From assembly GCA_964344235.1 (NCBI GenBank), contig CAYFMJ010000001.1, positions 128,001 to 192,000 of the forward strand: a stretch of 64,000 bases of DNA, written 5' to 3'. A program made the position numbers and the translations under genes. Shown here piece after piece: positions 1-64,000 of the stretch. The notes beneath the pieces are model-generated. The model saw nothing but the letters and a program-made list of their open reading frames with translations, searched no databases and was not told where the DNA came from. The number at the start of each line of letters is the position of its first letter. Positions within the stretch are counted from its first letter, which is position 1. The DNA is from an uncultured Methanosarcinales archaeon. GTDB lineage: Archaea > Nanobdellota > Nanobdellia > Woesearchaeales > GW2011-AR9.

Positions 1-1276
1 CATTTGGGAGATCAAATAACGTGGGAGCAAATTTCTGGTAAAAAACAGGTTGAGGTTCTGCTAAATGAACCATGTCATGATTTCCAGGGCACATAATGAT
101 TTGTTTATCTTGCGGAATCTGTTTCATTAATCGGGCGAATTCCGCATATTGTTCTTTGATATCTGTAATGTCAAGTTCCTGTTCGTGAGAGGGGTAGATA
201 CCAACACCATCGACTAAGTCCCCAGCAATGATAATATATTTTGTTTTCCTCGCAATGTCACGTTGTTCTTCATTTCCTGCTTCTCCACGAACCCAACGGA
301 GGAAACGGTTAAAGTCGTCAGTGAGAAAATATCTTGAACCAACGTGAATATCGGAAAGGAAGATTGCATATTCTTCTTTGGGGCCTTTTTTCATTTCGTT
401 ATGACTAGGGATGTCTGGCCAGATGATATTGTCAGCAAAAATTATTTTATCTCCTGTTGTGCCAGAAACGCCAATCACTTCATCAACGACGAGATCTTTT
501 GCTAGAGGATACAGTTCACGATTGTTTTTTGAGACGAATACTTTGATTCTACCTGTAGGGTCTTCTATTGTTATCATAATATTGCCATTTCGTGTTTCAC
601 CAATCTCTTCGACTACCCCAATAACTGCTGCTGATTCACGTTCTTTTTTGTGAAGCACACGAGAAATACTGGCGGTTGATTGTAATTCACGATGATTACG
701 GAGAATGCTTTCCAAGAAGCGGTAGCGGGAAGTGAAAAAGTTTGTGAAGTCTCTGATAGTGTATTTATGTGGAATGTTTTCGTAGGATAGGATGACCGTT
801 ACTGCAGAGGTGGTTGAGAGTGAAGAGGAGAGAGAGGTGGTTTGTTGTAGCGCTTCAATATTTTTTTCAGGCTGAATAATCATGGCTTCTGTTTCGAAGG
901 AAGTTGCTGGCGTGTCTTCAGCAAGTGCTGTTTCAAGGCTTGAGATTTCTGTTGTCGGTTGTTGTATTTTTGAAGGGATTTTAAGAAGTAAGGATGATTT
1001 ACTTGTTTCTTGTAAATGGGATTGGTACAGTTCGTCATCTCGTTCTTTTTCTGCATCAACACGAAGTTTATCTGTTTCATACCAATCAATAAGTGTTCCT
1101 TGTTGATTAAGGATGACTGAGTAATCGGAGTTAAGGACGAGTAGGTCTGCTTCGGATTCAATTTTTTCGAAGAGAGATTCGTCAAAGTTATCAAGCATTT
1201 CTTGGTTTAACAAAATACCCTTCTCAAAGAGTTGTTCAATCAGTTCCTGTTTTTTCTTTGATAATTCTTCTGGCAT
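1..1276 (-). CDS. polB: DNA polymerase D small (proofreading) subunit DP1, 3' end runs off window
   Basis: Not in ORF track. Manual translation from ATG at 1276 (MPEELSKKKQELIEQLFEKG) stays open to the window edge. It contains calcineurin-like phosphoesterase motifs FLSDIHVGS, IAGDLVDGVGIYP and CPGNHD. Adjacent to cdc6, the usual archaeal arrangement. Confidence 0.93.
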   Translation of the reverse strand, partial: MPEELSKKKQELIEQLFEKGILLNQEMLDNFDESLFEKIESEADLLVLNSDYSVILNQQGTLIDWYETDKLRVDAEKERDDELYQSHLQETSKSSLLLKIPSKIQQPTTEISSLETALAEDTPATSFETEAMIIQPEKNIEALQQTTSLSSSLSTTSAVTVILSYENIPHKYTIRDFTNFFTSRYRFLESILRNHRELQSTASISRVLHKKERESAAVIGVVEEIGETRNGNIMITIEDPTGRIKVFVSKNNRELYPLAKDLVVDEVIGVSGTTGDKIIFADNIIWPDIPSHNEMKKGPKEEYAIFLSDIHVGSRYFLTDDFNRFLRWVRGEAGNEEQRDIARKTKYIIIAGDLVDGVGIYPSHEQELDITDIKEQYAEFARLMKQIPQDKQIIMCPGNHDMVHLAEPQPVFYQKFAPTLFDLPN

Positions 1277-1310
1277 TGTAGTTTTTGCAGTTTGTTAATT
1301 TGTTTTGGTT

Positions 1311-2513
1311 TTATGTGATCTGTAATGATTTTTCCAATAGTTCTCTCAGTTTTATAGTGAGGTTTTCTTCTAGAGGGCAGGTGATTTCTCGCGTTCTGCC
1401 ATAACGACCTTTGGAAATTATTTTGGCGTTAATGATACCGAGCATGTCAAGTTCCGCTAGAATGTCTGAGATCCGTCTCTGTGTAAGAACGTTGAAACTT
1501 GCTTTTTTACAAATAGAAGAGTACACATCATAAATTTCCCCCGTAAAAAAGCGACGTTTCTCGGGAGCGATAAGAAGTATTGAATAGAGAACTGTCTGAA
1601 ATTGTTTTGGTTGACCTAAAGCTGCGCTTACGATTTTATCTGACTCTACTTTTTGTTCGGCTTCGTCAAGATGTTGGATTTCAATATTCGAAGAACCTTT
1701 GCGCTCAGCTAATTCTCCGGCAACTCGAAGTAGATCTATCGAGCGACGAACATCACCATGTTCACGAGCGGCGTAGGCAGAGCATTTTTCGATGACTCCT
1801 ACTTGAATAACGCTCTCTTGAAACGCTATAGCAGACCGTTTACGGAGAATATCTTGAATTTGGAGTGCATTATATGGAGGGAAGATAACTTCTTCCTCTG
1901 ATAATGAAGATTTAACCCGAGGATCGAGGTTTTCTGCAAAAATGAGGTTGTTGGAAATCCCAATAAGACAAATTTGCGAGCGACGAAGCTCCGCGTTGAT
2001 TCTTGTTAAGTTATAGAGAATCTCATCCCCTATTTTTTTTGTTAGTTGATCGATTTCATCAAGTACAAGAAGAACAATTTGTTCTTGTTGATCAAGTAAT
2101 TGGTAGAATGTACTATAGACTTCATCAGTGGGTAAGCCTGTTGAGGGAACTTCTTTACCAAATTCTTTGATTAATTGGGCGAGTAAGCGGTATTCAGTAT
2201 CGGCAACCCTTTTTAATTTGCAGTTGAGGTAGATTGGTTTAAGAGGAACTCTATTTTTTTCTGCTATCTCTGCCATGGAAGTGAGAATATGTTTCATAGA
2301 AAGGGTTTTGCCCGTTCCTGTTTTGCCATAAATGAAAAGGTTAGAAGGGCGTTCCATCCTCAAAGCTGGAGCAAGAATATTCGCGACCTCCTGAATTTGT
2401 TCTTCTCGAAAAAGAACGTTATCAGGCATATAGGATGAAAGAAGAGCTGATTTATCGTTGAACAGAGAATCCTTTGCTAGAAAGTTTTCGAAAAAGTTAC
2501 CTATTTGTACCAT
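1311..2513 (-). CDS. cdc6: Orc1/Cdc6 replication initiator
   Basis: Walker A GKTGTGKT, Walker B VLDEID, sensor HGDVRRSIDLLR, C-terminal winged helix (ELDMLGIINAKIISKGRYGRTR). Confidence 0.97.
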   Translation of the reverse strand: MVQIGNFFENFLAKDSLFNDKSALLSSYMPDNVLFREEQIQEVANILAPALRMERPSNLFIYGKTGTGKTLSMKHILTSMAEIAEKNRVPLKPIYLNCKLKRVADTEYRLLAQLIKEFGKEVPSTGLPTDEVYSTFYQLLDQQEQIVLLVLDEIDQLTKKIGDEILYNLTRINAELRRSQICLIGISNNLIFAENLDPRVKSSLSEEEVIFPPYNALQIQDILRKRSAIAFQESVIQVGVIEKCSAYAAREHGDVRRSIDLLRVAGELAERKGSSNIEIQHLDEAEQKVESDKIVSAALGQPKQFQTVLYSILLIAPEKRRFFTGEIYDVYSSICKKASFNVLTQRRISDILAELDMLGIINAKIISKGRYGRTREITCPLEENLTIKLRELLEKSLQIT

Positions 2514-2559
2514 ATAATCCCCTCGTTTTTTGCTAAATGTGGTAAGCGAATACCAGGAA

Positions 2560-3081
2560 CCCCCTTATTTCCTGTGGAAACTTGTATTCTGCTTTTGTTT
2601 TGGGTAACAATTTTTCATGAATGATGTGTAGTGTTACCCAAATGAGTGTATTGGTGTTACCAAGACACCTTAATTTCTTATGGAAGTAGTTTAAATAGTT
2701 ATTGCTGGATTAATGAGTAGTAACTAATAGGTGTTCTTGAAAATATTTTTTAGGAAAATTGTTTTTGAGTTAACGGAATTTGTTGTTGTGTTGTTCTTTT
2801 TGCTTTATTTTTTATCATTTATTTGTTATTTTATTGTTATAATTATATATTATATTATTATTTTCAATATAGAAATAATATAATAATAATAGAGAGCAAA
2901 GTGCTTGAATGAAAATTGAATTTTGTTTTTTGTTGTTGTAGTTGAGTTTCCATGTGAAATTATTTCATTTATTATTATTATTGTTTAAGGTATGTAATAG
3001 TAGTAGTAGGGACGTGTATTATGCAACAAACAAACAGTCTGATTTTTTTCAAAATTACATTTTCCATAAGAAATGAAGGGG
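2560..3081. other. Probable replication origin (oriC): four ORB-like boxes flanking an AT-rich unwinding element
   Basis: Minus strand GTTTCCACAGGAAATAAGGGGG (2560-2581) and TTCCATAAGAAATTAAGG (about 2668-2685). Plus strand GTTTCCATGTGAAAT (2946-2960) and TTTCCATAAGAAATGAAGGGG (3061-3081). A nearly pure A/T tract lies at about 2800-2890. Immediately upstream of cdc6. Confidence 0.8.
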
Positions 3082-3202
3082 TGCTGCTTACTACACTAGC
3101 GTTTTCTACGACTATTTCTCTTTGTAGTGTAGGCAGACGGACTTTTTCTACTGAGTTTAGTATATAAAAACATTTAAATAGTTTTAAGAGGGTATTTCCA
3201 GC

Positions 3203-4063
3203 ATGGTTCTTGAATCATTATTTAATCCATTTACTGTTAAGAAACGCCCACTCCATATGTTTGGAGCTGGTTTTCTGTATGCAGTTGTTGCATTATTTCT
3301 TTCATACTTTGTGTTTAGAGAAGGTGCAGGGCTATTAATGGTGTTTCTGATAGTGATGGCGACATTGCCAACGTTGTATCAAACTATTAAGAATGAAGAG
3401 GAGTTAGATTTACAACTTGAGGGGGAATGGAGATTGTTAAAGGAGCATACGAAAGTACTTGTGTTTTTTATGTTTCTGTTTTTAGGAATTACTGCAGCAT
3501 TAGCGATGGCGTATGTGTTCCTACCACAGGGAATGATTGATGGAGTGTTTCATTTACAACAGGAAGCAATTGTTAGTGTGAATCAGCAAGTACAGGGGGT
3601 AGCAGAAGTTACAGGGGATATTACAAAGTTTGGTTTATTTGGGAAAATTTTTTTGAATAACATTAAAGTTCTCTTTTTCTGTTTGATTTTTTCGTTTTTG
3701 TATGGAACAGGCGCGATATTTATCTTAACGTGGAATGCTTCAGTGATAGCGGCAGCAATGGGGAATGTTGTAAAAGCAAAGATTGGGGCAGCGGGAGCGA
3801 TGGTTGGTTTTGGCGGTATTGCGACATATTTTAGTGCAGCTGCGTTTAGTTTCTTTCGGTATATGACGCATGGTTTGTTGGAGATTGCAGCGTATTTTGT
3901 CGCTGGTTTAGCAGGGGGAATTATTTCTATAGCGTTGATTAAACATAACTTGAAAGAGGAGAAAGTGTTAGTTGATGCAGTTGATTTAGTGTTAATAAGC
4001 TTGGGTTTACTTGTAGTAGCGGGAGTTGTAGAAGTCTATGTTACTCCTCTGTTGTTTGCTTAG
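3203..4063 (+). CDS. SpoIIM / DUF95-family integral membrane protein
   Basis: Multiple TM helices; motifs IFLNNIKV, ILTWNASVI and HGLLEIAAY are typical of the SpoIIM family. Confidence 0.8.
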   Translation: MVLESLFNPFTVKKRPLHMFGAGFLYAVVALFLSYFVFREGAGLLMVFLIVMATLPTLYQTIKNEEELDLQLEGEWRLLKEHTKVLVFFMFLFLGITAALAMAYVFLPQGMIDGVFHLQQEAIVSVNQQVQGVAEVTGDITKFGLFGKIFLNNIKVLFFCLIFSFLYGTGAIFILTWNASVIAAAMGNVVKAKIGAAGAMVGFGGIATYFSAAAFSFFRYMTHGLLEIAAYFVAGLAGGIISIALIKHNLKEEKVLVDAVDLVLISLGLLVVAGVVEVYVTPLLFA

Positions 4064-4746
4064 AGAACTTTGACTTTACCAGGTTGGTTTTGGAAGATGT
4101 CTCCTTTCTCTAACATTTTTTCAAGCATCTTTTCTGTATCTGGCACTGTAGATTCAGCAATAACGGTTTCTATTAACACTCCCTCTCCTTCGTCGAGCGT
4201 TTCAATAAGTTTTGCAATTTTTTCAAATGGCGGAATGTTTTCCGCTGGTTCTTGAATAATCTCTACGGAGGGTGTTGGTTTGGGAGTTTGTTGGGAAGGT
4301 TCCTCTGCTGTTTCTTTAGGAGGTTCTGTTACTTGTGTTGTTTGCTGTGTTGGCATTGTTTTTTGTAATTCCAATGAACGTAACTTTAACCATAAAGGAT
4401 CAAGTTTTTTGATAATTTCTGGAGAAAGGTACTTTTCTTCGTTATATACTCTTACTTTCCCAACAGCAAGTACGATGCTTCCAACAGTAAGGGCATCAAA
4501 GTGTTTGTTTTCCTCAAAAGAACGCGCAGTAAGAGTCGAGGTTCCGTCATCTAGAAGGAATGTTGTTATGGTTCCTGCTTTTTCTTTCTGGACAATTGTT
4601 GCAATAATATTAACACGGTATAATTTTTCACTGGTTTCTGTTAAAAGGTAATTATGTTCTTCCGCTTCCTGGACAAACGTTCCTGCCGTAATGTTCCGAA
4701 TAGTTGTTTTACATGCAACGTGCCTTCTATATTTTGTTGTTTCCAT
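4060..4746 (-). CDS. RPA2 (RPA32)-like OB-fold ssDNA-binding subunit with C-terminal winged helix
   Basis: OB-fold signature RVNIIATIV...LLDDGTSTLTARSF, Pro/Thr/Glu linker, C-terminal wH ending GDIFQNQPGKVKVL. Coupled to mcm. Confidence 0.75.
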   Translation of the reverse strand: METTKYRRHVACKTTIRNITAGTFVQEAEEHNYLLTETSEKLYRVNIIATIVQKEKAGTITTFLLDDGTSTLTARSFEENKHFDALTVGSIVLAVGKVRVYNEEKYLSPEIIKKLDPLWLKLRSLELQKTMPTQQTTQVTEPPKETAEEPSQQTPKPTPSVEIIQEPAENIPPFEKIAKLIETLDEGEGVLIETVIAESTVPDTEKMLEKMLEKGDIFQNQPGKVKVL

Positions 4747-6767
4747 TATAACCGCTGGATAAAGCCCCTCTTTGGTTCGAAGATGTCACCGGAGCGCCGA
4801 AGTTTTTCAAGCAATTCTTCAACTTTATCTTGTGGGATGTTTTTTTCTTGCGCTGCTTCGATGATGTTTTCAACAGGAATAATTTTACTGGATAATTGCT
4901 CTTCCATCGCACTAATAATTTCTTTAATAGAACTAATACCTCCTCGTTGCGTAGCAGTGATTCTGCTGCTTAGTCTATCGATATCAATTTGTCCAGTTTC
5001 GGAATCTTTGGCAATTTGATTTAAACAATAGTCAACAAGCTCAATGGCTTTCTGTGCATCAACTTTTGTTACTTTTTGTGCCAAGCGAATTTTGGCAGCA
5101 GCTTCAGCTAGTCTAACGAGCCCTTCCAATTGACGGGCGGTAATAGGAATACTTTTGACTCCACTTTCATCTGAAATTCCAGAGTTACGCATTTTAACAT
5201 AGTATTCTTTAATCTCTTCGATTGCTTCGTCAGTAATTTGTGGTTGAATTCTCTGACGAACATAGGAAAAATATTTTCGTAGTAGCTCCGTTGGAATTTC
5301 AGACATACCTTTCTCAGGGTTTTTGTGTAGGCCAAGAATAAACGAAGCGGTTCGTTCATCTTTTTCCCGACTCGGCATGTCTTTTACTGGAAAAATGAGG
5401 TCAAACCGGTTAATTAATGTTGGAGGAAGGTTAATTTGGTTGGCAATTAAGTCGTAGGGGTCAAACCGGCCAAACTTTGGATTTGCTGCAGCAATAACAG
5501 TGGTTTCACAGCGTAAAGTTGCTTGGATATTTGCTTTAGAAACGCTCACGGTTTGCTGCTCTAATGCTTCGTGTAGGGCGGAACGATCCTCTTTGGTCAT
5601 TTTATCCATCTCATCAATAACTGCAAAGCCTTTATTTGCTAATACTAATGTTCCTGCTTCTAAACTCCAGCCACCAAGGAATTCATCTTTGACGACACTT
5701 GCTGTTAGACCGGCAGCAGTTGCGCCTTTTCCTGAAGTGAACCTCGCTTTTGGAGCAACTTTTGTGATTCGTTTAAGAAGTTGTGATTTCCCTGAACCAG
5801 GATCTCCGATCAGAAGTACGTGCATATCCCCTCTTGTAATGACACCATCAGGACGGACTTTCCGACAACCACCTGCTAGTTGTAAAACAAGCGCTTCTTT
5901 GATTTTATCGTGCCCATAAATGGAAGGGGCGATGCTGGAAGAGATCATGTTAAGTGGATTTTCACCGGCAGCAATTTCTTTGATTTGTTCCAAGTCTTTG
6001 TCAGAAATTTTCATATCAACGGAATCATCTTGCACTGGTTCAACGAAATTAGATTCCAAGATTAAATCGTATTTTGTTGCTTTCCCTCCAGAACGGAGAG
6101 TGATGGGAACTTCAGTTACCCAGCCGGAAAGAATAACTCTCGACCCAGGACTTGATTTCCGTTCTGAAATTGGAGACACAAGATCATCTTTAAGGAAGAC
6201 GTTGATCCGTTTAGGTTGTGCTCCGTCTAACTCATCCGGTGCTTCTTCTAGCACTAAACCTTGGCCGTCAACAAGTTCTTTTGAAATTTCTTTGAACTTT
6301 CCTTTTCTACCGCAGCCACATCGTGTTGGTTCTTTGTATTTCTGATCTAACTGCAGGACGTTAAGAATATTACCGCAGGAAGGGCATTCAAACTTGGCAG
6401 CGGTTACATGGGGCCGTACATTAGATTTTTGCCGGACAATGCCTTCCATCCAGACAAATTTTTCAAGATGTTTACTTCGCACCTCGCTAATCAAAATTTT
6501 CTGTGACTCTGGCAGGTTTTTGAGCCTGACTGTGAATTTAGTGATTTTTTTTGGAAGGTCAAATTCTTTGACTGCTATCTCTGCTGCTTTAAGAAGTTCT
6601 TGTGGGGCTTCCAGGAGTTCGTCTGTGATGTCGGGGTTGAATTTAAGAAGTTCTGCAAAGTCTAATACTAAATATGTTTGGCCTTTACGAACTGCTTCAA
6701 GAAGTTGTGGATGATAATTTTGTTCGATAAATTCTCTAAATACTTTAATTTGTTCGTCGACGTCCAC
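4746..6767 (-). CDS. mcm: MCM replicative helicase
   Basis: Zn motif CPSC...CGC, Walker A GDPGSGKSQ, IDEMDKM, arginine finger NRFD, ITARQLE. Confidence 0.98.
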   Translation of the reverse strand: MDVDEQIKVFREFIEQNYHPQLLEAVRKGQTYLVLDFAELLKFNPDITDELLEAPQELLKAAEIAVKEFDLPKKITKFTVRLKNLPESQKILISEVRSKHLEKFVWMEGIVRQKSNVRPHVTAAKFECPSCGNILNVLQLDQKYKEPTRCGCGRKGKFKEISKELVDGQGLVLEEAPDELDGAQPKRINVFLKDDLVSPISERKSSPGSRVILSGWVTEVPITLRSGGKATKYDLILESNFVEPVQDDSVDMKISDKDLEQIKEIAAGENPLNMISSSIAPSIYGHDKIKEALVLQLAGGCRKVRPDGVITRGDMHVLLIGDPGSGKSQLLKRITKVAPKARFTSGKGATAAGLTASVVKDEFLGGWSLEAGTLVLANKGFAVIDEMDKMTKEDRSALHEALEQQTVSVSKANIQATLRCETTVIAAANPKFGRFDPYDLIANQINLPPTLINRFDLIFPVKDMPSREKDERTASFILGLHKNPEKGMSEIPTELLRKYFSYVRQRIQPQITDEAIEEIKEYYVKMRNSGISDESGVKSIPITARQLEGLVRLAEAAAKIRLAQKVTKVDAQKAIELVDYCLNQIAKDSETGQIDIDRLSSRITATQRGGISSIKEIISAMEEQLSSKIIPVENIIEAAQEKNIPQDKVEELLEKLRRSGDIFEPKRGFIQRL

Positions 6768-6880
6768 GTAAACCCCCCTTACTTTTGTTGTATTCTACCA
6801 AAAAATAGATTATTTAAAGATTTAGGTGGTATTTCAGAAGGGTTTTTATTGGAAAAAATAAGAATGAAAAAATAAGAAAT

Positions 6881-7438
6881 CTATTTGTTAAGAACTTTCT
6901 TGAGGTTTTCGATTAATTGATCAGTTGCTTCGTGCACCGCTTCCTCAGTCTTTGTTCCAGTACAGACGATTTTTCCATTACTGAATAAGAGGAATGTTGC
7001 GTTTGTTCCCCGTAACTTGTGTACTAAACCAGGGAATTGTTCTGGTTCGTATTCCGTGTTTGGTAGCTTTAAACCAAGCACGTTTAAGTTAAGATCCATA
7101 CCAATACTACCGGACGCTACAATGTTTTGCACAGTGATTTCTGGTTTAATAGTTACAGTGATGTCTAATTTTTTAAGACTTCGAATGATACTCTGGATAC
7201 TTCTATCGACATCAGCTAGGGTTCTTGCTCCTGTACAGACAACTTTTCCGCTGGAGAAGATTAATGCAGACGTTTTTGGGTCTTTAATTCGTAGTACAAG
7301 CCCAGGAAATTGTTCTGGGTTGTATTCTGTGTTGGGCAGCGTTGCCGCCATTTTTTCTAATGGAATATCTTTTTCTAGTCCTGTGGATACTACGATGTTT
7401 ACAATACGAATATTTTTCTTTGCAGCTTTCTTTGCCAT
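6881..7438 (-). CDS. tbp: TATA-box binding protein
   Basis: Two direct repeats each with EY(N/E)PEQFPGLV and FS(S/N)GK(V/I)VCTG. Confidence 0.98.
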   Translation of the reverse strand: MAKKAAKKNIRIVNIVVSTGLEKDIPLEKMAATLPNTEYNPEQFPGLVLRIKDPKTSALIFSSGKVVCTGARTLADVDRSIQSIIRSLKKLDITVTIKPEITVQNIVASGSIGMDLNLNVLGLKLPNTEYEPEQFPGLVHKLRGTNATFLLFSNGKIVCTGTKTEEAVHEATDQLIENLKKVLNK

Positions 7439-7564
7439 AATACATTCCCCCTATACCCTCTAATTTTGTTTATAAATGAACGCTGCTTTTTAAATGTTGC
7501 CTTTATAAATCGATGATTTGGGTTTGTGAGAATCTTTTTAAAGTAGGTGTAGAAGAAGTATAGG

Positions 7565-8338
7565 ATGGAGTATACACATTTATTGCTACGATATGGAGAG
7601 ATTTTTCTAAAAGGAAAGAATCGGAAAATCTTTGAGAAGCGGTTAGCGAAGAATATTAATTCTATTACTGCCCATAGGCCAAAGGCAATGCGTTCTAGGA
7701 TGTTTATGGAATATTTTGAAGAACATGAGGCGCTGAAGAGAGTATTTGGATTATTATCCTATTCCCCTGCGGTATTGGTGGAAAAAGCTGTCGAAGTTAT
7801 TAAGAAAGAGGTGTTGAGATTTTTGAAGAATACTGGTGGAAAAACGTTTAAGATTGAGACAAAACGATCTGATAAGTCTTTTCCGATACAATCTCCCGAT
7901 TTTAATAGGCAAGTAGGGAAGTATGTTGAGAAGAATAGTCCTTTGACGTTTGATTTTTCTAAGTCCGATGTGGTTTTACAGATTGAAATTAATCAAGAAG
8001 GCGCGTTTTTGTTTTCTGAGGTTGTTGATTGTGTAGGTGGCTTGCCAACGGGCGTTGAAGGGAGTGCTGGATTGTTGGTTTCAGATGAGAATTCTATATT
8101 GGCAGGGTTATTGATGATGAAACGAGGGGTTTCAGTGTTTCCCTTTGGTACAGGAGATATTTCGCTGTTGCAGCAGTATAGTCCTGATGCGTTAACGTTG
8201 CGGGAAGAGAATGTCTGTGATGTTATGGTAGTTGGGGATTTATTTGGTTCTGGGAACTCGTATGAAGGAGTTGTATTGAAACCGTTAGTTGGGTATTCTA
8301 AGAAAGGAGTGAGGGAAGAGTTGAAGAAGTATAGTTAG
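7565..8338 (+). CDS. ThiI-like THUMP-domain protein with degenerate PP-loop
   Basis: N-terminal LLLRYGEIFLKGKNR, THUMP region (FKIETKRSDKSFP), GGLPTG and LMMKRG as in ThiI, but SGGIDS is replaced by VSDENS and the C-terminus is short. Confidence 0.8.
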   Translation: MEYTHLLLRYGEIFLKGKNRKIFEKRLAKNINSITAHRPKAMRSRMFMEYFEEHEALKRVFGLLSYSPAVLVEKAVEVIKKEVLRFLKNTGGKTFKIETKRSDKSFPIQSPDFNRQVGKYVEKNSPLTFDFSKSDVVLQIEINQEGAFLFSEVVDCVGGLPTGVEGSAGLLVSDENSILAGLLMMKRGVSVFPFGTGDISLLQQYSPDALTLREENVCDVMVVGDLFGSGNSYEGVVLKPLVGYSKKGVREELKKYS

Positions 8339-9267
8339 TTGCCTACGTATTTTGAGTAGATAGAAAGTGCTTCTTCTTTTGAATCTGCTTTTATGAGTGC
8401 ACGACCGTCTTTGAAGAGAGTGATATTTTTGAAGTGAAGTGCAATTGAGCCGTGTTGCACGTTGTCGATTTTTTCTAAGCGTTGTTTTACTTTTTCTAGG
8501 TTGATTGGTTTTCCTAACACTTGAAACCTGCCCGCACTACAGAAGCGTGTTACTCGCTGTTCAGGTTGTTCAAGATATTTGAAATCGTGTTCTTTCATTT
8601 TGTTAATTGTTAATTTTTTAATGGAAATGTTTTTTGTATCAACATAATGTAATGTTGGTTCAACTGTTTGTTCTGTGATTATTCTAATTGCAAATTCAGT
8701 TTGTAATGAAGCAATTATGGTAGTGATTGTGTTTAATACGCCAACGGTATCACAGGTATCTAAACCAGGCGTTTCTGTGATGAAATCTCTTATTGAAATT
8801 GTATTGGGAATGATGGGGAGAACGTAGCCAGATGTTTTGATAGCAGCGGCATAAATCCAAGGTTTGTTCTTTTTCCGAGAGTAATCGTCAATTAAGAACT
8901 TCGTTTGTAAGTTATCTGTACAATCGAGGATAAGGTTGTAGTTGTCTAGTACAGAAATATTTTGATTGTTAAGATGAAGGGTTTCTGACGTTATTTTTAT
9001 GGTTGAATTAATTGCTTGTAATGTTTGTTTTGCGACGTGTGCTTTACTTTTGTTGATGTCGGCTTCGGTGAATACTGTTTGTCGTTGGAGGTTAGATTCT
9101 TCTACCAAGTCTCTATCAATGAGGAGAAGTGTACCAACACCTGCGCGTGCCAATAAGTCTGCACAAACAGTACCAAGAGCGCCAACGCCTATAATGGCTA
9201 CTTTAGCGTTGTTTATCTTTTGTTGGTTTTCTTTTCCCAGTACTAATTCTTGTCGTGCGTATCTCAT
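8335..9267 (-). CDS. ThiF/MoeB/UbaA E1-like adenylyltransferase
   Basis: RYARQ, GVGALG, DRD.VEESNLQRQ, DCTDN and catalytic-type TCDTVGV. Start moved to ATG 9267 (ATGA overlap with the upstream stop). Confidence 0.92.
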   Translation of the reverse strand: MRYARQELVLGKENQQKINNAKVAIIGVGALGTVCADLLARAGVGTLLLIDRDLVEESNLQRQTVFTEADINKSKAHVAKQTLQAINSTIKITSETLHLNNQNISVLDNYNLILDCTDNLQTKFLIDDYSRKKNKPWIYAAAIKTSGYVLPIIPNTISIRDFITETPGLDTCDTVGVLNTITTIIASLQTEFAIRIITEQTVEPTLHYVDTKNISIKKLTINKMKEHDFKYLEQPEQRVTRFCSAGRFQVLGKPINLEKVKQRLEKIDNVQHGSIALHFKNITLFKDGRALIKADSKEEALSIYSKYVGN

Positions 9268-10196
9268 TGTGCTAATTGTTGTTGTAATGTACAAGCGTTG
9301 CAAGTTTCCCTGTTTGCAGGTTCGTTACATTGTTGACATTTCCCAATTGCTTGGCCTTTCTCGGTTTCTTTTAGATGTGGTGTTAATGCTAAGAACGAAT
9401 GAATGATACCTTGTTTCGTACCTTTGTATTTTTGCTCGAGGTTGTTAAGAAGTTCCTGCACATCGTGGCGGAAACCTTGTCGGGAATAAGGGCATTCGGT
9501 GTAGAGGATTTTCCAGCCTTTCAATAGAGTGTATAGGCGAACTTCCTTTTCAGAACACATGTATAGTGGTTTGACTCTTTGCACAAAATCGTTTTGTTCG
9601 TTGATGCCAGATTTTGGGCCAATTCTGCCGGCTAATTTGGTGTTGGCTTTGAACATGTTCATTAAGATAACTTGCGCTTCGTCATCGAGGTTATGGCCAG
9701 TAATGATTTTTGTTGCGCCTAATTTTCGAGAATATTTATTGAGAATATATCGCCTCCATACTCCGCAAATATTACATGGTTTCTTTTTTGTACCTTTGTT
9801 AATAATTGGGAATGCGTTGTCTAATGTAGAGCCGAATTCTTCTTTGTTTGAGATTATGTGTAACTCGGTGTTGTGGTCGTTGCAGAAAGCTTTGAGATCT
9901 TCAAGTGTTTTTTCTCTGTACTCTGCAATTCCTTCATCAACTGCTAGTGCGAATACCAGGGTTGTTTTTGGGTAGTTATATTTTGCAAGGTATTTCTTTG
10001 TGAGGTACAGAACGGTAAGAGAATCTTTGCCGCCAGAGGTTGCGATACAGATTTTTTTGTCATTTCTGTCAATAAGATGGAATTTGTTGAAGGTTTTGAA
10101 GACTTTCTCTTCGAAATAGGTGATGAAATGATTTTTACACAAAGGTCCATGCTGTTGTTCAATGACAGCTTTTAAGTTACATTTACTGCATTGCAT
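9264..10196 (-). CDS. ncsA: tRNA 2-thiolation protein NcsA/TtuA (TIGR00269-like)
   Basis: N-terminal CxxC...CxxH, PP-loop SGGKDS, central CNIC, GHNLDD, C-terminal CxxC...CxxC. Confidence 0.92.
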   Translation of the reverse strand: MQCSKCNLKAVIEQQHGPLCKNHFITYFEEKVFKTFNKFHLIDRNDKKICIATSGGKDSLTVLYLTKKYLAKYNYPKTTLVFALAVDEGIAEYREKTLEDLKAFCNDHNTELHIISNKEEFGSTLDNAFPIINKGTKKKPCNICGVWRRYILNKYSRKLGATKIITGHNLDDEAQVILMNMFKANTKLAGRIGPKSGINEQNDFVQRVKPLYMCSEKEVRLYTLLKGWKILYTECPYSRQGFRHDVQELLNNLEQKYKGTKQGIIHSFLALTPHLKETEKGQAIGKCQQCNEPANRETCNACTLQQQLAQ

Positions 10197-10399
10197 TAAC
10201 CGCCGGAAATGACACTGAGAATTTCAATAGTATCTTGATCATGTAATTGATCATCAGATGTTAGAACTTCGTTGTTTTTTGTTATGAGAACAGTTTCTTC
10301 GTTTATGTTTAGTTGTTGTAGAAGTTCAGCTACTGTCGTTTTGTCAAAGCTGATGTGGTTTGTTGTTTGTTCTCGTTCGTCTACTATTGTTAGGTGCAT
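10196..10399 (-). CDS. SAMP/ThiS/MoaD-like ubiquitin-fold sulfur carrier
   Basis: 67 aa beta-grasp-like sequence ending ISGG; first gene of the operon with ncsA and the E1 gene; GGAGG upstream. Confidence 0.9.
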   Translation of the reverse strand: MHLTIVDEREQTTNHISFDKTTVAELLQQLNINEETVLITKNNEVLTSDDQLHDQDTIEILSVISGG

Positions 10400-10491
10400 T
10401 CTTTCCTCCCCTGAGTCCGCTAATCGGGCCGAGGTTTGTAAGGGTTAATTTAGGGGTGGTTTTTTAAATATCTTCTGTATAATATAGGTTT

Positions 10492-10974
10492 ATGGAGAAT
10501 ATTGTGTTGAAGGAAGGTCTTGGGGGAGATTTTGGTAGTTCTAAGCTCGTTTCTTTGATTGAAGGCAAAACGAAAAAAGAATTACTGTCTAATTTGAAAA
10601 TAAATAAAGGAAAAACAACAGTTTATAGGGCTTTGAGTGAGGAGATGTTACGGTTTGCTTTGGAAAGAACTGATGTTGATATTGTGTTGGGAATGGAGGG
10701 TATTCATTACAAAGATCACACACATTACCCTCGTGGCGGTTTGGATCAGATTACAAGTAAAATTGCTGCTGCGAAAGGTAAGACTATTGGGTTTTCGTTT
10801 GCGGATATTTTGCGTTCGAAAGATAGAGGAAGATTATTGGGTAGAATGATGTTGAATATTCGGTTGTGTAAGAAGTATAATGTCAAAATGGTGTTTAGTT
10901 CATTTGCCTCTTCAAAATCGGAGATGCGAAGTACAAAAGATTTGGAAGCATTTTGGCGCATTCTTTCTCGGTAG
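10492..10974 (+). CDS. rnp3: RNase P protein subunit Rpp30 (short form)
   Basis: KDHTHYPRGGLDQI, KTIGFSF...RLLGRMMLNIRLCKKYNVKMVFSSFA...EMRS pattern of archaeal Rpp30. Confidence 0.85.
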   Translation: MENIVLKEGLGGDFGSSKLVSLIEGKTKKELLSNLKINKGKTTVYRALSEEMLRFALERTDVDIVLGMEGIHYKDHTHYPRGGLDQITSKIAAAKGKTIGFSFADILRSKDRGRLLGRMMLNIRLCKKYNVKMVFSSFASSKSEMRSTKDLEAFWRILSR

Positions 10975-10985
10975 CGTTAATAACA

Positions 10986-10993
10986 TTTATAAA
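10986..10993 (+). promoter_or_regulatory. TATA box of giant surface protein gene (probably leaderless)
   Basis: AACA-TTTATAAA-C, 28 nt upstream of ATG 11022; same ACATTTATAAAC string at 19680-19691. Confidence 0.6.
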
Positions 10994-11021
10994 CAATGGT
11001 TGTTTGTTTTTGAGTATACTT

Positions 11022-14000
11022 ATGGTGGAGAAAAAAAGAGGTTTAGTTTTAGTAGTCTTTGTTGCTTTTCTAGTAGTGATGAGCGTGGGTGTTTTAGGTG
11101 TTCCTGACAAGAATACAGATGCTTTTCCAACCATTGGACACCGGGCCGATTTAGGTTATGAATATGATCAGGGTTGTGGTTCTTATGATGTTGACGATTG
11201 CCCGCAAGGTGACACTTACAAGCTAGATGAAGATCACAGTACCTGTTCTGCATCAGGAAGCGATTTGTCTCCTTTATTCGATGCCTGTAAAATTTTTTTT
11301 GTCGATAAAGATGAGGGAAATGATGATGGGGGGTTTGGGCTAGCAGATGAGGGTTATATTCTAGACTCAGTTGGCTACGAAAAACTTGGCCTTCACAGCT
11401 ATGAGAAAGTCTGTGGGCAAGAAGGAGACCATGATAATGATGGGGTTGAGGGGCTAAAAGGAGCGAAGTTTAAAGCAGCTGATAATACTGCATATATTTG
11501 TGGAAATAACCTGGGAGAACCAAATAAATGGTATAAATGTACTTCAGAGACGCTTGACACTGTAACATGGGCAAACGGTGACTTATATAATTGTACTTTC
11601 AGTGCTAGTACTGGCTTTCCAACTTGGAAAAACGAAGGAGGGGATACGGACTTTGATACTTTTGCTCAAGAGGTAGATTGTAAAGATAACCCCCCGAGTG
11701 GATCCTGTTTAAACCTGGCACCAGAAGATTGTGCAAGCTCTCCTGAAAATTATGAATGCCCACAGTGTATTAACCCTGATGCGCCTGAGGTATGTGGAGA
11801 TGGCAAAAACAATGATTGCAATGAAGCGACTTCTGATAACTGTCATGATAATCAGGCAGCATGTGAGGCACTTGACACGGCAGTTGGTTGGAATATTCAT
11901 GATGAGAAATATGCTTGGCAACAAACGGGAAGCGAGGGAGCCGGTTTCTGTTGTGGATTCAGTGGAAGTGGTGATGGTAATGTAGGGGAGGTGTCGGAGA
12001 GTATTGGTGGCACTAACAAGCTATGTGTGAATAAAGAATATACCACAACAAACGGAGAGATTTCATCAAGTGAGACCGAAGGAGTTGAGTGTAGTGGATC
12101 TGGGTGGTGTTTAGTGAGCGCAGTTGTTGGGTCTAAGTTTCAGATATACACTATTGCAGAACCGGAAAAAGAACCTTATGATGTTGTTTCCAATGGAGAT
12201 AATTGGTATGAATGTAGTAGCAGCTACCATGAACCTCTGCTACCGGAAGATACAGGTGTAAGGACAAAGGCTAATGCGTTTTACTGCTTCGATGAGGGAA
12301 ATCATTGGAGTTGGGCTGAATGTCCTTTAGGGGAAGAGGGTGAAGTTGAAAGCGAGAATAGCGGTACGACTAAAATTAGGCACAAAGGAGATGGATTATA
12401 TCAGCTGTTTCCAACAAATGATAAAAACCAGTTTGGAGTTTTGGTAGATGCAAAGGATCCAATTTACACAAGTTTGTATAGTGAGGATTTCTTGTTAGAT
12501 TTTAGCGGATATAACCAATTGAATTTTATGATTCAGTTTCTGAGTGAAGTAACCCTGCCAGCTGATGTTAAGGTGCAAATTTATGGTTCTGATGATGAGC
12601 TGAAATGGCAAGGGAATGTTCTTGGCTTTAGTACTAATAATCCTGTGCTAGTTGCAGATACGTTCTTTCATGTGCAAGTTCCCATTGCTCCGTTTAAAGA
12701 TGTTGAGAAAGTTCTGATAGAGAGTATTGGCGACTTCAATCATATTGAGGTGAAGAATATTTATATGAGTGTCCAGGGAGAGCAACCCTACTTGTGTTCG
12801 GCAAAGCAATCAAACCAACCACAACAACCAGCATGGTTGACGAATGCAGATGACATTATTGAAAATACATTGATTACTGGAGAAAATATTTGTAATGAGT
12901 TGTATGGTGGCTGGTTAGGAGATGAAGTAGATGATGTCGAAAGAAGGTGTTGTGGTGATGATGTGGGGGAATATTATGCTGGCCCAGGAAAGAACGGTTG
13001 TTGGAATTCTGAAGTTGTTGTAGGTGGGGGAACAATGATGAATGCTCAAGTTGAGGTTACGTCACAATATTCAACAGTTGGAGAGGTTGAGGGTGTAGCA
13101 GTGAGAACTGTTACATTTGAGTGGGACTATGCAACGCCTTCAGAGGATCCGGTGACTCTTACGGATGCTGAGTGTAAGCAATATACAAAAGAGCACAATT
13201 GTCCTATTGGCTGTAAGTGGGTAGCTGATTACGGGGTTGGATGTATTGCATTAAATGCAGATGCGATTATTGCTGCACCAACTTCAGGCGTTAATACGCA
13301 AGAAGCTTCAATTGAGATTGAGTATGATGGCTCTACTGTTTCGCCGAAGTCTATCACACTGAAAGAATTGGGGTTTGAGGTTGAGGGTGTTGAATCAGGA
13401 GAGTTATCTATAAACACGGGAATCGAACTCTTCATTGCTGGCTCTTTTCAAGATCACGGTGATGAATTCGAGTTTTTCTCTGAGAGCGATTATATTTTAG
13501 GAAATAATCAGTTTGAAGTTGGCGATTTTAAAGATATTAGCTTTTCCTTTGTTCATGATGATAACTACTATGAAAATAATAAAGAAACGGTGAAGAAGCT
13601 TGTTGTTGGTACTCAACCAGAGGAAATGATGAAAACGTATTCGTGCTCTCAAGCGGCGTGTACGTTCCCAATTCCGGGGTTTCCACCGTATACTATCAGT
13701 AACCCGTTCCCTGATTTATATGAGATATATTTTGTTGATGGACCAGGAATTGATGATAGACATCCAATTGATAAGAATGGAAAGACGTTTGATCAGGTAG
13801 GGAATGTTGAAGTCACAAAGGTTGCACAGCAAGTTGTGCTTGTTAATAGTGATACAGAGCATCAATTTTATGGTTGTGCGCCTTCGCAAACGTTAATTAA
13901 CAGTATTCCTACAGAAGATCAAGATAGTTTCACTGCATTAAGCCATTGCGCGGTGAAAGCAGATAGGTTTTGTTCATTTAGTTACACGGAGGATGGCGTG

Positions 14001-15872
14001 ACAACAATTAATTCGTGGAGTGACGATGCTTTAGAACATGTTGGGTATGAAGCGTTAGAAGATGATCCGAAGGAGTTGGAGGGTTTGCATAATTTACAAT
14101 TGAAAACACTGCCTACTAACGAACAAGAGATAATTCCACCTACGGATAGAAATTGGTCGACAACTGCTTTCCCAGGACAGAATATTTTACCAAATGCGTT
14201 GTTTGAAATTGATAGTCAAGGAAGTGTGAAAAGAATTGCCCATTGGGTTGTTATTGATAGTGAAGGGTTAGAAGTTTCGAATGTTAATGCGAAACATATC
14301 CCTTTTGATGATCCAGAGAGGGTAGAGTTGGGAGGTGGAGAGATTCTAAGATCTTCTAGGATAGCACTGCCGCAAGGTGTTGATGAAACAATGGCGTTAT
14401 CGCATGAGGGAGAAGGGGTGAAAGAGAGTGTTATTTTAGTTGATGGTGAAGGGGATATTGATATTGTAAATGATGGAGAGTTCTCTACAGACGGTGCAGG
14501 GTATGTGGTAATTGAATTTACAGGACCTGGAAGTGTGGCACAACCGATCTTACAATTTGTCGATGAAGATTTTGAACCTGTTGCATTCCATTATGATGGG
14601 GAAAAACAAAAAGTGCAAGAAAATTTTCAGGAACGTGCAGGAGTAGCATGTTGCCCACAGGATTGGTGCTGGAATGGGTATACATGTGCAGAGCCGATGA
14701 GTGAAAATACCTTCGCAGCAGAGTTACTGCCAGATAATAGAACGTATAGGTGTGTAGGGGGAGAGTGGACAGAGCTGCCTGTAAAGAGAGATTGGAACGT
14801 GGCAGGATTTGGGTTTTGCGAACAAAAGGATCAGTGTTTCGTGACAAGTTCGTTAATGGGTGGCGATAATACTGCTGAGGCGATTGACTTTTACAATGGG
14901 AATTATCCAACCTGTGTTGACGATGGAGAGTTTATTTTCGACCATTACTGTGATGCCGGTAATTGGACTTCACGAACGAAGTTTATTGCATCGGAGTTAT
15001 TAGATGCGATTGGTGAGACAGATGAATATGCACTGTATTGTGATTCGTTTGAGAAAGTTCTTCCACAATTAGATGGGCATGATTTATTGTTTAGTGGGGA
15101 GTTGGTAGCGGATGCAGAAGTGGTTGGTTCAATTAGTGACCAGTTAGGGGGAGTGGAACCAGAACAGACGTTTATACAGGTGTGCTTTGAGAATGTGAAT
15201 AATAATGAACGAGGTAGAGAGTTAGTACCAACAGACCAGAATAAATGTGTGAATAATGTCTGTGTGTTGCAGTATAAACAGGGTGGAAAGAATAAAGTAG
15301 CGTTTGCAGCGTCTTTGAATCCGGCAGAGAACTCTTTCTTGACAGCGTTTGATATTCCAGCAGGAGAGGTAGCAACGTTATGTGGTGGTGAAGGGTTTAA
15401 TGATTGTAATGTTGACCTAGCAGGGGACTTTTGGTATTCAGAAGAGTTAGATGCGTTTGTGTATGGGAAAGATGGAATAGATTTAGATACAGGGTTCTTT
15501 GGAGGAATTCTGGATTTCTTTAGTGGTTTATTTGGTAATGGTATTGCGGAAGAGAATACGGATTTTATTGCACAAGCGGAGAATTATCGAGATGTATATG
15601 TGTTGCAGCATGAGAATAAATTGGTTCGAGCGATTAAAGAGCAGCAAGGTCAGAAAGAGATTCTAGTAGCGGAGTTTGAAGGGTTTCAATCGCCAGTGTG
15701 TGAGTACGTGGAGAATGTTGGGTTGCCTGAGAAGCCAGCGTTTGAAGGGGCAACGAGCGTGGATTTGGTGTGTAGTAGTGAGGAAGGCGTGCAGAAGTTT
15801 GAATTAGTTGATGATACGGATGTGTTCTGGGATCGGTTTGCGGGAAGGTTGAGGCCGCAAGAGAGTAGTTAG
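11022..15872 (+). CDS. Giant secreted acidic Cys-rich protein (about 1616 aa), unknown function
   Basis: Start moved to ATG 11022 (MVEKKRG + hydrophobic stretch). Many Cys including CC pairs. Motif CINPDAPEVCGDGKNNDCN resembles the PF11617 putative metal-binding repeat. No C-terminal TM anchor seen. Confidence 0.85.
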   Translation: MVEKKRGLVLVVFVAFLVVMSVGVLGVPDKNTDAFPTIGHRADLGYEYDQGCGSYDVDDCPQGDTYKLDEDHSTCSASGSDLSPLFDACKIFFVDKDEGNDDGGFGLADEGYILDSVGYEKLGLHSYEKVCGQEGDHDNDGVEGLKGAKFKAADNTAYICGNNLGEPNKWYKCTSETLDTVTWANGDLYNCTFSASTGFPTWKNEGGDTDFDTFAQEVDCKDNPPSGSCLNLAPEDCASSPENYECPQCINPDAPEVCGDGKNNDCNEATSDNCHDNQAACEALDTAVGWNIHDEKYAWQQTGSEGAGFCCGFSGSGDGNVGEVSESIGGTNKLCVNKEYTTTNGEISSSETEGVECSGSGWCLVSAVVGSKFQIYTIAEPEKEPYDVVSNGDNWYECSSSYHEPLLPEDTGVRTKANAFYCFDEGNHWSWAECPLGEEGEVESENSGTTKIRHKGDGLYQLFPTNDKNQFGVLVDAKDPIYTSLYSEDFLLDFSGYNQLNFMIQFLSEVTLPADVKVQIYGSDDELKWQGNVLGFSTNNPVLVADTFFHVQVPIAPFKDVEKVLIESIGDFNHIEVKNIYMSVQGEQPYLCSAKQSNQPQQPAWLTNADDIIENTLITGENICNELYGGWLGDEVDDVERRCCGDDVGEYYAGPGKNGCWNSEVVVGGGTMMNAQVEVTSQYSTVGEVEGVAVRTVTFEWDYATPSEDPVTLTDAECKQYTKEHNCPIGCKWVADYGVGCIALNADAIIAAPTSGVNTQEASIEIEYDGSTVSPKSITLKELGFEVEGVESGELSINTGIELFIAGSFQDHGDEFEFFSESDYILGNNQFEVGDFKDISFSFVHDDNYYENNKETVKKLVVGTQPEEMMKTYSCSQAACTFPIPGFPPYTISNPFPDLYEIYFVDGPGIDDRHPIDKNGKTFDQVGNVEVTKVAQQVVLVNSDTEHQFYGCAPSQTLINSIPTEDQDSFTALSHCAVKADRFCSFSYTEDGVTTINSWSDDALEHVGYEALEDDPKELEGLHNLQLKTLPTNEQEIIPPTDRNWSTTAFPGQNILPNALFEIDSQGSVKRIAHWVVIDSEGLEVSNVNAKHIPFDDPERVELGGGEILRSSRIALPQGVDETMALSHEGEGVKESVILVDGEGDIDIVNDGEFSTDGAGYVVIEFTGPGSVAQPILQFVDEDFEPVAFHYDGEKQKVQENFQERAGVACCPQDWCWNGYTCAEPMSENTFAAELLPDNRTYRCVGGEWTELPVKRDWNVAGFGFCEQKDQCFVTSSLMGGDNTAEAIDFYNGNYPTCVDDGEFIFDHYCDAGNWTSRTKFIASELLDAIGETDEYALYCDSFEKVLPQLDGHDLLFSGELVADAEVVGSISDQLGGVEPEQTFIQVCFENVNNNERGRELVPTDQNKCVNNVCVLQYKQGGKNKVAFAASLNPAENSFLTAFDIPAGEVATLCGGEGFNDCNVDLAGDFWYSEELDAFVYGKDGIDLDTGFFGGILDFFSGLFGNGIAEENTDFIAQAENYRDVYVLQHENKLVRAIKEQQGQKEILVAEFEGFQSPVCEYVENVGLPEKPAFEGATSVDLVCSSEEGVQKFELVDDTDVFWDRFAGRLRPQESS

Positions 15873-15873
15873 A

Positions 15874-15964
15874 ATATGTCCCGCTTGCACGGCACGATTA
15901 CGGTGACTTCTTGAATCTTTTTTATCTACGCCACCGTGTGCCTCCATTGGCAAAGCGGACATAT
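15874..15964 (-). repeat. Structured intergenic element, copy 1 (91 bp, terminal inverted repeat)
   Basis: Ends ATATGTC(C)CGCTT / AAGCGGACATAT; nested stems; about 80-85% identical by eye to 28471-28617. Confidence 0.85.
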
Positions 15965-16015
15965 CCTATCACGAAAGTAATTAATTTTATAAGATAGAAG
16001 TGATTAGGTGTTTCT

Positions 16016-18583
16016 ATGAAAAGAGGGCAGATAACTGTGTTTATTATAGTTGGTATTATTGTGTTATTTGTCTTTCTGTTGCTGATTCAGTTAAGTAGTT
16101 CATTTGAAAAAGAACAGTTGGAACAGCAGCAAGAGGGGATTCTTACCAAAGCATTCTATAAAGAGGGGTTACGGTTGTTTGTAGAGGATTGCTTAGAAGA
16201 TGAATTATCAAACGGTTTAGTGTTATTGGGCAAGCAAGGAAGATTATGGGATGAAGGTGGTGGAGTATTGGGGTTTGAGAATGGCGTAACAGGTGTGCAA
16301 TTCGGTGAAGATCAAGTGTTTTATGGAATTACACGAGAAGATCATGAGTTACCTGAAGCATATCCTTGTGATGAACATACAGGGGAGGAGCCAGCGTTTT
16401 GTCAATATGGTTATCCCAATATCTCGGTAGGCTTTGGAGAGAAGTCGTTATTTACAACAGAACATTTACAGGAAGATTTAACACGTTATGTTTCCATTAA
16501 GACTGTTGAGTGTGTTGATTCTTTTGTGAAAGAAAATGTTTCGCAAAGCGCAGTATTGGTGACGGAGAAACCAGAGGTAAGCGTTACATTATTGCCACAG
16601 GGAATTCCTGTTCAGGTTGATTATCCAATTCGCTTTTCGGTTGGAGGGGAGGAGTTTTTTTCATTAGCATCGTTTGATTTCTTTTACCCTTCAGAGTTTG
16701 GTAGATTTGTGCAGAAAGCAGCAGTGTTTCCGATGAAGTGGGATCAGCTGTTTGTCGATTTTGATTACAGTGAAGAAGTGTTTATTGATGAGAAATTTAC
16801 GTACGGGTCTGTAAAGGAGATAGGGGAATGTGAGGGGGTAGTGGGTGAGTACTTCTGCGAAAGAGCATTGTCGCCATATACTGGAGGAATTCCTGTGCAA
16901 ATGAAGAAAGATGAGGTTGCGGGTGATACCGTGTTTACGTTTTCGTATCCGTGGAGTAGCGTGATTGCGTCTTCTGTTGATGTTATTGATGTACCACAAG
17001 ATAGCATGTATCGCTTTAGAATTGCACGGCAAAACAGGCCGCCAGCATTGGAGTATGAAGAGAGGTTAAGTTGTATTAGTGAAGAGTATGATTATTTAGT
17101 AATTAAAGGAAGTCAGAATTATGATGAAGTAGAGATTAGTTTAGATGCAATGGACCCAGATGAAGATGAAGAGTTAGTGTATAGTTTTGAATCTTCATTG
17201 AGTGGTGTTGTGGAAGGAAATACGTTTACTGTTTCTGGCGAGGCTTTGCCCGATGAAACAGGAGTGTATGATGTTGTAGGAAGTGTTGAGGACGAACATG
17301 GTTTGGTGGATTCGCAGAGAATTAGAGTGTTGGTGGATAGAGATGTGGGGGCAGAGTTGTCACTACACATGCCGTATGATTTAGGAGAAAGAGGCTTGTA
17401 TGAAGAGATTTATAGTCCTGAAAATGGATATATTGTGTCGGTGGAAGATCCGATATTTTTTGACGTGCAAATGCCGTTGAAGAGTGCAGGAGCGACGTTT
17501 GAAGAGACGACATTGACGTACACAGGGGATGAAGAATTTGTATTTACGCTGTCTGAGTTAAGTGACTTTGGTGGAGGTGGGTGTTTCAGTTTTCCTGGGT
17601 TTTTGCTTGGAAAATGTGGTGATGAGGAAGGTTTAGGATTTTATGGCGAGTATGTTGTAAGTGATGCTGGCACGGTTGATGATACTTCAAAAATATGGAA
17701 TTGGAAAACGTGGTTGAATGACCCTAGCAATGTGAAACCGAAAACAATGCCAACAAACTTCTTTAAAGAGGTTAAGGGGGGGGAAGATTTAATCTTAGAT
17801 GTTGATGTGAGTTATTGTAGTGAAGAGTTGGATATCCCTGAAATAACGATTCCCCTGAATGTGGTTGAATGTTTACCACATAAGAATGCAGATCATCCAT
17901 TTCCGTACCCATACCATACTGTTAAAGTTGATCCAGAAACGGGTGAGAGAAGTGAAGAGGAGATTAATCCATTTTTAGCAGAGCATGCCTGTTGTGGGAA
18001 TTTCGAGTATAAGAAACCAGAGGAAGTTTGTTATGAAAGTCTGCCAGAGCAAGGCTGTTTTGGTTTAGCATCTGATGATTTGGTATTATTATCGGATGGA
18101 AATACTGATTTAGAAGATCTTGCAGGGTATATTGTGGAAGAGAGAGTAGAGAAAGCATATTGTACCGGAGACCGAGGGAATGTATGTGGTGAAGGAAACT
18201 TTGAGAGTGTTATTGTCGATGGGGGAAAATGTGGAAATAGAGAAGCGTATGGGGGCACGTGTAATAAGGTGCATGGTTATTGTGAGGACCTGGACCCGTG
18301 GAGTATTAATGAGGAGGAGAAAGCATGGTGTAATGGGCCAGTTGGTTGTGGGACAACAACGAGTGTTTGTACAACGTCTATTGTGTATACTGGCTCTGTG
18401 CCAAATGTTTTTGCGGGTGGCAACGTTGAAAATACTATTCAAGCAAATAATCAAGATTTTCAATGTGGTGGATGCACGTTTGAAGGCCAACAATGTTTCT
18501 TGTTGTTCAGTGGAGTGCCTGCAACGTGTAATAAACTTGGAGCGGGCGTGTTTGAATGTGGTGGCGGAGGTAAAGGGGGATGA
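16016..18583 (+). CDS. Large class III signal-peptide (pilin-like N-terminus) protein, 855 aa, Cys-rich C-terminal part
   Basis: MKRG|QITVFIIVGIIVLFVFLLLI; acidic extracellular body; Ig-like segment (NRPPALE...LDAMDPDEDEELVYSF). Confidence 0.8.
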   Translation: MKRGQITVFIIVGIIVLFVFLLLIQLSSSFEKEQLEQQQEGILTKAFYKEGLRLFVEDCLEDELSNGLVLLGKQGRLWDEGGGVLGFENGVTGVQFGEDQVFYGITREDHELPEAYPCDEHTGEEPAFCQYGYPNISVGFGEKSLFTTEHLQEDLTRYVSIKTVECVDSFVKENVSQSAVLVTEKPEVSVTLLPQGIPVQVDYPIRFSVGGEEFFSLASFDFFYPSEFGRFVQKAAVFPMKWDQLFVDFDYSEEVFIDEKFTYGSVKEIGECEGVVGEYFCERALSPYTGGIPVQMKKDEVAGDTVFTFSYPWSSVIASSVDVIDVPQDSMYRFRIARQNRPPALEYEERLSCISEEYDYLVIKGSQNYDEVEISLDAMDPDEDEELVYSFESSLSGVVEGNTFTVSGEALPDETGVYDVVGSVEDEHGLVDSQRIRVLVDRDVGAELSLHMPYDLGERGLYEEIYSPENGYIVSVEDPIFFDVQMPLKSAGATFEETTLTYTGDEEFVFTLSELSDFGGGGCFSFPGFLLGKCGDEEGLGFYGEYVVSDAGTVDDTSKIWNWKTWLNDPSNVKPKTMPTNFFKEVKGGEDLILDVDVSYCSEELDIPEITIPLNVVECLPHKNADHPFPYPYHTVKVDPETGERSEEEINPFLAEHACCGNFEYKKPEEVCYESLPEQGCFGLASDDLVLLSDGNTDLEDLAGYIVEERVEKAYCTGDRGNVCGEGNFESVIVDGGKCGNREAYGGTCNKVHGYCEDLDPWSINEEEKAWCNGPVGCGTTTSVCTTSIVYTGSVPNVFAGGNVENTIQANNQDFQCGGCTFEGQQCFLLFSGVPATCNKLGAGVFECGGGGKGG

Positions 18584-19650
18584 GAGCAGCCCTTATTCTC
18601 TTTTTGGTTTTTCTTTTCGTTCCTTTTGTGCTAGCAGATTCGGGGTGTTTTGTGTTTCAGGATAGTGCACTGTATTGTGTTGAAGTTTCAGAGGAAGAAG
18701 CGGAGCAGGAATGTGGCTTCTTTGATAATTGTGATATTGTGGAGGTATTTTTAGAAGGAAGTAGTTGTGATAAGCATAGTGTGCCGGAATGTGAAACAGT
18801 GCTGTGTAAAAGTACTTGTTCGGAAGAGTTTTTAGGCACGTGTCTGGGTGGGAGAGTTCCAATCGGAGAAGAAGGGCAGTGGTGTTCACCTGGTTGTTGT
18901 TCTTTCGAGGATAATTGTGGGTTTGAGCAGAGTGGGTGGTTATGTAATGTGAACGCACAGAATAAGGGTGTTACTGAGTTTTCCTATAGTACTTTGTTGG
19001 GGGAAGCAGGTTGTCAATCGTTATGCCAACAGGATGATGTGACGAAGAATAGTTTATTGGGGCCAGTGAAGTTTAAAACGGAATCAATTAAGCCACTTGT
19101 TCCGCCGCCTGTAGCGGTTGCTGTGGGTGAAGGAAGTAGTGATGCTGGGGAGGATATTAATACTGGTTCTTCGTTGCTTGGTTCAGTGCTGTTTTGGGTT
19201 TTGCTATTGTTGATTGGGTTGTTTGTAGCGTATTATTTTCACTCAAAGCGGTTTGTGAATTGGAAAGATCTCTTTGATTGGATTTTAGGGAAGGGGCAGG
19301 AAGAGCGAGAGGTTGTTGTGAAGGAAAAGGGTAAAGATGTGCCTGTGCGGGTTTCCGTACCGGAACATTCAGAGCGTGTTAAACGATTGCATGCGAAAAG
19401 AAAACATAAAGTTCACAAGCAGGAACGGGAAGAGTTTTTAGCAGAACATGGGCTAAGTGTTGGAGATGAATCCGTACAAAAATTACAACGATTTGTAGAG
19501 AAACATGTTGCTAGTAGGCCATTATTTCATAATTTGGATCATTTAGTTGAAAAACGGCAGGAACATCTCGCAAAAACTGTGAAAAAGCCGGTGCGTAAGG
19601 CAAGGAAAAAAGATATTTTTGAAGAGTTGCGGAAGATGGCAAGAAAATAG
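18580..19650 (+). CDS. Membrane-anchored Cys-rich surface protein, short paralog of the 2061-aa protein
   Basis: Signal peptide ending VLA|DS, Cys-rich domain with CSPGCC, TM helix (VLFWVLLLLIGLFVAYYF), basic cytoplasmic tail. Confidence 0.8.
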   Translation: MRAALILFLVFLFVPFVLADSGCFVFQDSALYCVEVSEEEAEQECGFFDNCDIVEVFLEGSSCDKHSVPECETVLCKSTCSEEFLGTCLGGRVPIGEEGQWCSPGCCSFEDNCGFEQSGWLCNVNAQNKGVTEFSYSTLLGEAGCQSLCQQDDVTKNSLLGPVKFKTESIKPLVPPPVAVAVGEGSSDAGEDINTGSSLLGSVLFWVLLLLIGLFVAYYFHSKRFVNWKDLFDWILGKGQEEREVVVKEKGKDVPVRVSVPEHSERVKRLHAKRKHKVHKQEREEFLAEHGLSVGDESVQKLQRFVEKHVASRPLFHNLDHLVEKRQEHLAKTVKKPVRKARKKDIFEELRKMARK

Positions 19651-19682
19651 TGCGTTTCTTCCACGGTAGGCAGCTACAAACA

Positions 19683-19690
19683 TTTATAAA
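19683..19690 (+). promoter_or_regulatory. TATA box of 2061-aa surface protein gene
   Basis: AAACA-TTTATAAA-C, 27 nt upstream of ATG 19718. Confidence 0.6.
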
Positions 19691-19717
19691 CGGCAACTGT
19701 TTCTTGTAGACGTAGAT

Positions 19718-22700
19718 ATGATGTGTAAAAAAAGGGGTTTCATATTAGTAGTTTTAGCTTTGTTTTTAGTAGTTCTTTCTAGTTTCGTTTTTGCAGAATC
19801 TTCAGGATGCTATGTTTATGCTTCGGGAAGTTCTGATTTATATTGTGTAGAGAATGTGTTAGAAAGTGCAGCAACAGCTGATTGTAATCTATTTGGGGAT
19901 TGTGATATTAATGAAGCGTTCTTGGAGAATACAGCGTGTTCTTCCGTAGCAGCGTGTGAGGTTGTAACGTGTAATGTTGATTGTCAGGATAGGACGTTAG
20001 GGAAATGCCAGGAATTGGGAGAAGAATTATACGGGGTTCCAGGAGAAGCGGTACCGTTTGAGGAGTATGATGCAATCTGTAGCCCCGGATGTTGTGTTTT
20101 AACATCTCCAGGCGGTGATCAGACGTGCCAACCGAATTTACCGTTACAATGTGATGATTTGGCAACAAAAAAGGGGTTTGATATGAGTTTCCTGCCAGGG
20201 GTTGTAGGTGCTTCCTGTATTAACAGTTGTGGAGCAGATGTGGAGAAAGGAAATTTAGTGGTTACAGTTGTTAATGATGAGGGTGATGGTGTTGTGGCGA
20301 GTGTTTCGCTGGTTGGTTTTACTGAAATTGCAGAATCAAAAGGAAACGGCGTATATGAATTTAGTGAATTAACTCCATCAACGTATGTAGTGAAAGTTTC
20401 AGCTGCAGGATTTGGTAGTGAAAGTGTCTCTGTGATTGTGGAGGGGGAGGTTACGGAAGTTAGTGTGGTGTTAAGTCCAGTTGAGGGTGTTGGTTCTATT
20501 TCTGGAGTTGTGAATGGAGAAGGAGAGCCGTTGAGTGGGGCAACGGTCTTTGTGCAGGGAGGAGGAATTGAGGAAATTGCAACGACTTTAGGAAATGGTG
20601 CGTTTAGTTTTGATAACTTGGAAGCAGGAAGTTATGTGGTGACGGCAAGTAAAGTTGGTTATAAGAGTTTGTCACAGCCAGTGTTGCTGCAGGAAGGTGC
20701 TGAGAAAGTATTAACGTTTGATTTAGAGGAAACGTCATTAGAAGGAGTTACCGTTACAGCGTTTGTAGAAGGGAATGCACAACCTGGGGTTTCAGTGTTT
20801 GTGGATGGGAAGTTTAAAGGGAAAACAAAATTTCAAACGGATGGTAGTTTATTCATTCCGTTTTTGGAAGAGGGAGAGCATACGTTCTTTGCAACATTTC
20901 AAGGAGTGTATGAATCTGGGGAAGAAGTGTTTGAAGTGGAAGGTGGAGAGGAGCAAGAATTTGAGCTATTTCTGAAGAAAACGTTTGGTGAATGTAGTTT
21001 TGGACAGCCAAATGACCATAAAAATGTTGAAGTGTTTGCGTTGGAACATGTGTTGGGGAAGGAACAAGTAGGGTTGGTGTGGGAGACACCGTGTCCAGAA
21101 GTGGTAAGTTATTTGGTTGAGAAACAGGAAGTTGGTAGTGAAGCGGTTGAACAGATGTCGTTTTCTATTGGCCAGACAGAGTATATTGATGCAGATGTGG
21201 AATGGGGAACATCATATGTGTACAGAATAAAAGCGTATTATGTTGACGGCTCTTCTCCGCGTTATTCAGAGCAGTGGAATGAACAGACCATTGTGATGGG
21301 AAGTGCGGAGTGTGAGAATGGGTTCTTTGAGACAGGTGCAGGGCATTCGTTTTGTCAAGCCGGTAGTGAGAATAAGAAGACGGTTTTTACGTGTAGTGCG
21401 GAGAATCAAGTTATTCCGCAGCAGCAATGTGCAGATGCTCCGGGAGAGTTGTTTTATTGCAGTCCAATTATAGAGTTCACAGCGGGTTGTAAGAGCGATA
21501 GTGCATGTTCCTTAGCAGGAACACCGTTTGGGTTGTTTAGCACAGAAGAAAGTTGTTATGGAGTAGAGGCGAGTGCGGCAGTTAGCGGAGGGGCAGCGAA
21601 TTATTGTTATTACGATGCAGCTGCGGTTGAGGTTAGTACTGTTGTTAACCAGTGTGTAAGTTGTGCAAATGTGGAAAGCTGTTTCGATTATCAAAGCGAA
21701 GATGCGTGTGGCGTTAACTCCTGCTTAAGTGAAGTGTGTAAGTGGGTTGAGGGAGCGTCTTCTCCAGAGTTAGTTGATTACAGTTTATTTTATTCCAGTT
21801 ATAATGAGGAATCGCTGTTTGTTGGAGAGGAAACGGGGGCGGGTTATTGTGTGCCGGAGGAGAAATATGAAGAAACAGATGCCTGTGGTTTATGTAGCGC
21901 AGGTTCAACGTTATTTGAAAATTATTACTGTACTGCTGATGTCTGTTCCAATTTAGGGGCGTGTTATTCTGAGAATAGTTTGAGTGAGTGTAATGAGTGT
22001 CAGGAAGTTCCAACAGGAAGTGTTAGTTGTGAGACCTACGTAACGGAGCAGGAATGTAACGGTGTAGGTGGCAGTAGTAAGGATGCATATGAACGAATCA
22101 CGCGATCTGCAGATAGTTGCAGTTGGGGTGCATGTGTCTGGGAAGGATTAGAGAATGGAGCAGGGCAATGTGTGAAAGATGGTGACGCTGATGGGGCAAA
22201 TGATTGTTTAACAATCCCGCAAGGGGGAAATGCGGCAGCTTGTAGAGCTGACGTAACACCACCAAGTACTTCACTGAGTGCAGCGGAAACGGCAATTGTT
22301 TCAATTGGAAAACCAGAGTTAACGTTTGTGGGAGATGACTCTTCAGAGAAGTTGTTACAGCAAAATCAATTAGGGGAGTTGTGGTATTGTGTTACGCCGC
22401 TGGGAGTGGACACCTGTACCAGTGAGCATTTTGAAGTTGTTCCGTATTCTGGTAATTTAATTACAGAAGAGTTGGTAATTGATGTTACTGATTCAGATTT
22501 CTTTGCAGATGGTGTTGCGGGTGAGACATATTTACTAAAGTTCTTTTCGAAAGATATTTACTCAAACCAGGAAGATGTACAGGAAGTGTATATTTACGCA
22601 GATTTAGTGTTACCGTCGTTTACGATTGGTGATGAAATTACAATAAATGGTGATGTGGCAGATCTAACGGTGTTCTTAGAGGATCTGAATGAACCAGTAA

Positions 22701-25700
22701 GTTGTACATTTACATTGGAGCCGATTATTGGGTTTGAAAGTGTGAAGACGGTTACAGTTCCACGAGATGCACAGGTGAAGTCAGCGACGTTTACTGGTTT
22801 ACAGGGAGTAAGTTATGACTTAAGCGTTGAATGTGAAGATGATTTTGCAAATGTTCATAGTGAAAGTAAGAAGTATGTGTTTAATTATGATCAATCCATT
22901 TCTTTAATTAATCCGCCGTTCTTAGGAGCGATTGCCCAGAATGCTGTGCAGTTTGAAGTGTCTACCGTCGTTGCGTCACAATGTGAGTTGTATGAAACCG
23001 CAACCAATACGTTGTTGGGCGTATTTGCAACGAATGAAGAAGGGAAAAGTCATTTAACAGAACCAGTTGGTGGATTATTTGAGGGAGAGTATGCAGCGGA
23101 ACATAAAGTTCGATGTGTTGAGGATTTATCGGGAAAGGAAGCGGAAGCGTATTTCCATTTCTTTGTTGATTTTACACCCCCACAAACATTGATTACCTTA
23201 CAGGAAGGAAGTCATGTTGCTTCTCCTACAGAGTATGGGTGGGAGGTGTCGTTTATTGACAGTGCTGATGTGAGCTTTGTGTGTGATGCCGGAAATGGTG
23301 GATTTGCCTGTGATGAGACGCTGTATTGTTTGGGAGAAGGATGCGAATTAGCATCTAGCCCAGGGTATGTTACCTATGAAGCGCCGTTTACTGTTACTGA
23401 GACAACGGAAATTTGTTATTACTCAACTGATATTGGCAATACACCATTTCCGTTTGTGACTTGTGGAGATATTTTAGTTGAGGGAGCTGGTGTGACGTTA
23501 GAGAAACCAACGCCATACATGTTTGTTGGAGAAGTATGGGGTGTGAGTAATGAACCGGTGTTTGAGTGGCAATTCTTTACCAAAGTGCCAACACAGGAAT
23601 GTGCGTTTGACTTTACTGAGAATATTGATGTTGAAACGATTGAACCGTTTAAGAAATTGCAAAATGTTGGGGGGAAATATCTGTTTGAAGGATTCCCTGG
23701 CGAGGTGATTAGTGCGTATGGAAGTGCTGGTGGCGTGAAGACGTTATATGTGCAGTGTGCGAATGCGTTTGAATTAGTAGGAAGTCCACAGAAGATGCAT
23801 TTGGAATATGATCCTACAGCGCCTTCGATTTTGAGTGTGGGGGCGGAGCCAAATCCTGTGCTTGAGGGAATTACAGTATTGTTAAGTGTGGAAACGGATG
23901 ATAAGTCAGTGTGTAAGTACAGCGACGTTTCTAACGGTGGTGGTAGCAAGGAATATCAAACCATGGAATTTTCATTTCCGGGAGAGGAAGAAGGAGTGAT
24001 GTATATTGGTCATGAAGATATTTTCTGGTTAAGTGTAACCCAGCCACAGCAGGAATTTACGATTGCAGTGCAATGTATGAACGGGGCGGGAGATTTATCA
24101 GAGGTTGAGGAGATAGGGTTCTTTGTGGATTATACTGCTTTGGGAAGTATCTTGTCGTTGTTACCTGATGGATATACAGCTGCGACGAATGTTACGCTGC
24201 AAGCAGAGACGAGTAAAACAGGTTGGTGTGAATATAAAGTTGATGAAGAGTATATTGTGTTTGCTGAAACAACTGGAAAGACACACTCTCAACCAATTGG
24301 CGCTGCTGATGAAGGGGAGTATATTTTCCCGGTACAATGTACAATGGGTGACCATACAGTGCCTGGCGTGATTGATTTTGTGGTTGATAGAACCGCTCCA
24401 GTGATCTCGGAAGTGGAGGATTATACATATAGTTGTGGTGCTGATGAGTTAAGTGTGATGGTGTATTCCGATGAAGAAAATATTAGTCAGTACTTCTATG
24501 ATGTGTTTGAGAAAGGAAGCAAGTTTGTAGGAACAAATGGCTCTTCCGTGGCAAGTGGTTCGTTGTTAAGTGATACAGTAAGTGGAGAGCTACCATTAAA
24601 GATTCCAACTGATGATTTAGAAGAGAATAAAAGTTATTTTGTGAAAGTGGGTGCGATTGACGCGGCGGGGAACTTAGGTAAAGTAGTGCAGAGTGATGGG
24701 GTTACTATAACGGATGCAGATCATGCTGGTTGTGAGGAAGATGGTGGTTTAGGGGTTACGTTTGAAAGTTTAACGAATGCATCGTGTACATCGCAGAGTA
24801 TCGCATTAAAATGTAGTGATAGTGCCGGATGTGGTGTGATTGAGTATGGCACGAGTGGAGACTCGGCTTCTTGTGTTGCTGAGAAAGCATATACTGGGCA
24901 GAATATTCAATTTGAAGAGGCAGGCTGGTTATGTTATTATGTAGAAAGTTACTCTGGAGAGAATGCTAGTGGTAGTACGTTAGTACAGTTTGACGATGAG
25001 GATGGTGACGGGATCCACGATAGTTGTGACTTGTGTGAAAACACAGATTCGGGAAAAGTTGTTGGGAGTAATGGTTGTGCTGATGGGCAACTTCCTCCAG
25101 ATAAGCAGAAAGAGGACAAAGATAAAGATGGTTTACCTGATGCATGGGAGAAATTATATGATGCAAATGGTTGTGAGTTGTCTCTATTGAGTGCAGATTC
25201 TGACGATGATGGTATTTCGGATGCAGATGAAGATTATGATCAAGACGGTTACAGTAATTTCCAGGAATATCAAGTTGGTTCCGATCCATGTAATGATGAT
25301 TCGTATGATTTAAGTGACTCTCAATTCCCGAGCGGCGATAGTGGCACGGGGGGAGTTGGTAAGAGTGGTGGTGCTGACGTCGTAGCGTGGGTGTTCTTGA
25401 TTGTTGGATTATTGTTAGTGCTAGGTGGTGTTGGCTACTTAGTATATTACTACAAGTACGCTCCTTCAAGGGGAAAAAGAGGTGTACCTGTGAGGCCGAG
25501 AGTAGGTGTTGCACGTCCTGTTGTAATGCAGAAGAAAAAGAGTGTCTTTGACACATTGTTTTCTGGGTTGCAGCGGAAGAAACGTGATGTGACAAAAGAT
25601 CGGTCTCGCAGGTCTGTTTTCTCCGAGTTCAGTTCGGATTCAGCGAGGATTCCACATGTTGATGCGGCATTACGGGGAGAAAGGAGTCATGAGCGATTAC

Positions 25701-25903
25701 ATAGTTTAGCGAAGAAGTATGTTAAGCATAAAGAAGATATTAAACCAGGATTACGAGCGGGTGAGAAGAGTGTGTTTGCGCGGTTAGATAGTATTGCGAA
25801 GCAATCGTCGCCGAAGGATGTGAAGAAGGTTGTAAGTAAAAAGGAAGCGAACGATATTTTTAGCAAGCTAGAAAAGATAAGTAGGAAGAGGAAGAAGAAA
25901 TGA
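19718..25903 (+). CDS. Giant modular cell-surface protein (2061 aa): Cys-rich, carboxypeptidase-regulatory/PEGA-like, FN3-like and Ig-like modules, TSP3-like Ca-binding repeats, TM anchor, basic tail
   Basis: Signal peptide ending VFA|ES; GEPLSGATV...GAFSFDNLEAGSYVVTASKVGY; Y.YRIKAYY; DEDGDGIHDSCDLC, DKDKDGLPDAWE, DYDQDGYSNFQEY; TM AWVFLIVGLLLVLGGVGYLVYYY. Confidence 0.85.
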   Translation: MMCKKRGFILVVLALFLVVLSSFVFAESSGCYVYASGSSDLYCVENVLESAATADCNLFGDCDINEAFLENTACSSVAACEVVTCNVDCQDRTLGKCQELGEELYGVPGEAVPFEEYDAICSPGCCVLTSPGGDQTCQPNLPLQCDDLATKKGFDMSFLPGVVGASCINSCGADVEKGNLVVTVVNDEGDGVVASVSLVGFTEIAESKGNGVYEFSELTPSTYVVKVSAAGFGSESVSVIVEGEVTEVSVVLSPVEGVGSISGVVNGEGEPLSGATVFVQGGGIEEIATTLGNGAFSFDNLEAGSYVVTASKVGYKSLSQPVLLQEGAEKVLTFDLEETSLEGVTVTAFVEGNAQPGVSVFVDGKFKGKTKFQTDGSLFIPFLEEGEHTFFATFQGVYESGEEVFEVEGGEEQEFELFLKKTFGECSFGQPNDHKNVEVFALEHVLGKEQVGLVWETPCPEVVSYLVEKQEVGSEAVEQMSFSIGQTEYIDADVEWGTSYVYRIKAYYVDGSSPRYSEQWNEQTIVMGSAECENGFFETGAGHSFCQAGSENKKTVFTCSAENQVIPQQQCADAPGELFYCSPIIEFTAGCKSDSACSLAGTPFGLFSTEESCYGVEASAAVSGGAANYCYYDAAAVEVSTVVNQCVSCANVESCFDYQSEDACGVNSCLSEVCKWVEGASSPELVDYSLFYSSYNEESLFVGEETGAGYCVPEEKYEETDACGLCSAGSTLFENYYCTADVCSNLGACYSENSLSECNECQEVPTGSVSCETYVTEQECNGVGGSSKDAYERITRSADSCSWGACVWEGLENGAGQCVKDGDADGANDCLTIPQGGNAAACRADVTPPSTSLSAAETAIVSIGKPELTFVGDDSSEKLLQQNQLGELWYCVTPLGVDTCTSEHFEVVPYSGNLITEELVIDVTDSDFFADGVAGETYLLKFFSKDIYSNQEDVQEVYIYADLVLPSFTIGDEITINGDVADLTVFLEDLNEPVSCTFTLEPIIGFESVKTVTVPRDAQVKSATFTGLQGVSYDLSVECEDDFANVHSESKKYVFNYDQSISLINPPFLGAIAQNAVQFEVSTVVASQCELYETATNTLLGVFATNEEGKSHLTEPVGGLFEGEYAAEHKVRCVEDLSGKEAEAYFHFFVDFTPPQTLITLQEGSHVASPTEYGWEVSFIDSADVSFVCDAGNGGFACDETLYCLGEGCELASSPGYVTYEAPFTVTETTEICYYSTDIGNTPFPFVTCGDILVEGAGVTLEKPTPYMFVGEVWGVSNEPVFEWQFFTKVPTQECAFDFTENIDVETIEPFKKLQNVGGKYLFEGFPGEVISAYGSAGGVKTLYVQCANAFELVGSPQKMHLEYDPTAPSILSVGAEPNPVLEGITVLLSVETDDKSVCKYSDVSNGGGSKEYQTMEFSFPGEEEGVMYIGHEDIFWLSVTQPQQEFTIAVQCMNGAGDLSEVEEIGFFVDYTALGSILSLLPDGYTAATNVTLQAETSKTGWCEYKVDEEYIVFAETTGKTHSQPIGAADEGEYIFPVQCTMGDHTVPGVIDFVVDRTAPVISEVEDYTYSCGADELSVMVYSDEENISQYFYDVFEKGSKFVGTNGSSVASGSLLSDTVSGELPLKIPTDDLEENKSYFVKVGAIDAAGNLGKVVQSDGVTITDADHAGCEEDGGLGVTFESLTNASCTSQSIALKCSDSAGCGVIEYGTSGDSASCVAEKAYTGQNIQFEEAGWLCYYVESYSGENASGSTLVQFDDEDGDGIHDSCDLCENTDSGKVVGSNGCADGQLPPDKQKEDKDKDGLPDAWEKLYDANGCELSLLSADSDDDGISDADEDYDQDGYSNFQEYQVGSDPCNDDSYDLSDSQFPSGDSGTGGVGKSGGADVVAWVFLIVGLLLVLGGVGYLVYYYKYAPSRGKRGVPVRPRVGVARPVVMQKKKSVFDTLFSGLQRKKRDVTKDRSRRSVFSEFSSDSARIPHVDAALRGERSHERLHSLAKKYVKHKEDIKPGLRAGEKSVFARLDSIAKQSSPKDVKKVVSKKEANDIFSKLEKISRKRKKK

Positions 25904-26409
25904 ACACCCGAGGAATGGCGATCGGCCAGGTGTTTATTTTTATCGTTGCTGCAATTACGTTTGCACTGATTATGATTTTTGGTGGAAAAGCAATTGTTGA
26001 TTTTATCGGTCAGGGGGAACAGGTAGAGTTTGTACAATTTAAGACAGATGTAGAAACCTCGGTGCAACAAATTTATACTGAGTTTGGCGCGATTCGAGAG
26101 AAAGAGTTTAGTTTGCCGCCTTCGTATGAGCAAGTGTGTTTTGTTGATTTAGATTATGAAAATGAAGAGAGTGTTGTGTTGTTACGTGGGAAAGATCCGG
26201 TAGCGGCGGATGCATGGCAAACGGCAATGGAAGAGGGGGGGTATGGCGGTTTTGATGTGAATGTGTTTTTAACGCCGACAGCTCCCAATCCAATAAAAGT
26301 TCATCCGATCAAGATGGATAATGGTTTTTTATGTGTTGATGTCGTGCAGGGGGAATTTACAATTCTGCTTGAAGGAAAAGGAGACCATACGTTTCTGTAT
26401 ACAAAATGA
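25900..26409 (+). CDS. Pilin-like class III signal-peptide protein
   Basis: MNTRG|MAIGQVFIFIVAAITFALIMIFG; ATGA overlap with upstream gene. Confidence 0.75.
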   Translation: MNTRGMAIGQVFIFIVAAITFALIMIFGGKAIVDFIGQGEQVEFVQFKTDVETSVQQIYTEFGAIREKEFSLPPSYEQVCFVDLDYENEESVVLLRGKDPVAADAWQTAMEEGGYGGFDVNVFLTPTAPNPIKVHPIKMDNGFLCVDVVQGEFTILLEGKGDHTFLYTK

Positions 26410-27479
26410 ATAGGAATGGGCAAGTAGCGATTACATTTAATTGGGTGTATGTGTTGATAGCGGGAGCGGTCATTCTGATGTTTTTTGTTGGGATTGTGGT
26501 GAAGCAGAAAGCTGTTTCAGAGGAGAGGTTGAATACGGAAGTGTTGCAAGTGTTGGATTCAATTTTTACTGCAGCAAGTGTGTCTGATAAAACGCGGAAT
26601 TTTGTGAAAATTGGTGGTCTGGGGAAAGAAGAGGTGTTTTTTCGCTGTAGCGATGGAGTGACAGAGTTTGGTGTTACGGGGAAGAGTTTTACGAAGGAGA
26701 ATGCGATAGATCCGATTTTTGCACCTAGCTCGGTTAAGGCACCGCGGTTAATTTTGTGGAGTTTACCATATAATATGCCATTTAAAGTGGTTGATTTTTT
26801 GTTGGTAACGTCTTCGAATACAAAGTACGTCGTGTATGGAAAAGGGCCGTTTGTGTCAGAGTTTATTACGGCCACTGATGATAATGATGAGTTGTTGCAG
26901 ATTGATGCCAGCGTTGTTGATGGAATAGATAGTGTGGATCCAGGAAAAGCGTTTGCAGTTCGGATAGTTGATACGGATGGTGTTGGTTTGAAAGAGATGC
27001 CTTTGGAGTTAGCGGATTTTGACGATAGTAAAGTGACGGGTGTTTCTTTTGTTTCCGGTGGAGTACAGTATTACAAGAAGCAAGGGAGTGGCTGGGTGAA
27101 GAAGGGAAAAGTGTTGCCGATCGTTGCGATGGATGAAGAGAGGCAGGCAGCGAAGTATGCAGCTATTTTTGCAGCAGGACCAGAGGAGTATTGGTGTGGT
27201 ATGCAGAAGGCGTTTGAACGATTAGAATTATTGGATGAAGTGTATACAGGAAAAGTTGGGGAGATGGTTTTAGCTGAAGAGAGTGGTGTGTGTGCGACGT
27301 TATTAGCGCCAGGCGATAGTATTGGAGAAGCGATGGAGAGTCATAGTATTGGCGTGAAGCAATGTTTAGCGTCGCTTGACGTGCAACCGGAAGTGTGCAG
27401 TGATTTGATGGCACATGCTTCTGCTGTTTCCTTTGCCAATGAAGAGTTATCGGTAAATAGTTGTATTACGTTATATTAA
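26406..27479 (+). CDS. Pilin-like class III signal-peptide protein (357 aa)
   Basis: MNRNG|QVAITFNWVYVLIAGAVILMFFV; C-terminal Cys cluster. Confidence 0.75.
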   Translation: MNRNGQVAITFNWVYVLIAGAVILMFFVGIVVKQKAVSEERLNTEVLQVLDSIFTAASVSDKTRNFVKIGGLGKEEVFFRCSDGVTEFGVTGKSFTKENAIDPIFAPSSVKAPRLILWSLPYNMPFKVVDFLLVTSSNTKYVVYGKGPFVSEFITATDDNDELLQIDASVVDGIDSVDPGKAFAVRIVDTDGVGLKEMPLELADFDDSKVTGVSFVSGGVQYYKKQGSGWVKKGKVLPIVAMDEERQAAKYAAIFAAGPEEYWCGMQKAFERLELLDEVYTGKVGEMVLAEESGVCATLLAPGDSIGEAMESHSIGVKQCLASLDVQPEVCSDLMAHASAVSFANEELSVNSCITLY

Positions 27480-27480
27480 G

Positions 27481-27978
27481 ATGAAAAAAGGCCAAGTTCA
27501 TATGTCGGAGACGATTGCAGTACTGTTTATTTTCTTTGTTCTAGTGCTGTTTGGGTTGGTGTTTTATTTTAAGTATACAAGCATCGCAGTACAAGAGCAG
27601 GAAGAAGAGTTGTTTGCAAAAAGAGCGATTGATGTTACGACTAAGACCATCTTTTTACCTGAGTTATTGTGTACGAAAGGAGTGTATGAATCAGAAGATT
27701 TCTGTATCGATATGATGAAGTTACGTTCGGCAGATGAGGTGTTTGAACAGCATATGGCTGATTATTATTTTGAAATGTTTGGCTATGCGAACATTACTGT
27801 TGCAGAACTGTATCCGGCAGTTGGGGAGACGGATTGGGTGTTATATGAACGGATGAAGCCGAATTTTACACGTAGAGATAGAACGTTCTTTGTCGTTGCG
27901 TTAAAAGATCAGACAGAAGGTGTAGGAATAAACCCGTCATATGGGTTTGGCTATGTGACTGTTGAGGTGTTTTCATGA
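27481..27978 (+). CDS. Pilin-like class III signal-peptide protein
   Basis: MKKG|QVHMSETIAVLFIFFVLVLFGLVF. Confidence 0.78.
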   Translation: MKKGQVHMSETIAVLFIFFVLVLFGLVFYFKYTSIAVQEQEEELFAKRAIDVTTKTIFLPELLCTKGVYESEDFCIDMMKLRSADEVFEQHMADYYFEMFGYANITVAELYPAVGETDWVLYERMKPNFTRRDRTFFVVALKDQTEGVGINPSYGFGYVTVEVFS

Positions 27979-28466
27979 AGAAAGGTCAGATGGAGATGAT
28001 TGGACTTGTTATTATTGTGATACTTATTACATTAGGTATGTTATTTATGGCGTTATTTGCGTTGAATGATGATCCAGAGAAGAAAGTGTTTACCAGAAAG
28101 GAATTAGCGTCAAGCACGATGGCTGCCCTTATGAAGACGACGGCTTTTTGTAACGGTGGGTTACCGGAATTTGAGAAGGATTTGTTAGAGGATTGTGCCG
28201 GAACGAATACAGTGTATACGTGTGAGGGAATGGATAGTTGTGATTTTTTAGATATGAAGATTTCTGAATTGTTGGATGAAACGGTGGGGGCATGGGGGAA
28301 GACGTATGAATTTGAATCGGTGTCGGTTTCTAATGGTGAAGCGTTATTGCATATTTGGGATGAAGAAAGAGGGGATTGTCAGCGGCAGGAGAGGGATACG
28401 TCCGGGGAGTTTTATTTGCCTGCGAAGAGTGGTTTGGTGAGAAGTGTGTTGTATATTTGTGAATAA
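27975..28466 (+). CDS. Pilin-like class III signal-peptide protein
   Basis: MKKG|QMEMIGLVIIVILITLGMLF; several Cys. Confidence 0.78.
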   Translation: MKKGQMEMIGLVIIVILITLGMLFMALFALNDDPEKKVFTRKELASSTMAALMKTTAFCNGGLPEFEKDLLEDCAGTNTVYTCEGMDSCDFLDMKISELLDETVGAWGKTYEFESVSVSNGEALLHIWDEERGDCQRQERDTSGEFYLPAKSGLVRSVLYICE

Positions 28467-28470
28467 ATGT

Positions 28471-28617
28471 AATATGTCAGCTTGCACGACACTATTACGG
28501 CAACTTCCTGAATCTTTTTTCTTCTACATCACCGTCTATCAGAAATTTTCAATTTCTGGGACATTCCAAAAATCTTTGATTTTTGTTATGTGCCTCCTTT
28601 AGTAAAGCAGACATATT
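28471..28617 (-). repeat. Structured intergenic element, copy 2 (91-bp core plus 54-bp double-hairpin insertion)
   Basis: Ends GTAATATGTC / GACATATTAC; core aligns to 15874-15964; insert 28536-28589 holds the stems CAGAAATT/AATTTCTG and CAAAAATC/GATTTTTG. Confidence 0.85.
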
Positions 28618-28684
28618 ACTTCTGAGCGGAGGAAAGGTTTATATATGGTTTTTCTCTTCTGTAAGTATCATATAAGAGGTGACG

Positions 28685-29038
28685 ATGATGGTTTTCAATA
28701 AAAAAGGGCAGGGCTTATCCTTAAATGTAATTATTGTTGCTGCGTTAGCATTAATTGTTCTTGTTGTGTTAGTTGCAGTGTTTGCTGGAGAGGTAGGAGA
28801 TAAGACTGATAAGATCAATAAAGCGAGTCAAGCGGAATTGGTTAAGTTACAAATAACATACGGGCAGTGTCAACCAGCGACTTCTGATCAAAATACGTTC
28901 TTAGAAGCATACAGTGTTGCTGAATCTGATGGAGATAAGGATGTTGCAGTTGCAGATTTTGAAAAGAAAATTAGCGATTGTAAAGCATTAAGCGATGACA
29001 AAGCGACATGTGATACTGCTGGGTGTAAGTGGAAGTAA
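28685..29038 (+). CDS. Pilin (candidate major pilin)
   Basis: MMVFNKKG|QGLSLNVIIVAALALIVLVVLVAVF; own TATA (TTTATATA about 28638) and GAGGTGA SD; four Cys. Confidence 0.8.
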   Translation: MMVFNKKGQGLSLNVIIVAALALIVLVVLVAVFAGEVGDKTDKINKASQAELVKLQITYGQCQPATSDQNTFLEAYSVAESDGDKDVAVADFEKKISDCKALSDDKATCDTAGCKWK

Positions 29039-29040
29039 GA

Positions 29041-29385
29041 ATGAAGCAAGGTAGTGCAAACATGTGGTGGATTATCATTGGAGCTGTGGTAGCTCTGGTG
29101 GTAATGGTCGTGTTAATGGTGATTTTTACTGGGAAGAGCAATACGTTAGAAATTGGGCTGCTTGATTGTGCTTCGAAAGGCGGCACATGTAAAGAAGCTG
29201 CAGCCTGCACAGCAAGTGGCGGTTCAGTGTCTAGCGCATTTACTTGCTCTGATGAGGCAGAATCATGTTGTTTTGAGGGTAAGAAACTGAAGAGTAGAGG
29301 CGAAGAATGTACTAAGAATAGCGACTGTTTAAGTAATAATTGTAAGATTCTTGGTTCAGGCCAACCGGGAACATGTGAGGGGTGA
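29041..29385 (+). CDS. Pilin-like protein with small Cys-rich (disulfide) head
   Basis: MKQG|SANMWWIIIGAVVALVVMVVL; about 10 Cys in the C-terminal 75 aa (C...GG.C...C, CC, C.KNSDC.SNNC). Confidence 0.78.
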   Translation: MKQGSANMWWIIIGAVVALVVMVVLMVIFTGKSNTLEIGLLDCASKGGTCKEAAACTASGGSVSSAFTCSDEAESCCFEGKKLKSRGEECTKNSDCLSNNCKILGSGQPGTCEG

Positions 29386-29390
29386 TTGGA

Positions 29391-29510
29391 ATGATGTTCC
29401 TTTCACGTTCTGGGAGAACTCAGATTGAAACTATTGTGTTGTTAATTATTGCAGTGATACTTGGTGCTGCATTCATTTTTGCGGTTGTAAAGATGGGGTT
29501 GTTTCAATGA
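29391..29510 (+). CDS. Micro-ORF (39 aa), pilin-like single TM peptide
   Basis: Not in ORF track. MMFLSRSGRT|QIETIVLLIIAVILGAAFIFAVVKMGLFQ; preceded by GAGGGGTGA; overlaps the next start (ATGA). Confidence 0.6.
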   Translation: MMFLSRSGRTQIETIVLLIIAVILGAAFIFAVVKMGLFQ

Positions 29511-37820: not shown

Positions 37821-38078
37821 ATGAAAAAAACAACTGTAGCGCAAGCTATGACAAATATGCCGGAACGGAAGTTTCGGGCAGGAGCTATTTCTGCAACTGT
37901 TTGGAAGAATCAAGCAGAAAATGGAGAATATAGAACGATTTCTTTGGAAAGAAGTTACACGGATAAAGATGGTGCGTGGAAATCTACAAATTCCATGCGT
38001 TTGAATGATTTGCCGAAAGCGAAACTTGTGTTAGAAAAAGCGTACGAGTTTCTTGTACTTGCAGAGGTATCTGCATAA
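37821..38078 (+). CDS. Small conserved protein, predicted PC4/whirly-like nucleic-acid-binding fold
   Basis: PERKFRAGAISATVWKN...YRTISLERSYTDKDGAWKSTNS...DLPKA; GAGGTGA SD; directly upstream of radA. Confidence 0.75.
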   Translation: MKKTTVAQAMTNMPERKFRAGAISATVWKNQAENGEYRTISLERSYTDKDGAWKSTNSMRLNDLPKAKLVLEKAYEFLVLAEVSA

Positions 38079-38099
38079 GACTTAAAAAATGGAAGAGGT

Positions 38100-39116
38100 A
38101 TGATAAAAATGTCAGAGTTGGAATTACAAATGGAAGAATTACAAGAAGAACCAAAGATTGAGGAACCACAAGTTGAGGAGGCAAAGCCACGTATTGTGGA
38201 TTTACCGGGCGTTGGAGCGGCAACGGCGGAGAAGCTAGAAAGTGCTGGATATCATGATATGATGGCTGTAGCAGTTGCTTCTATTGGGCAATTATGTGAA
38301 ACGGCTGGTGTTTCTGAGTCAGTTGCGAGGAAGATGATTAATGCTGCTCGTGATAGCATGAAAATGGGTTTTGTGACAGGAGCAGATGTTCTAAAGAAGC
38401 GAGAGCAAGTGTTGAAATTATCTACTGGGGCTGCGAATTTTGATGAGTTAATGGGTGGCGGTTTTGAGACTGGAGCAATCACTGAATGTTTCGGAGAATT
38501 CGGTTCGGGGAAAACGCAGGTTGGTCATATTCTTGCTGTGAATACATTACACGCTGATCCGACAGCTTCTGCAGTATATATTGATACAGAGAATACCTTC
38601 CGGCCAGAGAGAATCATTCAGTTAGCAAACGGTGTGGGGGCGAATCCAGATGATATTTTAAGCCGAATCATGGTTGCTCGTGCCTATAATTCAGACCACC
38701 AAATGTTGTTAGCTGAAAAGGTTGATGGGTTAATCACAGAGCAGGGGAAGAAGATTAAATTGGTTGTTGTTGATTCCTTAACAAGTCATTTCCGAGCTGA
38801 GTTTATTGGTAGGGGTACGTTGGCAGAAAGACAGCAGAAGTTGAATAGACATATGCATGCACTGGCGAAGATTGCAGGCTCACATAATGTGTGTGTGTAC
38901 GTTACCAACCAAGTGATGGCGAAGCCGGACCAATTTTTCGGTGATCCGACTGCTTCTATTGGTGGGCATATTGTGGCGCATGCGTCGACGTTTCGAATTT
39001 ACTTGCGAAAAGGTCGGAAAGGTTCGAGAGTAGCAAAGTTAATTGACGCTCCTAATTTAGCTGATGGTGAAGCGTGCTTTATGGTTGAAGAAGGTGGGTT
39101 GAGAGATATTAATTAG
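38100..39116 (+). CDS. radA: DNA repair and recombination protein RadA
   Basis: HhH LPGVGAATAEKL, Walker A GEFGSGKTQ, YIDTENTFRPERI, VVDSLTSHFRAEF.GRG.LAERQQKL. Confidence 0.97.
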   Translation: MIKMSELELQMEELQEEPKIEEPQVEEAKPRIVDLPGVGAATAEKLESAGYHDMMAVAVASIGQLCETAGVSESVARKMINAARDSMKMGFVTGADVLKKREQVLKLSTGAANFDELMGGGFETGAITECFGEFGSGKTQVGHILAVNTLHADPTASAVYIDTENTFRPERIIQLANGVGANPDDILSRIMVARAYNSDHQMLLAEKVDGLITEQGKKIKLVVVDSLTSHFRAEFIGRGTLAERQQKLNRHMHALAKIAGSHNVCVYVTNQVMAKPDQFFGDPTASIGGHIVAHASTFRIYLRKGRKGSRVAKLIDAPNLADGEACFMVEEGGLRDIN

Positions 39117-40703
39117 TTTTATTTTTTTTACTTTTTTTCCATAGTTCGCTGAAATTTATTTTAAATGACTCGACGACCTCTTTATTTTTAAGGACAACGG
39201 TAGTTGGTTTGCTGCTGGAAGCAGTGCATAATAATACTCTGTCAGGAAATATTTCAAAATTTGTAGGAGTCGTGGTATAGGGAATAAATCGGATGTCCGC
39301 TAAAGGATTGAACTTTTCTTGTGCAGATCGTGTGGTTGTGGATTTCTTTGCTTTTAGATTGAATAGAATTTGTAAACCAACATTTTTCTCTGCTCTCTTT
39401 TTATTGTACTCTAAAAAGACTTTATCTGCTTCTTTTGATGTTGTTGAAGCGCCATAGACATAGGTCATTTCTCCTTTTGGAGTAGCCTCTAGTGCTTCTA
39501 AATATGCAACCCGCATACCCGCGACACCCTCGTATTTCTCTGTCTCTTGGTTCCAGAGGGAATCAAATTGTTTCTGAAATGATTGGGCGATAGTTTTATT
39601 GTTAATTGTGATTATTGTTGGTTCTTTCTCTTGGATGGTAATGTGGGCTTTGTCTTTCTCGATAAAAATCTCTACTGGTGATTCTTCTTGGTATGGAAGG
39701 AACTTTATGTCAGCGAATTTATTGTAGTTGTTGGGGTATTTTTGGATAATCTTTTTACTATTTTGCTCGAATAATAACTTTGCATTCACTTTTTTCTTTA
39801 TTCTATGTTTGCTTATGTTGTCAAAGAATTCTTCGTATGCTTTGGCGTATTGATTTTGAGCAACTCCTGCGCCGAGCACAGAGTAGCTTTCACCGGGCTT
39901 AAGATTATTATGGATTGAGGCAATAATTTCTTCAAACTTTTGGAACCCTTTTACGATAGCGGTATCCTGGTTCCATTGGATCTCAAACTGGACTCGAAAG
40001 GACTCTGCAACTTCTTTGCTATCGATGACAATCAGTAGTGGTTCTTTGGTCTCGGGGAAGATTATAACTCGGTTGTTAAAGATATTGACTGCTGATGGTG
40101 TTGTTTGAGGGATATATTTGATTTCTGCACGTGGGTTATTTTCTGGGAGAGATTGTGCCTCTCCTCTTGCGATCTCGTTGAAAATTGCCCTATCTTTATT
40201 CCTCTTTTGGCACGTTCTTTCCCAAACTTCACAAAAAAATTGTTTACTTGTTTTGATCTTGAAGGGATGCCAGTGACGAGCATTTCGTCTTCTCGTGACA
40301 ATAAGTCCAGCGCGTTATAGAATGCAGTCTCTAATCCACGCAGTCCTTTGTAGACTGTTGTCTCTGATTTGTATTTTGATAATGTACGTTTTAGTTCAAG
40401 TTCTGGGAGAATTTTGCTGAGCTCCTTTTCTTGCTGTTTGATTTTAGCTTCTTTTTCTTTCATGTAATCCAGTAGTCGTTTTGGGTCAGCTGCCTCAAAG
40501 TGTTTTGTTCCTCGCTTGATGACGAAGCTAGCGAGACCTTTCTGCATGAGCTTCTCGAGAATTTCATAGATTTTGGAGGAAGGCGCTTTGGATTTTTCAA
40601 CAATTGGGCCTGTTGAGGAGGAACCGAGCTCTAAGAGGGCCAAGTAGACGTTGATTTCCGATTTTGTTAGTCCGATGTCTTCAAGTATTGTTTTTAGGGC
40701 CAT
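39109..40703 (-). pseudogene. TrmB-family regulator with three tandem effector domains, frameshifted near 40190
   Basis: TrmB HTH (IGLTKSE..VYLALLELG...SKIYEILEKL..KGL). After KRGIKI a shifted frame continues RAIFNEIARGE... without a stop into the 39109-39879 ORF; the fused protein is about 531 aa. Confidence 0.8.
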
Positions 40704-40816
40704 TCCTCCCCCTTTTGGGGTAGGCAATACTTATAAGTGTTTTGTGTTGTTAGGGTAATAGGTGCGTTCTTAGGTGTTTGTAATAGTAATAATAGCGTGA
40801 GCTATGGAGAAATACA

Positions 40817-41524
40817 ATGAGATTCAGAAAAACATTAGGAAGTTTACTTATTGGGGCAGCTATGCAGTTTATGCCAAGTTACGCTTTAGCGGAAGAGCCA
40901 GTGGTGGCCGAACCAACTGAAGAAGCTGAACCGGAGCAACAAAGAGAATTGCGAGATCCATTTGGAGCAATCGAATTAATGGCAGGTGATGAATCAGCTA
41001 CACTTGATTGGAAATTATTTGTTCCCCTAAGTGAGGAGTTAACATTGTTTAACCGATTACGGAGTACTGCGGTCTATGAAGATGCGCAAAAGTCAGCAAT
41101 TAACGTAACATCATTGGGGTATAACGTTGCTGTGCCAGGGTTAGATTTGTTCGTGGAATCAGACTTGATAACTGGAAAAGGAATTGATCTACGAGCAGGA
41201 GTTCAGTACTTTGGAAAGTTTGATGACTTTAGTGTCTTCCAACTTTTCTCAATTGGTTTGCAGGGAGACCCAGATTTCAACAGTATTACAAACCTTAACT
41301 ATGCTCCATCACTGACAGAGGATGTTGGTTTGTATTTTAATATTGAAAACTTTACTAATTTTGGTTTGGATGGACATAGCTTCAGTACACAACGACTCCG
41401 CGCAGGTTTTGCATTAGAAGATGTGCAATTTGGTGTGGCAATGGATCTTTTTGAAGTTGGTGAGGATGTTGCACTTGAAGACGTTACATATAATGCTGGT
41501 GGCTTCGTTCGGGTTGGGTATTGA
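40817..41524 (+). CDS. Secreted protein with predicted transmembrane beta-barrel character
   Basis: Signal peptide ending ALA|EE, acidic linker, about 12 short amphipathic segments, C-terminus GGFVRVGY. Confidence 0.7.
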   Translation: MRFRKTLGSLLIGAAMQFMPSYALAEEPVVAEPTEEAEPEQQRELRDPFGAIELMAGDESATLDWKLFVPLSEELTLFNRLRSTAVYEDAQKSAINVTSLGYNVAVPGLDLFVESDLITGKGIDLRAGVQYFGKFDDFSVFQLFSIGLQGDPDFNSITNLNYAPSLTEDVGLYFNIENFTNFGLDGHSFSTQRLRAGFALEDVQFGVAMDLFEVGEDVALEDVTYNAGGFVRVGY

Positions 41525-41540
41525 TTTTTTCTTTTTTTTT
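41525..41540 (+). terminator. Oligo-T archaeal terminator
   Basis: TTTTTTCTTTTTTTTT immediately after the stop codon. Confidence 0.45.
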
Positions 41541-41661
41541 CCAAAACATTTATAATAAGTTTTTTCTTTTTTGTGAGTACGTGAAACATACAATACAACG
41601 AGTTGTCTTATTCTATGATTATTAGAAATAGTAGTGTTGTGGAATTTGGAGGAAATATTAA

Positions 41662-41988
41662 ATGACAGAACAAGAAGCGCCTGTACGAGAAGGCGAAGAA
41701 CATACGGTAAGTATTAGTGCAGTTGGCGAAAAGGGAGATGGAATTGCTCGCGTGAGCGGTTTTGTGCTATTTGTGGCTGGTGTGAAGAAAGGAGATTATG
41801 TAAAAATCAAGATTACGAAAGTCCTTAAGAATGTTGGATTCGCACAGGTTGTTGAGAAATTAGAACGACCCAAGAAAGAATCGAAATTTGCAACGGTAAC
41901 AGAAGATGAGTTGCAAGAGATGGAAGATGAACCCGAAAGTCAATATGAAGAAACGGATGATTTCGGTGAGGATTTAGAGGACGAATGA
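41662..41988 (+). CDS. Single-TRAM-domain RNA chaperone with acidic tail
   Basis: APVREGEE..V.I..VGEKGDGIARV.GFVLFV.G.KKGD.VKIKITKV..N.GFA. Confidence 0.9.
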   Translation: MTEQEAPVREGEEHTVSISAVGEKGDGIARVSGFVLFVAGVKKGDYVKIKITKVLKNVGFAQVVEKLERPKKESKFATVTEDELQEMEDEPESQYEETDDFGEDLEDE

Positions 41989-42290
41989 GACTTTGTATTG
42001 TAGAGGCGCAGGAGAAACCAGTTGGCCTCGATTTTGGAAGTTATGCTTGTTTTGTATACGACCAACCAGAATTTAGAGCGTTAGGAATTGATTCTGCTGT
42101 TTCTGTTTTTGGAGAGATCTATCGGGTTTGGGGTGTAAACATGACGCGTCATGGTCGAGTTACTGGGTTTAGACTACGGCCTTTACAGAGTAGTGATATT
42201 AGAACGAGAATTTATGGAGAGGATTCGCCGGATTGTGAAGCGAGAGATCTCAAAATATATTCTTTGGATCATTTATTCTCGCTTTCTTAA
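41985..42290 (+). CDS. Hypothetical protein
   Basis: ATGA overlap with the TRAM gene; no motif recognised. Confidence 0.5.
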   Translation: MRLCIVEAQEKPVGLDFGSYACFVYDQPEFRALGIDSAVSVFGEIYRVWGVNMTRHGRVTGFRLRPLQSSDIRTRIYGEDSPDCEARDLKIYSLDHLFSLS

Positions 42291-42332
42291 CAAGATTTAA
42301 ATACGTCAAGTTTCTTTTTTTGTAAGAGGTGT

Positions 42333-45300
42333 ATGATGTACGTTGCATGGTTTAAAGATTTGAATAAAGATTCTATTCCCGTAGCTGGTGGGAAAGGTGC
42401 TAATTTAGGAGAGATGTTTAATCTTGGCTTGCCCGTTCCAGGGGGATTTGCGGTTACGGCACAAACGTATAAAGAATTTATTGAGAAAACAGGTTTGAAG
42501 CAGAAGATTTCTGGTTTGTTAACGGGGTTGGATGTGAATGATACAAAGAAGTTACAGCACACTGCAACGGCTATTCAGAAAGTAATTTTAGATACTCCTT
42601 TGCCAGAAGAGATGGCGGAGGAGATTAAAGATAGTTATGAGTTGTTAGGTTCTGGAAAGGAAGCGCATTCTCTTGTTGAAGGAGAAGAAGTGTTTGTGGC
42701 AGTACGAAGTAGTGCAACAGCGGAAGATTTGCCAAATGCATCTTTTGCAGGGCAGCAAGCGACGTATTTGAATATTAAAGGAAAGGATAATGTCGTAGCA
42801 GCTGTGCATGCATGTTGGGCTTCGTTGTTTACAGCGAGAGCTATTTATTACCGGGAAAAGAATGGGTTTGATCATAGTAAAGTGTTAATTTCTGCGATTG
42901 TACAGAGAATGGTGAATTCTGAACAATCGGGTATTATGTTTACAGTGAATCCTGCAACTAACAATGCTAAGGAAGTTGTGATTGAAGCAGTCTATGGTTT
43001 AGGAGAAATGATTGTTGGTGGGCAAGTGAATCCAGATTTGTATGTGGTGAATAAGGAAAGTCGAAAGATTGAGAAGATTGAAGTTCGAAAGCAGGAGATT
43101 GGTTTATTTCGAACGGAAGATGGGAAGAATGAGAAACGGGAAGTTCCTAAAGAGTTGCAGGAGAAACAAGTGATTCACCAGAAGCATATTAGGGAATTAG
43201 CTCGGTTAGGGTTGAAGATTGAGGAACATTATGGTAAACCGCAAGATATTGAATGGGCGGTTGAGAAGGGAGAAGCGTATATTGTGCAGTCTCGAGCGGT
43301 AACAACGTTCAAAGAGCAGAAGCAGGAAGAAATTGTTGTTGTGGATGGCAAGATATTATTGAAGGGGGAGACTGCTTCTTCTGGTGTTGCAGCAGGAGCG
43401 GTTAAAGTTGTTCATGATCCATCTGAATTAGATAAAGTGGAAGAGGGAGATGTCATGGTTGCTTCAATGACAACACCCGACATGGTGCCGGCAATGCAGA
43501 GAGCGTCTGCTATTGTGACGAATGAAGGGGGGATGACTTGTTTTGGTGGTAGTACAAAAATTTTGACAACAAAAGGTTTTATGTCTATGGAAGAAGTTTG
43601 TGGCAAATTAGTGGAAGAAGAGCTGAAAGTATTCTCATTTAACCCCAAAACAATGAAAACAGAGTGGAAGAGGGCGCTTAATCCTCAGAAGAGGAAAGCT
43701 ACACTTTGGAAAGTGGCATTTTCTCAGACAGGGAGATCGCAAATAAATTCACTTAAAGTAACACCGGATCATAAAATGGTGACTTTAGAAAATAGAAAAA
43801 TAGTTGAGCGGAAACTAAAAGACCTTCTCAATAATAATGAGATGGCTTGTGTGGCAGATTTTTTGCCAGCTAATCAAAACCCTCATGTATTTGACCAACC
43901 AGATAAAGCTTATGTCTGTGGTGCAATTTTTACAGATGGTTACGTTAATTATAATGGTAAGAAGGGGTATACTACATTTATTCAGAAAGAGACTCCTGAG
44001 AAAAAACAATTTATTAATACAGTTAAAGAAAAATTTCATGGCGTTTTTGATGCAAGGATGGATTATAAGAGAGTTCGCTCAAGCGTTGGGAGAACTATAC
44101 GTGGGAAAGAGATTAGTGGTTCTGCATCCGATTTCATTAACTTTAGAGCAGCTCCTGCGAAAGAATTGGAGGAGATTAAAGGAAATATTGTTGATTGGGT
44201 GTTACACCTTAATGAAAATTCTTTAAAACAGTTCTTGGCAGGGGCGATTGATGGTGACGGGTCTTTTAATGTAACTCATGAAAGCGGAAGAATTCATATT
44301 TATGCTTCTAAAGAGTATTTAGCTCAGGGAGTTATCTTGGCTTGCTTACGGTTGGGAATTTTGCCGCAAGTTAGCAAGAATCGCGAGAAGTGTTACAATA
44401 TTCAGATTGTTGATAAAATTGATGAGCTGTTAGAACACACCACTCGTGTTAAAGGATTTTCTCGAACAAAAAAGTTAGGAACAAAATTATTGGGTGCGAA
44501 GCAAGTTTTTAGTGATATTGTTGATGAAGTTAACCCCAAAGGCAGGTTGAAACCGTATGTTGGTGGGAATTTACTTATTGATTCTCGCAAAATAGTAAGA
44601 GACATTTTACCTCTTGTGAAGAAGGACAACATTCGTGAACAATTAGAGATGATTGTCACTTCCGACTTTAGAATGCAGCGAGTTCGTTTGATCGAAGAGT
44701 TGGGGGACGATACTGTCTATAACTTTGAAGTGGAAGATAACCATACATATGTGGTTTTTACTGAAAATTATACTCCTGTTATTGTATGGAACTGTCACGC
44801 TGCGATTGTTTCGAGAGAAATGGGCGCACCATGTATTGTCGGAACGGAACATGCGACAGAAGTGTTGGAAGATGGACAGATGGTTACGGTGCATGCGACG
44901 CAAGGAGTTGTATATGCAGGGAAGTTAGAGATTAAAGGTTCTGGTAAAAAGGAGTTGAGAGATAGTTCTGATATTAAGACAAAGACGCATGTGAAAGTGA
45001 TTATGGATCTGCCTGATTTAGCTGATAGAGCTGCTAGTACTGGAGCAGATGGCGTTGGGTTGGTTAGATTAGAGATTATGATTGCCAATGGCGGTGTACA
45101 TCCAGCGGAGTATGTTAGACGTGGAAAGGTAGATGAGTATGTTGCGTTGTTGAAAGACGGTATTGGAAAAATTGCTACAGCGTTTAAAGATAAACCTGTG
45201 TGGGTTCGGTGCAGTGATTTACGAACGGATGAGTATCGGAATTTAGAAGGCGGTGATAAAGAGCCTAAAGAAACAGACCCGATGATTGGCTGGCATGCTA

Positions 45301-45848
45301 TCCGCCGCTTGTTAGATGAGCCAGAGATTTTGAAAGCAGAGTTTCAAGCTATTAGAGAATTGCATTATGCTGGACATAAGAATGTGGGAGTGATGTTGCC
45401 GTTTGTGATTACGGTTGAAGAGGTTAAGAAAGCGAAGAAAATTATGCAGGAAGTTGGGTTAGAACCGGGGAAAGCGGTAGATTTCGGTGTGATGATTGAA
45501 ACGCCTGCATCGTGTTGGATTATTGAAGAGTTGTGTAAGGAAGGAATTAGTTTTGTATCGTTTGGAACAAATGATTTGACGCAGTTAACGTTGGGAATAG
45601 ATAGGAATAATAGTAAGATTGCAGGGTTATTTGATGAGATGCACCCTGCTGTGTTGGGAGAGATGGCTAAAGTGATTAAGACGTGTAAGAAGTATGATGT
45701 GGAAACGTCGATTTGTGGTCAGGCTGGCTCGCGTCCAGAGATGGCGGAATTTTTAGTGCATCAGGGTGTTGATAGTATTAGTGCGAATGCAGATGCAGTT
45801 GAGAAGATTCGGGAAACGGTTGCTGCAACTGAGAAAAAATTGGGTTAA
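42333..45848 (+). CDS. ppsA: Phosphoenolpyruvate synthase containing an intein
   Basis: GGKGANLGE, AVRSSATAEDL..ASFAGQQ, PQDIEWA, GGMT[intein]CHAAIVSRE, E..PMIGW, SFGTNDLTQ, SICGQA. Confidence 0.96.
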   Translation: MMYVAWFKDLNKDSIPVAGGKGANLGEMFNLGLPVPGGFAVTAQTYKEFIEKTGLKQKISGLLTGLDVNDTKKLQHTATAIQKVILDTPLPEEMAEEIKDSYELLGSGKEAHSLVEGEEVFVAVRSSATAEDLPNASFAGQQATYLNIKGKDNVVAAVHACWASLFTARAIYYREKNGFDHSKVLISAIVQRMVNSEQSGIMFTVNPATNNAKEVVIEAVYGLGEMIVGGQVNPDLYVVNKESRKIEKIEVRKQEIGLFRTEDGKNEKREVPKELQEKQVIHQKHIRELARLGLKIEEHYGKPQDIEWAVEKGEAYIVQSRAVTTFKEQKQEEIVVVDGKILLKGETASSGVAAGAVKVVHDPSELDKVEEGDVMVASMTTPDMVPAMQRASAIVTNEGGMTCFGGSTKILTTKGFMSMEEVCGKLVEEELKVFSFNPKTMKTEWKRALNPQKRKATLWKVAFSQTGRSQINSLKVTPDHKMVTLENRKIVERKLKDLLNNNEMACVADFLPANQNPHVFDQPDKAYVCGAIFTDGYVNYNGKKGYTTFIQKETPEKKQFINTVKEKFHGVFDARMDYKRVRSSVGRTIRGKEISGSASDFINFRAAPAKELEEIKGNIVDWVLHLNENSLKQFLAGAIDGDGSFNVTHESGRIHIYASKEYLAQGVILACLRLGILPQVSKNREKCYNIQIVDKIDELLEHTTRVKGFSRTKKLGTKLLGAKQVFSDIVDEVNPKGRLKPYVGGNLLIDSRKIVRDILPLVKKDNIREQLEMIVTSDFRMQRVRLIEELGDDTVYNFEVEDNHTYVVFTENYTPVIVWNCHAAIVSREMGAPCIVGTEHATEVLEDGQMVTVHATQGVVYAGKLEIKGSGKKELRDSSDIKTKTHVKVIMDLPDLADRAASTGADGVGLVRLEIMIANGGVHPAEYVRRGKVDEYVALLKDGIGKIATAFKDKPVWVRCSDLRTDEYRNLEGGDKEPKETDPMIGWHAIRRLLDEPEILKAEFQAIRELHYAGHKNVGVMLPFVITVEEVKKAKKIMQEVGLEPGKAVDFGVMIETPASCWIIEELCKEGISFVSFGTNDLTQLTLGIDRNNSKIAGLFDEMHPAVLGEMAKVIKTCKKYDVETSICGQAGSRPEMAEFLVHQGVDSISANADAVEKIRETVAATEKKLG
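43539..44792 (+). mobile_element. Intein (418 aa) with LAGLIDADG homing endonuclease
   Basis: Starts CFGGSTKILT; block B VTPDHKMV; motifs CGAIFTDG and LAGAIDGDGS; ends VYNFEVEDNHTYVV...VIVWN followed by +1 Cys. Confidence 0.95.
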
Positions 45849-46243
45849 GCAGCGTCTTTGAGTTCCAATTTTTTCAGTGATTCGCCAATAAGTTGTACCA
45901 TTGCTCGGACTAACTTTATGTTGTCTTGAATGGATTTTTTTCTTGCCTTGAATTCTGTTGCAGTAATGCTATATTTTGTTTTATCTAATTTTGTAATGCC
46001 TGCTTCAATGACATTGAAAAGCTGTGTTGCAGAAGCACAGCGCTCCCGTAGCGTTTTATCGCTTGACTCATTGTATTTTGCTTGCACGTCACTTCGTAAT
46101 ATGTCTACCGCTTCGATTGCAGGTTTGAAATCCTCTTCATTTTGCTTAAAGCCGTTGAAGTCTTGTATTAACCCGCGCCATACTGTGTAGAAATCTTTAG
46201 AAATTCTATTGAATGTTTCTTTTGAACCGTAAATGATTATCAT
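45845..46243 (-). CDS. Hypothetical helical protein
   Basis: 132-aa ORF between convergent ppsA and rnp4; no motif recognised. Confidence 0.55.
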   Translation of the reverse strand: MIIIYGSKETFNRISKDFYTVWRGLIQDFNGFKQNEEDFKPAIEAVDILRSDVQAKYNESSDKTLRERCASATQLFNVIEAGITKLDKTKYSITATEFKARKKSIQDNIKLVRAMVQLIGESLKKLELKDAA

Positions 46244-46264
46244 AGTTTTCAGTGGTTGTCTTAA

Positions 46265-46585
46265 CTATTTAAGTTTTTTCGTTATGGGTATTCTTGTAAA
46301 CTTTTTACATTCGAAGCAGGAAATGATAACTTTACCATTCTGCGTGCGAACTCTGGCGTTGTTTCCAGGTTGTAAGTATTTGTAACAGTGTTTACAGTAG
46401 CGCCGTTTAAGTTCACGAGGCATGCGCATGCGTAATTTCATTGCTACCTTTCGTGCGAGGGTGACGTAGCGATTAGCAAGCGATTTATTGTTAGGAAACT
46501 GTACTGCTGCTTGTTCGAAGAGTTGTTTAATGCGTTGTTTGGCAATCTCTTTCTGTTTCCGTTTTGGGATTACGGGTTTGACCAT
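46265..46585 (-). CDS. rnp4: RNase P protein subunit Rpp21
   Basis: Start moved to ATG 46585; IAKQRI..LF..A, LA.RYV.LARK..MK, CKHC...CFEC. Confidence 0.93.
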   Translation of the reverse strand: MVKPVIPKRKQKEIAKQRIKQLFEQAAVQFPNNKSLANRYVTLARKVAMKLRMRMPRELKRRYCKHCYKYLQPGNNARVRTQNGKVIISCFECKKFTRIPITKKLK

Positions 46586-46640
46586 TGGCTGTTGTAGTAT
46601 AGGAAAGGATATAAACTTATTTCTTTTCAATACTGAAAGA

Positions 46641-46982
46641 ATGGCGAGAGGCAGACCAACAAAAAGTGTGATTCGGCAGAATGTCATTGAGATATTACAC
46701 TTTGTGGGAAAAGGGTATGGGTATGATGTTGCGAAGATTTATAATGAAATCTTTCCTCCGGTAACACAACGAAGTATTTACTATCACTTGCGGAAAGGCG
46801 TGCAGTTGGGTGAATTAGAAGTGCATGAGATTAAAGAAGAGAAAGGAAATTATTCCTGGGGGGGTGTGGTAGAGAAAATTTATTATACTCTGGGCTCAGA
46901 AGCAGAACCAAAAGGCGATGGGAAAGTGAAGGAATATTTGGAGAAAAAGAATGGTGACAGAATTTCAAAAGGAAGTCTATGA
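46641..46982 (+). CDS. Winged-helix DNA-binding protein
   Basis: Start moved to ATG 46641: MARGRP..S.IRQN..EIL...GKGYGY...K.Y..IFP.VT.RSIYYHL.KG. Confidence 0.75.
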   Translation: MARGRPTKSVIRQNVIEILHFVGKGYGYDVAKIYNEIFPPVTQRSIYYHLRKGVQLGELEVHEIKEEKGNYSWGGVVEKIYYTLGSEAEPKGDGKVKEYLEKKNGDRISKGSL

Positions 46983-47268
46983 CTTAATTTGTAGCGTACC
47001 TAAGGGTAAAGTGACGACGTACAAAGGAGTTGCCGAACAATTAGGTATTAGATCTGCGCAAGCTATTGGGCAAGCTTTGAAGTGTAATCCATATGCACCT
47101 GACGTGCCGTGTCATAGGGTGATTGCTTCTTCCGGCAGGATTGGTGGGTTTAAAGGCCAGAAAACAGGGAAAGAAGTTAATGAGAAAATTGCGCTGCTGA
47201 GGAAAGAAGGTGTTGTGGTAAAAGAAAATGGTATTGATTTAGAGAAATATGGTTTTTTCTTTTCATAG
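46951..47268 (+). CDS. ogt: Methylated-DNA-protein-cysteine methyltransferase (C-terminal domain only)
   Basis: VPKGKVTTY..VA, A.AIG.AL..NP, active-site PCHRV. Confidence 0.9.
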   Translation: MVTEFQKEVYDLICSVPKGKVTTYKGVAEQLGIRSAQAIGQALKCNPYAPDVPCHRVIASSGRIGGFKGQKTGKEVNEKIALLRKEGVVVKENGIDLEKYGFFFS

Positions 47269-47300
47269 ATCTTTTAAAGAGTTGTTGTGGTGTTAGGGAA

Positions 47301-47990
47301 ATGGTTGAGACTTTCAAAGGAACGGTTATCGAGAAAAAGCAATTAACAGAAGATGTTATTTTGTTATCGTTAGAAGTGCCAGAAGGTTTTGAGTTTAAAG
47401 CAGGGCAGTTTGTTTCACTCGTTATGTTTAATGAAGCGGGAGAGAAGAAGTTGAAATCGTATTCTATTTTGAATTCTCCTTCGCAGAGAGGAAGATTGGA
47501 TTTATGCATTAAAATAATTGATGGAGGTTTTGCATCAGATATTTTTTGTGCGTGTGAAGTGGGGAAGGAGTTTGAAATTAAAGGGCCAATGGGGCATTTT
47601 GTATTTGAAGACGATGGCAATGGTGAGTATTGGTTTTTGGGTGCTGGAACTGGAGTAGCGCCGTTACATAGCATGATCTCAGAATTTGTGGGCAAGATGC
47701 CAGAGAAGAAATTTGTATTATTATTTGGTGTGCGTGAAAAGAAGTGTTTATTTCTGCATGAAGAGTTCTTGAAGTTAGCGGAAGAACATGATAATTTTGA
47801 ATACAAACCTGTGTTAAGCAGGGAAGAATGGGGCGGTTGTCAGGGGCATGTGCAGGATAATCTTCCGGAAGATCTAAAAAACAAAACTTTTTATATTTGT
47901 GGATTAAAGGAATTGGTGCTTGAGACAAAGGAGTTATTGGTGGAACGAGGTGTTAGTCCTTCTGATATCAAGTCTGAGCGATACAGTTAA
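47301..47990 (+). CDS. FAD/NAD(P)-binding ferredoxin reductase-like oxidoreductase
   Basis: FKAGQF, KSYSI, GFAS, GPMGHF, GAGTGVAP, YICG, final ERY. Confidence 0.88.
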   Translation: MVETFKGTVIEKKQLTEDVILLSLEVPEGFEFKAGQFVSLVMFNEAGEKKLKSYSILNSPSQRGRLDLCIKIIDGGFASDIFCACEVGKEFEIKGPMGHFVFEDDGNGEYWFLGAGTGVAPLHSMISEFVGKMPEKKFVLLFGVREKKCLFLHEEFLKLAEEHDNFEYKPVLSREEWGGCQGHVQDNLPEDLKNKTFYICGLKELVLETKELLVERGVSPSDIKSERYS

Positions 47991-48018
47991 GCCACGTCGT
48001 AAGGAGGTTTCCAGAAAA

Positions 48019-49503
48019 ATGAAATTATTGGTACAGTCAGGATTAGATACAAAGCAAGATATTTGCGTGTTAGGGGTGTTTGAAGGCGATTCTCTCAGTT
48101 CTATTAGTAAAACGTTAGCGAAAGACGTTGCGTTAGCTGTGAAGAGTAAACGATTTCGTCCTGAGTTTGGTCAGATGTATAGTACTAAAGTAAGTGGTAT
48201 GCCGTATGAGCGAGTGATTGTTGCTGGTTTAGGGAAGAAGAAGGAGATGACCCTTGAGCGGGCACGGCGTGTGTTAGGGAAGGCAGTGAAATCTACGAAA
48301 AGTATGAAATTATCTGGTTTAACCACTAATTTGCCAATGGTGTTAAGCGGAATGTTTGATGATATGCTGTTAGGAAGAGCGCTGGCGGAAGCTGCGTTGT
48401 TAGGGAATTATAAATTTACGAAATATTTTGCGCCAAAGCGGAAAGAGAAGTACAAATCTCTTACTGCAGTGAGTTTGCAGTGGAAGAAAAGTAAAGCCGG
48501 TTTTGGTAAGGGGTTGAAGCAAGGGAAAATTATTGCTGATGCGACGATGCTGGCAAGAGATTTAGTGAATGAGCCAGCAAATGTGATGAACTCTCATTTG
48601 ATGGAGAAAATGGCACGGCAAGTTGCTCGACATCCGAAGGTTAAATTGAAAGTGCTGGGTAAGGCTCAATTGGAAAAGCTAGGGATGCATTCAATGTTGG
48701 GAGTCAATTTAGGAAGTGCGAATCCTCCCAAGTTGATTATTTTGGAGTATAACGGTGGGAGTGGTAAACCAGTAGCGTTTCTCGGGAAAGGAATAACGTT
48801 TGATTCTGGTGGATATAACATTAAGCCATCTGGGTATATGGAAGATATGAAAACGGACATGGGTGGTTCTGCTGCGGTTTTAGGAACGATAAAAGCTGCG
48901 TCTGAGTTAGGTGTCAAGAAAAATCTTATTGGCGTAATGGGGATGTGTGAAAACATGGTTAGTGCTGATGCGCAAAGACCGGGAGATATTGTGAAAGCGT
49001 ATAATGGTAAGACAATTGAAATTGGTAACACTGATGCAGAAGGAAGATTAGTGTTAGCGGATGCTCTTGCGTATACTGAGAAGAAGTACAAACCGGCAGT
49101 GATGGTTGATCTTGCAACTCTTACGGGAGCATGTGTTGTTGCACTTGGTTTACATACAGCTGCTGTAATGGGAAGACATGATGATTTGAATGAGGAGTTA
49201 AAGGAAGCAGGATTGGTGAGTGGGGATAAGGTGTGGCCTTTGCCGTTCTTTGAAGATTACCAAGATGCGATGGATGGTAGTATTAGCGACTTGAATAATA
49301 TTTGTACTAAAGGTCGTCGTTATGGTGCTGGTTCGATAACTGCGGGAGTGTTCTTGTCGAAGTTCGTTACTGAGAAGACTCGGTGGGCACATTTAGATAT
49401 TGCTGGTTCAGCGTATTGGGATGTAATTGAAGGTGATTACACCCCGAAAGGTGGGACTGGTTCAGGAGTTAGAGTGTTGAGTTATTGGCTTCTTGGAAAG
49501 TAA
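48019..49503 (+). CDS. pepA: Leucyl aminopeptidase (M17)
   Basis: Start moved to ATG 48019 after AAGGAGGT; GKGITFDSGG..IK, MKTDMGG, NTDAEGRL, DLATLTG, WAHLDIAG. Confidence 0.95.
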   Translation: MKLLVQSGLDTKQDICVLGVFEGDSLSSISKTLAKDVALAVKSKRFRPEFGQMYSTKVSGMPYERVIVAGLGKKKEMTLERARRVLGKAVKSTKSMKLSGLTTNLPMVLSGMFDDMLLGRALAEAALLGNYKFTKYFAPKRKEKYKSLTAVSLQWKKSKAGFGKGLKQGKIIADATMLARDLVNEPANVMNSHLMEKMARQVARHPKVKLKVLGKAQLEKLGMHSMLGVNLGSANPPKLIILEYNGGSGKPVAFLGKGITFDSGGYNIKPSGYMEDMKTDMGGSAAVLGTIKAASELGVKKNLIGVMGMCENMVSADAQRPGDIVKAYNGKTIEIGNTDAEGRLVLADALAYTEKKYKPAVMVDLATLTGACVVALGLHTAAVMGRHDDLNEELKEAGLVSGDKVWPLPFFEDYQDAMDGSISDLNNICTKGRRYGAGSITAGVFLSKFVTEKTRWAHLDIAGSAYWDVIEGDYTPKGGTGSGVRVLSYWLLGK

Positions 49504-49545
49504 AGGATAGACAACTTTTTAAAGAAGCATTTCTCTGGGGAAAAT

Positions 49546-50466
49546 ATGGAAGATGTAATTATTCTTGGAACTGGTATTGCGGGATGTACTGCGGCGATTT
49601 ATGCAGCACGGGCTAACTTGAAACCGTTATTAATTTCCGGTATGGAAGATGGTGGGCAATTGATGTTAACGACGGATGTTGAGAACTTCCCTGGTTTCCC
49701 AGAAGGTGTGCAGGGACCTGAGTTAGTTGAGAGATGTAAGAAGCAGGCAGAACGATTTGGTGCACGGTTTAAGACAGATATCGTTACTACAGTTGCTTCA
49801 GTCGAGGGAGGATTTGAGTTATCGTTAATGAGCGAGGAGAAAGTGCAATGTAAAACGCTGATTGTTGCTACAGGTGCATCGGCTCGATGGTTGGGTTTTG
49901 AGAGTGAGAAGAAGTATAAGGGAAGGGGTGTTACAACGTGTGCGACGTGTGATGGTGCGTTCTTTAAAGATAAAGAAGTTATTGTTGTCGGAGGAGGAGA
50001 TAGTGCAATGGAAGAAGCGTTATTTCTCACGAAATTTGCGACGAAAGTTACGGTCATTCATCGACGTGAGGAGTTGAGAGCATCTAAGGTCATGCAGGAT
50101 AAAGCGAAGAAGCATGAGAAAATTTCGTTTATCTGGAATTCTGAAGTGAAAGAGATTCTCGGTGATGAGAAGAGAGTAACAGGAGTGAAGTTATTGAATA
50201 ATAAAACGCAGGAAGAAAGTGAGTTTACGTGTGACGGCGTGTTCTTAGCGATTGGACATATCCCTAATACAAAGTTTTTAACTGGATTTTTGGATTTGGA
50301 TGATCATGGTTATTTAGTTGCGTCGAAGGAGATGCATACGTCTGTCGAGGGGATCTTTGCGGCAGGTGATGTGCAAGATACTCGATTTAGACAAGCGATT
50401 ACTGCTGCTGGAAGTGGATGTATGGCAGCAATGGAAGCTGAGAAGTATTTAGCTGAGAGAGAATAA
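49546..50466 (+). CDS. trxB: Thioredoxin reductase
   Basis: G.G.AG..AA.Y, CATCDG, GGGDSA.EEA, AAGDV...RQAITAAGSG. Confidence 0.96.
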   Translation: MEDVIILGTGIAGCTAAIYAARANLKPLLISGMEDGGQLMLTTDVENFPGFPEGVQGPELVERCKKQAERFGARFKTDIVTTVASVEGGFELSLMSEEKVQCKTLIVATGASARWLGFESEKKYKGRGVTTCATCDGAFFKDKEVIVVGGGDSAMEEALFLTKFATKVTVIHRREELRASKVMQDKAKKHEKISFIWNSEVKEILGDEKRVTGVKLLNNKTQEESEFTCDGVFLAIGHIPNTKFLTGFLDLDDHGYLVASKEMHTSVEGIFAAGDVQDTRFRQAITAAGSGCMAAMEAEKYLAERE

Positions 50467-50468
50467 TT

Positions 50469-51650
50469 CTAGAACAATTTAACCAGTAACGGGAAAAATA
50501 AGTTTAGTAATAAAATTAGTAAAACGAATAAACTGACTTTTCTATATGTCGTTTCTCCTTTCTTTGAACCACGTAACTTGTGTAAAAAGACTTGTGCCAT
50601 TCTCCCTCCGTCAACAATTGGTAGTGGAAGGAGGTTGAATAGTCCAATACCTAAACTTAGAAGGAATAGCCACCGTAGGAAACCGTTGAACCAATCGAGT
50701 GAGTAGTAAATTGGATTCCAGATACCTTCTTGATATTGTGACTTCACTTCGAATTTGTTGTGGATGTTTTGAATCCCTAAAAATGGTTTCTTTGCGTTAT
50801 CTGGATTAGCTGCTAATGTTAAAGAAGTCGTTCCTTCAGGAGTTCCGATATCTATGACCTCTCCTGGCTTGAATGTTTGTAATTCATCATTAAATTCTTG
50901 GAAGCTGATTATTGGGACGCCGTTAATGGAATTGATAAGTGTTCCTGGTGCGATGTCTGCTTCAGCAAATGGTAGATTCTCATCAACATACGAATCAAAT
51001 GTAAATCCAGTTGGATCCACCATTGTTTGCTGTAATGGCATGAATGCGAAGTTGAGTAGGAGAAGGGCGATAAGTGCTAGTATAACGTTAGAGAATGCTC
51101 CTGCAGCGAGAACAGAGTATTGTTTGATATCACTTTGTTTGCGCAATTGCTTTTCGTGTGGCTCTACAAATGCTCCGATGATTGGACCGAAGAACACAAT
51201 CCCTGTGTTTTTCACTTTAACATTATGTGCTCTTGCGACAATTCCATGAGAGAACTCATGCACTACGGCAATAATGAAGATAGCAATTAACCAGTACCAG
51301 AATGGTAGAACACCTAACCCTGGAACGTTGATACCAGGAAGTACTAATGACACTCCAGAAACTGCTTCGGGGGAGATAATTAAATCGACGAGGTTTTTGA
51401 TTAAGACGTAGGAGATAAATGCTAAACCAATAAAGCCAATTCCTGCACCAATGTAACCAAGAAGAATTACCCATTCCCTATATCGGGTGGAGAACTTATC
51501 CATCCACTTTAGACCCAACTTCATCCGGTAGAGGAAAATGATTTTCGCTTGCACTTCAATCTTTTTTCTTTTAACAAATAGGAAAATGATTGCTACAACG
51601 TAGAACAGAATAACCCACTTGAAACGAATGATGAAGTCGAGAATTTCCAT
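50469..51650 (-). CDS. Site-2 protease (M50) with PDZ-like insert
   Basis: HEFSH, GAFVEP, AGAFSN, NLLPLPIVDGG. Confidence 0.92.
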   Translation of the reverse strand: MEILDFIIRFKWVILFYVVAIIFLFVKRKKIEVQAKIIFLYRMKLGLKWMDKFSTRYREWVILLGYIGAGIGFIGLAFISYVLIKNLVDLIISPEAVSGVSLVLPGINVPGLGVLPFWYWLIAIFIIAVVHEFSHGIVARAHNVKVKNTGIVFFGPIIGAFVEPHEKQLRKQSDIKQYSVLAAGAFSNVILALIALLLLNFAFMPLQQTMVDPTGFTFDSYVDENLPFAEADIAPGTLINSINGVPIISFQEFNDELQTFKPGEVIDIGTPEGTTSLTLAANPDNAKKPFLGIQNIHNKFEVKSQYQEGIWNPIYYSLDWFNGFLRWLFLLSLGIGLFNLLPLPIVDGGRMAQVFLHKLRGSKKGETTYRKVSLFVLLILLLNLFFPLLVKLF

Positions 51651-51707
51651 GGTAAGAAGAACTTTCTAGCGGTTTTTAATTGTTTCCAAAAAATAAACAA
51701 AAAATCT

Positions 51708-51875
51708 CTATTTCTTTCGCTTTGGTCGGAGACTCTTGGTTCCCTGCTTGCCTCGTCCGCGGATCTTTCCTTGGGAAACTTTAAGCGGGTTTGCTCTAAT
51801 TTTCCGTTTGGTTTTCCGATCTACGAAAATGTTTTTCAGTAAGCGTGCTTCTGCTTCTTTGAATTTGGTTGCCAT
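51708..51875 (-). CDS. rpl40e: Ribosomal protein L40e, cysteine-free variant
   Basis: Not in ORF track. MATKFKEAEARLLKNIFVDRKTKRKIRANPLKVSQGKIRGRGKQGTKSLRPKRKK: F.EAEAR N-terminus and LRPK C-terminus of archaeal L40e; directly downstream of aIF5A. Confidence 0.78.
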   Translation of the reverse strand: MATKFKEAEARLLKNIFVDRKTKRKIRANPLKVSQGKIRGRGKQGTKSLRPKRKK

Positions 51876-51876
51876 G

Positions 51877-52269
51877 TTATTTTACCTGTCTAATTACGCG
51901 TGTTCCCACAAGTGTCCAGTATAATACTTCTGAACCTTCGTGGATTTGATCTTTGAATTCTGCCGGGATATCGATGTCAAATGTTTCATACGATTCCATG
52001 TCCATGACATTTGCTGTGTTGCCAGCAACGGAAAGGACTTGCGCAGTTTTCTTTTCAATGATTGGAACTTCAACTTTATCATGACCCGGCATGACTAATT
52101 GTCGTTTTTTACCATCAAGCATGCCCACAGCCATTAAGTTTACCTTCGCATGGCCGTGTTTTCCCGGTCGGGACGTACTCATGTCTGAGATTTTACAGGG
52201 AGCGTTATCGATGATGATTGTGTCTCCTTTCTTTAAACTTCCAATACTTACTAGTTTTCGTTCGTCCAT
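51877..52269 (-). CDS. eif5a: Translation factor aIF5A
   Basis: Hypusine motif SRPGKHGHAK. Confidence 0.96.
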   Translation of the reverse strand: MDERKLVSIGSLKKGDTIIIDNAPCKISDMSTSRPGKHGHAKVNLMAVGMLDGKKRQLVMPGHDKVEVPIIEKKTAQVLSVAGNTANVMDMESYETFDIDIPAEFKDQIHEGSEVLYWTLVGTRVIRQVK

Positions 52270-52289
52270 TTCAAAACCACCTATGATTA

Positions 52290-52499
52290 TTATTTGACAG
52301 CTAAGCGGATATCTTTTTCCGTCACTGTTTTCCTGCCAGCATGTTCAGCAAAGCGTTTCGCTTCAGCGGAAATTTCAAGAGCTTTCTTCTCAAGTTCTTC
52401 CGCCAATGCAGCTTTTGCATCGTCACTTACTCGCAGAGCACCCGCATCGCGCATGATTTTGTCCATTGCGTTATGGGATAAAAACCTCTTTTTCACCAT
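52290..52499 (-). CDS. Archaeal histone
   Basis: Histone fold: AGA.RVS.DA...L...LE......A..FA.HAGRKTV...DI.LA. Confidence 0.95.
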   Translation of the reverse strand: MVKKRFLSHNAMDKIMRDAGALRVSDDAKAALAEELEKKALEISAEAKRFAEHAGRKTVTEKDIRLAVK

Positions 52500-52540
52500 T
52501 TAGAGCTAATATTGGGGGTTGTTTTTAAATGTTCCGTTGT

Positions 52541-53206
52541 TTAGAAGAAGTGATCCCAAAAGCCACGTGGCTTCTTTTTTTGTCTAATGATTTGAGAAAT
52601 CTGTTTTTCAATTAACTGGTGATTGGGATATCGCCGCTCATCTTGTCGGAATTCTCGTGAATGATAGGAACTTCGGCCGTTTTTTTGCTTAAATTTATGG
52701 TGTTTATGCAGCATTTCATGGTATATAATGTAATCAAGTACTTCCTGTGGGGCATCTTGAAAGATAGAGGAAACGAGAATGGTATCGTTGTGAAAGTTGT
52801 AATGAGCCAATTTTCTAAAAGCGGCTTTTCCCCATTCTAAATTGGGTTTTTCTAACTGGTTATCGAGGAATTGCTCGTTCATACGATTGAATGAGGCTTC
52901 TAATACTGGATGAGTTTTAGTTTTTGGAGTTAAAATAGGAATGTTTTTGATGAAATTGTTGTATAATTCAATGTTTTGTGTATGGCGTTTTGATTTGAAC
53001 AGACGTGTTAGGAGGTGTTGGATCAAGCCAATCTTAATTTCTTCATCAATGTCCTTCCATTGGAGGTTAAGGTTAACTTGAATGGTGTGATTTCTCAAAG
53101 AAATGTTGGCGTTAAATGGCCCTAACCGTCTGTTGTATTCTAATTTTGTTTGGTAGGTAGAAGGTTTTTGGAAGAGTTGCTCATAAGATTTGGTGATGAG
53201 GGGCAT
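52541..53206 (-). CDS. SprT/YgjP-like zinc metallopeptidase
   Basis: VLDYIIYHEMLH...YHSREF motif. Confidence 0.8.
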   Translation of the reverse strand: MPLITKSYEQLFQKPSTYQTKLEYNRRLGPFNANISLRNHTIQVNLNLQWKDIDEEIKIGLIQHLLTRLFKSKRHTQNIELYNNFIKNIPILTPKTKTHPVLEASFNRMNEQFLDNQLEKPNLEWGKAAFRKLAHYNFHNDTILVSSIFQDAPQEVLDYIIYHEMLHKHHKFKQKNGRSSYHSREFRQDERRYPNHQLIEKQISQIIRQKKKPRGFWDHFF

Positions 53207-54306
53207 TATTCTACTTCATACCTCAGAATAGCAGCAATCTTTCCTAAATCACGCAGTTGAACTCCTTCCCGTGTTTCTGTAGAAATAATCTTAACAGTTG
53301 CTCCACTTTCTTCTGCTTTCTCTTCTAATTCAAAGATGATATCTTCATCCAATTCTTCTGATAAGAGAAGTGTATCGACAGCGGCCATGTCAAGCGCTTT
53401 CCGTGTTTCAGCATCTCCGTATGTTACTTTCTTTGGAGTGTCGCGGAAGGTGTTGAAGAATTTGTTCATCATTTGTTTTTCCTGGGCAATCTCTTCTTCT
53501 GCGAGTAAATCGGAAGATTTGTCAAGCAGTTCTTGTAAACCAAATTCTCCAGTATAAGAGAGGTCTTTTGTCCCAATAATTTTTTTCTTTAGATCTCCCG
53601 TAAGGTATTCTTTATTCATGAAGTCTCCTACAGTCGTTCCGGGACCGCCAATGATGATACCTTTCAAATGGTTGCCTAAATGGAGAAATTGTTCTTTCAT
53701 ATGTTCAGCGATTTTTTTGAAGTGTTCTTTATACGCTCCCTCTCGTTGTCTGGCGAACCTCTGAGCGGATTGACCTCCCGCTTTGAATTTTCCAGGGACT
53801 TCGGAGTGAGTTTTCTTTAGTGGAATGATTGTTTTTCCCTTGAGTAGGGCGATGTTTGCGTCACGTCTGTCAAGAACGACTAAACCGTATGCGTCGTGTT
53901 CGACAAGCATTTCTTCCAGGGCATCTGTGACGAAGATTTTGTCACACCGATAAATACGTTGGTTTAAGGCGATAGGTGGTTCAATGCTCCAGACGCGCAT
54001 GTCTTGCTTTCCTTCTGCTGCTGCAACGTTTCCTGCGAATGCGATAAGACCGTGAGGTGGTGTTTTGCCGACAGTACGGAGATGTTGAATCATTTTTTCT
54101 AATGCTCCTTGTACATTTTTCCTCGTAACAGCTGATTTGATGTTTGATGCAGTTCCTTGTTCCTCAGCTAAGTGTTGGATAATCTTTGTGAGGTCATATC
54201 CTGCTGGAACATAGACTGTTACAAACTCTGTGTGAGGCGCTCTGTGGCTCTTCACGTCCTTAAGCATTTTCTTCATTTGAAGTTTCTGCTGTGCTGTTAA
54301 TGCCAT
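53206..54306 (-). CDS. prf1: Peptide chain release factor aRF1
   Basis: TASNIKS, YRCD, KAGGQSAQRF.R.RE. Confidence 0.96.
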   Translation of the reverse strand: MALTAQQKLQMKKMLKDVKSHRAPHTEFVTVYVPAGYDLTKIIQHLAEEQGTASNIKSAVTRKNVQGALEKMIQHLRTVGKTPPHGLIAFAGNVAAAEGKQDMRVWSIEPPIALNQRIYRCDKIFVTDALEEMLVEHDAYGLVVLDRRDANIALLKGKTIIPLKKTHSEVPGKFKAGGQSAQRFARQREGAYKEHFKKIAEHMKEQFLHLGNHLKGIIIGGPGTTVGDFMNKEYLTGDLKKKIIGTKDLSYTGEFGLQELLDKSSDLLAEEEIAQEKQMMNKFFNTFRDTPKKVTYGDAETRKALDMAAVDTLLLSEELDEDIIFELEEKAEESGATVKIISTETREGVQLRDLGKIAAILRYEVE

Positions 54307-54377
54307 ACGAATCCGTTGTTGGGGGTGTTTTAAAAGGTTTGTGTTGATACAGAATGAAATAAAGAAAAATAAAAAAC

Positions 54378-54827
54378 TTACATGAAGCTGTTAACCATGT
54401 CTAGAAGTTTCTGATGGTTTTCCTGGTCTTGCATGATCTTACTTCGTGCGTCAGCTAAATTCCCTAGTAAGCCATCTGTATCGGACATGATATTGTACTT
54501 TTGTAGGTCAGCAGCATTTTCCGTTGTGAAGGCTTCAAATGCTTCTAGATCAGCAATGAATTGATCGAGATCAGCGATGTAGACTTCAAGTTCTGCTGCC
54601 AGTGCTGTAAGTGTTTCATCAGAAATTTCATCTTCTTCCTCAAATGTTTGTTTGAGTGTTGCTAGTTCTGTGTAATCGTTCTCAATCGCGTTATCCCATG
54701 CTTGGAATGTTTGGTGGTGGTTGTTAAATGCTGCTTGTAGTTCTGGGTTTGTTTCAGTGCTACCACAGCCAGCTACAATGAGACTTAAAGCAATTGTTAC
54801 AATTATTACAATGTGTGTTCTGTTCAT
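54378..54827 (-). CDS. Predicted lipoprotein, acidic helical
   Basis: Lipobox-like IVAGC after a hydrophobic stretch; helical D/E-rich body. Confidence 0.75.
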   Translation of the reverse strand: MNRTHIVIIVTIALSLIVAGCGSTETNPELQAAFNNHHQTFQAWDNAIENDYTELATLKQTFEEEDEISDETLTALAAELEVYIADLDQFIADLEAFEAFTTENAADLQKYNIMSDTDGLLGNLADARSKIMQDQENHQKLLDMVNSFM

Positions 54828-54838
54828 GTATATTCCTC

Positions 54839-55876
54839 CTATTGTGTATCTATCGCAGTTTTTGTTGCGATGCGATCGTCAAGTTCGTCTTGTGAAATGG
54901 TAATGAGTTTTTCCATGTCGGCAGCGTAGCCATCAATCTCAGTTGCGCCAAGCTGTTTAATTTCTGCGTTATTTTGGTCAATGAATGATTTGAATTCTTG
55001 TAAATGGTCGATGTAACCTTCAAGGTCGTTGATTCTTGTGTCAAGAAGTTGTTTGAATAATTCTGCGTCTTCGTTTGCAGGATCTTCATTTACTTTGTTG
55101 ATATAATCTGCAAGATCGTTGAGACTTGATTTAACTATGTCTGCCCATTCGTCGGACTGTTCTAGGTAATTCGTGTACGTATCTTGGATGTCTGCGAGTT
55201 CTTCGTTAGAATATTGGTCATCAGCGTCTGTGGGTAGGGAAGGTGGTGTGCCTGAAGCAACCGGCTGTTGCGGTTCTGTTGAGAATTGGCAGTCGTCTTT
55301 TACTTTCACTGCTAACCCTAGGCCTTTGATGTCATCCGCAATACTGTCTTCGTTATTAATGATGTCGCCTTCCCAACCAAGTTGTTGCCATGTTTGATCG
55401 TAAGGGTTCCAGACAAATGTTTTGAGGACATCACAGGTTCCCTCGTTTAATCTCCCCTGAGAGAATTCAGGAAGCGTTGTAATAAGATTCCACCCTTGTG
55501 AGAGTTTAATTATGTCTGGGATAGCCATGGTGTAGGAAACTTTTGCACCTGTTGACTTTCTAAGGTATACCCAGGAAGGAGAAATGTGTACGTAATCTGT
55601 TGCTGAGATTGAAGAGTCGTCTGTTAATTCTTTGTAGCTGTTCTTGTTAGACTCATAGAGGTATCGTGTTTTACCCCAATATTTCGGTGTGTTGTGAATA
55701 CTCTTACTGTAATCGTCAATGTCTTCTTCGTTTATTGCAATATGCGGAAGTGCATGTTCAGGAAGGAGGTTCCATCCTCGTTGAATATCCATGGTGAATG
55801 TTGTTGTTTCCGCCAATGCAGTTGTTGTGAGAAAAATTGTTGCAAGAAGTAGGGAAGTAAATAATTTTGAATTCAT
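54839..55876 (-). CDS. Secreted protein: beta-rich N-domain (repeated GWNL) plus helical C-domain
   Basis: Signal peptide ending ALA|ET; two GWNL motifs; Pro-rich linker; helical tail similar to the 149-aa lipoprotein. Confidence 0.75.
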   Translation of the reverse strand: MNSKLFTSLLLATIFLTTTALAETTTFTMDIQRGWNLLPEHALPHIAINEEDIDDYSKSIHNTPKYWGKTRYLYESNKNSYKELTDDSSISATDYVHISPSWVYLRKSTGAKVSYTMAIPDIIKLSQGWNLITTLPEFSQGRLNEGTCDVLKTFVWNPYDQTWQQLGWEGDIINNEDSIADDIKGLGLAVKVKDDCQFSTEPQQPVASGTPPSLPTDADDQYSNEELADIQDTYTNYLEQSDEWADIVKSSLNDLADYINKVNEDPANEDAELFKQLLDTRINDLEGYIDHLQEFKSFIDQNNAEIKQLGATEIDGYAADMEKLITISQDELDDRIATKTAIDTQ

Positions 55877-55878
55877 GG

Positions 55879-56073
55879 CTAGTCCTCCGGTAACGGTGGC
55901 GGCGCGCTTGGTTCAGGAAGAAGGTCGGAATCATCGCTGCTTTCTCCGTACTCTGTGTTAGAGTTGTCAGATGTTGCGGGTTGATCAGTTGTGATGTCAC
56001 CGCAACCTGTAATAAATGTCAAGAGAACCAGTGCAAGTATTGTAACTGTTGCAATTTTGTGTACCATGGGCAC
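55879..56073 (-). CDS. Small predicted lipoprotein (64 aa)
   Basis: Lipobox-like ITGC, then a disordered acidic region ending in a Pro-rich motif (EPSAPPPLPED). Confidence 0.6.
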   Translation of the reverse strand: MPMVHKIATVTILALVLLTFITGCGDITTDQPATSDNSNTEYGESSDDSDLLPEPSAPPPLPED

Positions 56074-56109
56074 AGGCGATAGAACACGAAGGAGTATAAA
56101 AAGGTTGTG

Positions 56110-56589
56110 TTACAACACTTTCTGTATTTTGGAAAGAAATCCCTTTTGTGTAATGCGTTTTGCAGTGTCAAATGTGATTGTGTTTTTGTGTTTCTGTTGT
56201 GCTTCCAGTAAGCAGACTTGAAAGATTTCTGCATCGAGATTCTCTCGTATCTTCTTTTTTGAGTATTTACGTTCTTTAAGCCTTTTTTCTAGTTTTTTAA
56301 GATTAGAGCAAGTGAGGATAACGCAAAGATTAACAAGTTTTTTAGGTAGTAAATGGGAGATGTGTGAGTCAAGAACGATGTGTTTGTGTCGCTTTTGGGT
56401 TTTCTTGAGGAGAGCTTCTACTTTTTTCATATCAAGATCGTAGCATTGTTTTTTTCTGTTGTAATGTGTTGAGAGTTGTTTATAATGTGGGTGAAGATCT
56501 AAATGGAAGGATTGTAGTTTTTTTTCTATTAATTTTGCGAGTGTTGTTTTTCCAGTTCCGGGAGTGCCAGTAATAATGATTGTGGCCAT
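56110..56589 (-). CDS. Adenylate kinase 6 / Fap7-like P-loop kinase
   Basis: IITGTPGTGKTT, hhhDSH motif, L..RL.ERKYS..KI.EN..AE. Confidence 0.88.
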   Translation of the reverse strand: MATIIITGTPGTGKTTLAKLIEKKLQSFHLDLHPHYKQLSTHYNRKKQCYDLDMKKVEALLKKTQKRHKHIVLDSHISHLLPKKLVNLCVILTCSNLKKLEKRLKERKYSKKKIRENLDAEIFQVCLLEAQQKHKNTITFDTAKRITQKGFLSKIQKVL

Positions 56590-56619
56590 AGTTGGGAAAT
56601 AGAAAAGAGAATTATAAAC

Positions 56620-58356
56620 TTATGCTTCGTTTCGTTTGCGCTTTTTATCTTTCTGGCGATGTTTTCGATGATGGTGGCGTAAGAATTTCTCCATTAAATG
56701 TTTGTGCATGACGCTTTCAATAATTAAGATAATGACAAAGAGAACGACCGCATATCCTAACAGGTAACTGAGGTTGACCCAGACATCCACTAATGATGCT
56801 TTGAAAATGAATACTTCTCTAATGAGTGTTTCTGCGATCACGAAAGGATTGAATTTGACGATGTCTTGAACGAATGGAGCGATTCCTTCGAGTGGAAGAA
56901 TAACACCTGATAGGAACAGATGGATACTTCCAAGTGAAATAGAAGCGAGGATACCTGTTTCTTCCGATGAGAAGATATAGCCAACGGCCATTCCGAAGAA
57001 GATGAAGACGGATGAAGTGATGAATAAAATCAATGCAATCGCGGGGAATTGTGCAAGAGAATCTTGCAGGAAGAATAAAGAGATGCCGAGAATCACAGCA
57101 AGTTGGATTAGTGTAAGGATAATGTTGGTTAGGTAGACAGATGTAATGAACGTGACTTTGCGTACCGGGACAAAGAAGTTTCGTAAGAACGCAGGACTAT
57201 GTCGCTCCATGAGTACTAGAGTTGTTCCAAGTAGGAGTGAGGAGAACATAACAACGAGGATTAAGATTGCTGGGAAGAGATAGTTAAGGTAGGTACTCTC
57301 TTCACTTACTGTTTCGACTCTGGAGATTAAAGGAGCTGAGATTGTACTGGAGTCAGTTACTTTTTGTGATTCTAAATTTGCTTGGATGGTTTGTAGTGCA
57401 GCTTCCACAGCTGAGAGGTGGCCACTTGTTTCAGCGAGTGCAGCGTTAACTGCGTCGAGATTTTCGTTCGTTGTGCCGATTGCAGCGGAGGCTGCTGAAA
57501 GTTTTTCCCGTGTTTGGGTAAGGTCTTCTTTAAGACTGCCAATTAAACTTCCTACGCTATCTGTGCCGTTTCCACTCAAAGTGTCAAGAACGCCATCAAG
57601 TTTACTGTTGGCATCGTTTAAGAGGTCTTTAATTTCTTTCTGTTGTTCTTTGTCATCAACAGCCGCGTTGATAGAACCGATTACAGTGTCAATCAGACCT
57701 TGGGCTTCTTCAACGTCTTCATCGATGTTGTCAACGACTGAAGTGTTATAGTCTTCGCCTGATGTTGAAGTGTCAACGCTGGCAAGTGTGGTTTGTGAAG
57801 AAGAAGTTGCATCTGTTGCTGCCGCTGCTTGTTCTTTTGCTGCGGTAATGTCTGCTTGCTTTTCAGCAATGGTGTTTTTAGTGTCAACAAGTTGTGTTAC
57901 GATATTGCCTGTTAATTCTTCGGAGATTTCTTGCGCTTTAATGTTGAATTTTTTTTGTACAGTGTCCTGAATGGAACCAACAATATTAACTCGGCTTGGG
58001 TCAACATGGAAGACAATTTCTTTTGGACTATTTTCTTCTATTGCAAAACTGCTGGGGAGCTCTACACATGTATTGACGGTGTTACTTTTAATGTGGTTGA
58101 CACAATCATCAATTGAATCGGCATATCTTGTAATGGTAAATTCTTCCTCTTCTAGTAACGTGATGAAGGACTCTACATCGTCGCTGAATTCTGGAGCATG
58201 TACACCAATATTAAGACTAAATTGCGAGGATGTGTTAAATGAAAGCCCTAATAGGAGAATGATTAACAACGGTGCGAAGATAACTATCAGTGCTGATCCT
58301 TTCGCTCGCACTAGTAAGCGGAGGTTTTTGATGGTCAATAACCAAAGTGATGCCAT
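56620..58356 (-). CDS. ABC-2 type permease with large extracellular coiled-coil insertion (YhgE/Pip-like architecture)
   Basis: N-terminal TM, about 250-aa Ala/Thr/Asp heptad region, C-terminal TM bundle with LSGVILPLE and NPFV. Confidence 0.85.
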   Translation of the reverse strand: MASLWLLTIKNLRLLVRAKGSALIVIFAPLLIILLLGLSFNTSSQFSLNIGVHAPEFSDDVESFITLLEEEEFTITRYADSIDDCVNHIKSNTVNTCVELPSSFAIEENSPKEIVFHVDPSRVNIVGSIQDTVQKKFNIKAQEISEELTGNIVTQLVDTKNTIAEKQADITAAKEQAAAATDATSSSQTTLASVDTSTSGEDYNTSVVDNIDEDVEEAQGLIDTVIGSINAAVDDKEQQKEIKDLLNDANSKLDGVLDTLSGNGTDSVGSLIGSLKEDLTQTREKLSAASAAIGTTNENLDAVNAALAETSGHLSAVEAALQTIQANLESQKVTDSSTISAPLISRVETVSEESTYLNYLFPAILILVVMFSSLLLGTTLVLMERHSPAFLRNFFVPVRKVTFITSVYLTNIILTLIQLAVILGISLFFLQDSLAQFPAIALILFITSSVFIFFGMAVGYIFSSEETGILASISLGSIHLFLSGVILPLEGIAPFVQDIVKFNPFVIAETLIREVFIFKASLVDVWVNLSYLLGYAVVLFVIILIIESVMHKHLMEKFLRHHHRKHRQKDKKRKRNEA

Positions 58357-58376
58357 TGTGATAGATGTTTTTTTGT

Positions 58377-59324
58377 TTATTTTTTTGCTAATACTATTTT
58401 TTCAAACACTTCGTTTAACGAAGGACGACGCATGTCCATTTCATGTAAATAGAGGTTCTCTTCTTTGATAATCGTGATAAGATCGGTGATGGTTTTTTCA
58501 ACATGTTTTGGGTAGACTACTAATTTTCTTCCTTTGTCCACAATTTTTTTAATAGGTAGTGTTTTAAGTCTCTCAATAAGATGCTCTTTTTCCTCTCCTG
58601 GATGAACATTAATGGTGATGTGGTCTTTGAAGAATGGTTTCTGCACTTCTTTCATCGCGCCACTGGTGTGAACTTGACCATTATGGACAATTGCTACCTT
58701 ATTACAGAGATGTTCAATACTGTCTAAATGGTGGGATGCGATAACAATGGAAATCCCCTGTTTGTTTACTTCTTTTAGTAAGTGAATGATTTCTTTCTGT
58801 AAAATTGGATCTAAATCGGCAGTTGGCTCGTCTAGTACAAGGATTTTTGGTTTGTGAATTAAGCTACAAGAAATATCAAGCCGCTTTTGCATTCCTCCTG
58901 AGAGGTTGTCTGCTAACATGTCTTTAAAATCAATTAAACGGGTGAAGTTAAGTAGGTTTTTGATGTTCGTTTTTAATCTGTCCATTGGGACTTTGTACAA
59001 TCTGCCGAAATGTAACAAGTTTTCTTCTACTGTTAATTTGTGATAGAATGAATTATGTTGCGGCGTGAAGCCAATGTGGCTTTTAATTTTGCTAAGGTGT
59101 TTGTGTAAATCTTTTGGTTCATCTGTTGGTTTCAATTTTACGTTAATGGTTCCGTCTGTTGGTTCGATGAATCCAGCGAAAAGATTGAGGAGTGTTGTTT
59201 TTCCACTACCTGATTGACCAATGATGCCAAGAATGTCGCCTTCGTTTAATGTGAGGTTAACGTTATCGAGAATCTTACGTTTACCGTACTCTTTCGTCAC
59301 CTCTTTTAAGTCCAGTAATTTCAC
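58377..59324 (-). CDS. ABC transporter ATP-binding protein
   Basis: GQSGSGKTT, LSGGMQKR, VLDEPT, SHH; GTG start. Confidence 0.95.
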   Translation of the reverse strand: MKLLDLKEVTKEYGKRKILDNVNLTLNEGDILGIIGQSGSGKTTLLNLFAGFIEPTDGTINVKLKPTDEPKDLHKHLSKIKSHIGFTPQHNSFYHKLTVEENLLHFGRLYKVPMDRLKTNIKNLLNFTRLIDFKDMLADNLSGGMQKRLDISCSLIHKPKILVLDEPTADLDPILQKEIIHLLKEVNKQGISIVIASHHLDSIEHLCNKVAIVHNGQVHTSGAMKEVQKPFFKDHITINVHPGEEKEHLIERLKTLPIKKIVDKGRKLVVYPKHVEKTITDLITIIKEENLYLHEMDMRRPSLNEVFEKIVLAKK

Positions 59325-59432
59325 GTCTTTTGTAAATCAGAAATAGTTTATAAATGTTTGGGGGTAATGGTGTTTCTATCTTTTGGCTTTAGTTCCTAAA
59401 TTCTTTTAAAGTTGTTCGCTCTTTCTTACCTC

Positions 59433-59848
59433 ATGAGAATTGGTGTTATTGGAAGTATGCAATTTACTGAAAAAATGCTTGAGGCCTGTGAAACGTTGAG
59501 GTCTTTTGGCCATGATGCGTTTGTTACAGACCTACATACTCCTTTTATTGGAAAATCGGATGAAGAAAAAGAAGAAATTAAACTTCATCAGAAGAACAAC
59601 ATGGATGCAATCAGGGAATTTTGGCATAAAATGCACAAGGTGCTGATGCAGTTCTTGTTCTGAATTATGATAAGCATGGCGTCCCAAACTATATTGGGGG
59701 TAACACTTTAATGGAGATTGGTTTTGCGCATGTTCTGAATCAGAAAATCTTTTTATTAAATCCAATACCGGACATTAGGTTCTATAAGACCGAAATTGAG
59801 GCAGTTAAGCCAGTGATCTTACATGGTGATTTATCTAAAATAGAATAA
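59433..59848 (+). pseudogene. Nucleoside 2-deoxyribosyltransferase-like Rossmann protein, frameshifted near 59634
   Basis: MRIGVIGSMQF...AIREFWHKM, then a shifted frame QGADAVLVLNYDKHGVPNYIGGNTLMEIGFAHVLNQKIFLLNPIP...GDLSKIE. Confidence 0.72.
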
Positions 59849-59896
59849 CGAACCTGATCACAATCTTTAAATAAGAAGGGTAGTAGGAGAGATAGA

Positions 59897-60778
59897 ATGA
59901 GTATCAAGCGTATCTATGAGACGAAGTATAAACTACTTCTGTGGATTCCGATTGTGTTAGTAGTACTTGCATTTGCACAAATTGGTATGCAGTATTCTCA
60001 GACGGGCGATTTTGTGAACAAAGGAATTAGCCTGAAAGGTGGTTCAACGTTTACGTTAGAAGAATTACCAGCAATGAGCGGGGAGGAGTTGGAGCTTTTG
60101 TTACAAGAGCAATTTCCCGGAGGAGATATTACTGTACGTAGTTTGAGTTCTGGAGGAAGTATTGTTGGGTTATCTGTTGATTCCGATGCGCAGGAACAGG
60201 CTGAGATTGATGTGGTGTTAAACGCGATTGTACAGCAAACAGGTATTGGTAAAGAAAAAATTAGTGTTGAAGTGACTGGTTCTTCATTGGGAGAGAATTT
60301 CTTCAAGCAAACGTTCTGGGCGTTGATTTTTGCTTTCTTACTGATGGGCTTTGTGGTTTCCATTTATTTCAGAAAATTGGTGCCAAGTTTGACGGTTGTT
60401 GCTTCAGCGTTCTCAGATATTGTGATCACATTGGCTATTTTTAATTTAACGAATATTCCGTTAAGCTCGGCAGGGGTTGCGGCTTTCTTAATGATTATTG
60501 GTTATAGTGTAGATACAGATATTTTATTGAATACTCGATTATTGAAACGTAAGGAAGGAACGCAAGTGGAGCGGGTGTATAGCTCTATGAAAACCGGGTT
60601 AACGATGACCGCTACAACATTAATGGCGGTTGTTGTGAGTATTATTTTTGTGCAGAGTGAAGTGATTAAACAAATTATGATTATTTTAGCAATTGGTTTG
60701 GTGGTTGATACGTTAATGACGTATATCTTTAACGTAGGAATATTACGATTATACTTGGAGAAGAAGAGGCGACGATGA
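59897..60778 (+). CDS. secF: Protein translocase subunit SecF
   Basis: GISLKGG, IGYSVDTDILL, archaeal SecF TM pattern. Confidence 0.95.
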   Translation: MSIKRIYETKYKLLLWIPIVLVVLAFAQIGMQYSQTGDFVNKGISLKGGSTFTLEELPAMSGEELELLLQEQFPGGDITVRSLSSGGSIVGLSVDSDAQEQAEIDVVLNAIVQQTGIGKEKISVEVTGSSLGENFFKQTFWALIFAFLLMGFVVSIYFRKLVPSLTVVASAFSDIVITLAIFNLTNIPLSSAGVAAFLMIIGYSVDTDILLNTRLLKRKEGTQVERVYSSMKTGLTMTATTLMAVVVSIIFVQSEVIKQIMIILAIGLVVDTLMTYIFNVGILRLYLEKKRRR

Positions 60779-62346
60779 CGTTGAAAGAAGTGTTTAAGAG
60801 TTGGAAAGTGATTTTGCTAGTTGCATTTCTGTTACTTTCTTTACTTACAATTAAACCGCAATTATTCGGTACGGATGGCGTGATGATTCAATCCGTTGCA
60901 GCCAATTCTTCTGCGGCAAATGGTGGTATGCAAACTCCACCTTCTTCACTGCCGCCATTAGCAAAGGAACGAATTATCTCGGTTGATGGGCAGGGTGTTA
61001 ATTCTGTTGATGAATATTATGCGGCCGTTACTGCGTTACAACCAGGTGAACCGGTGACTATTGAAACGAGTAACGGGATGATTTATTCGTTGCTTGCACG
61101 CGATGATGTTGATTTAGGAATTCGAGTAAAAGAAGCACCAACATCTAATCTACGAAAAGGGCTAGATTTAGCAGGTGGGACAAGAGTGTTACTGGCACCG
61201 GAGACGCAAATTTCCGAGGAAGATTTAGAGTTAGTTATTGGAAATTTACAACAGCGGCTTAATGTCTATGGTTTGGGGGATGTGACAGTACAAGCTGCAG
61301 CTGATTTGGCGGGAAACAGTTTTATTTTGGTTGAAATGGCGGGAGTTACTGAGGAAGAGGTTAAGCAGTTATTGGCAAGCCAGGGAAAGTTTGAAGCAAA
61401 GATTGGTAATGAGACTGTCTTTTATGGCGGGGATAAAGATGTTACGTATGTTTGTCGGAGTGCGGAATGTTCTGGATTAGACGCATCACGAGGGTGTGTC
61501 ACGGGAGAGGATGGACATTCTTCGTATTGCAGTTTCTTCTTTGCGATTACGTTAAGTCCTGAAGCAGCTGAGCGGCAGTCGGAAGCGACGAAGAATCTGG
61601 ACGTCTTACCGGATGGATATTTGAGTGAAGACATTACGCTATTCTTAGATGATGTTCAGGTAGATAGCCTACGAATCGGGCAAGATTTACAGGGAAGACC
61701 AGTGACAAACATCCAAATTTCTGGTTCTGGAAGTGGGCCAAATCAAGAAGCAGCGATTGATGATACGTTACAGAGTATGAAGCGATTGCAAACGATTTTA
61801 ATTACAGGAAGTTTACCTGTGAAGTTGGATATTGTAAAGCTTGATACGGTTTCTCCAACGCTTGGTCAAGAATTTTTGAATAACATCTGGTTTGTTGGGT
61901 TGTTGGTGATTATAGTAGTTAGTGTTGTTGTGTTTTTGAGGTATCGTAAAGTTAAAGTTAAAGTTATTGTGCCGATGGTTCTTACATTATTATCGGAATT
62001 AGTGCTGATTTTGGGATTTGCAGCACTCGTTGGTTGGAATTTAGATTTGGCGGGAATTGCTGGTATTTTGATTGTTGTAGGAACGGGAGTGGATCATTTG
62101 ATCGTTATTACGGATGAAACGTTGCGGGGAGAACATATTTCAAATTGGAAGACTAAAATTAAGAATGCGATGTTTATTGTGATGGGTGCATACTTTACCA
62201 CGTTTGCCGGTATGTTGCCGTTATTATGGGCAGGTGCAGGATTGTTGAAAGGGTTTGCGTTAACAACGATTGCGGGTATTTCGTTTGGTGTGTTAATTGC
62301 ACGGCCCGCATATGCAGTGATTATTGAGAAGTTGTTGAAGGATTAG
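60775..62346 (+). CDS. secD: Protein translocase subunit SecD with PDZ-like N-terminal insertion
   Basis: GLDLAGGTRV, RLNVYGLGDV, GSLPV, GTGVDH...I.DE, GFALTT. Confidence 0.95.
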   Translation: MTLKEVFKSWKVILLVAFLLLSLLTIKPQLFGTDGVMIQSVAANSSAANGGMQTPPSSLPPLAKERIISVDGQGVNSVDEYYAAVTALQPGEPVTIETSNGMIYSLLARDDVDLGIRVKEAPTSNLRKGLDLAGGTRVLLAPETQISEEDLELVIGNLQQRLNVYGLGDVTVQAAADLAGNSFILVEMAGVTEEEVKQLLASQGKFEAKIGNETVFYGGDKDVTYVCRSAECSGLDASRGCVTGEDGHSSYCSFFFAITLSPEAAERQSEATKNLDVLPDGYLSEDITLFLDDVQVDSLRIGQDLQGRPVTNIQISGSGSGPNQEAAIDDTLQSMKRLQTILITGSLPVKLDIVKLDTVSPTLGQEFLNNIWFVGLLVIIVVSVVVFLRYRKVKVKVIVPMVLTLLSELVLILGFAALVGWNLDLAGIAGILIVVGTGVDHLIVITDETLRGEHISNWKTKIKNAMFIVMGAYFTTFAGMLPLLWAGAGLLKGFALTTIAGISFGVLIARPAYAVIIEKLLKD

Positions 62347-62974
62347 TTCCATTTTCAACAATTATTACTTCGCCATCTCGTAGGGTTTTGAAGGGGATTT
62401 TGTGTTTCTTACAATACTCAACTTCTTTGTCAATGTCTGCAGACTCTGGGTGATTTGATTTGTAATGTGGTAAAATAATATAATCTAATATCTCTAAGCC
62501 GTCCCAAATTACGACTTTTAACCCTTCATAAGGCATGTCTGTTGCGTCGTCAACAATTTGAAGTGAATGTAGGTCTGGGGCAAGAACACAGATTCCTGCA
62601 CTATATCCCGAATAAAGAAAATCATCCCTGTTCTCTAAACTTTTAATAATTTCGTCAAAACCACTAAGTTTCATTGCTTGGCGCAATACAAAAGTGTTAC
62701 CCCCTCTCACGAAAACACCACCTAGTTGATCTAATTTTCTTTTTAATTTATCACTTTTGCCGAAATAATTCTGCAAATCAATTACCTCAACATCAAAACC
62801 AAGATCTCTTAACAGGTCGACTTCTTTCTTAATTGATAGTTCCCTTCGAGCAGGGTCTGCTCCAGAAAAATCTAAAGCGTTAGGGATATAACCAAGAATT
62901 TTGCCCGAGGGCATCATTTCCTTTAACTTGTCGACTTTTTCTCCAAGTTTGTATGATGATAAATAGAGTTTCAT
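62321..62974 (-). CDS. pepE: Peptidase E (S51) family
   Basis: VRGGNTF.L, nucleophile elbow GYSAG, ILPHY.S.H. Confidence 0.88.
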   Translation of the reverse strand: MKLYLSSYKLGEKVDKLKEMMPSGKILGYIPNALDFSGADPARRELSIKKEVDLLRDLGFDVEVIDLQNYFGKSDKLKRKLDQLGGVFVRGGNTFVLRQAMKLSGFDEIIKSLENRDDFLYSGYSAGICVLAPDLHSLQIVDDATDMPYEGLKVVIWDGLEILDYIILPHYKSNHPESADIDKEVEYCKKHKIPFKTLRDGEVIIVENGTNPSTTSQ

Positions 62975-62976
62975 CC

Positions 62977-63495
62977 TTAATGAACCAACGCTTTTCGCAT
63001 GTTTTTTCTGTAGCCAAATAATCTGCTAAAAACATAGGGGAGAATAAATGCTACCGCAAACACGATACCAACGATTAATGGATTGTGTGTTGGATTGGTC
63101 AGAGTTAATTCTTTAATGAAGTTGTTTGAAACAAAGACGACAATAACCATGTTAGTAATAGCAAGCACGGGAATAATAATGCTGGCAAGTACGTGGTGTT
63201 TTCGTTGTAAGTGACCGATGTCCATAATCAATAAGTTGTAAAGAAAACCTAAAGCTCCTGCAAGTAAAATAGTAATGCTGTAGAGAATGTATTGATTAAA
63301 GACAATAAGAAACGGAATTAAAATGAGGGAGAGAACGACGTTGCCAAAGATGATAACGATGAGAGCACTCCAAAAGACGATTTTAGAAAAATGAACATCT
63401 TGTTTCTCAGCTCGTTCTAATGAAGCTTCTGCTTCTCTAATTTCTTTTTCTGTCCAGCCTTTTTGTAGTAGTTCTCTTTTTTTTGCAAGATTCAT
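62977..63495 (-). CDS. Hypothetical membrane protein (4 TM)
   Basis: LL.KGW...EI N-terminus followed by four hydrophobic helices; coupled to the minD-like gene. Confidence 0.75.
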   Translation of the reverse strand: MNLAKKRELLQKGWTEKEIREAEASLERAEKQDVHFSKIVFWSALIVIIFGNVVLSLILIPFLIVFNQYILYSITILLAGALGFLYNLLIMDIGHLQRKHHVLASIIIPVLAITNMVIVVFVSNNFIKELTLTNPTHNPLIVGIVFAVAFILPYVFSRLFGYRKNMRKALVH

Positions 63496-64000
63496 TGTGG
63501 AAAGTCCATACTTAGGTGCTGTGCTACTCTGCCAAATTCACGTGCGGATCTGCAGCGAGGGTACTTGTAATTAAGGGGAAGTTGTTTGTGCAATGCTTTG
63601 CGCATTTTTTTATCAGAACGGATATTTGCGAGGATTGGGTGGCCAAGAATTTCTGCCACTTCCGCTTCTGATAATTCGTACCTGCCTTTGTTGGTCATGT
63701 TAAGAATAACTCCTGTGACTAACGTGTTATTGGTCCGTGCTAGCTCGATTGTTTTTAATGCGTCCATGACGGAGCTTAAAGTAGGGTTGGCAACGATAAT
63801 TGTTTCGTTACTGTGTTTCATGATTTGCTCTACCTCATATCCTAATCCACTTGGTGAGTCTATCAAAACGAAATCGGCCGTGTTGTTTAAGTGGTCAAAT
63901 ACTTTACTCAGGTTTTGTGAATTGGTTTTTTGAAATTCTGAGTATGAAGGGGAAGAGGGGATGATCGAAATACCACTCTCATGAAGATAAGTTATCTCTT
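63492..64000 (-). CDS. minD: MinD/ParA-family ATPase, 5' end outside window
   Basis: Frame open to the window edge: YLHESGISIIPSS...DFVLIDSPSGLG...IIVANPTLSSV.DA...GVILN. Confidence 0.85.
   Translation of the reverse strand, partial: EITYLHESGISIIPSSPSYSEFQKTNSQNLSKVFDHLNNTADFVLIDSPSGLGYEVEQIMKHSNETIIVANPTLSSVMDALKTIELARTNNTLVTGVILNMTNKGRYELSEAEVAEILGHPILANIRSDKKMRKALHKQLPLNYKYPRCRSAREFGRVAQHLSMDFPQ

Follow-up and report, generated by a model that had tools for sequence, protein, structure and literature searches.

The window analysed here, a stretch of 64,000 nucleotides of archaeal DNA, carries two similar hairpins that lie 12.6 kb apart, with genes of 1639 and 2061 residues between them. 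They raise the question of whether such hairpins represent a family of antisense non-coding RNAs or a mobile element. Both possibilities were put forward in the original prediction, together with the suggestion that selection maintains a structure on the minus strand. Our analysis indicates that the window hairpins are very probably old copies of a MITE family of Woesearchaeota-type DPANN archaea.

Anatomy of the window copies

The first copy is a complete hairpin element of 91 bp (15874–15964), with its core running 5' to 3' on the minus strand, and it starts 1 nt past the TAG stop codon at 15870–15872. By sequence and folding, its left outer arm, ATATGTCCCGCTT (15874–15886), pairs with the right outer arm, AAAGCGGACATAT (15952–15964). 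The left arm corresponds to the inner part of the family terminal inverted repeat, the full form of which in relatives is GTAAGTRATATGTCTGC. The conserved core (15887–15951, minus strand) reads on the minus strand GC-CAAUGGA-GGCAC, followed by an 8-bp inner stem with a 22-nt A-rich loop, an AAUC bulge and GUGCC-GU-GC. Copy 1 gave the top covariance-model match in the genome (95.7 bits). A TATA-like box, TTTTATAAG (15985–15993, plus strand), lies in the flanking DNA, between the copy (20 nt away) and the ATG at 16016 (22 nt away).

The second copy, also on the minus strand and with a covariance-model score of 64.2 bits, is degenerate and contains an internal insert. It covers positions 28472–28616 (145 bp), or 28469–28619 with the extended inverted repeat GTAATATGTC/GACATATTAC, and starts a few nt past the TAA stop codon at 28464–28466. 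Its core stems include four G-U pairs and one A-C pair. The pattern AGAAGTAATATGTCTGC matched at this copy with 2 mismatches, and a repeat finder paired 15883–15923 with 28480–28520 at 88% identity. Between the inner and the middle stem sits the 54-bp insert (28536–28589), composed of two AT-rich mini-hairpins, both perfect and of 8 bp. The insert is not a repeat of this genome: apart from a partial match of 25 nt on contig 3, the search found no further copy. A mini-hairpin similar to that of the insert (CAAAAATC...GATTTTTG) was observed inside unrelated MITEs of genome G001. Another TATA-like box, TTTATATAT (28638–28646, plus strand), is found about 20 nt past copy 2, upstream of a pilin-like ORF at 28685, and is also flanking DNA.

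These observations agree with the anatomy originally predicted, namely the position of each copy between a stop codon and the next TATA box, the terminal repeats ATATGTC/GACATAT, the nested GGCAC/GTGCC and 8-bp inner stems, and the insert of two hairpins at a stem junction. The resemblance between the copies is not due to chance, as the covariance model recovered 8 copies in this 1.19-Mb genome with E values of 1e-14 to 1e-23. Both strands folded more stably than shuffled sequences (z scores of −3.6/−4.3 for copy 1 and −4.2/−4.3 for copy 2). No target-site duplication was recognisable at either copy, and copy 1 had none of 7/8 or better at plausible boundaries. The element was also correctly predicted to be unrecognised in Rfam, the covariance models of which gave 0 matches at the gathering threshold for the window and none at E values up to 10 for seven copies.

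Other structured elements were considered and rejected from the sequence: there is no tandem G-A as in a K-turn, no ACA box as in H/ACA RNAs and no 3-4-3 bulges as in a bulge-helix-bulge. An integron attC site, which would have R''/R' boxes (RYYYAAC/GTTRRRY) and occur with each cassette of a co-oriented array, was likewise discarded, since the stem bases lack AAC/GTT boxes and the copies are 12.6 kb apart, separated by the 1639- and 2061-residue genes.

Distribution and mobility of the family

Element copies (1–8 per genome) were found in 11 of the 37 genomes of the same taxonomic family; all 24 genomes sampled from the rest of the order lacked them. Further matches were identified in MAGs labelled Woesearchaeota, Nanoarchaeota and Nanoarchaeia. 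A loose pattern scan of a wider contig collection returned mostly chance bacterial matches, of which the covariance model upheld only 13, at 11 loci. Measured between their target-site duplications, elements are 102–258 bp in size, and the smallest hairpin extent is 75 nt. They contain no ORF of their own, and the sole reading frame passing through one of them is that of a host agmatinase gene. In a published MITE census, one Woesearchaea genome had 105 cMITEs per Mb (PMC11602168).

Target-site duplications of 8–9 bp flank 15 of 58 copies; nine of these duplications are perfect and abut the terminal repeats and six match at 7/8, whereas reversed flanks, used as a control, reached a maximum of 6/8. 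In genome G010, the perfect duplications of two near-identical copies differ from each other (TGAGAAAG at one copy, GCCTAATC at the other). The terminal repeat of the window type, GTAAGTAATATGTC, also bounds elements with unrelated interiors, such as those of G001, which have perfect 8-bp duplications (ATGATAAG, CTAAAACT). The full terminal inverted repeats, GTAAGTRATATGTC.../...GACATATTACTTAC, are present in G012, G018 and G001, and the window copies retain the ATATGTC/GACATAT remnants.

The search for empty sites, which the prediction had called for, provided further evidence of movement. In the agmatinase gene (PF00491) of G033, an in-frame element accounts for an insert of 22–23 residues that is lacking from the orthologues in G013, in the window genome (G000), in G010 and in G017. 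In a syntenic three-gene cluster, the element follows gene 3 in G000, but in G018 it separates gene 1 from gene 2, which are just 12 nt apart in G000. The one DNA sequencing run examined had a word share of 0.07 and gave five small pieces, none of which covered either window copy. At one orthologous site shared by two close relatives, the core runs in opposite directions. Judged as small-RNA genes, the copies occupy non-syntenic positions and are split in orientation with respect to genes (18 antisense and 9 sense). These data identify the family as mobile DNA and argue against an RNA gene in a fixed place, and small non-coding transposons thus persist and turn over even in the tiny, streamlined genomes of DPANN archaea, landing beside promoters, past stop codons and even within an enzyme gene. 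For annotation, such hairpins should be masked as repeats rather than called as new RNA genes.

The positions of the copies could alternatively reflect recruitment by the host for transcription or at the mRNA level. The copies would then serve as stable hairpins at 3' ends, as terminators or as insulators between a stop codon and the next promoter, similar to REP/BIME or ERIC sequences of bacterial operons. In tandem contexts, the copies do abut the upstream stop codon (1–4 nt in the window) and precede the next start codon by 40–110 nt, 18 copies lie in divergent versus 2 in convergent intergenic regions, and about half of the copies have runs of at least 5 T. However, these runs occur on both strands in 22 copies, on one strand only in 5 and on the other only in 2, and they led us to reject a directional terminator. 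Both orientations occur, the 26 of 37 family genomes without the element argue against a general requirement, and the conserved asymmetric loops would be left unexplained. Purifying selection on random insertions in a compact genome would, moreover, leave the same positions. We therefore consider this explanation improbable, and prefer that of a MITE.

The prediction also named an HUH- or REP-like single-stranded DNA element, of the REP/RAYT or IS200/IS605 kind, in which a Y1 transposase would cleave and transfer one folded strand. In line with this, the element folds into a hairpin over its full length and has slightly more G-U pairs on one strand than on the other, and the five copies on contig 1 of this genome share the same orientation. 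Like REP/REPIN sequences, the elements are short intergenic repeats that form hairpins, have a conserved motif and are often clustered or nested. Nevertheless, other genomes have copies in mixed orientation, an element is three to five times as long as a REP, and there are 8–9-bp duplications, which HUH transposition is not known to produce. The search for a cognate TnpA/RAYT gene gave a negative result: Y1_Tnp (PF01797) had no match in this 96%-complete genome, and six control genomes were positive. A single-stranded DNA element is thus highly improbable, and of the mobile elements originally proposed, the MITE-like form was borne out by the duplications, the empty site, the swappable ends and the match of one type of ends to an IS6 element described below.

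Several bacterial repeats offer parallels for a MITE of this kind. Correia/NEMIS elements of Neisseria and ERIC/IRU elements of enterobacteria are about 100–150 bp long, lie in transcribed intergenic DNA and have longer forms with insertions at fixed points. They resemble the archaeal elements in being foldable from end to end, intergenic, present in either orientation and extended by internal insertions, but they belong to another domain of life and have no sequence relation to them, and Correia elements insert at TA, unlike the elements described here with their 8–9-bp duplications. The palindromic elements of Rickettsia are similarly tolerated in-frame within genes, as is the 22–23-residue insert of the G033 agmatinase. 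However, they too are unrelated in sequence, and the agmatinase is the only in-gene case among our 58 copies, the others being intergenic.

Terminal repeats and candidate transposases

The ends of the elements fall into several types, hereafter referred to as shells. Those of L123, L069 and L014 have a GG tip and are flanked by duplications of 9 bp, and the window-type shell starts with GT and has duplications of 8–9 bp. The GG..GTCAAGTTA shells match the IS6-family elements L179 and L195. An intact IS6-family element in G204 has the ends GGCAAAGTCAACT... and a 9-bp duplication, CTTTTTCAG, and the MITE end in L123 has the same sequence as the left end of an IS6 element in G033, GGTAATGTCAAGTTAA, from which the MITE end in L069 departs at one base; the right end of this G033 copy was searched for and not found. 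The IS6-family transposase of the same order combines a zinc finger with a DDE_Tnp_IS240 domain. IS6 elements are known to have GG tips, 8-bp repeats, a DDE_Tnp_IS240 transposase and MITE derivatives, two of which are listed in ISfinder (PMC7986276). Our family is similar to such IS6-family or other DDE-derived MITEs in its small size, lack of coding capacity, terminal inverted repeats, 8–9-bp duplications, multiple copies and patchy distribution, and one shell type shares the GG tip, GTCAA(G/C)TTA and the duplication length with an IS6 element of the same order. It differs in that an internal asymmetric hairpin core, and not the ends, is the most conserved part, and in that this core is associated with at least five terminal repeats. 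The link between one shell type and zinc-finger IS6-family transposases provides a testable driver.

For the window-type shell, no autonomous element was detected: none of the 41 family genomes has an inverted pair of GTAAGTAATATGTC ends 0.7–3 kb apart, and solo matches near contig ends flank ordinary genes (rhodanese, metallophosphatase and B3/4-domain protein) without an autonomous element. Next to one solo end in G001 is an ORF of 61 residues with a zinc ribbon, which is not itself a transposase but pointed to the IS6 element of G033. An rve-type (IS481/IS3-like) transposase on contig 58 of G012 was discarded as a driver, its ends being unrelated. The covariance model found no match on IS6 leaders, and no transposase with PF13610, PF00665 or PF01797 was found in the window genome. 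Since this genome lacks a detectable relevant transposase and the duplications have been lost, the window copies look like stranded relics, with copy 2 visibly decaying.

The element is thus a 75–260-bp non-coding palindrome, in which the terminal inverted repeats form the outer stem of the folded strand and enclose an asymmetric conserved core of about 60 nt. The apex, a fast-changing and nearly always perfectly paired stem with its loop, also takes up further insertions. We propose that a DDE transposase provided in trans acts on the terminal repeats, moves the copies and duplicates 8–9 bp of the target. An IS6-family transposase (zinc finger and DDE_Tnp_IS240) probably drives the GG..GTCAAGTTA shells, and the GTAAGTAATATGTC shell of the window may use the same kind of enzyme. 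The core could be kept because propagation of the element, or the host, needs it, and copies would survive where they do little harm: past a stop codon and ahead of the following promoter, between divergently transcribed genes and, in rare cases, in-frame within a gene.

Conservation of the core and the strand of folding

Among 43 distinct copies from 11 genera, conservation is 80–100% in the middle stem and in the core loops (CAAUGGA, GU and AAUC), and 30–50% in the inner stem and loop. The stems covary, as had been predicted: the middle stem changes from GGCAC/GUGCC to GGCGC/GCGCC, GCCAC/GUGGC or GGCCC/GGGCC, and the inner stems vary in sequence between copies but maintain their pairing, with 459 Watson-Crick cells versus 19 mismatches. 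At least five shells, distinguished by their terminal repeats, contain the same core. Such a core, with stronger conservation than the transposon ends and a presence in shells of different kinds, is unusual, and the covariation-like patterns of these elements can mislead the discovery of RNA motifs. Small archaeal elements of Sulfolobus (SM1–SM4), Haloquadratum and Halobacterium are, like ours, non-autonomous, and are moved in trans by the transposases of resident insertion sequences. Those families are defined by the ends that they share with the resident insertion sequence and, unlike ours, are not known to be defined by a conserved structured core.

The substitutions in the stems were originally predicted to give G-U pairs on the minus strand, and this holds in the window genome, where the two window copies and five others have 6 such pairs on the minus strand versus 1 on the plus strand. 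Across the family, the signal is weak. The G-U count in favour of the minus strand was 25:5 on the model-fitted alignment and 4:5 at rigidly aligned pairs; most of the excess comes from pairs that the model-fitted alignment is free to shift. On an unbiased alignment of the inner stems, one-strand G-U pairs exceeded A-C pairs by 9:2, with 3 more in copy 2. The outer arms, when fixed, had no asymmetry, and an earlier ratio of 53:19 for these arms was rejected, as they had been delimited by folding the model strand. The predicted selection for minus-strand structure is thus weakly supported, with a signal in the inner stems, none in the outer arms and copies in both orientations relative to neighbouring genes.

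Some features of the core stand against a reading as a MITE. The pattern of conservation is the reverse of that of a typical MITE, as the core loops and middle stem are kept and the ends vary by shell; a DDE mechanism does not require stems that change yet remain paired; and the modest one-strand G-U excess persists after the removal of alignment bias. The MITE reading is also weakened by the lack of a recognisable duplication at the window copies, by the negative transposase search in their genome and by the failure to find an autonomous element with their ends in 41 family genomes or at contig ends.

The core (GCC-AAUGGA-GGCAC ... AAUC-GUGCC-GU-GC) might then be a functional structured module that several unrelated shells have captured or spread through Woesearchaeota, the fold being kept by selection on RNA or on a single strand. 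It would act as a minus-strand structured small RNA, perhaps transcribed from a bidirectional neighbouring TATA box, as a motif of single-stranded DNA, or as a protein-binding site in DNA or RNA. On the sequence data, we regard this as unlikely, although less so than the other alternatives to a MITE. It would account for loops and a middle stem that are conserved while the stems covary, for the recurrence of one core in different shells, for the nearly perfect pairing of inner stems that differ in sequence and for the residual 9:2 ratio. A slight A-richness of the model strand (1205 A versus 1034 T) would also be consistent with a functional core. In five copies of this genome (A, B, D, E and F), the 5' end of the hairpin on the minus strand has a TATA-like box 17–26 nt away, but these boxes are flanking DNA and could equally be promoters of the next gene. 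The two orientations relative to genes, the copy within a coding sequence, the opposite core directions at one orthologous site, the disappearance of the G-U excess at rigidly aligned pairs and in the outer arms, and the lack of an Rfam relative all argue against such a function, and the decay of copy 2 indicates that this locus, at least, is not under selection. If the conservation of the core did reflect a function, archaeal MITEs would here have spread a structured module, for which there are few precedents, and DPANN archaea would potentially have a family of structured RNAs or aptamer-like elements of their own, carried by transposons.

Two hairpin elements of one family

The original prediction of two hairpin elements was borne out by sequence reading and a repeat search, with copy 1 at 15874–15964 and copy 2 at 28472–28616 (28469–28619 including the longer inverted repeat); in both, the core, the conserved asymmetric centre of about 60 nt, reads on the minus strand. 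Copy 1 starts 1 nt past the TAG stop of a 1639-residue ORF, with a TATA-like box 20 nt beyond its end, and copy 2 starts a few nucleotides past a TAA stop. The predicted 54-bp insert of copy 2 was confirmed at 28536–28589, where two perfect 8-bp mini-hairpins are placed exactly at the boundary between the inner and middle stems. These AT-rich mini-hairpins (CAAAAATC-loop-GATTTTTG) were also observed in otherwise unrelated MITEs (L169–L171) of G001, from another genus, and may constitute a separate tiny palindromic module. Both copies folded with z-scores of −3.6 to −4.3 relative to dinucleotide shuffles, on both strands. Rfam yielded no match to the element at the gathering threshold or at E values of up to 10.

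A similarity search, followed by a minus-strand covariance model (R1), identified eight copies in the host genome (1.19 Mb, 96% complete): two in the window, one 272 nt past its end and five elsewhere. Among 37 genomes from the same family, 11 carry the element, with 1–8 copies each; a search of 24 genomes belonging to other families of the order found no copy. Pattern-scan matches confirmed by the model added copies from MAGs with the labels Woesearchaeota, Nanoarchaeota and Nanoarchaeia, together with four contigs (L054, L098, L113 and L126) from MAGs labelled 'uncultured Methanosarcinales archaeon', which could be mis-binned DPANN sequences or reflect transfer between the episymbiont and host lineages. 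The minus-strand consensus consists of the outer stem, GC, CAAUGGA, GGCAC, A, an inner stem with an A-rich loop, U, AAUC, GUGCC, GU, GC and the outer stem. Among 43 distinct copies, the loops and middle stem are conserved at 80–100%, and the inner stem and its loop at 30–50%. The stems covary, as anticipated: the middle stem has the variants GGCGC/GCGCC, GCCAC/GUGGC and GGCCC/GGGCC, and the inner stem occurs in many unrelated versions that keep the pairing.

Insertion sites and modular structure

Duplications were sought at every boundary up to 45 nt from the core at which the terminal inverted repeat matched at 8/10 or better. Perfect 8–9-bp direct repeats lay directly outside the inverted repeats in 9 of 58 copies, and six further copies had 7/8 repeats; in the control with the right flank reversed, no copy exceeded 6/8. 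By the same boundary test, none of the eight host-genome copies had a duplication. Two almost identical copies in G010 are flanked by different perfect duplications (TGAGAAAG vs GCCTAATC). The search for empty-site alleles, also suggested by the original prediction, was successful. In G033, an arginase-family (agmatinase) gene contains an in-frame element, and the orthologues of four other genomes, including the host genome, lack exactly those 22–23 residues. In a syntenic three-gene cluster, the element follows gene 3 in the host genome and lies between genes 1 and 2 in G018, a junction of only 12 nt in the host genome.

Of about 55 copies, almost none have neighbouring genes in common across genomes. 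The one clearly orthologous site is intergenic and is shared by two close relatives, L042 (G033) and L075 (Woesearchaeota MAG BS150m-G64), with neighbouring proteins 89% identical. The outer inverted repeats are similar at these two loci, but the core orientation is opposite and the inner stem is different, which suggests that the site was used more than once or that the element was inverted or replaced where it lay. The window elements are members of an undescribed Woesearchaeota MITE family. Of the candidates originally proposed, the MITE-like element is supported by the 8–9-bp duplications and the empty sites; the elements are probably not a new RNA class and, with no match to PF01797 (Y1_Tnp, HUH) when a cognate TnpA/RAYT was sought in the host genome, not of the HUH/REP type.

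The window-type terminal repeat, GTAAGTAATATGTC, is complete in G012 and G018, and the window copies end in a remnant of this shell (ATATGTC or GTAATATGTC). In G001, ends of the GTAAGTAATATGTC type also bound 150–200-bp elements with perfect 8-bp duplications and an unrelated interior. The core, for its part, was also found inside shells ending in GTACGTATTTAGT; GGTAATGTCAAGTTAAC or GGTGCAGTCAAGTTAG; TGGTCTGTCCA; and GGCTTCATCCGGAAT, each with its own perfect duplication. The ends and the core are separate modules. A nested composite (L054:5959–6141) has GGCTTCATCCGGAAT inverted repeats at its ends and a perfect duplication of 9 bp (TTTTTCTAC) around it; inside, one core is inverted within the apical loop of another that is more diverged. 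Composites of this type are also present in L018, L019, L045 and L113, from several genera. Since cores are nested in this way and one G018 copy has an insert of about 155 nt at its apex, the apex is a site of repeated insertion, and the core could plausibly gain new ends by such nesting.

Candidate transposase and core conservation

G033 contains an IS6-family transposase gene, encoding an N-terminal CxxC zinc finger and PF13610 (DDE_Tnp_IS240), preceded by GGTAATGTCAAGTTAA, which matches the MITE end of L123 at every base and that of L069 at all but one. Homologues are present in 17 of 201 genomes of the order, including an intact copy in G204 with GGCAAAGTCAACT... ends and a 9-bp duplication. 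According to a review of the IS6 family, its elements have GG tips and produce target repeats of 8 bp, and two MITEs are derived from it (PMC7986276). This transposase is thus a candidate driver for one shell type. An autonomous partner of the window-type shell was not found in the family genomes or among solo ends at contig ends. The host genome (96% complete) yielded no match to PF13610 or PF00665 (rve) either and, because such a transposase and duplications are both lacking there, its eight copies look like stranded relics. Duplications can also be erased by IS6-type replicative transposition and by recombination between copies.

In G001 contig 38, a solo GTAAGTAATATGTC end is crossed in the outward direction by an ORF of 61 residues (L177:2706–2891). 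This ORF contains two CxxC pairs and weakly resembles the zinc finger of the G033 transposase; it could be what is left of a transposase gene. In each of the three IS6-family elements, the stretch from the left end to the start codon of the transposase contains a 3'-bulged hairpin (L179:1375–1431, L193:54–96 and the L195 leader), in L179 and L195 as AGGAAAAGC or AGTAAAGC. The architecture of these hairpins is like that of the MITE core, although no similarity was detected with the covariance model.

A DDE mechanism, whether cut-and-paste or replicative, needs the ends alone. Here, though, the ends vary between shells, and it is the internal asymmetric unpaired bases that are nearly invariant. 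The apical stem differs in sequence in each copy and is almost always perfectly paired (459 paired vs 19 mismatched cells). The core might serve as a subterminal binding site that propagation requires, or as a functional RNA or single-strand motif, and perfect stems might be regenerated by putative template switching within the hairpin.

Strand bias and surrounding genes

Substitutions had originally been read as preserving G-U pairs on the minus strand, with A-C mismatches on the plus strand. The model-fitted alignment of 55 distinct copies gave 25 G-U vs 5 A-C, but 21 of the 25 G-U fell in the two outermost or four innermost pairs, positions at which the choice of partner is left to the aligner. 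The G-U:A-C ratio was 4:5 at rigidly placed pairs and, with all mismatches treated alike, 9:2 in the inner arms, to which copy 2 would add three; outer arms of fixed length gave 25:19, 39:26 and 28:32. An outer-arm count of 53:19 was discarded, as it was biased by how the arms were delimited. The part of the claim that survives is therefore a mild one-strand G-U excess in the inner stem only, among copies that are not independent. In tandem gene contexts, 18 copies are antisense and nine sense; 18 lie in divergent and two in convergent regions. T-runs in the copies had no strand specificity.

From 10000 to 36000, the window has an extended series of genes all on the plus strand, with a GC skew near +0.4; it includes ORFs 1639, 855 and 2061 residues long. 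Scans of the first two of these and of two small ORFs nearby gave no Pfam match. The N-termini of several smaller ORFs resemble archaeal type IV pilin (class III) signal peptides, such as MKRGQITVFIIVGIIVLF at 16016 and MVFNKKGQGLSLNVIIVAALAL at 28688. The motif AACATTTATAAAC, repeated before genes at 10982–11013, 19679–19710 and 41545–41576 (repeat-finder family D2), looks like a shared BRE/TATA promoter consensus. Beyond the window on contig 1, a tRNA gene (L002:122–240) whose anticodon loop is followed by a 48-nt intron lies about 1.3 kb from an element copy (copy B).
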